Source of the DNA: Polymyxa betae A26-41
Lineage: Eukaryota; Protista; Endomyxa: Phytomyxea
DNA length: 64,000 bases
Assembly: GCA_003693705.1 (NCBI GenBank)
Contig: RBZT01000578.1
Location: 1 to 64,000 of the forward strand
Reading direction: 5' to 3'
Program-made: the position numbers and the translations under genes
The notes under the pieces: model-generated
Seen by the model: the letters and a program-made list of their open reading frames with translations, nothing else
Told to the model about the DNA's origin: nothing
Databases searched by the model: none
Part shown: one piece after another, positions 1 to 64,000 of the stretch
Numbering within the stretch: the first letter of the stretch is position 1
How the letters are laid out: every line of letters starts with the position of its first letter

Positions 1-931
1 CGATGCTGTACAGTACTTAATAAATGGACAGCTGTAGCTCCCGAACGTAGTCAACCCGGAAACTCCTACACCGACCATCGATGTTCCTATTGTAATCAAA
101 AGGCGACCGGCCTCTATGTCGAAAGGATGACAGAAGCGGGCCTAGCCGGATCGGCCGCAACGATGACTAACCCTAAGCTCACTGCGAAAGAAAAATCTTT
201 GGAAAAGATTCTCTGTAATGGAAAAAGTTACGGAATTATTGAATAGAGGAGACCCACCTGAGACCTGCTCTTGAAATATGTGCATATATTTCAAGAGTCC
301 CGCGTGCATATTAGGTCTCAGGTCCCCGGGACCCAAGTTGCGCACTCGCGGAAGGGCGACCTGGACCGTTTATATTTATTGAACACAATGTGTATACCGC
401 CTACCGGTATCCTAAAAATAATCTCTCCTCTAAGTCTGAATTTAATGAAATTGAATTTTGAAAAATAGTTTCGTTAATCTATTTGCTTGTGAGACAAATA
501 AACAGTTCTGATTCCGGGTCAGTGAGGAGATGAGACTTTTCGATATGGTTGAAGAGTGTGTTCTGTGTCACCTGATTACATTTATGATCATTAGAGGTGG
601 AACCCCGGATTTGCACGTCCACGATTGATTCTTCAAACATCACGCTGTGGTGCAGGCCGCATCGAAAGAGTGGCATTTATCTTCGCTGTCTGAAATGCTG
701 AAGTGAACGGGACTGCAACAAAATCGGTAACAAACGTGGATTTCTTGACAAGAGCAGTGCTATTTGCGAGCGTCATGAAATACAGTTAGACCGGACGGAC
801 TTTCTCGGACAGCGTAGGTCATCGGTCTGTTACCAGCGAAGGGCGTTCCCCATCAGTCCATCCAGTAAAGTCAGCTCCATCCATTCGGATTTCCAAACCC
901 ATCGCTTTGTCACTATAAGACAACTTTGGAG

Positions 932-3566
932 ATGGGGAATATTTTCAAGGCCATTTTCGGGATTCTGTCGCTGTTCGCTGTGGCAGCGGTGACCGCCTCG
1001 CCATCTGATGTTGACATTGTAGCGAAATTATCGCCATTGCTTAACTGGCCAGCTATTCAGTTCCATAACCTGCATTCTGCTGAAATTGATTATGCAGTCA
1101 CTTCTGCTGATGTTCGCGACGAAGTCGATTCCATTTTGAATCAAATTCAAAGGCAGGCTTGCTAATCTCGCTTGTGATGTTTGTTGATTCCGAATAGGTC
1201 TTCGATGGAATCTGTTTTTGATCAAATTGCAGAATCAACCAGCTTAGCTGATACGGCAACGCTGATTAAGCGTACTTTAGCCCTGTCTTCGCTATTGGCA
1301 CTGTTCGAGCGTATGAACTTAACGACAACCGAGCTTGCATCATTACAGAAAGTGACCGAGGAATACCGCGATCTTTGCAAGAAGACGTTGGAACTCGGCA
1401 GCGATTCGTATCTAGAGCAGCTGTTGCGCGTGTTTATCAGGGATGTCGGGCGTCTTCTTCACCGAATTCTTTGCTCTCATGAAGGCATCGATTCTCAAGA
1501 GAGAGAAGTCCTGGATTTTCTGTATTCCCATTATTTGGCCACACCGACATTTGCCACATTGCTACGTCGGTATATGGCGTCGAGCGAACCCATCAAATCT
1601 CAAGTAACGGCCGCTTTACAATCGTAAGTGTCAATTGCCTCATCACTTTCTCTTCAAATCAATTTTGACATTAATGTCGCGTTTCCTCACTTTTTAGATT
1701 TTGCTGTTTTATGTCCTACATTGGGATTAAGCCGTGTTCAGATTATATAAGTTAATTCCATTTCCCGAACAGCTGAACTTGCTCTGCGCTGAGAAGATCG
1801 CTGAGATTCAATCGATGAAGTTCATGAAACCACTCATACCTGACCTCCCTCTGGTTGAATGGACGAAAGTTAATACAGCGTTCTCCCAGCTGTTGGAAAA
1901 GTACATTTTGTTTCCATTAGAGAATCACACCATGCTAACTTGATCGCAGATCAGCGTTTCTTGAGGGCCAATCAACTGAATTTCAGGGAAGTACAGTCGA
2001 GAAAAGCCTGCTGAATTCGTCAGTCGAGGACAAACTGGCCCATTGCATTGCTGTTCGGATTGTCATCGTTCTACTTAATGCGACAGCCAGCTTCGAGCCG
2101 TTCTTGTCGATGAATTTCACGAAACTTGCGAACAAGCTGCGCGATTGTCATTTCCAAGAGATCTACGAGCTGTTTGCCAACGAAATCGGTGTCGATGTTC
2201 TGCACAAGGTTTGTTCCAATGACTTGAAGCGATTCCTTATCCTGAAGTAATTAAGATTCTACGCTTTATCGACAAATACGTGGAGCGATCCCTCCTAAGC
2301 ATGGTCAAATCGAACAAGGCGATGTTCCTTTCAACCAACGATTTCGACTGTCCTGGGGTCATCTACCAAAGTGAAACGGAATTTGGTTCCAATTCAATGG
2401 GAGACATTCCACTCGGAGAGATTGTTCAAGATATCGAGGCAACTTTCACCAAGTTACGAAACAGCTTGTTGGTATCTGCTGCTGTCCTTTAACCTTCATT
2501 TAGTGTATCATTCAGAAACGGAGAAGTCGAAACAAAAGCTTGCCAGTTTTGTCGTGATTTTCTTGAAGTTGCATTTCGACAAGCTGACAGTATCAATCCG
2601 TTGGATAACAAGATTGTTCTGCTTGACTATCAGCGCTCCATTCTATCCAAATGCCGATTTTCGAGTCAACCTCCAGTAGTAGTCGTTTCCCATTGTAGTC
2701 AATATAATTTATCCCTTAATCAGATCGCTAATGACCGAGCTGCCTTGATTGCAGACTATATCAGCGAACGTGTCATTGACTTAGTCTTCAGTCCCGATGA
2801 GTCCATCCGAGCTCGCGTTATGCAGCGATTAGAACCGCTGAATTCGGAGAAAGAGCGTTTGCTATTGAGGCTGTTGGACGCTGATGACAACGTCCTTCGC
2901 TCATTGGTCATTCTGCAGCGTCTAAAGCAATTACGTCCTGCATCGGAAGCTAGAATTGGTAAGAAAGAGGTAACCCTGATGAAGGTGCTCAATCTCGAGA
3001 TCGGGGCCAAACCTGCCTCGACGCCATCATTGGTGTCATCCCCATCGACCATGACGATAACGTCATACTCGTATGGATCAGGTTCAGCTGATTCGTATCA
3101 GGACGATCATCCACCTTCCCGAATCCATCAGCAACCTCAGGCATATCTCTATCCGGAGATGGTCAGCTATCCTCATCTTCCAATGCCGCCGATTGGAGCA
3201 GTACGTCCCTCGATTCCACTTATGATGCCCTACTGTCATGAAATGACAGCCGCGTATGGAAGCTCATATCTCTCTCCCGCTGATCTAGCGATGTATGCAC
3301 AGCAACCTCATTCGCCTTTTCCGATGCCAATGCCAATGCCGCCCTTTATGCAAACCGAGTCACCTCCCATTTTCCCATTGTTAACACCTATGCAGCCACC
3401 AACTCAGCCCATCTACCAGCCGGCGTTCCAGCCGTTTTCTCCACCACAACCTGCAAGTCCATCCAATCAGATGGCAATAACGGAGCGAGTTCAAGGAAAT
3501 CCGGAAAATCGGAATATGGTAAATAGCCAGGAATCTAGAAACAGGTTATATCGAAAATGGAAGTAA
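932..3566 (+). CDS. Multi-exon secreted orphan protein (signal peptide, helical body, possible degenerate MLLE-like segment, Pro/Met/Gln-rich C-terminal tail)
   Basis: ATG 932 gives MGNIFKAIFGILSLFAVAAVTA-S, a hydrophobic signal peptide. ORFs 926-1165, 1181-1627, 1734-1943, 2280-2492 and 2601-3566 can be joined across short introns; the first has a GC donor at ~1153 (QIQR|SSM). The C-terminus is low complexity. Confidence 0.7.
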
Positions 3567-3675
3567 ATTATCTACTCTATCTACCCTGTTATCCTTTGCA
3601 TCGAGCTGTGACTGAGACTTGTCCGAAGATGGATTCAATTTCGATGCTGTCGTCCTTAACATATATTAATTCCTT

Positions 3676-4945
3676 TTATTTGACTAGCATGATTTTCTTG
3701 ATTGCTCTTCCCTGCAACTCCAAGTTTGCTTTCTTTCGCATATCTTTATCATCTTGCTGTTGGAGCTTATATCCGCCATATACGTAGACGACAGTGGATA
3801 TCACCATCAACATGCCCGACGTGATCTTAATCAAGGGCATGCTCTCGTTAAACAACAACCAGCTTAAAATCATAACCAAGACTCTTCGTGGCCCGCCCAG
3901 AGCACGCGTCAGCACAGCACTTGCAAATGCTGTAGTTGCTACACTTGAGAACAGAATCACCGATCTTGCTGTAAAAAACATTCAGGCACTGATATGATTT
4001 GAGCCAAATATCACGTACAGACCCAGATACCGATGCAAACGCCAAAAAACAATCGCGGATTGCCCTGCTGTTGGATATGATCAAAAAGTCTAGGCCATGC
4101 GGCTGCTTCTGGACTTGTCAATGCCACAGGCACGAGAATCACTGCTACGAACAGCGACTGTAAGGCATTGTTCTCAAGGATCGTCATGACATCATATTTG
4201 AGATTCTCATGTGTGAAGAACACGTAGTTTAACACACCCATCAATGCAATTAGGAATGCACTTAGCAAGCAGCACAGCATAGCGACAAAAAACGATACTT
4301 GCTGCTTCGGAAGGTCGAAATCTACCGGTTTGGCAACAGCGATTTCATCTTGATTCGTGGCGGTTTTCAGAAACAGCATAGAGACACTGATGAATGTTAC
4401 TCCCACAGAAATAAAGTGCCATGGTGTGAACTGTAACAATCGATAAACTGAAAAGAACTTTCAATACCGTTTGTTCTAACTACCTTTTTCTTTGTAAACA
4501 CCATCATGAGGATTATAGAAAATACCATGGCAGCAGAGCCAAGGATTGTGAAAATAGACGCAGGCACAGTATTGAGGCCGACTGATGCAGCATAGCAGCT
4601 ACAGAACTTCAGTCAAAGTTCATAATCGTAGGGTTGATGTTCCTACCTGATGCAGTCCAGGATGGCCATGACGAGGTACATTGGTAGGCGATAGCGCCAG
4701 TTTTGAATACGGATTCCGTTGGACTTATATAGGCAGACGCCAATCCATGCAAGCAATGATACGGGAAAGCTACAAGTTTCTAACAGTAGATGAAGCATCG
4801 GCACACTGAGGACATAACCATCGCCTGCGACGTGGCGCTTCAGAGGCTGAGCAACAAGAGTGGCGGATGCGCGGAAGCAGACTTCGAGTATTGAGACGCC
4901 GACGAGAATCGCCACCCGCCTTGTTCTAGATGATCTTGTCGGCAT
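3676..4945 (-). CDS. Purine permease (PUP/PUNUT-like) member of the DMT/nucleotide-sugar transporter superfamily, 4 exons
   Basis: Approximate exons 4945-4647, 4598-4484, 4430-4019 and 3968-3676 with GT-AG introns. Many hydrophobic segments. Motifs LLETCSFPVSLL and LNTVPASIFTILGSAAMVFSIIL..KKKFTPWHFISV resemble plant PUP motifs (QTAGFP; LPVSTYSL...QKFTP). Confidence 0.7.
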
Positions 4946-5954
4946 CTTTAACAGATCTATTAATGTATGGGCATAATTAGCGTCACGACCAGAACGTGCC
5001 GACGCGGTCAATCAAATGATTAATAGAGAGCATTGATAAGAAGGATCCCCCCCTTCCCCGGGACCAGATGCGGATTCCCAAACCCTAATCCAGTGCGAGC
5101 ATTACAGTGGCGGGCCCGTTCCGGACGTCTGTCCGCAGAGTTTATGGATCCTCGTCCCGCTAAAGTAAACATTTCGAAAAATGATCGACGGTGCCGACTA
5201 TGGAGCGTTTTTAGCTTATAAATAGTGTGTCCACCGCTTCCGCTTCTATGATACGTAAGTGATATCTTCCGGGCCAAAGTCCTTAAATCAACCTTTATTT
5301 TCGACCTAAAGTGCGTACAATTCTCGCGGGGAACCCTGAATTTTAGTCTTGCTGATAATATTTCATTGCTGGTGCTTGATTTGAAAGACAAGTGCCAGCT
5401 ACGAATCCCCAACATTTCTTAAAATGAGTGCAGCCAATGGCGTGCGACTCAAAACCGTCCGACTGGTTGCCCTGCAGCCATCGCTGTTGCTCCTGATGGT
5501 GTCATTGATCAAGGATATAGTCGGCCACCACATGCGTGTCGTCTTGTTCCTAGCGATGCAAAAGCGTTCATGATGCTACTAAAGAAGCACGTTACAAGTT
5601 TGAAATTTATAAAATATTGAGATTTTACTGGGGCTTTGTAAAGCGTTAAATTAACGAAAAAGTTATTTCTGTTCATCCTCCCAACACAATCATAATCTGT
5701 CGAGGTGTCTTCACGTTTTGCCTTACCACGAACTGTAGGTTTCACTTGGTCAAAAATTGGTTAGAAAAGGTGCAGCGTATCATCCCGTGTCACCCTATGG
5801 AAGGTTTCGCTGAACTCAGAGCAGCGCGATCAGCTACTCGATATCCGATCACTTCATCCATCATCATCAATGTTATTTTTCTCGCAACCCCGATGATTGA
5901 TTTAGGATTGCTGTTTTATTTGTAACTTGTTTCAGAACAGCGACGAGATTTCGA

Positions 5955-6485
5955 TCATGACTTTGAAGCTGGCGTCTTTGTGTTTAGGTATGAGCGAGCA
6001 CGCAGGCGGGCTTGGAAGGTTATGTATACTTTGGTTACAATCTCCATTAGACTTTCCGCATTGATCAGCGATGGCGCCCAATCCATTAGTCGCTCTAGTA
6101 GTGCCATACCGACACTCATTGATAATTGAATAAAAAACTCAGACACCTGCTTCGAGGTCCATCCACAAATATCTGCAACTGAATTAGCCCACCTCGAAAC
6201 TTGTGTTCAATTGCTCTTACAAAGCAGAATTGGAATTGCTACGCTCCAGACTCGCGAAACAGCTCGCTTAATCACGACCCAAATCCAGAGTACGATTCCG
6301 GTACTGGAAATCCATTGAACGAACGTAATCAGTTGAAGAACAGCGACAGCCGAAGTTTGCCCTTGTTCAGAAGCCTTTTGTAACGAACTCATAATATTGG
6401 AAATCACAACAGAGATGCTGATCTGAAGAACAGTTTTAAAGGCAGACATGACGCCTTGCTGCGAGGTTCCCGTTGTCGATTCCAT
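5955..6485 (-). pseudogene. Possible membrane-protein ORF interrupted by one in-frame TGA (6207-6209)
   Basis: ORFs 6207-6485 and 5955-6146 are in the same frame, and the sequence between them reads open (CKSN*TQVSRWANSVADICGWTSKQVSEFF). Hydrophobic stretches are present; no family recognised. Confidence 0.3.
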
Positions 6486-6828
6486 ATAGCTTTCCAGACT
6501 ATAACGACCGGAAGATGATTCGGCACATTATAGTAAGGATCAATCTAACTGGGAGGTAATCGAGTTTCTCGGTTTGTTTAGACCAGATAACAAAACCAAC
6601 GAGACGAGCTTTCGAGAATAAACTGTTGCACCTGTCTTACTCATCGATATATTCACATTGCTGTAATCATCCAAACTATTTGCTATCATTGCTTCAGGTC
6701 CCGATTTTATCTGGCAATATTTTGCTATATCTGAAGATATCCTGTATATAGTTTCATAAATTTGGACATATGCCAGCTAGATTTTTTTGTTCAAGTCTGT
6801 GAAACTCGTTAATATCCATCGAGATTAG

Positions 6829-9800
6829 ATGTGTCGAACAACTTTAATTGTGTTGTTAATCCTCGCCTTTCAGACCGCCCGGTGCGTTGGTGATATTGCA
6901 TTTACAATATCACGGCTTCAGCAACAACCTCGATTTACAAAAAGTCTTTTTGTAAGAAAGCTACTCTCGATCGACCATAACTCTACTTGCAGCAACAACA
7001 TATGCGTTTGGAGCATCGAATCACCGCAGCCAACGACCACGATCGCTTTACAGCAAGGCTGCTTATACCCGCGACAAATTCGTAACTATGTCGGGCATTA
7101 CACATGGGATGCCATAGCCAGCCACGCCGACATGGAACTCGTCCAGCAACGCTGTCCCGACCTGAATATCGCCCCGGCGCCAACTGCGATCAAAATCGGC
7201 CTCGACTGGGACCATGATTTCTACATTCCTGGATCTCTCCCCTACAACAAATCGATTATGGTCGCCATTGATAGAAACTGCTCAAAAACGAAATCCGACT
7301 GGGAAACGTTGCTCTCCAATGTGTCGAATGCGACTTGGGCGACAAAAGTAGGGAGCAACAGGCTTAGGGTTTCTGTATCGGGAGGTGCCTCTCGTCAAGA
7401 AAGAGAAAATATCGTTGTATTCTTATCAGAGGACCTGTGCGTCCTCTTCATTGATACAAATTCTCCAGCGGACGTCTTAAATCGCAATGCTGCCCCGTTA
7501 GTGCAATCAGCATTGCGTCCTGGGGATCAGGCCTCGATATGGGCAAGGGGCATCCGAGGACAGGATCAGATCGTGATTGTCGCCGATAGCGGATGCGATT
7601 ACGATCATTGCCTGTTCACTGCTGATGGTGACCCTGATCTGATTCCTGGGTATTACCATCAGAATCGAAGTAAAATCCTGGCGTTTATTCAGGATATTCC
7701 TGGATCCAGCCTTGGCGATCTAAACTCAGGCGGCCATGGAACTCATGTGGTAAGCCATATTTTTTCGGAGTCTGGCAAATCTGGATTTGGCATTCTCGAT
7801 CCGAAAGCTGCTAACAGAATTATCTAATTGTGCTTTTGCCCTAGGCTGGCTCTGTGGCTGGGCATTCACAGGCTGAGAACTCGGATTTGATTTCATATCA
7901 AGGAATGGCGCCGGATTCAAAACTCGCTATTTATCAACTTGATTTTAATGTATTCTGATAAGACTACTTTGCAATATCCGTTGAGACCTGAATCTTTAGG
8001 CTGGTATTGATATGATTGAGTATCGCAACATAATCCAGACTATTTCTTCAAATTATGGAAATCGTCGGGTGGGAATCTCGACAAATTCTTGGGGAAGTTC
8101 TTCTAATTCTTTGTACGAAATCTTGAATCTGTGCTTGTCTCTACCAATATTTATAATTAGCTTAGGTATAGCTCATATTGGTCATCATCGATAGACCAAG
8201 CTGCGTGTCAGAATCCTGAGATTTTGTTTATTTTCGCTGCTGGGAATTACGGCAGCAACCAGAGGACTCTAACGACCCAGGCTTGTACTATCAACAATAA
8301 TGTTTGGCGATTTTTAACTGCTTACCAGGTTCAAAGAATGTTCTTACTGTGGGGGCATCGACCTCTAACAATTATCCAGCTGACGGTATGATCTAGAACG
8401 AGAAATGATATTCGTATCGATTGATGATGTGCAACCAGCTGGGCTCCAGTACCGTTCGGATTTAATAATGGGTTTCTCTTCTCGTGGCCCATCTGGTGGT
8501 TTCTCTCCAGATCCGTCAAGTAAGCAAGTTTGATCTTAGCTCTCATTTTATTCTAACTGTACGGAAAGGCATGCGTCGAATCAAACCGGTTCGATGTGGT
8601 ATCGGCTGCGTTCCTTCTTATTTAACTTGTATTTAAGGATATCATGGCTCCTGGTGATGGAATAACATCAGCTAATAGTGACGGGAATGTTAAGAGTCAT
8701 CAATGCCCTTCAATATCCCAGCTGTCAGTGAAATCGGGCACTTCTATGTCAACTCCCATTGTCGCCGGGGCAGCTGCTCTAATTCGGCAGTACTTTATGG
8801 AGGTAGCTGCTTTTTGCCAAATTTCCCAATCAAACGTCTGATGGTCATTAGGGTTGGTATCCAACTGGAATTAAGACACCTGTAGATGCATTTGTTCCAT
8901 CATCCTCTTTGTTGAAAGCAATGGTTATCAACAGCGGCAAGCCTATGCTTGGAGCAGTAACAGCTAACAGTATGTTACGTGAGTCAGGAGTCTGCACTTT
9001 AATCATTCGTTTTTAGGAAATGATTTTTATGAAAGGATCGCAAATATTCCTTCATTCTCTCAAGGTTCATTCATGAGCACTCTTATTATTGATTGCATTC
9101 AAGCCATTTTAGGATTTGGTCACATATCTCTCGATCGTGTACTTACATTCAACTCATCTCAGCTTTTTGTGGATGATTGGACTGCGCTCTTACATGCTGA
9201 ATATAAAGCATATTGTTTTGAACGGTTGGACCCAGGAGCTGAAATTAAAATTACTCTTGGTGACGGTTTATGTGCAAAATCATTGATTAAAAGCTAATAC
9301 TCGGTTATATAGTTTGGACAGATCCTGTTCCCACTCCAGGAGTTAGCAATGTTCTGGTAAACAATCTGGATTTGACCGTGGTCAATGTCTCTCGAGTTCA
9401 CGACCCGAATCATCTCGATGATGACACAATTATCCGTGGAAATGCTCGAATCGAGGGCGAATTGCAGAACACTTGGGATGTGTTTAATAATGTTGAACAG
9501 GTGCAAAGGGTTTCGTTTGTAATTAATGTTGACTGGATATATCTTAGGTTGTGATTCCTGCTGATGGGTTTTCTCGCTATTGGGGGGTCTTCGTGCATGC
9601 AACTCAGATTCCGAATTCTGTGTCTCAGCATTTTTCTCTTGTTATTACAGGTGGATCGTTTCAGTCAAGCCCACTTAATCAATGCGGAATTGATTTATCA
9701 AATTCATTACCTGCTCTCGTACCTCAAGCGGTATACCCCAAGCAAGCCGATCCAGTGCTTGTCGAATTGACCGACAATGGGTTCGACTCGTGTTTCAATT

Positions 9801-11881
9801 TGACGTTATCATCAATGTCACATGGAGTGCCAGTTTATTTTAACATTAAGTACAACTATACAGGATCACAGTCATTCGACCTATCAGTTAAGTTATTTGC
9901 AGTCGTTTCATGTCCGATGTTAAATTACAGTTCAGAAACAAAGATATCTTGTCATAACAATTACTCGCTCGACTATCAACGTAAGTTTATGCCAACGTAT
10001 AATTTGTCAATTTCGGAAAGATCTTTAGGACGAGATAGATACTAATCTTGATCTATTTGCTCAAGAGGGGTTTGTAAAGGTTTTTTCCAGCGCTTCTGCC
10101 CAAGATGTCACTATTGACTGTACAAGTTGTGTTTATTCAAAGAGTATCGTTTGGAGTCCAATTACCAAAGTCAATCAAGATTTCACTGCAGCTGTGTTCT
10201 TAGCTGGAGGGCGCCTAGACTCCTGCTTTAATGTCACAATTTCGATAGCAGAGGTGTCCGAGCCTTCGAGTCAGCTGACTATGTCAACTGAGAATTTTGA
10301 CATTTTAATCCCGAAGGTCGGTGAGACGATTTAACTTCATTTATATCGCCTCATTGCGTGAATTAGGGTCGCTTAGCACCATCTCTAAATCTGACTGCCG
10401 GCCACAACTCTGGGCGCAAGACAAGCTCGAAGTCGTATGTTGAGCTGTCGCTTGTACATTCTGTCAACGCAAGCGCGGATGTACCAGACGACATCGATTT
10501 TTTCGTTCGCGATTTGTCTAAGCCCAACTTATTGTGGCCATGGAAAAATAGCCTCGTTGATTGCGAGTTCCCCTATTGTTCAGTTTCTCGATCCGTTATC
10601 CGCATTGCTCCATATAATTCTAGCGCACAATATCAGCTGGTATTCTTTCGATTACCCAAACCAGAATATGTTTCTCAATCCAATTCACTTTCTGCCAAGC
10701 TAAGCGTTAAAATATCTGGTGACAAGACCACAGACAACTCTGACCTTTCTCAGACGATTTATGTCAAGGGCAAAGATCAAAGATGCCCTTCATTACCTAG
10801 TGAAACATTTTCGTGCAATCTGCCACAGAAGCAATTGCTTTTAAAAGGACCTCTGATGCTGGATGCAAAACTTGCTGCAACCCGCATCAATGGGACTATT
10901 CGTTCTGTCAAGGATTTCACATATATGGGCTGGATATTCAGGCAGTCTGGGCAAAATGCATACGACGTCAATATTCTGACAAACCCAAAAGAACCCAACG
11001 ACATCGAATACAGCGGAATTCCAAGCCTATGGTTATTGGCCAACGGGCAAATACAAGTTTTTTTGTCGGTATTGAACGGCCCTTACTGGCAAATTCAGAA
11101 GTAAGATAAGCACGAACTTCATCTCAATGTGTTGATTATTATTTTCAGATGTACCAGCTCCGTCGTAGTTCCTGTTAATTCTTGGTCTGCATTCTCTGTA
11201 TCCATTAGTTCGATTGATAATTCAATATCCATCTGGATTGACGGTTACGGTTCCATTTCCGCTTCGACTTCTGTATGCTCAGTTAAACCTAATGGCATCA
11301 CTGCTCCGTTTGTTAAGTACCCGTTGAAGCTGGCTTCAAACGTTATTTCAGATACGGCAGTCTGCTTAGCCAACTTAATGTTCTATCCTTCTAGCTTGGA
11401 CCCGGAAACATCGGTCTCTTGCTTCAGAGAATCGAATTCATTGTCGAAGGTGAGCTTTGAAGACAGATTGTTTACTGGCATCCCTGCAAGCGACAGAAGC
11501 AAGGTCTATTTGGCCATAGGGTCTTCTGTATTGGTTGTTGTTGCTGTTGTTCTTATTCGCAGAGTCGTAATCAAGAGGCAGCATTCTAAGTCAACGAAGG
11601 TTCTGCAAAAACCAAATGAGATCGAATGTAGCCATCCCAGGCCAAGACCACGCCATCCTCACCATCTTGATGTGGCATCTGGAATTCTAGATGTTGCAAA
11701 CGTGGCACCTAATGCCAACAATCCTGTGACTTTAGGTGAAAGCAACGCGTTAAGAAAGCGAAATATTTCTTTCGATATAGAAGATGGCTCCTGTCCAATA
11801 CCTCCAATGACGCCCATAATGCATAAAGATTCTCCAAGTGGCAATCGACGAAAAATGTTACCAACAACATTTTCAGAGTAA
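6829..11881 (+). CDS. Secreted/type-I membrane subtilisin-like serine protease (S8, KP-43/TagA-like) with long ectodomain, LamG-like region, TM helix and cytoplasmic tail; many exons
   Basis: Signal peptide MCRTTLIVLLILAFQTARC. Catalytic Asp IVIVADSGCD, His GHGTHV(AGSVAG after splicing), oxyanion FAAGNYG and Ser SGTSMSTPIVAGAAALIRQYF. KP-43-type C-domain ITLVWTDP...NNLDLTV...NNVEQV. TM segment VYLAIGSSVLVVVAVVLI followed by RR. Confidence 0.92.
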
Positions 11882-11924
11882 AAATGTGTTTGAACATCAT
11901 AAGAATGAAACACAATTACACAAT

Positions 11925-13215
11925 TTATAAGCGGCTTTTGCATGCTGATTTTCGGCAGACGGTTGCACGTATAAGACCGTGTGGCTCATCGATAGGTAGA
12001 TATATATCATTATCAAACTGATGATAGAGATATTAGCATAGAAGACTAGGATAAACCGGCAAACCTTTCTGTTGAATGGAGACAAACTCATGGGAATGTA
12101 ATGAATGTTGGCTAGGAGAATCACATGAGCATGTTTGCAAGAAACAACCAAAGAAACATACGCATCTCTAGAGTGATCGAATCAATATCTGACACTGTCG
12201 TCAAAGTAGCAAGGCTCATTTCGTAAAGCTATTGCAATCTTAGATCAAAACTACTCGGGAAAAAATCTCAAATACAGTTTTTTGAACTGAAGGACTGTAT
12301 ACACCATTCGTTTCAGGGTTACCAAAAAATGCTTCGGTCAAGGAGGCCTTAATCGACGATCTAATTTGACAAAAATTCGTAGACTTAGAGATACAACGGT
12401 AGCTGGGACACGCTATGAGATCGACGCACATCAATCCAGGACTATTTGTTTACCTCCACGATCCTGAGACAGAGGTAGAAAGAACGCGATCACTGACTTC
12501 AGGCAGAGTCGTATTCGTACATTTAGCGAATTTTTCGAAACCAGACTTATATTTAATTTTAGCGGTTTGAGACTTAAACATAAATACGCTAACCTGGGTA
12601 GTCTTAAGTACAACGTAATTCTTGAAACCAGAACTGATGTTTGAAGTGTTTCTGGTAGCAGTAAGATCAGCAAAATCAACTGTAGGTCCATCACGAATGA
12701 ATCCTGTAAAATGTTACGCAAGCTAATCAATACGAGCAACACTTGCCATGCGGATGGGGTTTTCCCTTGATGTTCACTCGCTTCCAAGGAACCGATTCAA
12801 TTTCAATACGAACCTGAAAAGTTTGTTAAGGTTCAACATCAGGTAGAGGGCACTTGTAAGAAAACTGCAAACCTGGGACATTACTTCGTATCTCTTCAAG
12901 AAAGTTTCTGCAAGCTCAAGAGCGAACAGTTCGATGTTCAAGGCCTTGGATTCTTTGGCTACGACATTGACAGTATTCTTTATCGTATCGGTAGGGACTA
13001 AACCTACAATAGTTGTTGAATTTCAAGCATGCACCATTCTAAAACAACCTACCTGAATTATCGCCTTCCGTGAAGGATTTCTCGGCTTTTGATAGCACGG
13101 TAACACGCACGCTCATCTCGATAACATCATGGCGATTCCCGGTTCGATGCACTCTCAAGACGCGAACTCGATTCTTGCCATGACTGTGCGCCTGCAGCTC
13201 AAACGATGAGGACAT
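11925..13215 (-). CDS. UOX: Uricase (urate oxidase), peroxisomal (C-terminal SRL); multi-exon and largely invisible in the ORF track
   Basis: Spliced translation: MSSSFELQAHSHGKNRVRVLRVHR...FTEGDNS|GLVPTDTIKNTVNVVAK...YSPSVQKT|LYEM...EM|PNIHYIP...YLPIDEPHGLIRATVCRKSACKSRL*. It contains the uricase signatures PTDTxKNT, SPSVQxTLY, PNxHY and PxG.I. Confidence 0.95.
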
Positions 13216-13785
13216 TTAGGTTGAATATAATACCAATATAAAATGAATCTTTGTTAGGTATGACACAAGTTTACAGAAAATCTGGATAGGATAATGTTAC
13301 GTTGGGGGCTGCTCCAGAAAATATTTATTCTGAAAACCAGATGACGAGAAACGCCGCATGTGGAGCATTGCTAATATTTATATTGGGATCGTTGAACCTG
13401 AAACCCCATTGGGCTCTGAGACTTTGGTATTTGCTGATACAGAAGCGAACCAGCCATCAGCTAATCGGGTAATCGACAGAATCTTCCACAAACAGCCCAT
13501 TATCAATCATCAGCATGCTTGATGGCAAATGTTTCGTCCATTGCAGCAGTACGGCTGCTCTTGACTACGCTCTTGACTAAACAGATGAGCAATTCTACCT
13601 CTACTTGCTATGTTGCTGCGTGGTTGCGCGCTCCTATATAAATTGAACATCTGTCTAATGCGGGCTGCGCGCCTTCCTAGAGTCGCCCCTCTCTGCTGTA
13701 TAATCGGCCATCACCACATCACATTTCGTCGTCACAGTGACCGTCATCGTCCTTAACCGGCAGCGAACGGCGGCCCAAATTGTCC

Positions 13786-14662
13786 ATGTCGTCCGGCGCC
13801 GACCTGAAATGCGTATTGCTGGGGCAGAAAAATGTTGGCAAAACCTCGATCTGTACGTCGGTCGGCGTTATGATCGGCTATCATGCTGATGCTTTTTCTT
13901 GTAGTTAATAGATATGTTTATCAAGAATTTGGGCCAACATCGATGGTACATAGCCGGTTAATTACTTTGGTCGTCATTCTGATCGTATTGTTGATAGACT
14001 ATCGGGGCGTATTTTGCAGTGAAAACATGTAGAATCGGATCCGGATCTGCGTATAGCTTAGCAATATGGGATACGGCCGGCGAAGGTGGATGACATCGCT
14101 TAGATGAATGCAATCATTCACTAATGTTATTTTTTCTATGTAGAGAAGTTCGACAGTCTGACGAATTTCTATTGTGCGTTTCATTTCGTGATCTTCCTTA
14201 TTAACTGTGTTTGTTAAATTGCAGTTAGGTAGAGGAGCTCAAGCTGCTGTTATCTGCTATGATATCACCAGCATGCTCTCATTCCAACGCATCGATCGTT
14301 GGATTGATAAAATCACGAACGAAGCCCACGATGATTGCGTCATCGTTTTTGCCGGGAACAAACGTAATTTGGTTTTGCTATGGTTTGATGCTCATGCTGA
14401 ATCAATGTCAGTGGATATTGTTGAGGAATCCCCGAATAAGAGACAGGTGCCGTTTGCTGACGCCCAAGCGTTAGCTGCACAATACAAAGGCGAGGCTTTC
14501 GAAGTATCGGCAAAGACTGGCGCCGGAGTCGCCGAAATCTTCGATGCCGTTTTGAGACTGTCGATTAAGCGCGACGCGTTCGAGAGCGGGCGTGACGACT
14601 CGGGCAATGTGAATCTATCGCATGCACCCAGCAATAACTCAGCATCGGGATGTCGATGCTGA
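13786..14662 (+). CDS. Rab-family small GTPase (Rab24/Rab5-group-like), multi-exon
   Basis: LKCVLLGQKNVGKTS (P-loop), TIGAYF (switch I), IWDTAGEEKFDSL, NKLD (restored by splicing), EVSAKTG, and C-terminal CxC prenylation motif (GCRC*). Confidence 0.93.
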
Positions 14663-15085
14663 TCCCCAATATACATTACCGATCAAATATACAGTTGCAC
14701 AGACATTACTACTAGATCACTCAGTTCATCCAGCTGGTCTCTGCGTTTCTCAGATTTCCCGCTACAATAATCGCCTACAGCTGCAATTTGAGCGTTGTTC
14801 TGTTTAGGTCGCAAATTTCGGAAACCTGAGCCTCTAGGTATAATTTTGGAATTTTCGCTTAAAAGGTGTTTTGAAATCTCTCACTTGCGCCGTTTCTCTG
14901 AATAGGGACATCAACAAAATCAATACGAATTTAGTATGTTCTCATTGCAAATTGAGGATTCAGGCGGTCAATCGAACCTTATCTTCTAAATCTTTTTCGG
15001 TGAAATGGCGCCGTCTCCGAGTCGGAATTTGCTGGACCGGCTATCCGTCCTGCCACAGAATTTGCATATCATTATTCGTTGTTAA

Positions 15086-15351
15086 ATGCCGGGTCGTTTT
15101 CTAAGCGCGATCGCCATCCTGGGTGTTGGATGTCTCTCCGCTCAGCGTATCCAAGTGAGTATTAAAATCCCAGATGTCATTTGCGCTAAGCTCTGCGCTA
15201 GGACGAAGACCGATTCAAGGAGATCGATTCTGATCTGCGGAAATTGGATCTGGCATACTCCCGGCTCAGAACGCGGACCGATATCCTTGAGAAAACCATG
15301 CAGAATGACATCAAACAGACAACAACATCGAGTACATCGGCCACGTCATGA
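15086..15351 (+). CDS. Small (~72 aa) protein with N-terminal hydrophobic segment and short coiled coil, 2 exons
   Basis: MPGRFLSAIAILGVGCLSAQRIQ, then intron 15155-15201 (GTGAGT...CTAG), then DEDRFKEIDSDLRKLDLAYSRLRTRTDILEKTMQNDIK...TS*. Confidence 0.5.
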
Positions 15352-15871
15352 AATCCTTCCTCAAAGCATGATTGTGATGCCGTGCTGCTCCCTACATGTC
15401 GTACAGCCTACTACTAACTAATTCACCATAATGTGTGTAATCCCATGAGCTCAATCTTCTATAGTCTAATTGAACGTGGGAACCGTTTTGCTGTAGATTG
15501 CACCCATATACACGTTTTAAGACCATTCGCAAGTAGAGTTTTGCGTCTTGCACTTGCTGCCTTACCCAGCTCGATAACAGCGGGCCAGGGCCACTTCCAC
15601 TTCTGATGTAGATGGCAAAATAGCGCATATGTTGCAATGGTGATCACTCCGTTCACTGCGTTCTGACCATGATGGCCCCCTCGATACTGTGACGTCCGTA
15701 TGATGTGCAGCTTGTTGTTGCATCTTTGCCTGTTCAATCTGCAATCAGCAAGTATTATTGACGCGGTTTCCAGCGGTTATTTATGGATGCAAAGCCATGC
15801 ACAGTAAATCCTGATAAATCGACATACAAGACCGGACATGAGCCGGCGCGGCGCATAGCTCTCGGAGCTGC

Positions 15872-16873
15872 ATGCTGCTGCTGCTGTTCCACCAACTTCT
15901 GCGTCTGTTGCTATCCGTACGGACACCGTCATCTGGCTCTCATTTACAAATCCAACTCTATAACAACAGATCCGTCATATTTGCCACTTTGTATTCGACG
16001 GTTATCGTATTGGCCGGTATCGTCGTCACCAATACCGGCGATGTTTATGTGAGCGCCCCGGAGCAGCATCAGATCGCACGTTTCTCGTCTGCCAGTAACG
16101 AGTTCACGATGGTTGCCGGGAACGGGACACGCGGATACCGTGACGGGCCGGCCAGCACGGCCATGTTCAACTACCCGACCGGACTGGCCCTGGATCCCAG
16201 CTCAGGTCGCATCTACATCGCCGATCAGCTCAATCATTGCGTTCGCATCTACGACCCGCATACCGCCTCCGTATCGACTCTGATCCGTGACCTACCGTAC
16301 CCGCACGCGGTCCAGTACGTCAACCGGCAGCTGTTCGTCCTGCATGGTCCACTGAACGGAACCCGGATCGGACGTTTGGATGCAGATGGCTCCCTGAGCG
16401 TGATCTTGGGGAACTATTCAATTGGAGATGGTCCTCTACCTACCCGATCTGCAAATATATTCGGTGTGGGAGCTGCTGGTGCTATATTGTATGTGACACA
16501 ATATCAGCGCAATTCCATAGATCGCATTGATGTCAGGACCGGCGTCATTACCGACCTGAAATCGGTACTGAACCCCGCCAACGTCGATAAGATCATGTTC
16601 GGGCCGCTCGGTGTCGTCGTGGCTTCCGCGAACCACCACGATGCCGCCTTCCTATACGTTTATGAGTCGAATTTGGCTTATGAGATCGACCTGGATCTGG
16701 GTTCTCTACGGATTCTATCGGGATATCAGGATCGAGTTCAATATTGGCATCATCCAAGTCCGGATGTATCTATGAGGGCTGCTGTCTATACAAACACCGC
16801 TCTATACTTTATCGATCATGATGATCACGACGAGAGATCCCTCTACAAAATCCGTCGTATGTCTCTCTCCTAA
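15872..16873 (+). CDS. NHL-repeat beta-propeller protein with hydrophobic N-terminus (likely secreted), single ORF
   Basis: VAGNGTRGYRDGPASTAMFNYPTGLALDPSSGRIYIADQLNHCVRIYD is a canonical NHL repeat. Further propeller-like blades and several N-x-S/T sequons follow. Confidence 0.85.
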   Translation: MLLLLFHQLLRLLLSVRTPSSGSHLQIQLYNNRSVIFATLYSTVIVLAGIVVTNTGDVYVSAPEQHQIARFSSASNEFTMVAGNGTRGYRDGPASTAMFNYPTGLALDPSSGRIYIADQLNHCVRIYDPHTASVSTLIRDLPYPHAVQYVNRQLFVLHGPLNGTRIGRLDADGSLSVILGNYSIGDGPLPTRSANIFGVGAAGAILYVTQYQRNSIDRIDVRTGVITDLKSVLNPANVDKIMFGPLGVVVASANHHDAAFLYVYESNLAYEIDLDLGSLRILSGYQDRVQYWHHPSPDVSMRAAVYTNTALYFIDHDDHDERSLYKIRRMSLS

Positions 16874-16926
16874 TGCGATTAATCTGCTCGCATCAATTCA
16901 CTTACAACAAAGTTCCGGCACGGAAG

Positions 16927-17002
16927 CGTCGTGCTGGGCCAGGCCACCCCATATCCCTAACATCCCCCGTCGTACTGGGCCACCCCATATCCGTAACATT
17001 CC
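16927..17002. repeat. Imperfect tandem duplication (~35-40 bp x2) immediately upstream of the sphingomyelinase ATG
   Basis: cgtcgtgctgggccaggccaccccatatccctaacatccc followed by cgtcgtactgggccaccccatatccgtaacattcc. Confidence 0.85.
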
Positions 17003-17014
17003 AAGTGTGATTCA

Positions 17015-18013
17015 ATGCAAGTGTCAGTATTGGTTCTGATTCTATCGATTGTGGTCATTCTGGCCAGGGATGATGGTCATGTTGATATAATTTCATATAA
17101 TGTGCAATCATTCCCAGATTGGATACAGTCTATAGTCTATTTACCGAATCAAGGTCGGGTCGAATATATCCCCGAAAAGACCTTGGAAGCTGCCACAAAT
17201 CTGCTCAACCATCAACCAGATATGATTTGTTTTCAGGAGGCGTTCTCAGAGGATGTCCGGAACCAGATCAATACGTTTGCCAAACTGCACAATTATTATT
17301 CTCTTGGTCCTGTCCCGGCAAGTATACTACGATTTCAACCTTGTAATGGTGGCGTTATGCTTCTATCAAAGACCCAATTCACCTATCACACCATCCAAGG
17401 ATTTCCAACGACTACGACTTGCGGTCTGGATCGATTCGCTAATAAGGGTTTCATTTATGCTGAGACCATAATCAACAATGCTGCGATCGGTATCGTCGCC
17501 ACCCATTTGCAAGCCGTTGATAATCATTGTGCCTCCTATACGATGACTGCAGAGCAAGTCGCTCTTCTTAAACAGCAGCAGCAGCTGAAAAATATCGACA
17601 ACTTTCTCAAAAATGAGAAACGTGCTGTCGATGCTGTGTTCTTAGTCGGTGATCTCAACCTGAACTCATTTGATGGAAACGCTATCAATCTTGACGTAAT
17701 CCGTGCTGAACTTGATCTGGTTGGTGCTCGTCTACCAGCTTTGAGAGCTCCTCTTCATGGTCAACAACTCAGGGCATCATTCGACTTCACTACCAACACC
17801 TACGTCCAGAAACTGGCCAATCGCGAGCACCTGAACCCACCTCCACCCGAGCATGACGACTACGTACTGGCCCTGGGCGGGTACGGTTCGTCTTCGGTCA
17901 GTATGACGAATGTGATTGTGCCGGTGAAGAGGGAGGAATTCGGTGATCTGTCTGATCATCATGCTGTAGTTGGACAAGCGATAATCTCCTTCACATCACC
18001 TGTCAGCTCGTAG
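17015..18013 (+). CDS. Secreted EEP-superfamily phosphodiesterase, sphingomyelinase C-like; intronless
   Basis: Signal peptide MQVSVLVLILSIVVILA. Motifs ISYNV, PDMICFQEAF, NGGVMLLSK, DRFANKGF, ATHLQA, VGDLN, DYVL and LSDHHAV match the DNase-I-like SMase C catalytic set. Confidence 0.88.
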   Translation: MQVSVLVLILSIVVILARDDGHVDIISYNVQSFPDWIQSIVYLPNQGRVEYIPEKTLEAATNLLNHQPDMICFQEAFSEDVRNQINTFAKLHNYYSLGPVPASILRFQPCNGGVMLLSKTQFTYHTIQGFPTTTTCGLDRFANKGFIYAETIINNAAIGIVATHLQAVDNHCASYTMTAEQVALLKQQQQLKNIDNFLKNEKRAVDAVFLVGDLNLNSFDGNAINLDVIRAELDLVGARLPALRAPLHGQQLRASFDFTTNTYVQKLANREHLNPPPPEHDDYVLALGGYGSSSVSMTNVIVPVKREEFGDLSDHHAVVGQAIISFTSPVSS

Positions 18014-18213
18014 ACAAAAGCTACTTGTTATCGTATGGCTATGTTCGTTAATATCGACAAATCAATGTATATTATCTGGATAGATCGATAGATACCCGAT
18101 TACTATCCCGTTAGCAGTTATACACTTTGATCTGTAAACAGACACACACGATATAGATATGCCCAATATAGAGACGTAACATTGGCTGCAGGATGACGCC
18201 GAGGTTATTGTTG

Positions 18214-18814
18214 TTAAGGTGATGACGGAGGTAGTTTCGATTGAACAGGTTCAAGTATAAGATCATAGAGAAAATCGAGACGGACATCATGTTGGATGGC
18301 CTGCATGACGTCCTCCCTCTATAACAACATTGTAAACGCACAGGCAAAATGTGTCGTCACAAGAATTGGTCTAACCTTGATAGTTCGACGTTTATCTTGA
18401 TCAGCAATGTTCCATGCTTGAAATGTAAGATTGGCAATAAACAGAGCAGAGGCTTTCGACATAATCTGAGGTGCTTCACAGCTCGTCATCTATGAGTTTA
18501 GGCAATCCATCAGACCAGTAACGTTAAAACCCTAGGTGAAGGTTACATACAGCCACATCGCCATCACGTTTCATGAGCGATTTGATACGTGCTATTGGGA
18601 TCTCGGTCTTCTGACATCCATTCCCATGTCGTCCGGTCATGATATCATCATAGACCGGGGCCAGTAAGGGATCGATATTATCCTGAGTCTGGAATATTAT
18701 ATCGGGTGGATCCAATGTTGAAGGAGGCACATAAATCGCTGGCGACGGCGTGAAAGAAGGCGGTGGTGGAGGCGAGTCGCCCGCGATCCCGTTACTGAAG
18801 CTGTGGCTGTTCAT
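18214..18814 (-). CDS. Histone-fold transcription factor, NF-YC/HAP5-like, 3 exons
   Basis: IPIARIKSLMKRDGDVA|MTSCEAPQIMSKASALFIANLTFQAWNIADQDKRRTIK|REDVMQAIQHDVRLDFLYDLI. Confidence 0.85.
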
Positions 18815-19021
18815 GATGGGTCAGCACAGGGGGTCGGGGCGGTGGGATCACTGGGGAGGTGGCAACAGGCGCCTGCCCGTCGCCATCCTGTTATTCGTCG
18901 TCGCCTGCGCCGACTCATTCCGATCCACAATTAACCCGATGGCCGGCTCCTAGAAACCTAAAAACCCTTGCCTGAAACCCTAATCTGAATATATAAGTTT
19001 ATTCGTTTACATAAACAGCGG

Positions 19022-21566
19022 TTACCGCTTGATCGACATCAGCTGGGTCTGGGTCCGATCCAGCTGGGCTAGTACGTTCAAGATGCGTTCATGACCGTCG
19101 ATGGACGTATCGGGATCGATCTGATCTATCAAGCTCGAGCATTGCGACGTCATACGACGTACAGCTCGGTCGAGGTCCGAAACACGATCTGTCGGGGCTC
19201 GGAAGGCGCCTGGCGACCACGGCCTCACAAAAGACGGCGGCGTCTTCAAACGTCGTTGACGGAATCGAGCCTTGAGCATGAACTTGGCATAGAGCACTAG
19301 AAGACGTTCAAGTTTGTCACATCGCTCGATCAAATGCTGCAGCAGAGGTGGATCCGTGACAGACACCGCCGCTGTCAGCAATTGCTGAGCCTCGGTCTGC
19401 GTCTTCGTATCGGGAGTCGCCTGCATCCGTCGTACTGCCCGGTCACAGGCGCGTTCGATTTCACGTAACGTAACAGGACGAGAATCAGTCGAGGGAGAGG
19501 CGCTATCCGGACGGCTCTGGGCACGTTCGATAGCCTTAACGCAGACCTGCTCGACATCGTCCAGCGTGAAGTCGGCATCCGAAGCGAACTGCTTTGGTGG
19601 CGACGACTTGCTGCGGGATGTGGCTAGGTCGTTGCCCAGGAGCTGCATCTTCTGAGCGTTATCAGCAAGTTGGTCACGAAGTTGTCGGATCGTCTGCTGG
19701 CTATCCAGAAGCGCGGCGCGAAGGTCTGCAATGTGGTTATCAGTGAGATTTGAAGAGCGCATGGAGACTGCCTACTGTCAGCTTCGGCGCTTGCCTTGTC
19801 AAAATCGTGAAGTAGCTCGGCGTTGTTGGCCGTCTGTTGATGTAATTGACGGCGAACATCTTCAAGGTTGTCGTCCCGTTGCCGAATTTCGTTCTTATAA
19901 CGTTCAGAGTCACGCTGCCGTTCACGTTCTGTCTCGTTCAGTTTCGCTTGTAAAGATCGGAGGGCGGCGACCGCGGCTGCATTATCCCATTGACCAACAT
20001 TGACTTCAGAAATTTTGATGATATACCTTTAGAAGAGACTTGACTTGGCAGAGATAACGACATGGCCTATTTTATGTCAATTGCTGGTACCCATCGATGA
20101 TCTATTTGTATCGTTACAACGAGACGTCGTACCGGTTCTGTTACCACCGTTGGACTCCGAATGACATTGTAACGATGCATCAACGAATAAAGCGCACGAA
20201 ATTCTTTCAGATGAAAGCGCTAAGTATATCAGATCATCATGAGGAAGTACAGACTCTTCGTTATAATCAGGTTAAATTAAGGGCAAGGACCATAGATGCT
20301 AGGAAGAGCAACCGTAACGAAAGCCCACAACGTACAATATGGTTCACTACAGGATAACAGAGGGAAAGCGTTTCAGCAATTGCTCTGCGATGAAGACCAT
20401 AAACACGTGGGGCGTTCAACAGGAAGTACAGATTACAATCAGCATCTGCTTCGATACAGACTCGACATGCCGACAAAATACTGACAATACCGTTCCATAC
20501 ATTACCTGATGTTATAATGAAGACACAACGGCATCATCGCGTTCAACAGAGATAGATTATCAACAGAACGTTCTTCTGAAAGCCAGTTCGCAAGAGCATC
20601 TTAAATCGAACACTGAATGACACCAAATTGGTGGCTTGATGGACCAACTCCGTCATCATCAAAGCAGCATTAACAATTGCCGAGTAATGACAGCCTAGTC
20701 ACCCGGCTTCGACGGAGTCGATGCATTAAAGGCAAGGCCAACATCCTGAAAGGAAGCCGAACTTATGGTTAAAGGCTACTGGAGTTAAACACATTTCGGT
20801 ATCACAGATGCAACATGAAAATTGCTTCATAATTAGGTAACATCCGAACTACTGTTTTGCAATTTGATCATGGACAGCTTTCTGAACGATTTGGTCTCCG
20901 ATAGCCGGGTTAAATTGCACAATACTAAAACGGGTGTCATTAGGCGACAGCACAAAGAGTGATTGTGAAAAAATAAGCTTAACCAATACTTTCAGCTGAT
21001 CGTGTTGTACAAGGAACCTTTCGATAAGGACTCTTTACTAACTTTACAAACAAAAACAATGGGAAAATCGACATGCAAACTAGAACTTACGACGACCAAA
21101 GTTGCTTTCTTAGAGGTGCCTCTCGATCAAGGGCTATGATAGTCTCGAAGCACGCCCTAGTTGACAGTAATAAACCAATTCCAGCACCCACCATTGCATA
21201 TCCTAGACCGATTCCTGCTTTAATGCCCCAATGACGTCCTTGCATGTACCGATCTACATACAGTAATACTAAATTTCTGTAATATGGTCATTTGAAATAC
21301 CATTCGACAGTTTGAACAATTCAGTGGTTAAAATGACAAACGGCACAAACAGATCACAAGCCAACACAAAGCTAGTGAGGTGAAAAAGCGACCGTGATCA
21401 GAACGGTTAGCGATTGCTACTGACATGAGAAAGCGGCCGAGAGCGAGCAAGCTGCAGCAGCGCCAGCTCCAGATCGGAATAAAATCAGTTGTTTACAGCG
21501 ATCGACCGCCTCCAGCTCTATAGGCTCTGGCTGATACGTCCAGACTCGCCTGATGATGTCCATCAT
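19022..21566 (-). CDS. Multi-exon hypothetical protein with C-terminal coiled coil; 5' extent uncertain
   Basis: Last exon (ORF 19022-19762) joins upstream coiled-coil sequence (ALRSLQAKLNETERERQRD...FDKASAEAD|NLRAALL) across a ~50-nt intron. Further short open segments with splice sites continue to ATG ~21566. Confidence 0.5.
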
Positions 21567-21718
21567 CAACAGTTATTTAGATGATGAAAACGCTCTACAG
21601 CTCAAATATCAAATAGTGCGCCTTTTTCCGGTCCTGTTTGCAGTTTTGTGCGATTTTTTACGTCACGAGTGCTCCAGTCAGATAAAATGAAAACTGCGAC
21701 GATGAAATTTCTCTTCGT

Positions 21719-22499
21719 TTATCTGATTGATGTTTCCATCCGAATTAGTTTACGAGGAAGCTGTTGCGAAGAGCGAAGGCTGCTGTGGAGTAAGGTAGCA
21801 TTGTCAGGGTACATGGTGCGAACGCGTTCGTTATTGGTCAGCGAGACATCGAATTTCGCTTTCGTGCCATGATCGTTCCAGACATGGGCACCCAAACGCA
21901 CCGGCTCACAGACCGATTTATGGATGACGGCAGCTGGGATATCAGACCGAGGTTCCTGATGTCCTCTGGATCCCATGACACAGTACACATTCAATGATAA
22001 AAAGTTCGGATCATCGCATGCAGGGAAGTAAATGTCAGAATCACGATCTTTACCACTTTTCTAAACGTTCAGATTATTATACTTCCATCACGAGATAAAC
22101 GGCATGCGAATCTGATCATTCCGGACCCGAACCTATTTCGTAGACCGATGTACATAGGTGCCTTCTTTAACCAAGACCATCTCGTTGCTATAACCATGAC
22201 CCAGCATTCGCCAATCACCTTTTACATATTGATAATATGCCAGATCCTCTTTAGCACCAGATCCGCACCGGGTTTAACAACTGTATCTTCCTTAACCAGT
22301 TTTGTCTCGACCGACCCATTATCGCCCTCCGCTAGAATACGTTCTGTCTTTCACCAAGCAAGTACGAACAGTAGTTCCAGGTCGAACCAGATTGTATTGA
22401 GCTGTCAGGATCTACGGCGGGTGATTTCTCCACTGAAGCGATCCAGTCGTCTTCAGTCTTCACCAACGTCACATCACCAACTGTACATTTCTGCACCAT
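21719..22499 (-). pseudogene. Degenerate Vps62/DUF946-like gene
   Basis: Three W-N-D-x-G-S-G-like repeats: (KEDT)GSGAKEDLAYY, VRNDQ|KSGKDRDSDIYFP and VWNDHGTKAKFDVSL. Disrupted by a ~17-nt insertion (22265-22281), an in-frame TAG (22133-22135) and an intron donor apparently mutated to AT. Confidence 0.55.
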
Positions 22500-23821
22500 T
22501 GTGGCCGTCGTGCTCTTTGACGATGACGAATTGCTGACCGTTAAAGGATGTCTTGACCTGAACCGAGACGACAGAATCAGCGGCGTCGTCCCAGGAGGTG
22601 ACCAGATCTTGAGATGTGCTATGCTCCTGTTGTACCAAGTTTGCGTTGGTGGAACGTTCGTGTCGCTATGAATGATTGAGATTCTGCTAAATGTCCTGTC
22701 TTTGAACAGCTTCTTCGACAATCACGACCTAAACGAAAGCATAGCCGGCCGCCAAAGCGATAGAATGAGATTCCAAATTTAGAGCAATGAGTCTGGTAGT
22801 TTTGGTGTCTCATGAATCGTTCTGTTATATGCTCCTCCCGCTTATATAGCAGCGGTTCTTTCTAATTGTAGTCTGTACGTGTTATTGCCAAAGAGGTCAT
22901 TAAAGCATAATTGCAAAACGCTTCATTGTTTTGGCTCCTTGTGTTAATGCTGTTGCCATTTCTAAACAGTTGCTGAATAAGGCAAGCAGAACTGATATAT
23001 ACACGCCCTCAGTGCGATAAAGCGCTGATGCAACCTCAAAATCGTGTCACATTGAAACGGATTGCTGAAAGCGATGCTTCTTGCAGGAGCCGTTCACTTC
23101 CGAATCACTAGGTCGGAAATTGCTTTGTTCACTTGAATTGATCTTTGCCATGTTTAAAGAGCATGATACCGAGAAGTTGGAGAGTGCCATCTAGGATAAA
23201 AAAAGTAGTTCGTCGATTCACGTTTTTTCAAAGTCAAGCTTGACTCAACATGTAATTGTCAAAATCGTCTTTGTTGGGAAGTGGCATCGTTCTTCGGTAA
23301 ACAGATTGCTGACACTAAACCGGCCGAATCCCTCTACTGATGAATTCAACACTAGAGGACAGATCGTATTTGAGGCTGTTATATGATATATATAACCAAT
23401 CGATAGGTGCTTCATTCGTGATAGTCGATCCCGATTATAACAGCAGCCTGACTCATTCCATCTCTAAACACCGGTGGCATAGAGGAGCTTCACTGACAGG
23501 CAACGTTGGGATGGGTGACGAAGCGCCTTCGGCCCAAAACCGATGGAATGAGATCAGAATCCAGACCAGGGCCTTGGCAGAATTATCATTCATGACACCT
23601 TTGTAATTCTGATACTAAACTACTCCAAATAAGCCATCTATGATATCGAGTCCTCAATATTGATTCAGCAGTTAAAGCTCAATTGTCGTTACAACATCCA
23701 CTGTGAACTGACAAAAGGGCGGTCTCATGGACCATGTGACATGTTCACGTTACACCTATTGACATATTGAGCCACTCGCGGAGCCTATCTATGTTGCCTA
23801 TTGAATGTATGCCAGTTGCAA

Positions 23822-26698
23822 ATGTCTACCATGATTTATCGTTTCAGATTTAGATACCCATTGGATGGTCAGACGTCGAGGTCATTGTTTACATCAGCAG
23901 GTAGGCGGCATCGTTGGGCCGCTGAGAACCTAATTGATTCGCCTTAGCTTTGCCTTCAACATTTGACAAAATCTTGATTGCAAATCGGGGCGAGATCGCT
24001 TGCAGAATTGCTCGAACAGCCAAAAAACTTGGGATTAAGACAGTTGCGGTTGGTTTACATTGATGGGCTCAAAGGAAAGGTGTTTAGTCAGAAATTAGGT
24101 TTATAGCGATGCTGACGTTAATTCAATGCATTGTCAAATGTGTGATGAGGCATATCACATCGGTGAATCTCCTGCGGCTAAAAGCTATTTAGGTCGGTGT
24201 TTGTCGCTATACAGGTTTTAAATTTGGCTTATTTTGGTACAGTCGCATCGAAGATACTTGAAATAGCGAAGAAAACTGGCGCTCAGGCTATTCACCCTGG
24301 ATATGGATTCTTATCGGGTTAGGACGAGAACCTCTATTTCAGCTTTCCAATTGATAGTTCGTCCTAGAATCCTCTAAGTTTGCCAGGCAATGCGAAAGCG
24401 CAGGGGTTAATTTTATAGGGCCTCCTGCTTCTGCAATCGAAGCAATGGGATCTAAAAGGTGCGCTTCTCTTAACAATTCAGATTCGAAAATACAATGCAT
24501 GATAGTGCATCAAAACAAATCATGATAGATGCCAAAGTCCCTGTAGTGCCTGGATATCATGGCGATGACCAATCAGCTGTTAGTTGATAATGTTGCTAAT
24601 CGTATAAAATTGTTATTTATTTCTATGTTTAGGAACGCTTGGCAACTGAGGCCAATCAAATTGGCTATCCAATCATGATCAAGGCTGTTCTTGGCGGCGG
24701 GGGCAAAGGAATGAGAATTGTTCGCAATGCGAGCGAATTCACGGAATTGCTGGAGGCGTGCAAACGCGAAGCAAAATCCTCATTCGGTGATGATAACGTT
24801 TTATTAGAGCGTTACATCGTTCGGCCACGACACATTGGTATGCTGACCGGGTTTGTGACGTAAACGTTTCTTGACACTTCTTTGGTTAGAATTCCAAGTT
24901 TTTGCGGATAAGCATGGGAACGCTGTCCATCTGTACGAAAGAGATTGCTCAGCTCAACGGAGACACCAGAAAGTACGAATAGGTGGATATCGAGTTTTTG
25001 ATCAACGAAACGAACGCTGCTATTAGGTCCTCGAAGAAGCACCAGCTCCCGGTATGACTGAAGATCTTCGCGAACAAATGGGACAATCTGCCATCAACGC
25101 GGCATTATCTGTTAACTACGTCGGCGCTGGGACAGTGGAATTTATTTTCGATGCCGATACTGGCGAATATTTCTTCATGGAAATGAACACTCGTCTTCAA
25201 GTCGAACATCCCGGTTAGCATGGCGTCAGATTTCTTTTAGTGGTACTATTAACGTGACAGTTTAGTTACCGAAGAAATTGTTCGAATATCCAATCTTTCT
25301 GGGTCAACGGACCTAGTGCAATTGCAATTCCATGTAGCTGCAGGGCTCCCTTTACCTTTCGAACAGTGTAATGTAAAATCTTCTGGCCACTGTATTGAGG
25401 CTCGTATTTATGCAGAACGTCCAATCAATGATGAGTCTGGGGTCCGATTTCTACCTTGTACAGGAACTGTCAAACACTTTTCTCCTCCATCACCCCCTGA
25501 AGTTAACGCTTATCTAATTCGTTGCTTTTTCTTACCCTTTATAGGATACCAATTTCAAAGTTCGCGTTGAAACTGGATTTAGAGAAAAGGATGAGATTTC
25601 CGTTTTCTACGATCCGATGATTGCCAAGCTTGTGGTCTGGTCCACTAGCAGAAATGCTGCTATAAAGGCAATGGCAAACGCTCTACAAGACTACCAGATT
25701 CTAGGCCTTCCGGATAGTAATGTTCAATTTTTAAAACGGGCTGTCCAGCATCCAGAATTTGTAAAAGGTCAAATCGATACAAATTTCATACCACAAAACG
25801 CAATGACACTTATTCCAACCGTAAGACGCTTTTATTGTAGACATCATGGCTAACTGTGCATCAAGCTGAAACCTCCATCGTCGAGGAGAGTCGTAATGGC
25901 AGCATTGTATCGCTGTAAGCAAAGCATTTCCTGCGGGGAATCCCCTTGGGCATCGAGTAATTCTTTTAGGGTTAGATTGAAAAACTGGTTTTCTCGCCTG
26001 ATGATAGTTGTTATAGCTAAATAACACTGCCGTAAGATCGCAGCGGTTTGAATATGGAGGTCCTGAATCCGTCGGAGCTGTGGGCGTCGATGTTCAACTA
26101 AACGCGGATGGCTCATGGCAAGTTGCTTTAAAGGATGATATGTTTCGTAATGTTCAGTTTGTTGCTCTTCCTGATTTATCTCCCCACCACTATCGCTTTA
26201 TTTTTCCAGATCAAAGCATTATCGCGAAAGTCGGGATCTTCTGACTTCTTGACGACAAACTCAAATTGCTTCTAGATCGTGCAATTGGAGAACGAGATTA
26301 CCGTTTTCACTTCTGAGGATGTTGAAACACTACGATTACCCGTGGTTAAATTTGGTGAAGATGTGAAGAGTGCCGGTTCTGGAGCAGAAGCTCCCATGCC
26401 CGGAAAAATCGTCAAGGTGACGGCATTGTTCAAGTTTTCTCCAAGCTTGTGCTAATGCATGCCTGATAGGTTCTTGTGGAGCCCGGAATGAACGTTGAAG
26501 AAGGGCAAGCTCTGATAATAATGGAAGCCATGAAAATGGAAGTAAGATGTTTATCGTGCTGTTAACCATTCTTTCAACCTCTGCAATTAGCATGTAATTC
26601 GGGCTCCTCATACTGGTGTACTGGGAGATATATTATGTAAAACCGAGCAATTTGTTGAAGCTGGCGCCGTTCTCGTATCGTTTCGGCATGAGGGCTAA
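23822..26698 (+). CDS. MCCC1: 3-methylcrotonyl-CoA carboxylase biotin-containing (alpha) subunit, mitochondrial; many exons
   Basis: [80 protein letters not shown] and the biotin motif MEAMKME. Arg-rich N-terminal presequence. Confidence 0.9.
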
Positions 26699-27165
26699 CT
26701 CTGATTAGTTTTCCCACTAAATGTCCAATTTTCACTCAGAAGTAATCCATCGCGATGATAGCTGGTCGATTAGTATTGGTGCTCAACGCTTTCCAATTCA
26801 TGCGGATGTCGTTTACAGTTGATCTCGGCGATTCCCAACAGACGTTCCGGTTGCACGACAGTCACAAGAAGTTGTGGGTCGGGTGTCCGATTATATTGCG
26901 GTCTCCTGCTTGCCGTTGATTCGATCATTTGCAATATCGCTGATTTTGAAGGTTAGCTAAACCGAACCAAAACTGGAAGTATGGGCGAGGGTGAAGGCAT
27001 TCAAAGGTAAGCAGCTCAGCTATGTGCCCAAAGCGGAATCTCGGGCTCAGTTAAACTATTAGAATCAGTATAAATCCGGCATGTGAAGGAAGTCGCTGTT
27101 GGCAAAGCGATTCAGATACGGAAGGATTTAGGCCCTGGGCAAAACGAGCGAAAGTATCCCCAAAA

Positions 27166-29026
27166 ATGAAATCTGACTGCTCTCAACCTTCTCCTAACCC
27201 CATTCGACGTCGCGAACACGAAGAATCAGAAGGGCGTTACAACACTTTCAGATGGATAGCTGGTGAACAAGGCGAGTCCCATGTTGGGACTGAGCCCAAG
27301 CGTGTTTCGCAATCTGCCATGGTGATTTACCAGCCTTACAAAGCAATCACGTTAACTGAAAGAGATATAGGGCGAGAGGTTGTATTGTGCTCAAGCTCAT
27401 CCATCAGAGCGCTTATCGCAGGAGCCAGTACGGATTCCCGAAGCTATCCGCGCCTATTTAAGTGGCTACTACTACCCATCGCAACGGGTCGGATATCAGA
27501 GCGAATTAGCTGTGTATGCTCCCGATGCGATCCAGCATTGCATGCCATATGGTCTTTCGAACCCAGCACGGGGACAATACCCTCATGCCCGTTTCGGTAG
27601 TGCTCATTCTGATGCTGTGAGCTGGCCGGTTGAATCCGGCGAAACATCATTGCAATATTGGGCAGAGGAATTGCCGTTTGGATTTGCAGTTTCCTCTCCT
27701 GCTCAAGGGCAAGGAGTCGGCTCCATTCAAATGCACGAATCTTGCGGTGAAGCCAACGCTCATTCTTCTCTGGCCCAGAGTTCTGTCACAAGTGAGTTAC
27801 GCTCCAGCGACGACGACCAAGGATCCGCACCGTGCGTATCTGAATGGCCACTTGACACGAAACTTTTCCACAGCAAAAATGACGCAGACCAATTAAATCA
27901 AATACTGCAGACGATTGAACGGAGCCAAGATGCTGACAGTAATTGCTGCTCGAACGAAACGCAACTGGGCGAAGAAGACCGACATGATTTGACAAACGAT
28001 ATCCGATCGCTTCTAGCAGATATGGCAATCACCGCCTCCATCAAAAACCTATTAATTGCAGTTGGCGGTATGCTTCAGCTCGAGTCGGGGCTCAGAATCC
28101 ATGTAACGCCCAGCTTTCTGATTCAACTAGCTGATCACAACCCTGACTTATTCGGCATGGATCAGAATTTGTTATATTTCGACACTTCCCTCAGTCCAGT
28201 TCTCCCCAATCACAACGACCAAGAAATCCCCGATAATTGCGGTACTGATTCGCTTACCATTGACAATGAGCCCCAAGGAAGGGCACTGCACCAAAATGAT
28301 TCCCCAACAGATACAGGCCAACACAGAAAATCGAGATCCCCTTCACCTACTTCGACCCAGAATAACGCATTCTTGCCTGAATTGGCAGATTCTATCCCAT
28401 GTCCGCAATCTAAATGTCCCCTTTCGGAGTCGGCTGAGCAGGGCTCCCCGCCATCGAAATCCCACAACCTCCCAGACGCAAGGCCGGGAGCTCCTGCAGG
28501 GGTTGTGATGACATCATCCACGGACTCAGAGCACACAATGGCATCGCCTATCATTGATGATGGTTCAGATTCCGACAACGAACCAATAATCAACAGCAAG
28601 GCGGAGCGGCGCTCGCGTAATCGCGAGCCAAACTTTTCTAACAGTCAATCATCGAACAGCAATGACATCCAACCCATCTCAATGAACAGCAATGGCAGCG
28701 ATCCCGTCCCACCGAATAGCAATGACAGCGAACATATTTGCTCGACTTGCGGTAAGCAATTCGGACGGCGGTTTGGCCTGCAAATGCATTATCGGACGCA
28801 CTCCGGCGAGAGACCTTACGAATGCCAGGTTTGTCAAAAACGCTTCGCTCATCGATCACATCTTACTCGCCATCGTCGAACCCACACCGGCGAGAGAAAC
28901 CATGTTTGCTATATCTGCGACAAGAGATTCACAGAAAATGGTAGCGTCATCCGACACATTCGACGACGACACCCAGATGTTGATCCAGATAGCGTTCGTC
29001 TGCGAACCAGACGACGAAAAAGTTAA
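27166..29026 (+). CDS. C2H2 zinc-finger transcription factor (3 C-terminal fingers)
   Basis: CSTC..HYRTH-SGERPY-CQVC..HRRTH-TGERNH-CYIC..HIRRRH. A 49-nt intron (27322-27370) joins ORF 27166 to ORF 27380 in frame. Confidence 0.92.
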
Positions 29027-29216
29027 ATAATAACAACTGGGATGTAACTTATTAATTTTTATATGGTGGTGAATTGAACAGTTAAACAGTCGGAAGTTAA
29101 TCGAGGCGATGGCTAGGAATCGCGCTCTTCTCGTTGACTTAATAGCAATTCATATGGCAACGGCCTGACGTGATTCGACAGAGCAATCTGGAGTCGCCGC
29201 GGTAGGTCATCCAGGT

Positions 29217-31492
29217 TCAACCCCAAATCGAAGCACAACGTTCGTAGTAGTGGCCAATTCTCGATAGTGTTCCAGTCGGGCGTGATGTCAACACGAGCTC
29301 TTCGGATCGGATCTTGGCAAGCAGCGACTTGAGTGCAAGATTAGGATAGACGTTAGTTAAGTCGAGTGGTAAGCCTATGCGATGACGAGAAAGTCAATGT
29401 TCGATCAGCAAGCGTCACTTGTGCCCAGGAGCGTACCAGTTAGGGGAGAGAAAGTTCGGCACGATTGACGTAAGATCTCCAATGACGCACGATCATAAGT
29501 GACGCCATCGGAAGCAACTACAGGATCCCGCATGATATCGCCGGAGATGGGGCAGAAGAACTCTTCGGGCAACGACGGGAACCAATGCGGCGTCGACATC
29601 CCCGTCTGCCAAAGCGTCGACGCTGAATCATCGCGCCAATTGCGCCCGGAATGCACTGGGACAGATGCAGGACGCGGAGGCACCGATTGGGATGTCGACG
29701 ACCAAATTCTGAACACATTGTTCATAAAGAGGATAGAGGACGCGGGAGCCCATTCTTACGTGTGTTGCGGTACCGGAGCGAACAGGCTCGCTGAGGCAGG
29801 AGGCACCGGCGATGGGGTGCGTGATGGCGAGCAATCTGGCGTCGTCCACAAGCCCATGGCACGTCCGTAGGTTGGCAATAGCATAACGTGAGGGTTATGT
29901 GGATGATCCGACGCCAAGGCGAAGATGTCTTCGTGACGCCGCAAGAGTTTCTTAAGGCCACCATACCGGGCTTTAAGCATGGCGGGCAATGCATGATTGT
30001 TGGTGGCGCTGTGCATCAGCGACCCCATCTTACCGACAGTCACGACACTCTCGTTCTCCTGCAGAATCGTGACCATCAGCTGGACCAGATCGCGCTCGTT
30101 GATATCGGGCATATCGAACTCGCCCGCCTGCAAAATCCGTTTCGTCATCTGGCTCAGGTCAGCGTCGAAAACCGATCCGGCGTCAGCCGGGACGGAGATC
30201 ATGGCGATTCGAGCAAGTACGCTCGGCATCAGCTTGGCAAAGAGCATATGCGGATCGCGATTCAAATCCCAGGCGGCGATGGTGCTCAGCGCACGTTTCG
30301 CAGTCTCCGTCAGCCGCTCTTTGACAAAGGCGGCGTTCATGCGAGACAGGCCCGCGCCAAGGTTCTGCACGGGATTACGAGGATCGATCACGTTGAATGC
30401 CCAATCGGTGAAGGTATCGTCCGAGGGATTGGCGGTGGCCGGATCGACGGCGTATCGCGATAGCAACGCCTTGCTGATGAGCGGCTTGGCGTTTGAGGGC
30501 CACGAACACGGCTCACCGACAACACTCTCGTAAAGCGGCAACGATGACAGATGAATAGGGCCGAATAAGCCAAACACATGCTGGTTCCAATCAAACTTCG
30601 CCAGGTACTGAAACAACAGCAGCAGGGTGTCAAACGGCGTCGTAATACGTCGATGGAAGGCGTTGAAAATGAAGAGGACCATGGTGCGGATCACATAAGA
30701 TGACAGGAGCCCATTGGTGGCATCCAGGACTTTGGCGTCGTACTGGGCCCAGGCCTTGGTCAGAATAATGGAACGCTTGAAGAGATGGCTCTGATCGAGG
30801 AGTCGATCGACCTCCTCGAATAGGGCACAGGACGCCAGAACATGGGAGGCATTGGCGCTGACGTCAACGGTAATGTCGCGAACCACAACCCGGATCATCT
30901 TGCCGCCATCAGGGGCCGCAACAAGCTCAGCGCTGCGGATGGGAAGAGGAACGTCGGAGTCGTCACGAGTCAGCAGTTTCAGGGCGCGCTGGCCCCAGGC
31001 CTTGTAGTTATTGTGGGTGAAAAACGCGCACAGGTTCACGTTGGAATCGGGCAGGTACGTCTTCAGGGCGAACGATCCGTGCGGGAAGACTTTCGCACCC
31101 AACGACTTCTTGATGACTGCCTCGACCTGGGCCAGTACCTCCGTGCGTTTGGCCTCTGCAGCAGAATTCGGTTGCAGAGCGCGGAGTATGTCGTTGAGCT
31201 GAGCGTTGACCTCGGTGTCCATTGAACATCGCTGATGCTGATCTGATAGAAACAGCTCAGTCTGTGGAAGTTTTGGGGACGGGGCTCGTGATCGAAACGG
31301 AAGCGGCGGCGACGCTTTCAATTCGCCCAATGTAGAAAGACCCTGACAGGAGACACTGCGACCGAACTTGAAGATGGGCGACGATAGGCCCGGGTCGTCC
31401 TGGGCGGCAGGGCGGCCACCAGCATTGCCGCTTCCCAGCGGACGGAATTCCGGTGCCGACAGCTGCAAATCGGAGAACAACGACGCCGACAT
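29217..31492 (-). CDS. PAM2 motif + non-canonical poly(A)-polymerase-like nucleotidyltransferase fold (catalytic DxD replaced by NxN) + PAP/OAS-type substrate domain + LOTUS/OST-HTH + U-box; 3 exons
   Basis: SDLQLSAPEFRP (PAM2). FPHGSFALKTYLPDSNVNL vs family consensus FGSVPLKTYLPDGDIDL. HLFKRSIILTKAW..GLLSSY; NVIDPRNPVQNLG. VTVGKMGSLM..LKARYGGLKKLL (OST-HTH-like). PEEFFCPISGDIMRDPVVASDGVTYDR..SPLTG|LPLDLTNVYPNLALKSLL (U-box). Intron 29759-29709 links the two ORFs in frame. Confidence 0.85.
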
Positions 31493-31648
31493 GGGCGAAC
31501 GGCGCCCCAAACAAATGACACGAAGCCGAACCAAATGCCTAAGCGACAGAGAGCGAGGAGATGAGTTCGGGGAAACCTCGAGCGGTCCGTCACGGATTTC
31601 ATTACATGACTGGATGGAAGAGAACCCGCACTTGACTGAGACCTATTA

Positions 31649-32589
31649 TTAGACCCAATGCAGTCGATATCTATTCTATTACTCTCAATTATCACTTGAT
31701 ATCCGTTCATACACACACCTTACCTCGAGCAAGGGGTAGTACACACACTAACCATACATCCGCCAGTGCTCGTCCATAGCATCAGCCTGCCCGCGTCTTG
31801 CCTTACAATCCGCTGAAATTCTCGGCCTTTGACAAGTACCAGATACGTTCCGATCTCAACTGCGTTCAGTATGGCAAGGTTTGAAAGCACAGCGACAATC
31901 GACAGGGTGTGATAGTAAGCAAGAGCGAGATCAAATTTGTTTTGAAACGTATGTGAAGAGAGTATAAAGAGAACGTAGATCCGCGATGCAAGCAATTCGT
32001 CAATACATTAGTCTAGACATCATGGCGTCTGACAATATAAATTCAAGAGCTACTCCTATATGATAGCAATGCACTTGTACCAGCGACTTCTGGTGATGGT
32101 AGTGGGCTTGGTAAGTCTGATCTTAATCGAGATTGGTAAAACCGCTACGCTCACCATCAAAGACCACTTGCCGGGCATGGATCGTCTTTCGGAATCGTTC
32201 CGAAATTATATGATTCTTGGCTTCGATAGCAACATTTGGAATAGGCATGTAATGGATTCTAACCTATTAATTGAGCACAGATATGAGCTTTACAGAAGGC
32301 AGATACTTACCCGAAAAAGCTGCCAAGCATCCATCGGCATAACGAGACACCCATCATTACACCAATCTGTCGGGCGACGACTAGCCATAGATTCGTCAGC
32401 CAAAAACCAAACCAGTAAGCGAAGCGGCTTACAAGGCGTCGTTACACGAAGCGTCTGCTTCAACTCCTCAAGCTGCTCTTCGTACATCTGCTGCTCGAAC
32501 GCCTCCCACTCCTCATCGGTCATGTCATCCCACTTAGCTCGATCCCGGACGGCACCGGTCTGCCCCGGGGCCGATGTCGTCGTCGACAT
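31649..32589 (-). CDS. Multi-exon hypothetical protein lying between the two LOTUS genes
   Basis: ATG 32589 gives MSTTTSAPGQ...acidic helix...WQLFR| with a GTAAGT donor. Further exon-like segments include ORF 31720-31995, ending in a GTAAGG donor. No family recognised. Confidence 0.45.
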
Positions 32590-33023
32590 TAAACTCCGAT
32601 AACAACTATGAACGGCACAGCGATGATACTGATAAATCACTGCAAGTTTTATACCCAGTAATTACATCTTATCGGGAGTGAAGAGATACTTTCTCTAATA
32701 ACGACTCAACATTTCAAAAGAAATTACAAAGCGATTTTGATGACTTCATGTTGAACCAGACTCCGAACAAAACATTTTTTTTCTTTCTAGTGTAACATTA
32801 CATAGGAGGATCTCAGCACAGGCCATAACAAGTCAGAGATATCAGAGCAGAGAACTCTTAAAATAGAAATCCAGAAAACCCTAACCGGAAGTGGTGCAGG
32901 CCGCGCAACGTATTCGTCTGACATGAGCACGGTCGCGCAACTTTTCCGGGTCATCTCGTAGAGGTGTTTGTTAATGGGGGGCTCCCATAACATTATCGTC
33001 GTGTGTCGGCACACATCATCACC

Positions 33024-36000
33024 ATGCTCTGCATTTCGGAAGATGACTACAGTGATTCCGAGCATGTGCACACGGGAAAGTTCGCAGCGCCCCGTCCTCA
33101 TATCCAGGCTGACCTTTATCGCCTGGGTCGCGAGATTCAGCGCTTTCTGATGGAGGAACCCGGATATTCGCTGAATCTTTGCAAACTTCGGGAGAAATAC
33201 GAATCATTCTATGGAAAGCCTCTTGGTATGTTTTCAGTTAGCAATTGGTTCAAATGGCCGTAGCTAACCGAGTCGTAGATAAACTCGGCTATTCGAAACT
33301 GGTTGATTGTGTGTATGCCTTGCCTGATCCAATTACTACCCGAGTAAGAATTTCCATCCATTGTTCTGTCTTCGTGCTTATCTTCTAACAAAGAACGTTC
33401 GTCCGAATGGCGTCGCGTTACTGTTAATGCGTCCGATGCGCGATTCATGTAAAGCTTTTCAGCGAGATCAATGCCCAAGAGAGCCCGATGAGTGTGATTG
33501 CGAGCATGAGTGTGACCTTTGTGGTTACCCAACACATGGAGCATCTCAATGTGTTGATGAAGGTGCGCCTGATACCAAACCAGTCCAATCCTACACACAT
33601 TGCTGTCTGCGTTCCAAGTGTGTCGGTGACATTCACAATCCAGACATTTATGTTCCAGATGCTGACGATCTTATCCTCGCTGACCTTTCTGTCAACTCGA
33701 ACAGAATCTCAGTTGAGGAGATGCTTAAAGTGCAAGACAGATATCAAACACCGCCAACCTTTACCAATCCTGATCTGGAATGCGTCAACGGTCGCCCGAA
33801 CTTGAGACCAACGCCCCGTGGGCCAGCGCCTCGTAGACCGCGTGTCAATCCGCCCTTGGATGAAAAGCAGCTGAAAATTCGCGCTTTCTATGCTCACTTT
33901 ATCGCCTGGGTGAAGAATCGATATCGCGAATTCCAAGACTGGCCAAGAGACCGCGAAGACTTTTCTTTTGAATGGGAGTCGTACCTGTCTGGAAACCGTG
34001 AGATGCGTCAGACAGTTGTCGCTTTGATTGATTTCTCTCCATCCGCTGCTCTCGTGTACTTATCGGCTGAGATTCACGTTGTCGCCATTGTGAATTTGAC
34101 CGAGCTTGTCTGGAACGCAAGCGCCATTGCAGAATTGCTGGAAATCACTGGTGCCGCCCCACCTCCCTCACGTCGATGGAGTCAGTCGTCGAGCCATTGG
34201 GGTGGTGAAGAACCTCCTGCTGCCAGAGCCCGTAATCCGGCGCCTCGTCCATGGTCGGATCAAGTCGCTGCGCCAGCTGCTTCGGAGCTGCTACCTGGTC
34301 AACAAGCGCCTGTCGCCGAGCAGAAAGTTGTGTTCACGGTTTCAAAAAGCAACAATATCCAGGACCCTCCGGCGTCATCCAAAGTTTGGCGTCCTGACTC
34401 GCCTGAACGATACACGTCTAAGATCCCGATTCCGGCTTCCAATCGCTTCATGGACGATGACGAAGATGATGAGGACAATCAACAGTCCCGCGCTTGGTCT
34501 ACCAGCTGGCGACCAAAAGCTAGCGATTACGGTAACGACAACCAGTGGGATAACAATACTAACGGTCATTACTCAAACGGGACCGGGTATGCCGCTAACG
34601 GCAATCCCGTTACCATTAACGAGGACGAGGATGAAGAAGGCGCTATCAACGAGAATGAAGAGGAGGTTGATTTCAATGAAGAGGATGAACTTATTGCTGA
34701 AGATGACGATGCTATTGTGGATTCGTCTTACGAAATTCAGCACGAATACTACGAAGAAGTTGTCCAGTCAACTCATCAACCGATTCTACACGATGCCACC
34801 AGCCACATGGACAGTATTGCCAATGCCTATGCTTCCGATTCAGCATCTGATGACGAGCTTCCTACCGACAATCAGTTCAAACCACAAACGACTGTACCAA
34901 TGCCTGTTCCGAGTTCTCCGGTCAAGGAGCCGGTTCAAGAGCCACCTCTTTGGAATGAGGCGCGAATTCAGGCCAACGGCGTGAAATCGTCATTCTCGGC
35001 TCTTTTTGGAGATTCTGCTCCGAGTCAACAGCTTCTACCTGAACAGCCGTTCGTCGCCCAACTCGAATTCGGTAAGTTATTTTCGTTTGCTGTTCAAAGC
35101 TGTATTTGTATCTAATTACTCTGCAGAAGAGCCTGATCTGCGTCATGTTGAGGACACACCAACAATTCCCTCTTCTAATATCCAACAGTCCAGCTCCGAC
35201 CAGTGGGGATCGGTTGCTGATGCGCAACCGAATGACGTCACGAAGCCACAGTCAGACATGAAATCAAGTCCGGATTCGACTCCGGTGCTTTCCGCTGCCG
35301 CTACGGAATTCGTCATTTCCAATGCAGAACCCGCCTCTTCAGAATCTAAGCCGAAATTATCGTCATCGGCTCCAGAGTTCATTCTGTCTTCTACTTCGAA
35401 GCCCAGACTATCCCCGTTTGCTTCAGAATTTGTCACGCCAGAATCAGCTGCTGTTGATGAAGAGCCGATCGTCGAATCTGATTCAGGAGCCGAAGATGAT
35501 GGCGATAATCAGCCTCCGTCAATCACTATTGACAACAAGATCGTAGTTGGAGAAGGAATTGGACAAAACTATCGACGTATGAACGATATTGTCTCTCGTG
35601 CTTCTGACTTCGCTTTCCGAGCTGACGTTTCTTCATCTGAAGTGGTTGCTGACTTGAAACGTCTCGGGTTAGCCTCAGGAACTGCACCCAACATGAACTG
35701 GAATACAGACCGTGTCAAAGAAATCGAGTCATCTTTGGACGCCCGCACACCTTGTTTTGAGCAGTCGTCTTCTCAGCAAGTCGTCTCGGATCAGAATGAG
35801 GAATTCCTGAAGAGCCTGTTGTACCAGGCGATTCTTGGAACCAAACCAGCATCCAATGAAGAAATCGATCTTTTCATTCATGAGTGCCTACGTCTGCAAC
35901 ATGCAGGCGTTGATGCAGTTCTTGGTGGTATGAGAAGTCTCTGGGTCGTTTCTCGAACTTCTTCTGCTTCTGGGTCTGGGCTTTTCCAGGCACCATCCAT

Positions 36001-36317
36001 TCGACCTGTCATTGCCAACGAGGCACACTCCTCTAGACCATCAGGTCGGTAGTTTCTTTTGTGTATCTGTTGAGCTCATTTAACATTTTTCAAAAGGACT
36101 CCGTTCTTCCAAAGGTACATCTCGTCTTGCTCCGTCGAACATGAGAAAATTCCTTCAAGAAGCGGGCCTAGAGCAATGGTTAGGAGTTTTTGAAGATCAA
36201 GAGATTGGTTTTGATCTGCTCCCTGAATTGACTGATGGAGACCTCGTCGACCTCGGCATGACCAATCTCCGTGAAAGACAAAGATTTCACGATACTGTCC
36301 GAATTCTGAAATATTAA
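33024..36317 (+). CDS. LOTUS/OST-HTH + CCCH finger + CCHC knuckle + acidic disordered region + three PAM2-like motifs + C-terminal SAM domain; 5 exons
   Basis: LGREIQRFLMEEPGYSLNLCKLREKYESFYGKPL|DKLGYSKLVDCV (LOTUS). C-x7-C-x6-C-x3-H followed by CDLCGYPTHGASQC (C-x2-C-x4-H-x4-C). VLSAAATEFV, KLSSSAPEFI, RLSPFASEFVTP. MRKFLQEAGLEQWLGVFEDQEIGFDLLPELTDGDLVDLGMTNLRERQRF (SAM, exon 36097-36317). Confidence 0.85.
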
Positions 36318-36517
36318 TTATCGCAATGTTCGATACTTTAATCCAGTTAGATCATACGTAATAAATTGTTCTACAGTTAGTTCACTTTTCTATTCCGTTA
36401 TATCCGGATCCTTATTTATACTGTTTGCACGATTCCAATCTATCACAGGCTACCAAGCTCAGATGCAGCAGCTCCTTTGTAAAAACTGTAAAACTGAATT
36501 CCATAAAAGTCACAAAA

Positions 36518-37905
36518 CTACAATAGTATTTTATATTTCTCTGCTTGTGGGACATTGTTAATAACCACTCTTCCATCAAAAGCTAGTGTCGCGTAGACCC
36601 AAGGATCTGTAGCCGACCAGCACGACCGATAGACGCTGTCTTCATGGTCTTTTACGATTTCTATGACCTTGTTCTGATTCTCAGCGGTTTCACCAATGCC
36701 AATATTGGTACTTGGAGAAGAAGCGACAGAATATGCATTCCAAAGATAGGCAGTGCAATCAGATGATGCCGTTAACAGCAACTGATCATGGTGCTGAATT
36801 CCATTAAGACGATGTCATTCAGATACAGCCGAGAGCGTACATGGTTATATTCAACATTCCAAATCCAGTGACTATGTCCAAACAGCATCAATGCAGGATA
36901 ATCGGGCCGTCGCAAATCCCAAAATCTAAGGCTGGAATCTTCACCTTTACACAGATTAGAACAACATTATGAAGTGTTCGAAAACGATGGCTCTACCTGC
37001 AGTAACAATCTGATGCGGTTTGTTGGGATTCACATCGAGATCTTTCATTGCAGCTGGATGTGCTGCCGATATCTTTAACACACCATCTGATGGATCTCTC
37101 CAGTCCCATACGAAAACTTCATTGTCAGTGGCACCAATAAATCGACTATCGTTATGCGGATCGCCTCGCCCTGTGCGAACGTTGGGCGTCTTTCCGAATA
37201 CGACCGAATCTTTCAAATTCGGCTGCGAGTTGTTGCCGTCGATTCTCCAGTAACGCAGCGAATTCGAATCAATGGTCACGATCGCATCTGGATGGAATAT
37301 GTTAACAACTCAATATCAACATCGAATAAGCAAGTGTTAACCATGGCGTGTGAAATTTGCATACGAGAATGCAGATGGCAACGGTGGAAGTTGAACAGCG
37401 TCACTGATAGATTCAGGATTGGGAATTTGAACATTATCATCGTCTAAACTTGCTCCAAAGGAGATCGTTGCTAATGAGACCGTCGCGTTAGAAACCGGTT
37501 TATTCGGTGCACTTTTCGTCACCAGAATCGACCTACTACCCGTCAGTATCAAAATTTCGACATTCAGCAGCTTGTACTGACTCTGGTTTAGACCGAAAAC
37601 TATTCAAGGCCCAGATATGAGTGCTGGATTGATGCTTAACGGGATGCTGATGGACATGCATTGTATCATCACTAAATGTATATAGCTGTATAGATTGACC
37701 AGCAGCAATAGGTGCACAAGCGAACATATGAAGGGTTGGATCTATTTCATTAACAGGCACAGCACATCTATCAACAATCGTCAAGAGAATTTGGACGGCA
37801 GACGCCTATCACCTACAAGGCTCTGGACGGTGCGTCCAGGCTGAACGTCGCTGCTCTGGTGGCGGCTGTATCGGTGACAGTCACCGACGTCCTGCCTTGT
37901 GTCAT
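36518..37905 (-). CDS. EIPR1: WD40 protein, EARP/GARP-interacting protein EIPR1 (TSSC1)
   Basis: DLDVNPNKPHQIVTAG, FWDLR..GHSHWIWNV.YN, and the diagnostic C-terminus HEDSVY..WSATDPWVYATLAFDGRVVINNVPQAEKYKILL*. Confidence 0.9.
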
Positions 37906-37951
37906 CTTGATGCTAACAACGAACTGTGACAGGATTTTATCTCCATCAACA

Positions 37952-37972
37952 AAACCCTAAACCCTAAACCCT
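37952..37972. repeat. Interstitial telomere-like repeat (AAACCCT)x3, ~50 bp upstream of the EIPR1 ATG
   Basis: aaaccctaaaccctaaaccct seen directly. Confidence 0.85.
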
Positions 37973-38139
37973 GACTCTTATTGCACGCCGCGGCTCTTGT
38001 TGTAAATGCACTATTTGGCCAGATTTATTCAAACATGTTTAATGAATGTTTGGAGTATTATGGATATGAATTCGCAATGTAATCGATGTTATCTGGATGC
38101 TGTGCGAGCTATTAGTGAGGTGATCGTCATTTACCATTC

Positions 38140-38337
38140 TCAAACCTGATTCATGTGCTGATAGCGAACTTTGACAACAGTCTGATCGATATAATCGTCT
38201 TCATGCACATCACCATCGTCGAACGAATCTCTCTCGGTTATCTCGGATCTAGTAAACCTCAGTCTTGGGTGGCTCATACAGAATCCCAACATGACGATCA
38301 GGGCCAGTATGCAGAGTTTCCATGTGCATTTCAACAT
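38140..38337 (-). CDS. Small secreted protein candidate (65 aa)
   Basis: MLKCTWKLCILALIVMLGFCMS signal-like N-terminus, then basic PRLRFTR and acidic ERDSFDDGDVHEDDYID. Confidence 0.5.
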   Translation of the reverse strand: MLKCTWKLCILALIVMLGFCMSHPRLRFTRSEITERDSFDDGDVHEDDYIDQTVVKVRYQHMNQV

Positions 38338-38504
38338 GCTGAATTGAATTATGACGAATTAATGAGAGATCATCTGGGAACCTCATAGGCAGCATTACAG
38401 ACCAACCGCAACAACTCGGCCGACCGAAACCAACTCTTTGTGGAGACCAATCAGTAAAAGTATCAAGTTGAAAATGGCCTTCTCGAGACGTTTATTGGAT
38501 ATCG

Positions 38505-41360
38505 TCAAATGCCTTTCTGAAGTTTCTTCTGGAAGACAACTTTTCTGGCTTCAATTATGTCGTCAATTCGTTGGCAAAACTGCTTAGCGTGAAGAAATTC
38601 ATCATGAAAGGAGCCATGAAATCGGTTCCCATCAAATTTTCGTCGAGAATCTTTGCGAATTAAAGCGTTTCTTACCTGCACTTTTCTAACAAGAGTGCAA
38701 CGAATAAGATGGAGTCGGCCGACGAATGCAAAGGCGATATCTTGAAGCGCGTTCTGTATCGAGCTGCAGATCCAAACCGCTCTCATTTCATCAGAGAACA
38801 TATGGCAGCTCAGCTCATTCGACTTTTGAGCAAGAAAGTCGTTGAGGATCCGCAGCGTACGCTGCTTTATCTCTTTCAAGGATAGAAGAAGAAGCTGTCG
38901 CGATTCCAGAAGAATTGCATCCACTAGACGATCATCGGATTTGTTGCTGCTGGATTTTGTAAGCTTGGCGAGACTGGATCGGTAAAATGCCTCGAATCTA
39001 TCACTGAATTCATCTAGAGCAATTGAATTAGAAATGACAGATTGGTGTTAAATAAGTATTGAATTACCGGGAAGGGACATGAGAGATTTAGAAACACGAG
39101 CTGTGCATTGGAGCTCGATTCCACACTGTCACAAACCATTTAGTGGATCAAGCAACATCTCAGCATGAACTTACAACAATGTGAGTAGAAACTTGACGAT
39201 TAAATTCGGCATCAGACAGATCCTCCGAAGGAAACTCGAATGGGAGTGAGCGAAGAAATTCGAGGCTTGTCTCAAATAAGCCTGCGATTCTCTGTGGCAG
39301 ATCTTCATACATCCTGTTGATCCATCCGTTCCCTGAAATTACTGATAGAACCTTTGTGACGTATTCCGTTGTTGATAAAACATGCTTTAGCTTGGTGTGA
39401 AGAACACCCTGGTAGATAGCTTGTGATAAAGGTGTGTGCAGTAGCTCACAAATTACTATGAAGTTATTATCGATCGATGCTATGCCAATGTCGTGTAATG
39501 CTGTTAGCTTCCGCTCAACCTGTGCTAATGATGGTAGACGTTCGTCATTGTCATGAAGTTTCTCGAGATGCCGAACTACTGACAGCATTGACAGAAATAT
39601 ACAATCATAATCATGACGGAGGAACGAATAGATCGTCTTTTCAAGGATCTCGGTGATATGATTCTCAATGCTGGAATACAGTAGAGATGGATCACAATCT
39701 TCTGATTGAAATCTGGGATCGTCCTGCAAGTCCAATGTTAGGCAGAACAGACGCCCTTCTATCCGAAATTTTAACGCAGCTGCTTTCTTGGGAAGGAGAC
39801 TTGAACGAGTGCATGGTGAGAGCACGGCTGATAAAAACTCATCATTAAGCAACAGACGGTAAATAATGTTAAACGAACCGGATGGAGGAATATTGAGATT
39901 TGTTGCAGGATTATTAGATCGTACTTCCCCAGCAATCACATCTTCTGAACATGCAGTCATCGACGAATGACGTTCAAACTCATTGCAGCGATCGCCGTCC
40001 GCTCCGTTCGCTTGTTCATGTTGAGCAGGTTTCGTGAGCTTCCTGGGATTCTTCTTGCCAGATTTCTTGGCGCTGCTGATCGGTAGGGATGTGGCTTCAG
40101 GACCACATTCATCGCCTCTGTGTAGAACATCGTGATGATCAGAAAGAGATGGAAAGTTGACAGGATTGTTATCAGGACCAGTCAGGATAGCGTCATTGGT
40201 CACATTACGATCAGGTTCTGTTGATGTTGGATGCACTTGAGACGAATCTTCATCCTCGTTGTGGAATGACAATGTAATCTGGTTCTGATCCAGGATCAAC
40301 TCGCCTGTAGAAGACGATGTCTCCTGATTAGTTGAGCTGGAACTTTCAATTTCATTGGATTGAGCCTCGAAGGTTCCAAACATAACGAGGCTGGGAGAAT
40401 CGGTATCATCGCTTGCGTCTTTTTGAGCAATGTTTTCAAAGTCGGCAGCTGAGTTTGCGGCAGTTAATATCGCACGATCCTCTGTAATCGACGACTGACA
40501 GGAAGGTCGATTAGCAGATGATGCAACGGTCGTGTTGTGATGCTCGCTCTGCATTGTTTCCTGGAGAACGGTCCGTTTCAATACGTTGATAGGAATGGCT
40601 TCGAATTCGCTATCCTTTTCGATAGGAATGGAGCCGGAAAGTGAGCCTGGGATGCAATTTTGATATGAAGATTTTGTTGTAGCCATGTCATCTTCTGATA
40701 TCGTGAGATCGAACATGCTTTGTGGAAGCATGGTCGATTGAGGGTCTTGGACAAATACAGTTTCAGATTCGTGAACATCCTTTACAGGTGCCGGAGGAGT
40801 TAAATTCAATTTCTCATAGCAGAGCCTGGCGTTTTGCTCCAGATGGAATTGTAATCGACTTGAAAAGATATCAGAATGTTGAATCATGCGACTTCTGAGG
40901 ATCGAGCTGGTCTCAATCATGATATCTCTTATGATCTCCCCAAATATGATTGAAAGTTCATTCTGAACACCAACGTAGAGCTGTTGAGCTCGGTTGTGAT
41001 CATGACGATCACATTGAATCATGGCATCATTATACGTCTTTACAAAATCGTTCATATAATCGACATTAGCATTGAACAAACTTGTAGATTTTGATAACAA
41101 TATCTGACGAATATTGAAATAAATTTCGTGATAATTAACAGCATTCAAAAAGGCTTCGGATAAATCAATATTCCAACTGGTCCATTTGGTTCTTCTCGAC
41201 TCAATAGCATGCTGAGACCATGAGCGCATTCCATCCACCTAACAGAACCCAATGTCAGTATTCATTGATTTATAAAAATAAGGGCTTGTTTTACGGAGGC
41301 AGATTGAGAAGCGACAATGATACTGACTAGCGCTACTAATATGAAGAATGTTAGTGACAT
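38505..41360 (-). CDS. Secreted orphan family, copy 1 (signal peptide, helical N-domain, acidic/Ser linker, basic NLS-like patch, helical C-domain)
   Basis: Exon 1 (41360-41295) reads MSLTFFILVALVSIIVASQSAS. Intron 41294-41239 joins it in frame to ORF 39160-41238. Basic patch AKKSGKKNPRK; last exon is ORF 38505-38924. Clear paralogy to copies 2 and 3. Confidence 0.8.
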
Positions 41361-41917
41361 CGGAGAGCAATGTAGAAGATACTGCCTGTAGAGTTTGCAT
41401 ATACTGATCATGTAGAGTGACTTCAATCACGCAAAGTCGCAAACCGCAGATCAACTACAGTAAACTCTCCTGCAGAATTGCCATGATCTTCGTTATGACA
41501 ATTTTGCACTTTCCAGATGGAAACGGGCTTGACACATAATTCTTTCATAGTTTGTGTTGCACAGGTGTCATGGACATTCTGCCATGGATGATGTTCGTTA
41601 TAGCTTCTCAAACGCCGGCAATTCCGACTGGCTAACGCCATGCTTTGCAGGTACGGTCTCGCCTATCACTCAAACTTGTTCCTTGAAAGAATGACCTTAA
41701 CATGGTAAGTTGCCAGTTCGAAGCGAAACACTAGCGTCAGGATATCATGAACGCAGTCAATCAAAGCAAAGAGACGGGAGAAATTGGGGAAGAGCCTCGT
41801 GTGGTTAGTCACATGTAGGAGCCCATTGTACTACAACGGTAATAAGGTTTAAAAACGTAGGTCCAGCATTCGTACAGCGATGGGCAAAACAGCTGTATTG
41901 GGAGAACATTAGAGGCA

Positions 41918-44813
41918 TCAATTACTGAGATGGAAGTTGGAGATCTGATCATTAATTAAATCATTGATTTCTTTGGAAGCTTCGACGCCATAAGCGAGAT
42001 CCTCATGGAACGCCCCATGAAATGGATTAGTACCAGTGGTGTTGAAACTTTCATGTCCCCTTCGTGAAAGAGCTGTTGAGATTAGAATGTGTCTATAGCG
42101 TCTGTGGAAAGATACAGATCGAACAAATGCAGAAGCTGATTCGCAACACATATTCTGGAAAGATCTGCTCATCCAGATTAACCGCATCTGCTCCAACATG
42201 TGGTTGGCATCCGGGTTCTTGCGCTTTCGATCCAGATAATTATTGACAGTTTGGAGCAAAAGTTGGCGCAGCTGACCAAATAATCGCTTAAGCATATTGC
42301 GAGATTCTCTAAGAATCGTCTTGGCCATCCATGCGTATAAATCTCGGCCATCCCGCGTCTTCCTGGAGCTAAGAAACAAGGTTCTTTGCAGAAACAGCGC
42401 GTTATCGGGTAGACCTGCAATGATCATAAGCCGCAATTGAGACAACAATGATTATACATACTGCACATTGAGATAATTGACTTGGCCAGGCCCTCTGCTG
42501 TTTCGACTTCAGCTTCTGACTGTCGAAATCTGAGGTCTCGCTCACAAAGGAAAACGTTATAAACTTACAGCGTTAATACTGAACAGATCAGCATCGAATT
42601 CGTTGGCAGGCAGGTCTTTTGAGGGGAATTCGATTGACGACGAATGAAGCACTTGAAGTCCTGTCTTAAACGACATCTCCATTGTTTCTTGCAGATCATC
42701 AAGAACCTCCTGCATCACACCTGCTCTCTCTATAATTGCACATATATTAGTGATATACTCCTTAGTGGAAGCGATATGCATCAATTGGGTTTGCTGAACG
42801 CCTTTATAAATGGCTTGTGACAATGGCGTACGTAGCACTTTACTGATGACAGCAAAATTATCAGCTAACAAATCTCGTGCAATGTCTCGTAAGGCAGTGA
42901 GCTCACGCTCTGCCTGCGGTAATGAAGGCAGCGGCAGATGGTTAATGCTATGGAATTTGATGTGCTGTAATAGCGCCATCATCGTCAGTGAGAAATGGGT
43001 GACATCATCAGAAAGATAAGGGATAACAACGTTAAGCGTAAGATCGCTGACAAATCGCTCAATTTTGGAATACAGCAATGATGGATCACATCCTTCCACT
43101 TGAAATTCGGGTGCATCTGCCACCAGTAAAGTCAAATGAGCCAAACTTTGTTCGATTAGATCCTCTAGGGCATTTGAACTTCTGATGAGGAATTCCGACT
43201 GCGACGTAGAGGATCTATCTAAAAGAGATTATGTCAATGAAAAGACGCTGCGCGAAATGGACCAACCTTTAGGTAGATGGAACTGAGGGACTATTACATC
43301 TCGTCCTTCAATAATGTAATTTGAAAGAGACGACGAAGTACAGTCAAGATTTACTCGTTGGTCTTCAGGATGAGTATTCAGTAGATCAGAATTTGTAGCA
43401 CGATGTTGATCGGGCATCCGAAGTTCGTGGGAAGGCTCTGGGTCATTCAAATTCGCGCTCATTAAGGTGGAACTTTTTGACTTTTTGCGACGTTTTGAGC
43501 CTGCTTTTCTTTTTCTGCTTCTTTGCTTATTAATTAGTGATGCTTTCCCTTTTAAAGGTTCAGTTGTTAGCGTATTATCACAAGATTGTGACTGGGCATC
43601 TACAGGATGGTGAGCAGAACGATCACTGCATGATTTATCATCGCTTGCAATGGAGCTTTCGAGGACATGATGGGTGTCGTGTTGTTGAATAATCTCCTTA
43701 CAAGAATCGACATCATCGTTGCTAAGATAGGAAATAGGCTCAGATATATGCAGTGACCATCCGGCCAAGTCCTCAGATGCTGCCACCAAGTCATCTGAAA
43801 TGTCAGATTCTACAAAGTCTTCTGAAAGGGCTGAAACCGATACAGAAATGAATTCCGAGTTAACCGTGATCTTTTCAAGATCATCATTTTCAAGCTTTTC
43901 AAGATGCTCGAAAACATTATCTGATTTCACAGCAATCAGCATTGGGTGGTCATCTGTGGGTGAGGACGAGCATGACTCTGGAGCAGAAGACATAAAAATC
44001 GGAATCTTTTCTTGCATCAATGTTGGTTGTTGGAGCAAATTGTGTAGTTCTGCAACGTTGTCTACCGAGCTTGTTACTTCGATATTGATATAATCGGATG
44101 ATGATGTTTGGGAATCAATATTTGAGCCAGAATGAAACATTATGCCGAGGCTGAGATCCTCTCCGCTGACGTCGCTTTCATCAACTATTAAATCGACCAT
44201 ATGCTGAATGATTTCGTTTGCTTCAACACATTCGTCAGATTCAATTTCAGCTTCTCGATTGTCCATTGTGGAATGAGGTGCCAATTTCAAACGTTGATGG
44301 CAGAATTGGGCGTGCCGATGAAGATGTAATATCAATCGATTAGCAATTATGTCTGCGTCTGCGACATTCCGCTCTTTGAGGGAATCGTTTGTTCTTTCTA
44401 CCATATTCATAATAATCTTGTCAGATAAAGTATGAAATTCCTTTTGAATACCATCATAGAAATGGCACGCCTTTTGAATATCATGATGGTTATATTGGGT
44501 CACGGCGTCAGCATATGCTTGTACGAATCCATTCATATAATCAATATTAGCATTGAACAAAGTAGTAGATATAGACGTCAATATGTTGCGAATTCTGAAA
44601 TAAATATCATCAGAATTAGAAGCATCATGGAAGACACTGGATAGATCCACGTCCCAACCGGCCCCGGTCTCGGCAGCAATCGTAGACAAAGACGTGGAGG
44701 CCTTCTAGTATGTAAGCTATGTTTAACAAAAGACATTAAAGACACATTACATGAACCGTCTGAGCTGGGAACGAAAGGCTGCAAGCCAGCAGGACCATAT
44801 ATATCAGAGACAT
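41918..44813 (-). CDS. Secreted orphan family, copy 2
   Basis: Exon 1 MSLIYMVLLACSLSFPAQTVH spliced to KASTSLSTIAAETGAGWDVDL. Shares STxLFNANxDYM, CDPSLLYS, LPSLxQxERxLTALxDI, TPLSQAIYxGV and FHGxFH with copy 1. Basic patch KQRSRKRKAGSKRRKKSK. Confidence 0.8.
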
Positions 44814-46314
44814 TGAGCGATCAAAGCGACTCGGGCTCCTGAGAGCGACAAGGTGTCCAGTTCAACAAATTCGGATTTGCAGTCCTTGCGGTCGCGGATC
44901 TCAGACCGCAGAATTTAGGCAACTGCTGGGTGCGTTTTGTAAAAGCGAGGCAGGCTCTAGAAGCGCATGCATGATGACATGGTGATCGGGGGACTTCTTT
45001 CCTATCATGATCGGGACGGAATCTCGCAGTAATGCTTTGGTAGGACAACATTGGGCTTGAATCGTCGCCCGACTTTGCTGAGTGAGAGCTGAGAAATACC
45101 AACGCCTATTAACTCACTGGGAACAGAACAGGTACTAATATTTAATTCTAGTCTGTTAACTCAGCCGCTATGTACTCAGATTCGGTTTGAACAGCATGAC
45201 TTTCTATGTACAGTGAAACCGCTCAGAACCCTCAGCTAAGCGATGATTGTAGAGTGAAAAGCGACAGATATCTTATATTTATTGAGAGGTTCAATCGATT
45301 TGTCAAGTATCCAACTGGGATCAGGTTACAGCTTCGGCCTAGACAGACTTTTACAGCGGCATTGTTACCTTGGAATCTCAGGTAGCCTCGTCATGTTGGC
45401 GACCTCGGCGAAATCCGAATGAAGAATGGATCCTGCCTCTCTGAAACCAATTGAACAATGCCAAGCGTCGTCCTCTATAGATATTATCACGGTCGCATTG
45501 GGCGTGGCCATGTTTATGTTGCATCAACTTTCTACATGAAAGATTTAGACTGTATAGGAGATGGCATAGTGCTATAGGTCTCGAGTCTTATAGACCGAAC
45601 GAAGTTTATATGAGCGTTTAGGATGTTCAAGCAGGATTGGCCATATATCCAGGATGTGAGAAAATACCTGTTCTATCGTCGATTGTCGGCAACGGCTGAT
45701 TTGTCAAGCCCGAGTTGGGATACATACACCAAACACATTGCGATCAAAGCAAACCTTATAAAACTCAGAGAATTTTGTCGGCAGACGCGTTCCTTGTATC
45801 TCTAAATCATTTTACGAATGAACTGATATCAAAATGATGCAAAAGGCTCAAACACAATACAGGTCAGATTCGGTGATACAAGAATCTTTCGTATTCAAAG
45901 TTTTGGGGCCTTTTTACGTAGACGTTTGAGCTCAAAGTCATGTACAGAGTATCTGCGTCATATCTGCGTCGCGTAGGATTTCCCCGTCGAATAACACGAA
46001 ATGGTGATATATCGCCTTTTGCTTCGGAATGTTACCTGTTTTATCATCTCACTTTACAAATCTTTTTACCAAAAATTGAATGATGATGTAAGTCATCTGT
46101 GTAAGTTAAAGCTGTCATATCAACCCAATGCTCAAGCAGAGGATTCAATTAAGTCACAACTTTTATAGCGCAGGAATCAGGGGCTGTCTAGTAGTAGGAA
46201 AATGACACCGACAGCCCAAAAACATGAACGAGTCAGAAAGAAGAAACATGCACGTTGGGACTTCCATTTGTGGTAGACGCAAATCGCTATTAGGCCCTCG
46301 AAATCGTACTTGAG

Positions 46315-49081
46315 TTAGTTAAAATTTCTTTTCGTTACATCGTTACACGCCGGCCAAGCGTGCTCGAGAAGGTCCTGTCTGGATGTAGTCCTTGCAAAGA
46401 GACAAATTTTGTATTGATAGGCATCAACTAAACCATTAGGATAATTAGGGACAATATCGATAGCATTCAAAAACGCCGACATCAAGGTGCTAGAAATTTT
46501 GTTGCACATGTCTTCATAATGACAGCATTGTCACTTGCTCTAGATAGCCTCCATCTCAAATCAAAACTGATTGAAAGATTAAAAGCAGTAGATGTACACT
46601 ACACGAAGTCATATGCCAGCTAATTGGTATCGAAATACATGGAATGAAATATTCAGGAATAATAAAACAACATGTCAAGAAGAACAATCCCCTAGCGCTG
46701 GAAACCGACAAAGGTTATGGTCTTGTGCAAAGTATAGGACTGAAACGACAGTCGGAGTCTCGTTCAAATTGCACAGAACTCGGTCAGAACCAGATAGATC
46801 CGATGTTACGGATTTCAAAATGTCTGTCGACATCGTCAGTTTCGAGCAAATTCAGAGCACGGTTTATTTGACCTTTCTTATGATCGATGAGTTTCAGGAG
46901 ATCTTCTGCGACAAGTATTTCATCAGCGCCCTGAATCAGTTTAGCAACCATACAAACAGTTAGAATCAACGTACGATGTGCTGGGTTAATACACTGAAAT
47001 GAAACTCGGATTCTGGCAGGGCTTCCTGGGGCCAATCGTATGGCCAAGATGCTATTATATATTAAGGCATGATTGACGAGTGATCTTGAACGCCTCTTCG
47101 ACTTTCCTCTGTTTGTCTTCTCTCCATTTGTTTCCAGATATGATCCGCAGCATCTTCTCGATATGTTCCTTGGTGGATAAAATATGTTTCAGATTGGTTT
47201 TAACTAAACCTTTATAAACAGCCTGGGATAGCGGCGCTCGCAAGAAGTGCGAAATGATCTCGAAATCGTCTAGAAGCGATTTAAAGCCAAGATTCGTGAT
47301 CTCCTCGACTTGCTGCTGAAGCTGTAAGAGCGACGGTAGGGGTCGTTCGGATTCTTGCAGCGTCGCGACGTGATACAACAGAGCCTGAGGTGCGGTGCAT
47401 CTGGCCGTCGTCTCGTATACCAGGTGTGGGAAAACTGTTTCGTTCAGCATATCATTGATAAACTGTTCTATGGTTGTATAACGCAAGTCGGTATCGCAAC
47501 ATCAGAATTGAGTTCTGGCATATCTGCTAGTAGACACGATAGACAGTCGAGGCCTTGACGTATGTGTTTCTCAATTGCCCATGATGGTGCCGCGACGGTC
47601 AACGAAGGCAGCGACGTGGAAGTGTTCGGCGGGCGATCTTCCGGTTCAGGAACGAAATCCGAAGATGGACTTGGCTGGGTATCTTTAGCAGCATTTTCAT
47701 GGCAAGCAGCGTCTGGTTTACGTTCTGACTTCTTGGATTTGGATTTTTTGCGATTCTGTTTTGATTTATGAGGTTTCGCGATAGAGTGGTGGGTTCCGTC
47801 TCTAGTTGTGATACGCGAAGCGACATTCTCGACAGCATCTGATTCTTCGGCGGGATCGTTAAGGGAAACAACATTACCGAGCAGTGCGTCTTGCTCTTGC
47901 AGAGGGAGGGCGTCCTTGGACAATACAATTTGACTGGGAGTGGAATCGGAGTCCTCAACCTTGTCTGCTTGCAGCATAGTCTGGCAGACCGACGTATTGG
48001 CCGTGTCGTCATCATTATCGATAACAGTCGGCGTCATCAGCGACTTTGAACATGCATAGACCGAGCAGCTGGCTGTTGATGACTGTCCCGAGATGCATCC
48101 GTCGTCATCTGGCCAGCGACGGTCAACCGATGGCGCGTCCAGTCTGCGCTCAACATGGTCGACAGAGGCTGATGTAGACTGCTGATGACTGAATGAGATA
48201 GATGGAGACCTTTCTATATCATCTGGGCTTGATAATGTTACATCCAGGATATCATCATCATCATCGCTAATGATCAAGTCGAGGATGTTCTCCGCGATCT
48301 GGTCAGTCTCAGGATCGGCGCCGTCGTCGTAGGTCGGATTTTCCGGTTCGATTTCCAGACGTGGTCCCAGACGTAATGAAGAGAAATACGATTGAGCTTC
48401 TTCTAGAAGATGGGAAAGCAAACGGCCCAGGATAGCATCTATGTTTTCAACATTTCTCGCTTGAAGGATGTAACTCGTTTCGATCATCAACGACATCAAA
48501 TACTGCAGAGAGCTCATTCTGCACACCACGATAAAAGTGCTGTGATCTTTCAGTGTCGTATCCGTCGCATTGAATCAGGGCATCGTTATATGCCTGAACA
48601 AACTCCTGCATGTAATCAACACAGGTGCCGAATAATTTCGTCGATGTCGACATTAATAGGGTGTGAAAATCATGATGGTTGGCATCATTACAGAAGGCGC
48701 TGGATACATCCATATCGCAATGACCCCAGATTGTTCGTCTCAATTCCGTAACATGATGCGACCATGGTAATGAATGCTCAGCCTCAGAAACAAACTTCAC
48801 TGAAGACGTGGCAGTGACCAACTGCCGAGCGCTAACACTATCCAGGTTTTCAGCAACATTAATTGCTGTGGTGATCTGACTGATCAACACGACGAAATTC
48901 GGTCTTCTTCAGATCCGTAACCCGTAACCGCAGCTCGCAGTTGAAAATCGCAAATCAGTCTACCCATGAAAAATCGAAAGAAACGTGCGCAGTTTGGAAT
49001 AATTCTGTTACAAATATTGCAGACCATTGCTAAAAAGTGCAGAATGGAAGCCGATACCGATCCAGTAGCGATCTTTGACAT
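46315..49081 (-). pseudogene. Secreted orphan family, copy 3, with at least three frameshifts
   Basis: Homologous blocks (STKLFGTCVDYM, GVQNEL, CDTDLRYTTIE, LPSLLQ, APLSQAVYKG, WPYDWPQEALPESEF) lie in different frames, with shifts at ~48490, ~47500 and ~47065. Basic patch KPHKSKQNRKKSKSKK. Ends approximate. Confidence 0.65.
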
Positions 49082-49804
49082 TGGCACAAAGAGGCGGAGC
49101 TGTCGATGTTTTTTTCCAGACTCCTGGTCCTAAGGTAATTTAAATAACATGTTCGCGTGCAAAATGACATAAAGAGTTCCGTGGCATTTGTTGAGCCAAT
49201 CCTTCTTCGAATCATCCACATACCCTCGTCGAAACTCAAGGTCAAATAACGCTACGTGATGATCATTGAGACATAACAATTGAATAAACCATCTAGTTTC
49301 AGGTCAATAAAAATACTTCCCAGCATCATAACCAATTAATTAAATCCCGACATTTTCGAAACGGTTTGACCGCCTGACAACGACATTTGAAACACTAAAC
49401 TGCGACGGTTTTACAATTAGGCAAGTCTTCTCCATCTTCAAACAATGAGAGTCTGTCACCTTTTTAAAAGTACAAGGTGATTCAAAAAAAAGCCAAAACA
49501 TCACATTGCGGAGAACAGAGGGAATGGGTAGTTCCGGGGCTTGTTTGTGTGACTGAATCAACAATCCGTATTAAACTGATACTACATGATTGGTTAGGTA
49601 TCGCCTCAGCCGTTTTATCGTGCCGATAAAGTAAAGAAATTCGCTCTCGCCTGGTAATCAAGTCCGGGACGCTAACACAACAGTCACAAAAGAATGGAGT
49701 TCGTGCATAATACTCTATTGGACTGTTGTACGTAACTTAAATACCGACTATTTAAAAGAAGTGTCATATTATAAGGCGCGTACCGTTCATACAAACGTAT
49801 ATTA

Positions 49805-52800
49805 TTACCAAACCCCTTGATCGAGATTTCGCTGCTCATTCCATTGTTTTCGCGGGCGGCCACGTTTTCGTTTGGGTTGTATTTGTTCAGGAAGCTGCCC
49901 GATGCAAGGAAGTGCAGGGTCCACACTTAGTACCACAGGGCTCGTTTCACCAACTGACGCATTTCCCTGTGATTGTGAGAAATCAGTTATGACAACAACA
50001 GGATGCAACATGTTAGGGCGCCTACCTGTCCACAATGCGAACGATGAGAAATACGACTGTGTCTGTTGTAAACAGACATCCTAGTATATACAGGGCCCGT
50101 ATCTGTTCCGAACTTCCGCTGCATGCGACTGACAACTTGTTGCCAGTTGAAATTGGTTCTGTGCACCAAGCTTCGTAGGAAGTCGTCCTCATTCTGAGAC
50201 CATTTATGACCTGTACGACGATTTTCAGACAAAAGCAATGGAAGATTAATGTTCAGGACGTTTAGGCAAATTTGTTGGTAAGTCGTTTTCTTCTGGAGAA
50301 GGGCTTAGGACATGAATAGCGAGCTGAGTTGATTTGCCAGAGTTTTCATCCAGCCTGGAAGTAACATTTGGCAAAATTTTCTGAAGAAAATCACAGGGTC
50401 AAGATAGAATAGAACTAATTACGTCGCGTACCTGAGTAGAGATTATCTGATAATGCCTTTGAACTGATCTTGCAGAGTATTCCGAGCGCCACCGCGCCCC
50501 AAACTTCTTCTTCATGAGATTGGCCACTTCCGACCACCGGAAATTCGCTTCTTGCGCCGCTATCGCTAGAAACTCGATCTCGTCTTGCACCCACAAAGGC
50601 CTGCCACCACGACGAAAAGAGTTCGGAATGGTCTCTGGGTACAATTTTACTGATTCAGTAACATCTTTGTCCGGTTCACTCTCGCTATCTTCAGAGCTTC
50701 CCTATCCAAAGCTTGATATGGACTCGCAGTAGAGCGACGAAACTTCGTTGCTTACCTCACCAACTGGAGCGCCGCTGGGCACATTAGTTGGTCGGCGTTG
50801 AAGCTTCGCCAAAGAGAATTCTTTGGGAAATTCTCTCGCAAACTTGTTCGTAACCGATCCCGCTGAATATGCAGGACGTCTTTCGGTCCCGAATTTCTTG
50901 AACATGAGTTCAGCAACCTTATGCCAATTAAAGTTTGCATTGCGCGTCGCCGTCCGTAGGAAATCGATCTCATCCTGTAGCCAGAGAACCGACTGACGCG
51001 AATACGGCGTCGGCGTCGATGTGTACTGGAACGTTCGACAATGTCTTTGTCGGGATCACTCTTGATATCCCTAGAGTGATGCTCGGCCACTCCAACGGAT
51101 GCTTGAGATTGGGTCCGACCGCAGTAGCCTGATTTTGTTGTCTTGCTATCTTCAACAATGCGATAATGTTTTCTATAAACTGATCTGGATGTATAGCTTG
51201 AACGGAACTGCGTTCCGAATTTCCTTGTCATGAGATTAGCAACTTTATGCCAGCTCCAATTTACTTTTGGAGCCGATTTCAGTAAGAAGTCAATTTCCTT
51301 TTGAGTCCATTTCTGGCAGATGATCTGGGAAGGCGATTGAGCGACCTCGACAACAACTGCGCCGGATTCATTCTCGGTATCTTCAAGATAGGAGTCGTTG
51401 ATTCTAAGAACGCATCATCCTATATGAGAATTTAAGCACGACATCACTGGCGTCATAATGAAATGTGTTCGCATGCCTGTTCGAAATTACTACTCGATTG
51501 CCGAGTCCTTACTCTCGATGCGTCATAATTTGGACATTTACGTTTGTATGCGGTCAAAACTCCCTGCGCCGTCCTGTTCGTTCCAAATCGCTTGTTAAGG
51601 AGTTTTGCAACTCTTTCCCAGTCGCAATTAGTCTTGCCAGCTTCCATACGCAGGAAATCGATCGCTTCGTTCGACCATGAAGCCCTTCGTCGTCGGCCCT
51701 CTGGTGCAAGTGACCTCGGCACGTTATTCTCTGAATCTTCAAGACTGGAGTCTCCTATTTCCGATGATTTCTTTGTCTACAAAGAAATTAAAAACGACAT
51801 CAATGCCGACATGAGATTTCCAAATTTACCTGCTTGAAGTTCCTAATCGGCCGACTCGATGTGCCATCTCCATGGCAATGGCGGTAGTATGCAGCCATAA
51901 CGGCGCCAGTCGACTTTTTTAATCCAAATCGCTTAGTGACGAGATCAGCAACCTTATCCCAGTCCAATTTAGTGTTCCGAGCTGCTGTATGCAGGAATTC
52001 GATGGCTTCTTTCGACCATGAACGTCTTCGTCGAACTTCCGCTAAGAGTGACATCGGCACGCCTTCTTTAGAAAACGTTTGTACATATTTTGAACTAACT
52101 GATCTTGCCGTATATTGCTGTCGTTTTTCGGACCCAAATCTCTTGGACATGAGATTAGCAACTACGGACCATTTGAATTGGACACTTCGTGCCGAGATTC
52201 GCAAGAACTCGACTTCTTCCTGGTCCCATAAAGGACCAAATAAAGAGCCACGTGAAACTGCTCTAGAACAAGGCTTATCAGGTTCGGTAGTGTTATCGTT
52301 TGGTTCGCTCTGAGTATGCTCTGAGCTGGATGCCACCATGGTATCTGATGCTTCGGACCGATTTCGAATAAAGCCACGCGATGTTGCTGGAGCATCATCT
52401 TCAACGATACTGCAGTATTGCGATTCAACCGCCCGGGCCGTATATTTTACCTGTTGATCCAGCATGAAGTTCATGTTCATGAGATCGGCGATTTTTTGCC
52501 AATCCCTGTTCGTTTTCTGAGCTGAATCGAGCAGGAAATCAATCTCATCTTGGGACCAGCGGCTTTGTTTTAAAAATTGGCGCGGAGACCGCCAAGCAAA
52601 GACGTCGACGGCATCATTGAGAACGATCTCGTTGAAGTTTGGACCAGAATCGGCCGTCGCGGCGGAAATTTGACCGCGGGCGTAAACGGGCCGTCCTTGA
52701 CGCTGACCCGCCCGGGACAGGGCTGATTCTTGTTTAATGAGCAGAGAGTAATCAGGCTCGACCACAACGAAAGGACCTATTATGAAGCAGTTACAAACTG

Positions 52801-53106
52801 ACTAAGCTACGACAACAACCGCAATCTTCGAAAACATTTTGTCTACAAAACGAACTCATTTTCAAAGAGACACTGACTGTGGGCGTGTTGCGATGCAGAC
52901 TCATCAGGCCTACTATATGGAAGCGGGATGATCCGATCCAGGTTATTTTGACCTGATAAAGCGAAGCTGACGTTCATTCGGGTATGGAACTCTTCTGGTG
53001 GAAGCGGCTTCGGCCCGTTCCGAGGCGGCATCGGGTCGTCTCGTCGTAGAACGACAATATCGCCGCCTAGCATGAGAACAGAATGGCCAAGTGCAAACTC
53101 TATCAT
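49805..53106 (-). CDS. Protein with 8 tandem Myb/SANT-like repeats and a C-terminal AT-hook; two apparent 1-nt frameshifts
   Basis: Repeat W-S-x2-E-I-D-F-L-x3-A-x3-N-x2-W-x2-V-A-x-L-M-x2-K-F-G...Y-T-A-R-S-V occurs 8 times across ORFs 51800-52765 (3), 51453-51722, ~51160-51310, ~50830-50985, 50399-50644 and 49987-50238. KRKRGRPRK AT-hook. Frame breaks at ~51402 and ~51020. Confidence 0.8.
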
Positions 53107-53110
53107 TGTT

Positions 53111-53185
53111 TGATGGTGCTGGATGACCTGCTGATAGTGCTCAACCACCTGCTGATAGTGCTCAACGACCTGCTGATAGTGCTGG
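53111..53185. repeat. 21-bp tandem repeat (~3.5 copies) just upstream of the multi-Myb ATG
   Basis: Unit acctgctgatagtgctcaac(c/g) starts at 53126, 53147 and 53168, with a degenerate copy at 53111. Confidence 0.9.
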
Positions 53186-53629
53186 TAACATTCAGCAAGT
53201 GACCATGAAATGCGCTCATATCACATAGCACATGGGATGTACATTGTACAGTATGCAGTACACAACGCAGCTATACTTAAAATGCGACTTAACAAGGGTT
53301 TGCGAAGTCCGAGGTCTGTTCACGAAACGACGGTAGTCTCTTCCCAATTCGTAAAGAAGCATTACTGTCGATCGGTATCCATCACCTAGGATTTGTGTTG
53401 TTGTCCAGATTACTTTGTAGACAGCCCGCATCAGAACCTTCTGATGCGGCAAAACGACAAAAAAGCTGTGCTGTGCCAGTAAATGCCTCAGTAGATTTGC
53501 TAAAAGGTTTTGATGAGGAACTGCTATTCAGCCTAGTTATCCTAGTACCTCATCAAGTAAAGTCCTCAAGTAAGACATTTGTCCAACCGCTGAAAAATGT
53601 TGTTATTTACACAATGAGTATACAACGGT

Positions 53630-54407
53630 TTACCAAAACCCCTGATCCGGGTTTCGCGTCTCAGTCCACCGCCTTGTTGGCCTAGGGCGCTTCATAAACC
53701 GCTCCGGTCCTGAAGGTGGGCGAGTACGGTGAACATCGTCAGAAACCTGCTTGTGCTTACATCTGATGGAATCCGCAGTATAGTGACGTTTTGTTCCAAA
53801 CTTCTGGGTCATTAAATTGGCAACTTCCTGCCAGGTTCTCTTCGCATCTTGTGCTGCTTCCAGCAAATAATTGACTTCATCAAAGGACCAGTAAAAATCC
53901 TCACGCAATCGATGCCGATTTACGCTTGCCGAATCGAGATAAACTTGATCAGACTTGAATTTGCTGTCTTTTGAACTGGATCGGTCGAAACGTCGGTTAG
54001 GAAATCGATCACAGCATAGGTCTTCAACAGATTGGGATAGGATTGACGAGTGATCAAGATCGACTAACGCGAAAGGAGCTAGTGCCACAAATGGTTAGAA
54101 TGCGCTTCATATATGACAGATTCACGATGCCGACCAGAAAGAACATAAATAAACAGCAAAAACAATGTATTATAATGCACATACAGGAGACAAGCTTGAA
54201 TGGAGGGTTTCCGGAGCCAGCATATTGCAGGTGAATGATTCGATTCAGGTCATTGCAGACTGGCAGGGCGATACTGACGTTCATTCTAGTATAAAACTCA
54301 TCAGGCGGCACCGGCTTCGGCGTCTTCCGAGGAGGCAGTGGCTGGTCGCTGTTTAAGACGACAACATCGCTGCCAAGCGTTAGGACCGAGTAGACAGACG
54401 CCGACAT
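53630..54407 (-). CDS. Single-repeat Myb/SANT-like paralog of the upstream multi-Myb gene
   Basis: N-domain SVLTLGSDVVVL..PLPPRKTPKPVPPDEFYTRMNVS vs SVLMLGGDIVVL..PMPPRNGPKPLPPEEFHTRMNVS. One repeat WSFDEVNYLLEAAQ..WQEVANLMTQKFGTKRHYTADSIRCKH. C-terminus WTETRNPDQGFW* vs WNEQRNLDQGVW*. Confidence 0.8.
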
Positions 54408-54637
54408 TGCCTATCAGATTGGTCCCGAATGATTGAAGTTATGGAAACGAAATGCGCTCAAATGAGGCCGCCATCACAATAACAGCGATCTAAAAACCCT
54501 AGCCCTAGTTCCAACAGGCAATTTTTTAAAGGTGATAATTGCATTAACCGTTTCGCCCTTCAAATAGTTCTCACTTTAATCTACATATAAACTCGTTAAC
54601 GATTTTGCTTGACAGCCTCTTGCGGGATTTGTTTTGG

Positions 54638-55520
54638 TCAATACGAAGGTTGAAGTGGTTTTAGCAGGTTCCTGACTTGAGCAAGGAGATCGTCACCAAA
54701 CTTACTGGACGCATGTAAGCGTAAAGACTCGTCCTCAGGTACGTGCTGGAATGTCTCGATAGTGTTCGATTCGCCAATAGTCAAGGTCAGGCGGGTGGTT
54801 CGTTTATAGACCGAAAAACAATCGCGATTTCCAGGCCATCTGGGTAAATCTAATCTTAGAACTTCATGGAAATGCTCGCTCAAGTATAGATGGAACGAAA
54901 CATTGCCGGTTTGTGAAAAATCGCCTATAGTATCAGTTAACTTGAGTAGACAACGAAATCAACAGATTAGTCGTCACCATGTAAAGTCCTTCCAAACGAT
55001 TCACCAATATACAATACAAAGTCGCCTTGATAGGACTGAATCGCTTGTGAAGCCATATCGTATATATCAGGCCAACATAGGAACAAAGTTGCCGAACGAT
55101 TGCATTCGATGGCATTCTGAATACTATCTGTTTTCATCACTCCATCAGCCTCGACGAGGTCGTATGCGATCACCTGTGCTCCAGTACGGCTTCGTATCAG
55201 ATTCGCCCAGTATCCACTGAGCCGTAGAAATTGGTATGACGAATTCCGGATTGAAAGGCACTCGCATACCTTCCTGCACCTATTTCGATGATGGGCGAGA
55301 ACATGCCAATAACATGTACAGATTCAGCAGTGGGTATGGCATGAGCTAATGGGACACGAATCGTCTGATGTATCTGCCGATACCAATCAAACATCTTCCG
55401 CCGATCATTACCAGACAGATTCGGGTCGAATATCCGCCCGAACTGCAACCCAGCTTCCGCCGCTAATCCCATCGCCTCTAGATAACGAAGAGACAGATCG
55501 TCGTCCCATGGCTCGCCCAT
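54638..55520 (-). CDS. Putative class I SAM-dependent methyltransferase-like protein, multi-exon
   Basis: AIPTAESV..SPIIEIGAG|SGYWA (motif I), LFLCWP, VLYIGE and DLPRWPG..D. Confidence 0.7.
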
Positions 55521-55651
55521 GAAGCGGCGTCCAAAACTGAATCGTACTGGTCCATGCCGGACCAAAATGTCAGAGGTTTGTAAACAGTCAAGTGCCTTCG
55601 GTCCGTACGGAGTTGAACTCGTTTTGTATCGAGCGATTTCAAAATCGCTCC

Positions 55652-56839
55652 ATGCAGGTCGTGACCAGATGTCAGCCGAGACCGACCCTATGCAGGCGAC
55701 TTGTGACGACCGGTGCGCCCTTCTCCACCAAATCTAAACGGAATGAGGCCATCGGCGAGGCTATCGACAGGATGCGTGCCAAAGCTGAACAGGAGAAGAA
55801 GAAGGTAGAGGAAGCCACTGGCGGTGCCCAGCAGAAATTCCAGGAATCCTGGGAGAAAATTAGGGGGACCGTTGACAAAATTAAGGAAGGGTTCGACAAT
55901 GCTGTTGAACGGAACGTTAGTCCGAAATTTGCTGCAAAAGCTCAGCATGCTACCGATTCTGTTCGCTCAGTGTTCTCGAAAAAGTTTATCGATGATATTT
56001 CCGGCGACCTTCTCGGACGTAAAAAGCAATATGGAAGGAAACAGCAACAATCGACAGAACGCGCGGAGATGCCCGCCAACGACGCTCGCGAAGTCGTCGT
56101 TGTCAAAGAAGCCGAAAGCGAGTTTGCACGCCGCTTGCGGCAGTTACGCGAACGCGCCGAACAAACAGAAACCTACCAGAAATTGCAGTCAAAATTCTCA
56201 TTCCTGAGAAAGAAGGTTCGCGAATCGCCCCTGTATCAGAAGGGCGTTGAAGCTCAAAATCGTGTCGGCGATAAGATCGAGGATGCTCGCGACTCCTTTG
56301 ACACAACTCAGAACCCGCTGATATGGACCATTCGCGATGCCAGCGATTCGTTATTAAGCGAATCGGAGCAGGCCGCCGCCCTGGCTGCCATCCGCCGTCT
56401 GGACCCGGAGTTCTCATTGCCTGAATTACTCGAAGAACTCGAGCATTTTATGATCCCGTCCGTGGTCAAAGCATACCTGCGTGCCGATATCGAGGTCCTG
56501 CAGGATGTCTGCGGCGGCGATGCGCTGATGTTCGTGAACGCCAGCGTGCGTCAGCGCCAGGCACAGAGCGCCCATTACGACGAGCGGATCCTGGATGTGA
56601 GTAACATTACATTCCATGACGCCATCACGTTGGAGTCCGGTGAACCCGTCCTTGTGGTGACGTTCAATTGCCAGCATGTGCATTGTGTTCGGGGTGCAGA
56701 TGGCACCATATTGGAGGGAAGCGAACATGATATTCGCTCGACGTTCTATTCGTGGGCGCTGACCAGGGATCATACCAGTGAACAGTTCAACTGGCGTATT
56801 CTCGACATGCAGATTCAGGGCATTCGGGCGTTAATTTGA
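55652..56839 (+). CDS. TIM44: Mitochondrial import inner membrane translocase subunit TIM44; intronless
   Basis: Arg-rich presequence, coiled coil, TTQNPLI, IRRLDPEFSL..FMIPSVVKAYLRAD, DERILDV, VTFNCQHVHCVR..G.ILEG and WRILDM. Confidence 0.92.
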   Translation: MQVVTRCQPRPTLCRRLVTTGAPFSTKSKRNEAIGEAIDRMRAKAEQEKKKVEEATGGAQQKFQESWEKIRGTVDKIKEGFDNAVERNVSPKFAAKAQHATDSVRSVFSKKFIDDISGDLLGRKKQYGRKQQQSTERAEMPANDAREVVVVKEAESEFARRLRQLRERAEQTETYQKLQSKFSFLRKKVRESPLYQKGVEAQNRVGDKIEDARDSFDTTQNPLIWTIRDASDSLLSESEQAAALAAIRRLDPEFSLPELLEELEHFMIPSVVKAYLRADIEVLQDVCGGDALMFVNASVRQRQAQSAHYDERILDVSNITFHDAITLESGEPVLVVTFNCQHVHCVRGADGTILEGSEHDIRSTFYSWALTRDHTSEQFNWRILDMQIQGIRALI

Positions 56840-57194
56840 GAATCCGATGGCGTTGTAAATAGAATCGCCAACCATACTGTCTTAAAGGTAGTTTTAATAC
56901 AGATCCTTCAATCCTGAAGATCAGGGCCGAATTTGCATTCAAGTTGGATCGCTCTTCATCTCTATCCCAACCATAATTGCTTATGTAGGATCCCGTTAGA
57001 GGTAACGTATCTCCCGATTTCTAAAATGTCAAACGAGGCCGCGGAGGAGGGCCACTCCTCTTAGTGGGTAACGTTACCTTTATTTCCATCTTTGAGATTT
57101 GACTGATTTCAAGATCATCTCATTTTTATGATGTGTCTCCGTAGGATGTCGGGTTTCATCAGGCATCGATCGTATACCGTACTAGAGTGCTCGG

Positions 57195-58772
57195 ATGGCA
57201 CCATTGGTGACGACGATACACCAAGATGGATTCTCACTGCATCCTGTTTTCGCCACCCGCGATGAGAGTGTCGCTTTGAAATCTCGAAGCGCTGCATGTC
57301 ATGTCGATCTTCGAAACGATTCCAGGTGCTATCGCACAACAACATCTCTTGGATCAGCTCATTACGTTGAGGATGATCTATTCCATAGTACAGCCCACAA
57401 GGCCATGACCCCGATACAATCACGGGCGATGCAATCCTCGTTCAATCTGAAGAAAGAATTATATGGCTCGCATATATCGCTTGGAGCTGATTCCGATAAG
57501 TGGTCGGTGACAAGCAGGGAAGCGTTTCAATCTTCTGAATGGCAAAAGCTCAAGAAAGCCGAGCCGCCAATATCTCCACATACAAGCAGCGTTAAACTTG
57601 GAATGGATTCATCCCGTTCTTATGACACAACGACGACGTCAGCATTTCAGAAACTTTCTGCTAAAAGGCCCCCGCCGGCCCAATCACGTTTAGGGACCAC
57701 ATCGTCCAGTGTGACAATCTCTTCTCAACCAAGCGCTGTCTGGGAATCGTCCACAAAAGCAACTTTTAATGAAATTGTTCGAGGGGGTCGTCGACCACTT
57801 CCTTCGGAGGAGGCCAAAAAGTATTTTTTAGGGGATCATATCCGAATTACCGATGGAGTGGGTTCGCCTTGGGTCACAGTCAACGAAACCGAGTTTGTAG
57901 AACGTTCGCCGTTGGAGCGCAAGAATCAGCCCGCTGCAGAAATTAGAAAATCGCACGTCGTTTTGGGAGAAGACTCAAGAACTGAACCAGTTAGCAGCAA
58001 TTCTTTGGAATTTCGGCAGCCGCATATAACGGCGACTCAATCTATCAATCATCAGCTTTACAAAAGCAGTGTGAAAATTCAAATGGTGAAATATGTAATC
58101 TAACCAATGCCGGTTGCTGATAGCCGTTTTTCTAGGATTATAACCCGAACCAGTGGAAGACCAAATACAACGAAGATTTCGGAGAAAAGTCTTCAAAAGA
58201 AGCTCGTGCTGATCGGGACGTTGTTCAAAGCATACGCGATGTGATGGCAAATCGATCTGGGATAAGTCTGGGACAAGACCGACAGCACTGGTCGACGACC
58301 TCACACAACTCATTTCAGAAGCTGGAGATGAATAAAGCCCAGGTTGACAGTGAAGCGAGACGGGCCCTGCTCTTTGGGCATCATCTTCAAATCGGGAGCG
58401 GATCTGAGCCGTTACCTAATCCAACGACAACCGACTCATATACTGTGGATGTTCACCGACTTAATGATCGCCTTGCCAATTATCGAGTCGGCGCTGCAAT
58501 GAAAAAGTCATTATCGACTTCAAGCGTTAAGGTAATATTCGTGAGAAATTCCTTGATAATGTTCAAGTTTTTATTCTACTCAGTTTGGATCGGGGCCTAC
58601 GGAACCTTGGCAGCGATCCGTAATGCTTAATCCCGTTTCTGTCGAACGAGCCGAAACTGTCAATCCAGAACTGCAGCGTTCACATTGGGCCATTGGCAAC
58701 GGAAAGGGAAACTATGAAACCATGAATCTGGGATCGCACAACTACCGAAACTTTCAAAACAAATGGCGATAA
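57195..58772 (+). CDS. Repeat protein resembling axonemal microtubule-inner proteins (TEX45/SAXO-like)
   Basis: About 10 repeats of S-[HS]-[IV]-x-[LI]-G-x-D...[WY]-x-T-T-x3-F, for example SHISLGADSDKWSVTSREAF, SSVKLGMDSSRSYDTTTTSAF and SGISLGQDRQHWSTTSHNSF. Start uncertain. Confidence 0.6.
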
Positions 58773-58957
58773 ATGTTGCTCGGTTTCTCATTTCTTCTGT
58801 TTGCCACTGTTGTGAAGTGTCACGCTTTTGACGTAATTAAGATAATCTTTCTTGTCACGATTGGAGAAAGTTCAGGTGGTGAAAGATCACGCTTATTGCT
58901 GCCTCAAATTCATTGACGAGACCGAGAAGCTGAGACAAACGTAGGGTATATCTTCGT

Positions 58958-61355
58958 CTATTGGCTATATTGCTGAACTAAGCGCCTGATGAACTTTTGT
59001 AATTTTAACTTCACGACTTTGGGCATGATCTCTTCAGGGACCGAATCTTGAGCTGTCTTGATCATATCCAAAATCTGCAGTGGGGGCAACATCACGCTTA
59101 TCCATGGTTGTGGCTTGTTTCCATCCCATTTCCGTCGTGATGCTATACAAGCTCGGTATCTTTCTTTGACAATGGGCACCATCGCAGCTCGGCGAACGTC
59201 CTGGGAAGCTCTAGGAACAGCAATTTCGTCTCGAATTGCTGCTGTGGTCTGTCGCCGTGACGATGCTTTTGTGTGTTTAGCAGCTTTCGTCATCGCATGT
59301 TTGACCTCCTCTTCTGCATAGAACGTAAAAATCCTGTCTTCGAAACTGATCCATTGTTTTTCAAAGGCTGCAAGTATAGCAGCGCATTGTCGTAGATACT
59401 GCTTCCACCAGTTTTGGAGCCGCAAGACTTTGTGTCGGAATGTTTTCACTCCTTTCAGCAGTTTGCGCTTTTCAAAAACCAACATCACTTTGATAATTTC
59501 AGCGGCCTGATGCTTCTTGGCAGCGATTCTTCGGAACTGCCGAGCCCGGAACTTTTTAAGTAGAATGCGGCCAAACATGTGTTCCAAGCGGCGAATTTCC
59601 CGAAGGCGGCGAGCAGCGCAGATGCACCTGAACCAGCGCTGGATGCGAGTAGCTGCACTCTTGGCGCGAACAATTTGATCACGATTAATTCGATACGTTT
59701 GAAGAAGGTTGGAGAACCAAATGGTACGGCTTGCAACCGGCATTAACTGCAGCCATCTGGAACCAATGTCATAAACCACTTCTAAAATACCCAGCTTTCA
59801 TACCGAGTTTGGATCCTCTTTCGTTGTTCTTCGATGGGCCGATATTCTGTTTGGGCATCAAGTGCCAGAGCCGAAATATCCAACGCCAACAGTTTAGCCC
59901 TCCATACATCCTATGACTCATATTACTGTAGGGGCCTATCGTCTCTCAAGCTGGCAGACCTTTTTACGTTCGCGTTCCTCTCGCATCACCTTGGAAATCG
60001 ATTTTGGTCGTATTTTCGATCCAGCTTTGCCTGGCACATTCGGAGCCATTTCAGGCTGAGACGGTTGCAGTTCATAGGTTGGTCCAGAAGCGAGCACTTG
60101 TTCAGGTGTCGGTTTAGGCTTCACTTTCTTGAAATGGAACTCCTTGATTCGCTGGTAGACCCGACCGCCATTGGCGAATCGCGACGCCGTCCCGAACGTC
60201 CCAACTCGTGCATTTGACGTTTCACGAAGAGTATCTGGTAGATTATACGACCCCGGTCCTGGGTCGTCATTTCCCAGATCGAAAACCGATCTTAGTCGCG
60301 CACGGCTGAACGATGCAGATGGAGGTCGAGCCCGTATTTGTTCATCGTGGATTGTATAAGATCCGGGTCCAGGTCCTGAAATAATTATGCACACCGAAAT
60401 AATATCAATTGCTTTACATACTGTCTTGCAGTTCATAAAGCGAAGTCGTATTCTCGAAACAATTTGTGGGAGATTGGATTCTAGCAGTACTGCGACCATG
60501 TCGATTGGGCTCACAAAGCTCGTAAGTACCAGGACCTATCTGATATTCTTTGTCGATCAGGCGTGCGATTTCTATTATTGCTGCTTAGCGAATTACAAAT
60601 AAAGAGCCTCACCATACCAGAATCTTTGAAGTTAGGATGCGGTCTGGACATCAATGCGCTTGGCGCTCGTCGTCGAATAGCGCTATCGTCAACCGTATAA
60701 CGGCCGGGACCCATAGTCCCATATCCTGAACAAACTTGTACCCAGCTCAAGAAATACAAATCGATCACCACCAACCTAACTGTACAGTGGCTTTGGTGTC
60801 GAATTTGTGCAAAGTTACACGAGGAGCAGCCGAATCCGCAAGCCGACTCACAATGCCTTCATACGAACCAGGACCTAACCGAGACGAAGCTGGTCTGCGT
60901 GCAGATATGGGCACCTTATTCAGATCTTGTACAGCCGATATCACAGAGCGTTCTAATGATAGGCGAGATTTGGGCTTCCGATTGATAATTTTTCCTGGTG
61001 TTGACGGCGTCGAAGGTTGCGACTTAGTCGTAGGTTTATACGGTTCGACAATTAGAAAGAAATCTTTGGAACTTTCGGTTATTATTAAACCAAACGAGCT
61101 TAACGGTACAGAGGCCTTACTTCCACTATGGCGATTTTCAGCTTCTCGTACTTCCATTCGGTGCAGGGCACTTGCAAACAGATCATCGCTCGAAGGTCTT
61201 GGCAACACCGGATCTGTAGGCTGCTGATGCAACGGCGATTCTGGAGGCAATTCGCCTCCCACTACAGCCAGGTTTAGATTCTTGAGCATCACAGATGTTG
61301 ACCCAGATGGGCGCCTTGTAGCCGCCACCGAATACGACCTGGCATTGGGTTGCAT
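58958..61355 (-). CDS. SHIPPO/PGP-repeat (ODF3/STPG-like) protein with C-terminal IQ-like motifs, multi-exon
   Basis: LGPGSY, MGPGRY, PGPGSY x2; AATRIQRWFR and VLRLQNWWK. Ends approximate. Confidence 0.7.
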
Positions 61356-61586
61356 CAGCAGCGACGATTTCGGTTCGATTAGTACATCGAGATCAAGAAT
61401 CTTTGTATCCAGTTTTAGCTGCGCGTGCCATTCCGAAACCGAAGGCAACAGTGGCGTCGGGAATGCTTCAAATCTCGCCGTTGATGACGCCTCTCATGAC
61501 CCATTGTTATTCACAATGAGGAGAAGGTTGCTGCTCTCTGAGTGAGCAATGTCGAAGAGAGAGACAGACGTTCAAACAATTGCGTA

Positions 61587-64000
61587 ATGTCCAAGGCGGT
61601 GGCGTCATTGGCCAAAGAGGCGCGTCGAGCTCTCGATAGCTCTGATCCCGATGCTGCATTGAAACATTGTCGGGCGGCGCTGAAATTGCCAGAAGGCGCT
61701 GGAAATGTGAAGATTCTGCTGCTGACGGCTCAAGCCTGTCAGGATCTGGATCCGCCTAGGTTCGTCGAATTCTGTTGTCCAAGAATCCATACTCTCATGC
61801 CCAGAAACACCCAGCTAATTTGGATTGTAGGCTAGAAGATGCTTATCGCGCTCTGAATAAAGCTTTACAAGTAGAGCCAGATTCGCTCAAAGCTTTGGGC
61901 ATGATGAGGAACATTCTTCGTCGGCTTCCGTCAGATATGCAACGCTCCATCAGTTTGAAACAAGTTTATGAAAGGCTCATAGCACTATGCGCTAATGACT
62001 CAGAATCACAATCTCGGTTAATGCGAGAGCTGATTGAAGTTCTTGAATCTGGCCAAGAGGAGAGCTCTAAGCTTGAAGCTTTGGAAATTCGGATGCAAAT
62101 GCTGCCATTGACTGACCAAGACTTGGTCGATATCCTGAGACGCCAGCTCGATTTGAAAATTGACTGTTCTGAATCGCTTCATCAACTAATCGATCGCCAT
62201 GCTTTGCCTGATTTCATCGTCGACGACGTTTTGTCCGATATATTCGCAAAAACTGTCGCCTCAAATAGTGAAGACGTCTGGTCGAGAACTCTTTCGCTGC
62301 TGGTTAAACTATCTGAATCTTGTCACTCTAAAGCTGTTCTGCAACATCTAGTTTCGTTGTCTCTCATTTATCGCCGAATATTCACACTGGATAAGCCGTT
62401 CTTCAAGCGTGCATGCTGCGCGCTGCTACGCCTGATTCCGAACGATTGCTTTGCATGGGCCGCGTTGGGCTGTATTTCTGTTCGTCCTCTGCATGATGCT
62501 CCTGAGAATCTCGAACAAGTCCGTGCTGCAATACGAATTGGTGAACTCGCCACAGCTAAAGTGCCCTTTCCTAAGAACGAGCCATTGCCTCTGGCTATTG
62601 TGATCGCCGAATCTTTTGATATTACGATCAGTTTACAATTGGAACTGCGCCCGCTTGATCTCGTGTCAATGAAAGTTCGTTTAAGATCGGCCTTAGATTT
62701 AATAGAAGGCATTTTTCAAAGATGCCCACAATTATCTACTTGGAAAGACAGCATGAAAACCAGTTTGCGTATTAATGCATGTCTATTTCAATCTGTTCCT
62801 GAATCAGCAAGCTATTTGGAGTCGCGTCACAATCTCCATCCTCGAGCAAGGCGCGCTCTTATTAGCAGGCTAATCGAATGCAGTCGATTCTCAGCTGCTG
62901 TCAAATTTATCGAACAATTTTGGCCTGAAGACCCACCCACATGGGCATTATCTGCATTATCTTGGTGTCGGTTCAAGATTGCCGGTTGTCAACAGACAGA
63001 TGCATTCTTAAATATCGCCGTATCTGTTATCAATCGCTCTCCACGCTGCGCTCTGTACCATACCAGAGTTGGTCTGATGTATTTTGCTATTGAAGATAAT
63101 GTCGACATAAATAAGCGTCTCGCTCTGGATTGTTTCATGACCTCAGCTCGAATAGATCCTCTATCCAGCCATCCTTGGACTGTAAGGCCCATTTCAAAAC
63201 ATTTAAAAAGTTTACGCTCCCTTGTTTTCACCATTCTTTCTTCAATAACAGTGATGCTTGTTTATGTTTATTTGTTTTCAGTGTCTCGGACGTTATTACC
63301 TGGAGTACAAGAAAGACGCAAATCGAGCCCTAAAATGCTTTCGTAAAGCCGTCTCTTTGGATCCTACCGATTCAGAGGCTGCCATGGCTTTATGTGAACT
63401 GGTTCTACCTGCTTCTGACGAGATCGTATCCGTATGTAAAGCTGCCATCGACACAAACTCGTTTTTTTGCGAATGGCCTTGGCGCTATCTTCTTGAAGCT
63501 CGACTTCAACGCGAGGAGTGGCTGGATTGTGTCGGAGCAATCCAGAATTTGCTGAAAGCCACCCCAAATGATGTCCGCCTATGGACCCAGCTCGGTTTTG
63601 TCTATTTACGAATGGGCAAGTTCCAGTCTAGTGCTCGTGCGTACTCGCAAGCAGTTAAAGTTGACCACAGTAACATTCGGGCTCATTATTCATTGGCCGA
63701 TGTTTATCTTCGAATGTATCAACCTGCCGATGCAATTACAGAACTGGAGCACACCTTGTCCTTGGAAGTGGGTGGACTTCGCCCTGCCATTGTTGAGTTG
63801 TTGCGGCAAACGTATTACGAAAACGGTAAACAACTGGCACAATCAGGGGAGTTTGACAATTCAAAGCAGCAATTCGACCGAGCTATTGATCTCCCAATTT
63901 CGGAATCAGCTTTTCTGGAGACTTGGAAATTGATTGGGGATATCCAGCTTGCTCGCTCTGATCCGTTATTAGCAGGAAAAGCATACGCTCGTGCTGTATT
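61587..64000 (+). CDS. SKI3: TPR protein, superkiller complex SKI3/TTC37-like; runs off the window
   Basis: N-terminal TPRs (LAKEARRALDSSDPDAALKHCRAALK). ALDCFMTSARIDP..WT|CLGRYY...RALKCFRKAVSLDPTDSEA and PNDVRLWTQLGFVYLRMGKF. Confidence 0.75.

Follow-up and report, generated by a model that had tools for sequence, protein, structure and literature searches.

We analyzed a window of 64,000 nucleotides from Polymyxa betae A26-41 (contig RBZT01000578.1). Gene A lies on the minus strand (29217..31492; exons 31492-29760, 29708-29437 and 29374-29217) and codes for a protein of 720 residues. Gene B lies on the plus strand (33024..36317; exons 33024-33225, 33279-33343, 33394-35071, 35127-36044 and 36097-36317) and codes for 1,027 residues. 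Their start codons are ~1.5 kb apart, with a minus-strand gene for a 120-residue protein in between (32123..32589). RNA-derived contigs from three runs contain both introns of gene A and introns 1-3 of gene B; intron 4 of gene B was placed from the reading frame and orthologues only. The organism was not present in the raw reads of run X7. Genes A and B are both real, spliced and expressed, and the exon models and RNA contigs confirm the two-gene layout with a small gene between that had been read from the DNA. Single exons of A and B or full-length orthologues served as queries for database searches, and the joined models were used in local scripts. The gene A orthologues P0001 and P0002 (the latter from P. 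brassicae) are 62% and 51% identical to it, and gene B has orthologues in Spongospora (P0084) and P. brassicae (P0085).

The transcript of the middle gene starts near 32879. Its two coding introns (32381-32432 and 32259-32310) and an intron in the 5' UTR (32695-32744) are seen in RNA contigs. The protein has an acidic N-terminal part and a single, mildly hydrophobic stretch, and no Pfam family matched it. A likeness to Mim2 is unsupported.

Residues 91-430 of protein A (30203..31222, minus strand) are predicted to adopt a nucleotidyltransferase fold of the TENT/PAP-OAS1 type. The structure model (pLDDT 94.7) contains both the Pol-beta-type palm and the PAP/OAS1 helical domain, and its top match is GLD-2 (Z 23.8, rmsd 2.8, 277 aligned). 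The catalytic triad reads N151, N153 and D210. The DxD motif has thus become NxN, and the set of three metal-binding acidic residues is incomplete. The GS motif is intact, as is the basic helix along the wall of the nucleotide pocket. This dead domain is 60% identical in P0001 and 48% in P0002.

The same protein carries a U-box at residues 624-693 (29301..29572, minus strand; interrupted by intron 2), which clears the Pfam cut-off (PF04564, E 7.8e-12; 45.6 bits against 21.4) and is 77-79% identical in P0001 and P0002. U-boxes contact their E2 through an Ile or Leu in loop 1, a Trp in the helix and a Pro in loop 2. Protein A keeps the Ile and the Pro and has a Leu at the Trp position, where most U-boxes, including those of P0003 and P0005, have Trp; this substitution counts against ligase activity. 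The profile match, the fold match and N151-x-N153 together bear out the original prediction that gene A joins a U-box to a dead nucleotidyltransferase fold.

Sequence comparison places gene A among plant-NTP6/7-like enzymes that carry a winged helix, a family widespread in protists. By the same comparison, one clade of this family has lost the second aspartate of the catalytic triad and acquired the U-box. In a tree built from the nucleotidyltransferase core only, a branch with 100/98 support separates the U-box proteins from the rest, and the second aspartate is absent from all of them; nearly all have Asn at that position, and one has His. This clade includes proteins from Plasmodiophora, the vampyrellid Leptophrys and further relatives. 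Winged-helix relatives with a DDD triad have no U-box. Catalysis has also been lost in other lineages in which the U-box is absent. Because the loss of catalysis and the gain of the U-box represent a single joint event, they do not provide an independent correlation.

Each plasmodiophorid genome contains two copies of the gene A family. Both paralogues in P. betae are dead (triads NND and NNE), we found no DDD member of the subfamily in this genome, and the fold matches to protein A include NF90-NF45 and Utp22. These observations would suit a nucleotidyltransferase fold that acts purely as a protein-interaction platform, as it does in NF45/NF90 and Utp22. Protein A might then dimerize with its dead paralogue or activate another enzyme, leaving RNA ends unbound, while the U-box would set the turnover of the complex. 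We consider this quite unlikely, since the preserved GS motif and basic pocket helix are consistent with retained ligand binding.

The best-conserved part of protein A is a winged helix at residues 463-541 (29870..30106, minus strand), which is 86-90% identical in P0001 and P0002. The original prediction placed a LOTUS/OST-HTH-like domain in both proteins. This held for B, which is supported by the OST-HTH profile. In A the modeled topology agrees, but none of the 23 members of its winged-helix family matched PF12872. The model orders its elements as helix-strand-helix-helix-helix-strand-strand, with an extra helix ahead of helix 3 as in LOTUS domains. It superimposes on the Tejas LOTUS domain (Z 8.8, rmsd 2.6, 74/75 residues) and on Egl (Z 7.8), and PadR and forkhead domains, which are also winged helices, score as well as LOTUS structures do. 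The top Pfam family is WH_Egal (PF23713; 13/23 members, E 1.1e-4 at best), followed by plant DUF7725 (10/23 members, E 0.01 at best). Both lie below the cut-off, and the matches come from family members, as the winged-helix sequence of gene A itself matched neither. A search of solved structures with the winged-helix profile returned chance matches only. After the winged helix, where extended LOTUS domains have their C-terminal extension, the model also contains a short helix that is not conserved across the family. Because the structural comparison gives LOTUS no lead and WH_Egal is the top Pfam family, we describe this domain as LOTUS-like at most; sequence and model do not pin down its exact winged-helix family.

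The packing of this domain bears on a possible role in defense. The model places the nucleotidyltransferase against the winged helix (pTM 0.91), and an OAS/TENT-like dead cleft combined with a winged helix could detect structured or foreign RNA and activate the U-box in antiviral or silencing defense. The nearest characterized relatives work on pre-miRNA hairpins (NTP6/7) or localize to P-bodies (NTP8) (PMC13030794), and Egalitarian, which has related winged helices, is a stem-loop-binding protein (PMC13186709). The winged helix of protein A also resembles small viral protein clusters, but this likeness is only a weak feature and fold match. Two copies per plasmodiophorid genome and a winged helix that is 86-90% identical do not suggest the expansion or fast evolution typical of defense genes. 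We therefore regard a defense role as unlikely.

PAM2-like motifs had been predicted in both proteins, and we found one in A and three in B, all scoring below the Pfam PAM2 cut-off. They resemble the pattern L-x-x-x-A-x-x-F-x-P, are conserved and lie in disordered sequence. The motif in protein A (residues 7-19; 31436..31474, minus strand) sits in the same place, close to the N-terminus, in P0001 and P0002. Most other members of the U-box clade do not have PAM2, indicating that PABP tethering is not general in the clade. Canonical PAM2 motifs are present in four active relatives of gene A, and the P. betae genome encodes a PABP with an MLLE domain. The three motifs in protein B (35282..35440, plus strand; two in each orthologue) compare with 0.14 expected, and 0/2,000 shuffles reached three.

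Protein B begins with a minimal LOTUS domain at residues 27-101, encoded across exons 1-3 (33102..33429, plus strand) and 83% and 69% identical in the two orthologues. P0084 just misses the Pfam OST-HTH cut-off (PF12872, E 9e-5; 22.7 bits against 23.8), and relatives match at E 1e-4 to 7e-4. In the reciprocal direction, the gene B profile recovers true LOTUS proteins, including multi-LOTUS proteins, and the G-h-x-p-h motif is present as GYSKL. The ESM Atlas returned no match for this domain. LOTUS passes directly into the zinc finger, which leaves no space for a C-terminal extension.

The remaining features of gene B, all on the plus strand, lie downstream of this domain. A CCCH finger abuts a CCHC knuckle (33445..33555); the former matches the CCCH fingers of MBNL1 and CPSF30 (E 0.005-0.01), and the ligands of both are invariant in the orthologues. 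Two conserved regions without a Pfam match follow, a Cys/His-rich stretch and a domain of ~100 residues (33583..34152). The low-complexity region (34162..35761) is only 15-16% identical to the orthologues, and its net charge is -57, compared with +15 and +3. A conserved 63-residue region without a Pfam match (35783..35971; 54-56% identity) precedes a SAM domain (36135..36314; PF00536, E 8.6e-8). These features agree with the fingers, long disordered region and SAM domain first proposed for this gene. A metagenome scan for gene B returned no matches.

The original prediction proposed that A and B may act together. Selection might keep them together as a dedicated module of condensate scaffold and tail-sensing E3. 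Both proteins have winged-helix and PAM2-like parts, and transcripts of both genes occur in the same set of three samples, although contig depth in these three RNA assemblies is no measure of expression or co-regulation. The genome holds at least five LOTUS-like genes, and finding two within two gene positions has a chance of ~0.4%, a post hoc estimate that assumes ~10,000 genes. The P. brassicae orthologues lie on one chromosome and on the same strand, but ~81 kb and 40 genes apart by accession number (36 accession numbers in a second assembly). P. brassicae is the one other genome in which adjacency could be properly tested, and there the synteny is not conserved; searches for genomic contigs from Spongospora returned none. 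None of 49 metagenome loci with the winged helix of A, many of them short, contained a B-like gene, and B-like neighbors were also absent from longer contigs with an A-like gene. Transcript starts place B head-to-head with the middle gene rather than with A, and A and B share no promoter. The winged helices belong to different subtypes, and the gene A family is far wider in distribution than that of gene B. We judge a dedicated module very unlikely; gene B is probably only a chance neighbor of A.

Gene order around the locus is scrambled relative to P. brassicae. B-EIPR1 is the only common pair, and Ost5-KTI12 lies on a different contig. The strands and the sequence of genes would both be explained by a single inversion between the two genomes, but the ferredoxin gene it predicts beside Ost5 was not seen within ~1.3 kb here, indicating that more rearrangements occurred.

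We favor a model, to which we assign a probability of roughly 60%, in which A and B are independent PABP-linked RNA regulators brought near each other by local gene-order shuffling, and A is a pseudo-enzyme E3. A PABP-linked RNA or ubiquitin role is reasonable for each protein singly. By analogy, protein A most likely works like MKRN1, as a PABP-tethered, RNA-binding E3. Sequence and tree show that its ancestor was an active terminal nucleotidyltransferase with a winged helix, one branch of which lost the second aspartate and gained a U-box. PAM2 would dock on the MLLE domain of PABP, and the winged helix and dead cleft may grip RNA, or just the 3' end, and add no nucleotides to it. The U-box would then recruit an E2, and ubiquitin would be transferred to PABP, to ribosomal proteins or other proteins of the mRNP, or to protein A itself. 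Protein B would be a plasmodiophorid RNA-binding scaffold, with LOTUS and zinc fingers on RNA, several PAM2 motifs on PABP and a SAM domain that may oligomerize. PABP-coated mRNA may bring the two proteins together, as it does many PAM2 proteins, but nothing indicates a dedicated pair. More tentatively, A could represent a class of E3 whose retired tailing site reads, beside PABP, the state in which an mRNA ends (how long its tail is or which nucleotides come last) and directs ubiquitination. A tail writer would have become a reader in one evolutionary step, with B as a possible scaffold; we see this as possible but distinctly less probable than the favored model.

Gene A is the stronger result, and the gene-pair idea contributes little. 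The family offers a natural before and after, an active nucleotidyltransferase with a winged helix and a derived dead one with a winged helix and U-box, so that one can test whether a site for RNA tailing can be turned into an RNA sensor that controls ubiquitination. Gene A also brings to light a family widespread in protists, for which we found no description, related to the little-studied plant NTP2/6/7/8 proteins. The highly conserved winged helix of this family lies outside animal germ-granule proteins.

Literature searches found no description of the full architecture of A or B, in agreement with the novelty first claimed for both. A dead tailing enzyme combined with a ubiquitin-ligase domain is apparently an undescribed design common to related protists. 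Fusions of OST-HTH/LOTUS to CCCH, U-box and RING domains are known; one Aureococcus protein combines OST-HTH with both a U-box and CCCH (PMC2848206). The supplement of that study yielded no fusion of OST-HTH to a nucleotidyltransferase or SAM domain.

We compared both proteins to known systems. Protein B shares LOTUS, by profile, with Oskar, TDRD5/7 and MARF1. The proposed link to DEAD-box helicases does not extend to B, as binding of Vasa is a property of extended LOTUS domains and B lacks the required extension (PMC5458760). The nearest named family to the core of A is plant NTP2/6/7/8 (At3g51620-like, PF26180; 30-37% identity over ~55-60% of the query). These proteins share the TENT fold but keep D-D-D where A has N-N-D, and they have neither winged helix nor U-box. 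NF45/NF90, Utp22 and MiD49 are among the fold matches to A and use the common fold without tailing; they are not known to have polymerase activity. Unlike A, they lack a U-box, and the core of A is closer to active TENTs. The winged-helix domains of Egl closely resemble LOTUS (PMC13186709), but in Egalitarian they occur together with an exonuclease-like domain. PAM2 brings MKRN1 to PABP, and MKRN1 ubiquitinates PABPC1 and RPS10 (PMC6805484). MKRN1 and MKRN3 resemble A in combining PAM2, an RNA-binding module and a RING-type E3, but they do so with CCCH fingers and a RING in place of a dead nucleotidyltransferase, winged helix and U-box. The likeness is thus a functional analogy, with no homology shown.

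The assembly that holds the window spans 27.09 Mb in 1,001 contigs, and the window is the opening 64 kb of contig C685. Database searches with its genes found the nearest named proteins in Plasmodiophora brassicae and Spongospora subterranea, which places the source among the plasmodiophorids. Queries were single exons or orthologue identifiers, and the joined models of genes A and B were analyzed by local scripts. Gene A (exons 31492-29760, 29708-29437 and 29374-29217, - strand) encodes 720 aa, and gene B (exons 33024-33225, 33279-33343, 33394-35071, 35127-36044 and 36097-36317, + strand) encodes 1,027 aa. Both gene A introns and the first three gene B introns are absent exactly from RNA contigs (three runs, two studies), which resolve A, B and a middle gene as three separate transcripts. 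The expressed middle gene (32123-32879, - strand; three introns) encodes 120 aa, an acidic N-terminal part followed by a single hydrophobic stretch. It matched no Pfam family and has no orthologue beside A or B in P. brassicae. Next downstream on that strand comes gene A, which is convergent with an ordinary C2H2 zinc-finger gene with three fingers (27380-29026, + strand).

The original prediction treated A and B as a divergent pair that may act together. Transcripts of the middle gene and gene B start at ~32879 and ~32966, ~90 bp apart, so the head-to-head partner of B is the middle gene. Conserved adjacency, the synteny check set beforehand, is absent in P. brassicae, the one genome able to show it: both orthologues lie on the same strand of CP145410.1 (~1.553-1.555 and 1.636-1.639 Mb, accessions 40 apart). 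The P. brassicae neighbours of A are on another contig in our genome, and only the B-EIPR1 neighbourhood is common to both; the EIPR1-like WD40 gene (36518-37800, - strand) is tail-to-tail with B in each. No other A-like locus among the metagenome loci and longer contigs searched has a B-like neighbour, nor does A occur beside a distant B-like gene. A dedicated pair is very improbable; the adjacency may be ancestral and have been broken in P. brassicae. We favor two independent regulators, with A a PABP-linked E3 (probability about 0.62).

Residues 91-430 of gene A form a terminal nucleotidyltransferase fold (AlphaFold pLDDT 94.7; pTM 0.91 with the winged helix). Its best fold matches are GLD-2 (Z 23.8, rmsd 2.8), TUT1, CutA and TUT7, and its nearest named sequences are At3g51620-like plant proteins. 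At3g51620 is NTP6; NTP6/7 cytidylate pre-miRNAs, and NTP8 is located in P-bodies (PMC13030794). The metal-binding triad reads N151, N153, D210, and by the pol-beta mechanism catalysis is therefore very probably lost, as predicted. That the fold serves purely as an interaction platform is quite unlikely. The U-box scores above the Pfam cut-off. At residue 9 stands a PAM2-like motif, which is found again in the orthologues P0001 and P0002. An RNA-sensing E3 acting in defence is an unlikely reading of A; we retain the PABP-linked E3.

The winged helix (residues 463-541) is the best-conserved part of A, at 86-90% to P0001/P0002. Its model matches domains of Tejas, TDRD5, TDRD7, MARF1 and Egalitarian (Z 7.4-8.8), PadR and forkhead domains tie with these structures, and Pfam gave weak matches to WH_Egal and DUF7725 and none to OST-HTH. 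It is LOTUS-like, short of a proven LOTUS. As leads only, its best ESM Atlas look-alikes (window 29870-30133, - strand) are viral protein clusters of 100-125 aa (score 0.89-0.91, TM 0.69), and it matches the ASFV I73R fold (Z 8.3).

Fusion of the nucleotidyltransferase to this winged helix is widespread, the former lying upstream in many of 49 metagenome loci with the latter. Several add an N-terminal PX domain in one protein (L033:584-5359, L042:125-4381, L057:6155-10783, L058:20-4225, L065:7463-10705), with the triad intact in some and dead in others. These are possibly a membrane-anchored RNA-tailing family, on which our literature search found no paper. Many of the nucleotidyltransferase-winged helix fusions keep D-D-D and lack the U-box; in four such proteins a canonical PAM2 lies close to the C-terminus. 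In every U-box protein, two P. brassicae paralogues and one protein of the vampyrellid Leptophrys vorax among them, the second aspartate is missing. A tree of the nucleotidyltransferase core alone places these proteins together on one side of a branch with 100/98 support (92/93 with long branches included). Judged from these sequences, catalysis loss and U-box gain thus map to one branch, which is a single event and not a statistical correlation; in other lineages catalysis was lost and no U-box is present. A second paralogue in this genome (G000:C344:16242-17958; L002, L003, L008), orthologous to P. brassicae P0010, is also dead (N-N-E).

Apart from fragments, the searches recovered gene B orthologues from just two organisms, Spongospora and P. 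brassicae. The Spongospora protein P0084 matches PF12872 (E 9e-5), and a search of 1.8 billion sequences with the gene B profile recovers multi-LOTUS proteins. By these matches the N-terminal domain is assigned as LOTUS, so the LOTUS predicted for both proteins holds for B, whereas A is only LOTUS-like. There follow a CCCH finger, a CCHC knuckle, two unnamed conserved regions, a long low-complexity region with very different charge from one species to the next, three PAM2-like motifs, a conserved region and a SAM domain, bearing out the predicted modules in the spliced model. Three PAM2-like motifs were reached in 0/2,000 shuffles, and each orthologue has two (P 0.004 and 0.007). At least two further LOTUS relatives occur in this genome, at G000:C630:22181-22342 (L014), with the same CCCH-CCHC pair, and G000:C620:42999-43223 (L015). 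One unnamed 100-aa domain of B recurs at 30-35% identity in a different protein (G000:C708:18864-19199, L005), with no LOTUS in that exon. The fused CCCH-CCHC finger (window 33445-33555, + strand) is also present in P0122, which looks to us like a DIRS/Ngaro retroelement gag protein. The CCCH finger abuts the LOTUS domain, leaving no space for the extension helix through which LOTUS binds and stimulates Vasa (PMC5458760); the proposed DEAD-box helicase link is therefore unsupported.

Fusions of LOTUS to U-box, RING or CCCH are already described, with a proposed ubiquitin role in granule assembly (PMC2848206). Within a search that covered subscription literature thinly, no publication came to light that describes a protein with nucleotidyltransferase, winged helix and U-box, or the architecture of B. 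The novelty at this locus is carried by gene A. This genome encodes a PABP with an MLLE domain, onto which A may dock through PAM2 while its winged helix and dead cleft would hold RNA; B would be a multivalent scaffold binding RNA and PABP. The model for A is MKRN1, and by analogy A would ubiquitinate mRNP or ribosomal proteins; such PABP-linked ubiquitination is known for MKRN1 (PMC6805484) and predicted for A.

What the first reader, a model, noticed from the sequence alone, without database searches (positions are those of the whole stretch)
29217..31492. Pseudo-nucleotidyltransferase (DxD to NxN) fused to LOTUS and a U-box E3 ligase
Seen: the motif GSFALKTYLPDSNVNL (~31031-31080) matches the GSxxLKTYLPDGDIDL non-canonical PAP family, but both metal-binding Asp positions are AAC (Asn). 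The third Asp (VDVS) and the rest of the fold are intact in a long open frame. Clean GT-AG introns fuse it in frame to a complete U-box. Inference: a selected pseudoenzyme that may bind RNA 3' ends, dsRNA or nucleotides without catalysis and couple that to ubiquitination. This resembles an OAS/cGAS-like-fold sensor with a ubiquitin output, so a role in antiviral defence or mRNA surveillance is possible.
Basis: partly seen in the sequence, partly recalled or inferred. Interest (0 to 1): 0.8.

Follow-up and report, generated by a model that had tools for sequence, protein, structure and literature searches.

The report
Dead RNA-tailing enzyme fused to ubiquitin ligase
A transcribed, spliced gene of a plasmodiophorid protist (most likely Polymyxa betae) joins an RNA-tailing-enzyme fold whose metal-binding aspartates are lost to a LOTUS-like RNA-binding domain and an intact U-box ubiquitin ligase. 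The fusion is kept across a whole protist group, so it probably reads RNA or RNA-protein particles instead of modifying them and answers with ubiquitination.

Summary
On the minus strand, a 720-codon gene (31492..29217) has the motif GS…LPDSNVNL, with AAC (Asn) at both catalytic Asp positions.

Spliced contigs from two public studies match with no mismatches. They skip exactly 29709-29759 and 29375-29436, which joins the NTase exon to the two U-box exons.

The fold is Cid1/GLD-2/URT1-type terminal nucleotidyltransferase (AF2 pLDDT 87; Foldseek E about 1e-10), not closest to OAS/cGAS. The "LOTUS" is a winged helix. Its best structural matches include the Tejas, TDRD5 and TDRD7 LOTUS domains, but it has no OST-HTH sequence hit.

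Eight cluster representatives (11 sequences) share the NTase, winged-helix and U-box architecture, among them Plasmodiophora brassicae and the vampyrellid Leptophrys.
- All have Asn at the second Asp position (DxN; GxN in one cluster).
- All 38 kin without a U-box in which the motif was found keep DxD, apart from a divergent Synura-type cluster.
- So the loss of the second Asp dates to the base of the fusion clade. NxN itself is specific to this genome, and is also present in a U-box-less paralog.

All three domains are conserved (40-87% identity) while the linkers are not.

The function, RNA- or RNP-directed ubiquitination possibly recruited through an N-terminal PAM2-like motif, is inferred and not shown. 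This is a new variant of known kinds and I found no paper describing it.

The parts
29760..31492 (-). CDS exon 1 (residues 1-577 plus 2 nt): disordered N-terminus, pseudo-NTase, winged helix, Pro/Ser linker
   Evidence: ORF and translation. The exon end is fixed by the joint 29708/29760 in spliced contigs.
31439..31468 (-). N-terminal PAM2-like motif (LQLSAPEFRP, residues 9-18)
   Evidence: It sits at the same N-terminal position in P0001 and P0002. The strict ELM PAM2 pattern fails at one position, and the loose pattern occurs in 3.5% of shuffles of exon 1.
30173..31207 (-). Terminal-nucleotidyltransferase (Cid1/GLD-2/URT1-like) catalytic and central domains, residues about 96-440
   Evidence: AF2 model pLDDT 87, pTM 0.82. 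Foldseek finds GLD-2, Cid1, URT1, CutA, TUT1 and TUT7 at E 1.5e-10 to 7e-9. The family profile matches URT1 at 3e-8.
31031..31078 (-). hGS...DxD motif region, here G139-S140...N151-V-N153; both Asn codons are AAC (31040-31042 and 31034-31036)
   Evidence: for the sequence. In one search the profile aligns these two positions to the sD.D of URT1 and Cid1.
30863..30865 (-). Third catalytic carboxylate kept as Asp (D210 in VDVSAN); it is Glu in the other sequenced members of the fusion clade
29849..30088 (-). LOTUS / Egalitarian-domain-like winged helix (residues about 469-548), the most conserved block of the protein
   Evidence: Domain model pLDDT 84. TDRD5 LOTUS is the top Foldseek hit (E 0.046, TM 0.63/0.73). 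Tejas LOTUS gives Z 8.9, rmsd 2.6 over 74 of 75 residues. WH_Egal is sub-threshold in 8 of 13 kin. Identity to orthologs is 65-82%.
29709..29759 (-). Intron 1 (51 nt, GT..AG)
   Evidence: Skipped in contigs of runs X2 and X4.
29437..29708 (-). CDS exon 2: conserved PPRPASVPV linker motif and the first two thirds of the U-box (U-box from about 29575)
   Evidence: Translation. PF04564 E 7.8e-12. PDB U-boxes LubX, PUB and CHIP at 1.8e-8 to 1e-2.
29375..29436 (-). Intron 2 (62 nt, GT..AG), inside the U-box
   Evidence: Skipped in contigs of runs X2 and X4.
29217..29374 (-). CDS exon 3: last third of the U-box (to about 29304), a conserved C-terminal tail ending ASIWG, and the stop TGA at 29219-29217
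   Evidence: Translation. The U-box part is 83-87% identical to P0001 and P0002, and the tail 61-79%. In the orthologs the Pfam U-box envelope covers this part.
31676..31723 (-). 5'UTR intron (48 nt)
   Evidence: Skipped in the X4 contig only.

Best explanation
This is an expressed three-exon gene for a 720-aa cytoplasmic U-box E3 ubiquitin ligase. Its substrate-recognition part is a catalytically dead terminal-nucleotidyltransferase module plus a LOTUS/Egalitarian-like winged helix.

Shown:
- the architecture and the splicing;
- loss of the metal-binding aspartates (one lost in the whole fusion clade, two lost here);
- retention of the rest of the NTase fold, including the segments that align with Cid1's LKPMVLLVKHWA and GTLSSYG stretches;
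- an intact U-box that keeps the CPI Ile and the SPLT Pro;
- purifying selection on all three domains.

Inferred: the dead NTase cleft, helped by the winged helix, binds an RNA 3' end, a nucleotide or an RNP partner without adding nucleotides. In phytomyxids an N-terminal PAM2-like motif brings the protein to poly(A)-binding protein. The U-box then recruits an E2~ubiquitin to mark proteins of the bound mRNP, or the ligase itself. In short, it would be an RNA/RNP-directed E3 acting in mRNA turnover or surveillance.
For: - **Gene model:** confirmed by spliced contigs of two studies with 0 mismatches.
- **Fold:** NTase fold at Foldseek E about 1e-10 to GLD-2, Cid1, URT1 and TUT7. The catalytic positions were aligned by profile to URT1 and Cid1.
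- **Motif states:** the window has N151 and N153. All 11 U-box fusion sequences (8 cluster representatives plus members) have Asn at the second site. All 38 non-U-box kin in which the motif was found have DxD, apart from a divergent Synura-type cluster; among these 38 are the LOTUS-bearing P0009, P0011 and P0044-46.
- **Phylogeny:** the fusions form one clade, support 93/96, with ordinary branch lengths of 0.25-0.73.
- **Domain versus linker identity:** NTase 40-59%, winged helix 65-82%, U-box 46-87%, linkers 10-37%.
- **U-box:** PF04564 at 7.8e-12.
- **Winged helix:** the best structural matches include the Tejas, TDRD5 and TDRD7 LOTUS domains and Egalitarian. Egalitarian's LOTUS-like domains bind RNA localisation signals (PMC13186709).
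- **PAM2-like motif:** conserved at the N-terminus in three phytomyxid orthologs, and an MLLE domain exists in the same genome.
- **Independent domain-fusion links of this NTase family:** MLLE in P0057, ubiquitin in P0046 and an RNase_T exonuclease in P0047.
- **Plant kin:** described as pre-miRNA cytidylating enzymes (NTP6/7) and as P-body localised (NTP8) (PMC13030794).
Against: - No experiment or structure shows RNA, nucleotide or PABP binding, or E3 activity.
- The PAM2-like motif fails the strict ELM pattern (Q/H where N/S is expected). It is absent from the vampyrellid-type orthologs.
- The winged helix has no OST-HTH Pfam hit, and its fold scores tie with generic DNA-binding winged helices.
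- LOTUS domains can bind DEAD-box helicases rather than RNA.
- An invariant Asp two residues upstream (LPD) and D210 remain, so some metal binding cannot be excluded.
- P0046, P0047 and P0057 are gene predictions on metagenome contigs or from EukProt, and could be mis-fused models.
Confidence: 0.55

Rival explanations
1. It is a protein-directed E3. The dead NTase is only a scaffold or dimerisation module, as in other NTase-fold pseudoenzymes. The LOTUS-like domain binds a DEAD-box helicase, as extended LOTUS domains bind Vasa. The U-box then ubiquitinates that helicase or its partners, with no direct RNA or nucleotide reading.
For: The winged helix is the most conserved block, at 65-82% identity. 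It resembles the Tejas, TDRD5 and Oskar LOTUS domains, whose known partners include Vasa-type helicases (background knowledge; the reference is listed in PMC13186709). A short helix follows the last strand in the model.
Against: The triphosphate- and base-contact segments of the NTase (HLFKR..K.W and LLSSY) stay conserved in the fusion clade although catalysis is lost. A pure scaffold would not need them. Kin that keep the same winged helix also keep DxD (P0009, P0011, P0044-46), so the helix originally served an active RNA enzyme.
Confidence: 0.25
2. The NTase is still a working, perhaps slow or specialised, tailing enzyme that uses the remaining carboxylates (D149 of LPD, D210), and the protein is a bifunctional tailing enzyme and E3.
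For: D149 is invariant in the family and D210 is kept. The rest of the active-site architecture is conserved.
Against: The two positions that align with the metal-binding Asp pair of URT1 and Cid1 are Asn here. The Pol-beta NTase signature requires D.[DE] (established knowledge). In Trf4-type enzymes the position of D149 is Gly (from memory, not tested). The second-site Asn is fixed in every U-box fusion, which is the pattern of a released catalytic constraint.
Confidence: 0.1
3. It is an OAS/cGAS-like innate antiviral sensor with a ubiquitin output.
For: It combines a pseudo-NTase with a ubiquitin-system output, loosely like OASL. The probable host organism transmits plant viruses (PMC6328671).
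Against: All listed Foldseek matches are Cid1/GLD-2/URT1/TUT/CutA-type enzymes, with no OAS or cGAS among them. The architecture is conserved in a free-living vampyrellid and shows no sign of arms-race divergence: branch lengths are ordinary and the domains are highly conserved.
Confidence: 0.05
4. It is a decaying gene or an assembly or sequencing artefact.
For: Two G-to-A changes would turn GAC into AAC.
Against: The frame is open for 720 codons across two introns. Contigs of two independent studies agree base for base. The orthologs carry the same second-site Asn, and the domains are under purifying selection.
Confidence: 0.02

Closest known systems
Plasmodiophora brassicae 'U-box domain-containing protein' (P0002; Pfam PAP-OAS1 + U-box) and unnamed kin, including Leptophrys vorax EP00475_P009862
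   Same: True orthologs: same order of NTase, winged helix and U-box, 51% identity (P0002) and about 40% (Leptophrys). They share Asn at the second catalytic Asp. The phytomyxid members also share the C-terminal tail and the PAM2-like N-terminus.
   Different: The orthologs are DxN with Glu at the third site. This gene is NxN with Asp at the third site. None has been studied, and the only annotation is an automatic name.
Non-canonical poly(A)/(U) polymerases (TENTs): Cid1, GLD-2/TENT2, URT1, Trf4, TUT4/7, CutA
   Same: Same two-lobed fold (Foldseek E about 1e-10), the hGS motif, and the aligned LysLys and SerTyr segments and DP...NLG loop.
   Different: The metal-binding Asp pair is replaced by Asn, so no tailing activity is expected. 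It also carries a winged helix and a U-box, which none of these enzymes has.
Plant PAP/OAS1 substrate-binding family (Arabidopsis NTP2/6/7/8 clade)
   Same: Closest named sequence relatives of the NTase domain (E 5e-51 and weaker, 30-35% identity), sharing the LKTYLPD..D.D and HLFKR blocks. NTP6/7 are reported to cytidylate pre-miRNAs, and NTP8 to sit in P-bodies (PMC13030794).
   Different: The plant proteins keep DxD and have neither the winged helix nor a U-box. Linking the hits to the NTP gene numbers rests on my memory of the TAIR names and was not tested here.
N-terminal inactive NTase module of TUT4/TUT7 (Lin28-interacting module)
   Same: A TENT fold that lost catalysis and serves to recognise an RNA-protein complex (background knowledge). 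In a weak sub-alignment, the TUT4 N-terminal module reads S-D-V-N-I at the catalytic pair, the same DxN state as the fusion clade.
   Different: That sub-alignment is not significant on its own (-3 bits), so it is only a lead. TUT4/7 pair the dead module with a live one, whereas here the output is a U-box.
OASL (inactive OAS-like domain plus ubiquitin-like domains)
   Same: A pseudo-NTase coupled to the ubiquitin system. A relative here, P0046, even carries a ubiquitin domain after the winged helix.
   Different: OASL belongs to a different NTase subfamily and has Ubl domains rather than an E3. In P0046 the NTase keeps DxD.
RNA-binding E3 ligases recruited to mRNPs (for example MKRN1 with PAM2 + RING; CNOT4, Roquin, MEX-3)
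   Same: The proposed logic is the same: an RNA or PABP-binding part directs an E2-recruiting domain to mRNPs (background knowledge).
   Different: Those ligases use RING domains with zinc-finger, KH, RRM or ROQ readers. None uses a dead tailing enzyme.
Egalitarian (LOTUS-like Egl domains plus an exonuclease-homology domain)
   Same: LOTUS-like winged helices combined with a nucleic-acid-enzyme fold, used for RNA recognition (PMC13186709). WH_Egal is the only Pfam model that the winged helix approaches, and structure 9rvy gives Z 7.9.
   Different: The hits are below Pfam's cut-off. Egalitarian has no NTase and no U-box.

Membership tests
Pol-beta superfamily NTase / non-canonical PAP (TENT) | Two-domain Cid1-like fold (catalytic palm plus central PAP-associated domain) | tested here: met
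   AF2 pLDDT 87. Foldseek hits GLD-2, Cid1, URT1 and TUT7 at E 1.5e-10 to 7e-9, TM by target 0.6-0.69.
Pol-beta superfamily NTase / non-canonical PAP (TENT) | hG[GS] helical-turn motif | tested here: met
   H138-G139-S140; G and S are invariant in alignment A4.
Pol-beta superfamily NTase / non-canonical PAP (TENT) | Metal-binding carboxylate pair D.[DE] | tested here: not met
   N151 and N153, both AAC, at the positions aligned to the sD.D of URT1 and Cid1. The transcript contigs are identical to the genome.
Pol-beta superfamily NTase / non-canonical PAP (TENT) | Third carboxylate on the neighbouring strand | tested here: met
   D210 in VDVSAN; it is Glu in the other fusion members.
Pol-beta superfamily NTase / non-canonical PAP (TENT) | Nucleotidyl-transfer activity | not testable with these tools
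   Needs a tailing assay. Predicted absent.
Pfam PAP-OAS1 (PF26180) family | Homology to proteins carrying PF26180 | tested here: met
   All 32 hits carry a precomputed PF26180 (E 7e-204 to 2e-15). The local Pfam copy did not report PF26180, only weak PF22600 and PF01909.
U-box E3 ligase (PF04564) | Match to the U-box profile above the curated cut-off | tested here: met
   45.6 bits against a cut-off of 21.4, E 7.8e-12, profile positions 2-49 on exon 2. The remainder, on exon 3, is 83-87% identical to orthologs whose envelope reaches profile position 62.
U-box E3 ligase (PF04564) | E2-contact Ile (CPI) and Pro (xPxT) loops | tested here: met
   CPISGDIM and SPLT are present in the translation. 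Their assignment as E2 contacts comes from established knowledge of CHIP and PUB U-boxes.
U-box E3 ligase (PF04564) | E2-dependent ubiquitin transfer | not testable with these tools
   Needs an in vitro ubiquitination assay.
LOTUS / OST-HTH (PF12872) | Sequence match to the OST-HTH profile | tested here: not met
   No PF12872 hit at E up to 10 in the window domain or in 12 kin. No LOTUS chain was found by the profile search of the PDB.
LOTUS / OST-HTH (PF12872) | LOTUS-type winged-helix fold | tested here: inconclusive
   TDRD5 LOTUS is the top Foldseek hit, but at E 0.046. Tejas gives Z 8.9, TDRD5 8.6, TDRD7 7.9, Marf1 7.5 and Oskar 7.0. These tie with RosR at 9.0 and FOXN1 at 8.3.
Egalitarian winged helix (PF23713) | Profile match above the gathering score | tested here: not met
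   8 of 13 kin hit at E 0.0015-0.05, about 16 bits against a cut-off of 27. The window copy itself has no hit.
PAM2 (MLLE-binding) motif | ELM-type pattern with Leu3, Ala7, Phe10 and Pro12 | tested here: inconclusive
   LQLSAPEFRP has L, A, F and P in register, but Q where the strict pattern wants N/S. It is conserved in P0001 and P0002. The loose pattern occurs in 3.5% of shuffles. An MLLE domain is present in the genome.
OAS / cGAS-type sensors | Closest structural neighbours are OAS or cGAS | tested here: not met
   None among the listed Foldseek matches; all are TENT-type enzymes.

The most novel reading that the evidence does not exclude
The dead tailing-enzyme pocket is a reader of RNA 3' ends (for example the poly(A) tail end, held near it through PAM2 and PABP). 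It acts as the substrate receptor of a U-box ligase. That would make this the first case of a pseudo-terminal-nucleotidyltransferase turning RNA 3'-end status into protein ubiquitination, in an mRNA-surveillance pathway specific to endomyxan protists.
Probability: 0.3. Interest if true: 0.75.

Novelty: new variant of a known kind. Interest (0 to 1): 0.58.

Why it matters
Pseudoenzymes built on the nucleotidyltransferase fold and RNA-guided E3 ligases are both known. A tailing-enzyme fold that lost catalysis on the same tree branch as the one that defines the U-box fusion clade, and then stayed conserved across Phytomyxea and vampyrellids, has not been described in the literature I could search.

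It offers a clean natural experiment on how an RNA-modifying enzyme becomes an RNA or RNP reader:
- active relatives with the same winged helix still exist;
- the fusion clade is DxN;
- this genome went on to NxN.

The protein also sits in plasmodiophorids, which are obligate plant parasites and virus vectors whose RNA biology is almost unknown. Recombinant protein would make the idea directly testable.

Tried and rejected
- **Single-sequence PDB search of exon 1:** only a chance hit. The family profile was needed.
- **Raw RNA runs X17 and X18:** no reads on the stretch, so they are no test. The splicing evidence comes from assembled contigs of X2 and X4, whose library type is not on record. 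I infer they come from RNA because they lack GT..AG introns.
- **Loss of the Arg in the NNLGRSV loop:** I first took this as a second sign of inactivity. I dropped it because the active TUT4 reads NLGAGVS at that place.
- **Synteny:** the P. brassicae ortholog has different neighbours, so the adjacent LOTUS/PAM2-like gene is not a conserved partner.
- **Literature:** searches for the architecture, and for U-box proteins of P. brassicae, found nothing relevant.
- **Second word search, with a clade profile:** it returned fewer fusion members than the first search because of candidate capping, so the counts are lower bounds.
- **Exhaustive profile search (search of protein representatives):**
- **Orthologs of the C344 paralog:** not searched, because the length window of the word search would miss them.
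- The exons were handled one by one by reference.
Full report
**What is in the sequence**

The minus strand between 31492 and 29217 carries one gene. Exon 1 (31492..29760) is a long open frame. It contains H-G-S-F-A-L-K-T-Y-L-P-D-S-N-V-N-L at 31078..31031. The motif VDVSAN, with the third carboxylate D210, follows.

Downstream, a second frame gives the first two thirds of a U-box (PF04564, E 7.8e-12, 45.6 bits against a cut-off of 21.4). It matches solved U-boxes of LubX, plant PUBs and CHIP. A third frame gives the rest of the U-box and a tail ending ASIWG.

**Gene model**

I laid two sets of assembled contigs from different public studies (X2, 2017; X4, 2022) on 29000-31800. They match with no differences and skip exactly 29709-29759 (51 nt) and 29375-29436 (62 nt). 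Both skipped stretches are CT..AC on the plus strand, which is GT..AG on the gene strand. X4 also skips 31676-31723 in the 5' leader.

Read by hand, the junctions keep the frame..CAC AC|A ATT.. and ..ACT G|GC TTA... The stop is TGA at 29219-29217. The CDS is 2163 nt, or 720 aa.

The library type of X2 and X4 is not on record. I take them as RNA-derived because they lack canonical introns. Two raw RNA runs gave no reads and are no test.

Every search used single exons by reference.

**Organism**

The window's assembly has 27,085,814 bases in 1001 contigs. The published Polymyxa betae draft is described as 1,001 contigs and 27,085,946 bp, with 45.1% GC (PMC6328671). The best named protein match is Plasmodiophora brassicae at 51% identity. 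The window is therefore very probably P. betae, a plasmodiophorid root parasite and virus vector.

**The NTase domain**

- An AlphaFold2 model of residues 90-578, built on 26 aligned relatives, has pLDDT 87 and pTM 0.82.
- Foldseek against the PDB finds GLD-2, Cid1, URT1, CutA, TUT1 and TUT7 at E 1.5e-10 to 7e-9. No OAS or cGAS chain appears among the listed matches.
- A profile of the family's NTase region matches URT1 (3e-8), TUT4, Cid1, MEAT1 and Trf4.
- In that profile alignment the family's "sD.D" sits on the sD.D of URT1 and Cid1, and "vvDis" sits on Cid1's third-Asp strand. HLFKR..K.W lines up with Cid1's LKPMVLLVKHWA, and GLLSSY with GTLSSY.

So N151 and N153 stand exactly where the metal-binding pair should be, while the surrounding nucleotide-contact segments are kept.

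**Relatives and the history of the motif**

The word search found 32 relatives, and a second search added more. Eight cluster representatives (P0001-P0008) carry the same order of NTase, conserved winged-helix block and U-box. With their sequenced cluster members that makes 11 sequences.

- P0002 is P. brassicae.
- P0005 is the vampyrellid Leptophrys vorax.
- The rest come from metagenomes or Logan assemblies.

The motif states are as follows.

| Group | Catalytic pair | Third carboxylate |
|---|---|---|
| U-box fusions (11 sequences, 8 clusters) | Asn at the second Asp in all; DxN, or GxN in the P0004 cluster | Glu |
| This gene | NxN | Asp |
| Non-U-box kin in which the motif was found (38 sequences: protists with the same winged helix, P0009, P0011, P0044-46; protists without it; 27 plant proteins) | DxD | Asp where the third-site block was found (32 of 38; all but P0046 listed under Invariant D in A3/A4) |
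| Divergent Synura-type cluster (P0032, P0039, P0040) | LPEDTVRL, pair not kept | not found |

A maximum-likelihood tree of the NTase domain puts all fusions, plus a U-box-less paralog of this genome, in one clade (support 93/96). Within it there is a phytomyxid subclade (99/99) and a vampyrellid-type subclade (98/96). Terminal branches are 0.25-0.73, no longer than those of DxD-bearing kin.

The second-site loss is therefore old and maps to the base of the fusion clade. The additional first-site loss (NxN) is specific to this genome.

Region by region, identity to orthologs is as follows.

| Region | Identity to orthologs |
|---|---|
| NTase | 40-59% |
| Winged helix | 65-82% |
| U-box | 46-87% |
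| Linkers | 10-37% |

That is the pattern of a maintained, non-catalytic domain, not of decay.

**The "LOTUS" domain**

Residues about 469-548 are the best-conserved block. There is no OST-HTH Pfam hit, even at E 10, and no sequence match to solved LOTUS chains.

A separate model (pLDDT 84) is a winged helix.

- Its top Foldseek match is the TDRD5 LOTUS domain (E 0.046, TM 0.63/0.73), followed by the first LOTUS domain of TDRD7.
- An exhaustive structural alignment gives Tejas LOTUS Z 8.9 (rmsd 2.6, 74 of 75 residues), TDRD5 8.6, TDRD7 7.9, Egalitarian 7.9, Marf1 7.5 and Oskar 7.0.
- Those scores tie with RosR at 9.0 and FOXN1 at 8.3.
- The only Pfam model approached is the Egalitarian winged helix, sub-threshold in 8 of 13 kin.

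The Egalitarian domains are described as closely resembling LOTUS and take part in recognising RNA localisation signals (PMC13186709). I therefore call this domain LOTUS/Egl-like. Membership is not proven.

**Other features**

The N-terminus has LQLSAPEFRP (31468..31439). Leu, Ala, Phe and Pro are in PAM2 register, and the motif is kept at the same place in P0001 and P0002. It fails the strict ELM pattern at one position and is absent from the vampyrellid-type orthologs.

The genome encodes an MLLE domain.

Within the wider family, independent fusions tie this NTase to the same worlds:
- P0057 has an MLLE domain (8e-9);
- P0046 has a ubiquitin domain right after the winged helix;
- P0047 has an RNase_T exonuclease.

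These are automatic gene models and may be mis-joined.

The plant relatives, the PAP/OAS1 family, are, by my recollection of the TAIR names, the NTP2/6/7/8 clade. NTP6/7 are reported to cytidylate pre-miRNAs and NTP8 to localise to P-bodies (PMC13030794).

**Interpretation**

Shown: an expressed, spliced, conserved protein in which a TENT fold without its metal ligands and a LOTUS-like winged helix precede an intact U-box.

Inferred: the dead NTase and the helix recognise an RNA 3' end, a nucleotide or an RNP. PAM2-like docking to PABP may help in phytomyxids. The U-box then ubiquitinates components of that particle.

Rivals:
- a purely protein-directed E3 (helicase binding through the LOTUS-like domain);
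- residual catalysis through D149 and D210;
- an antiviral sensor;
- decay or an artefact, which contradict.

There is no obviously hydrophobic N-terminal signal peptide by eye. Together with conservation in a free-living predator, that argues against a host-targeted effector.

**Novelty**

Pfam domains PAP-OAS1 and U-box are precomputed on the P. brassicae ortholog, which bears only an automatic name. My literature searches found no description of the architecture or of the catalytic-site loss. It is a new variant combining two known kinds: an NTase-fold pseudoenzyme and an RNA-associated E3.

**Earlier scan notes**

- Note s1-665206 gave me the PAM2 lead, which I tested only partly.
- Note s1-665323 describes what is evidently the paralog, which I found independently.

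Noticed in passing
G000:C344 about 16059-18171 (L003:1228-3340, plus strand): A second, fast-evolving paralog in three apparent exons. It reads GSYALRTFLPDSNVNL (also NxN), has Glu at the third site, HLLKR, and has lost the SSY segment. Its winged-helix block is intact, and no U-box is found on that contig. In the tree it falls in the fusion clade on a long branch (2.24).
   Followed up: partly
window 33003-35440 (+): The divergently transcribed neighbour has ORFs that look LOTUS-like by eye (33003-33263) and a PAM2-like match at 35288-35317. Pfam finds nothing in either ORF. The P. brassicae ortholog of the U-box gene does not have this neighbour.
   Followed up: partly
window 27380-29026 (+): A convergent C2H2 zinc-finger gene (three fingers, zf-C2H2 4.5e-13) ends about 190 nt from the stop of the U-box gene. 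One X2 contig runs across both genes, so their 3' ends may overlap.
   Followed up: no
window 31676-31723 (-): A 48-nt GT..AG intron in the 5' leader, spliced in the X4 contig. The X2 contig stops at 31677, so it is not seen there.
   Followed up: no
P0044-P0047, P0054, P0057 (metagenome and EukProt proteins): The same NTase family, with DxD intact wherever the motif was found (not found in P0047), appears fused to PX (P0045), ubiquitin (P0046), RNase_T exonuclease (P0047), Ig domains (P0054), and MLLE plus Ig (P0057). The module seems to be a promiscuous partner in protists.
   Followed up: partly
window 29650-29680 (-) and 29220-29303 (-): Two conserved short elements lie outside the known domains. 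One is a PPRPASVPV motif in the linker before the U-box. The other is a C-terminal tail ending ASIWG. Both are shared with P0001 and P0002, and their function is unknown.
   Followed up: no
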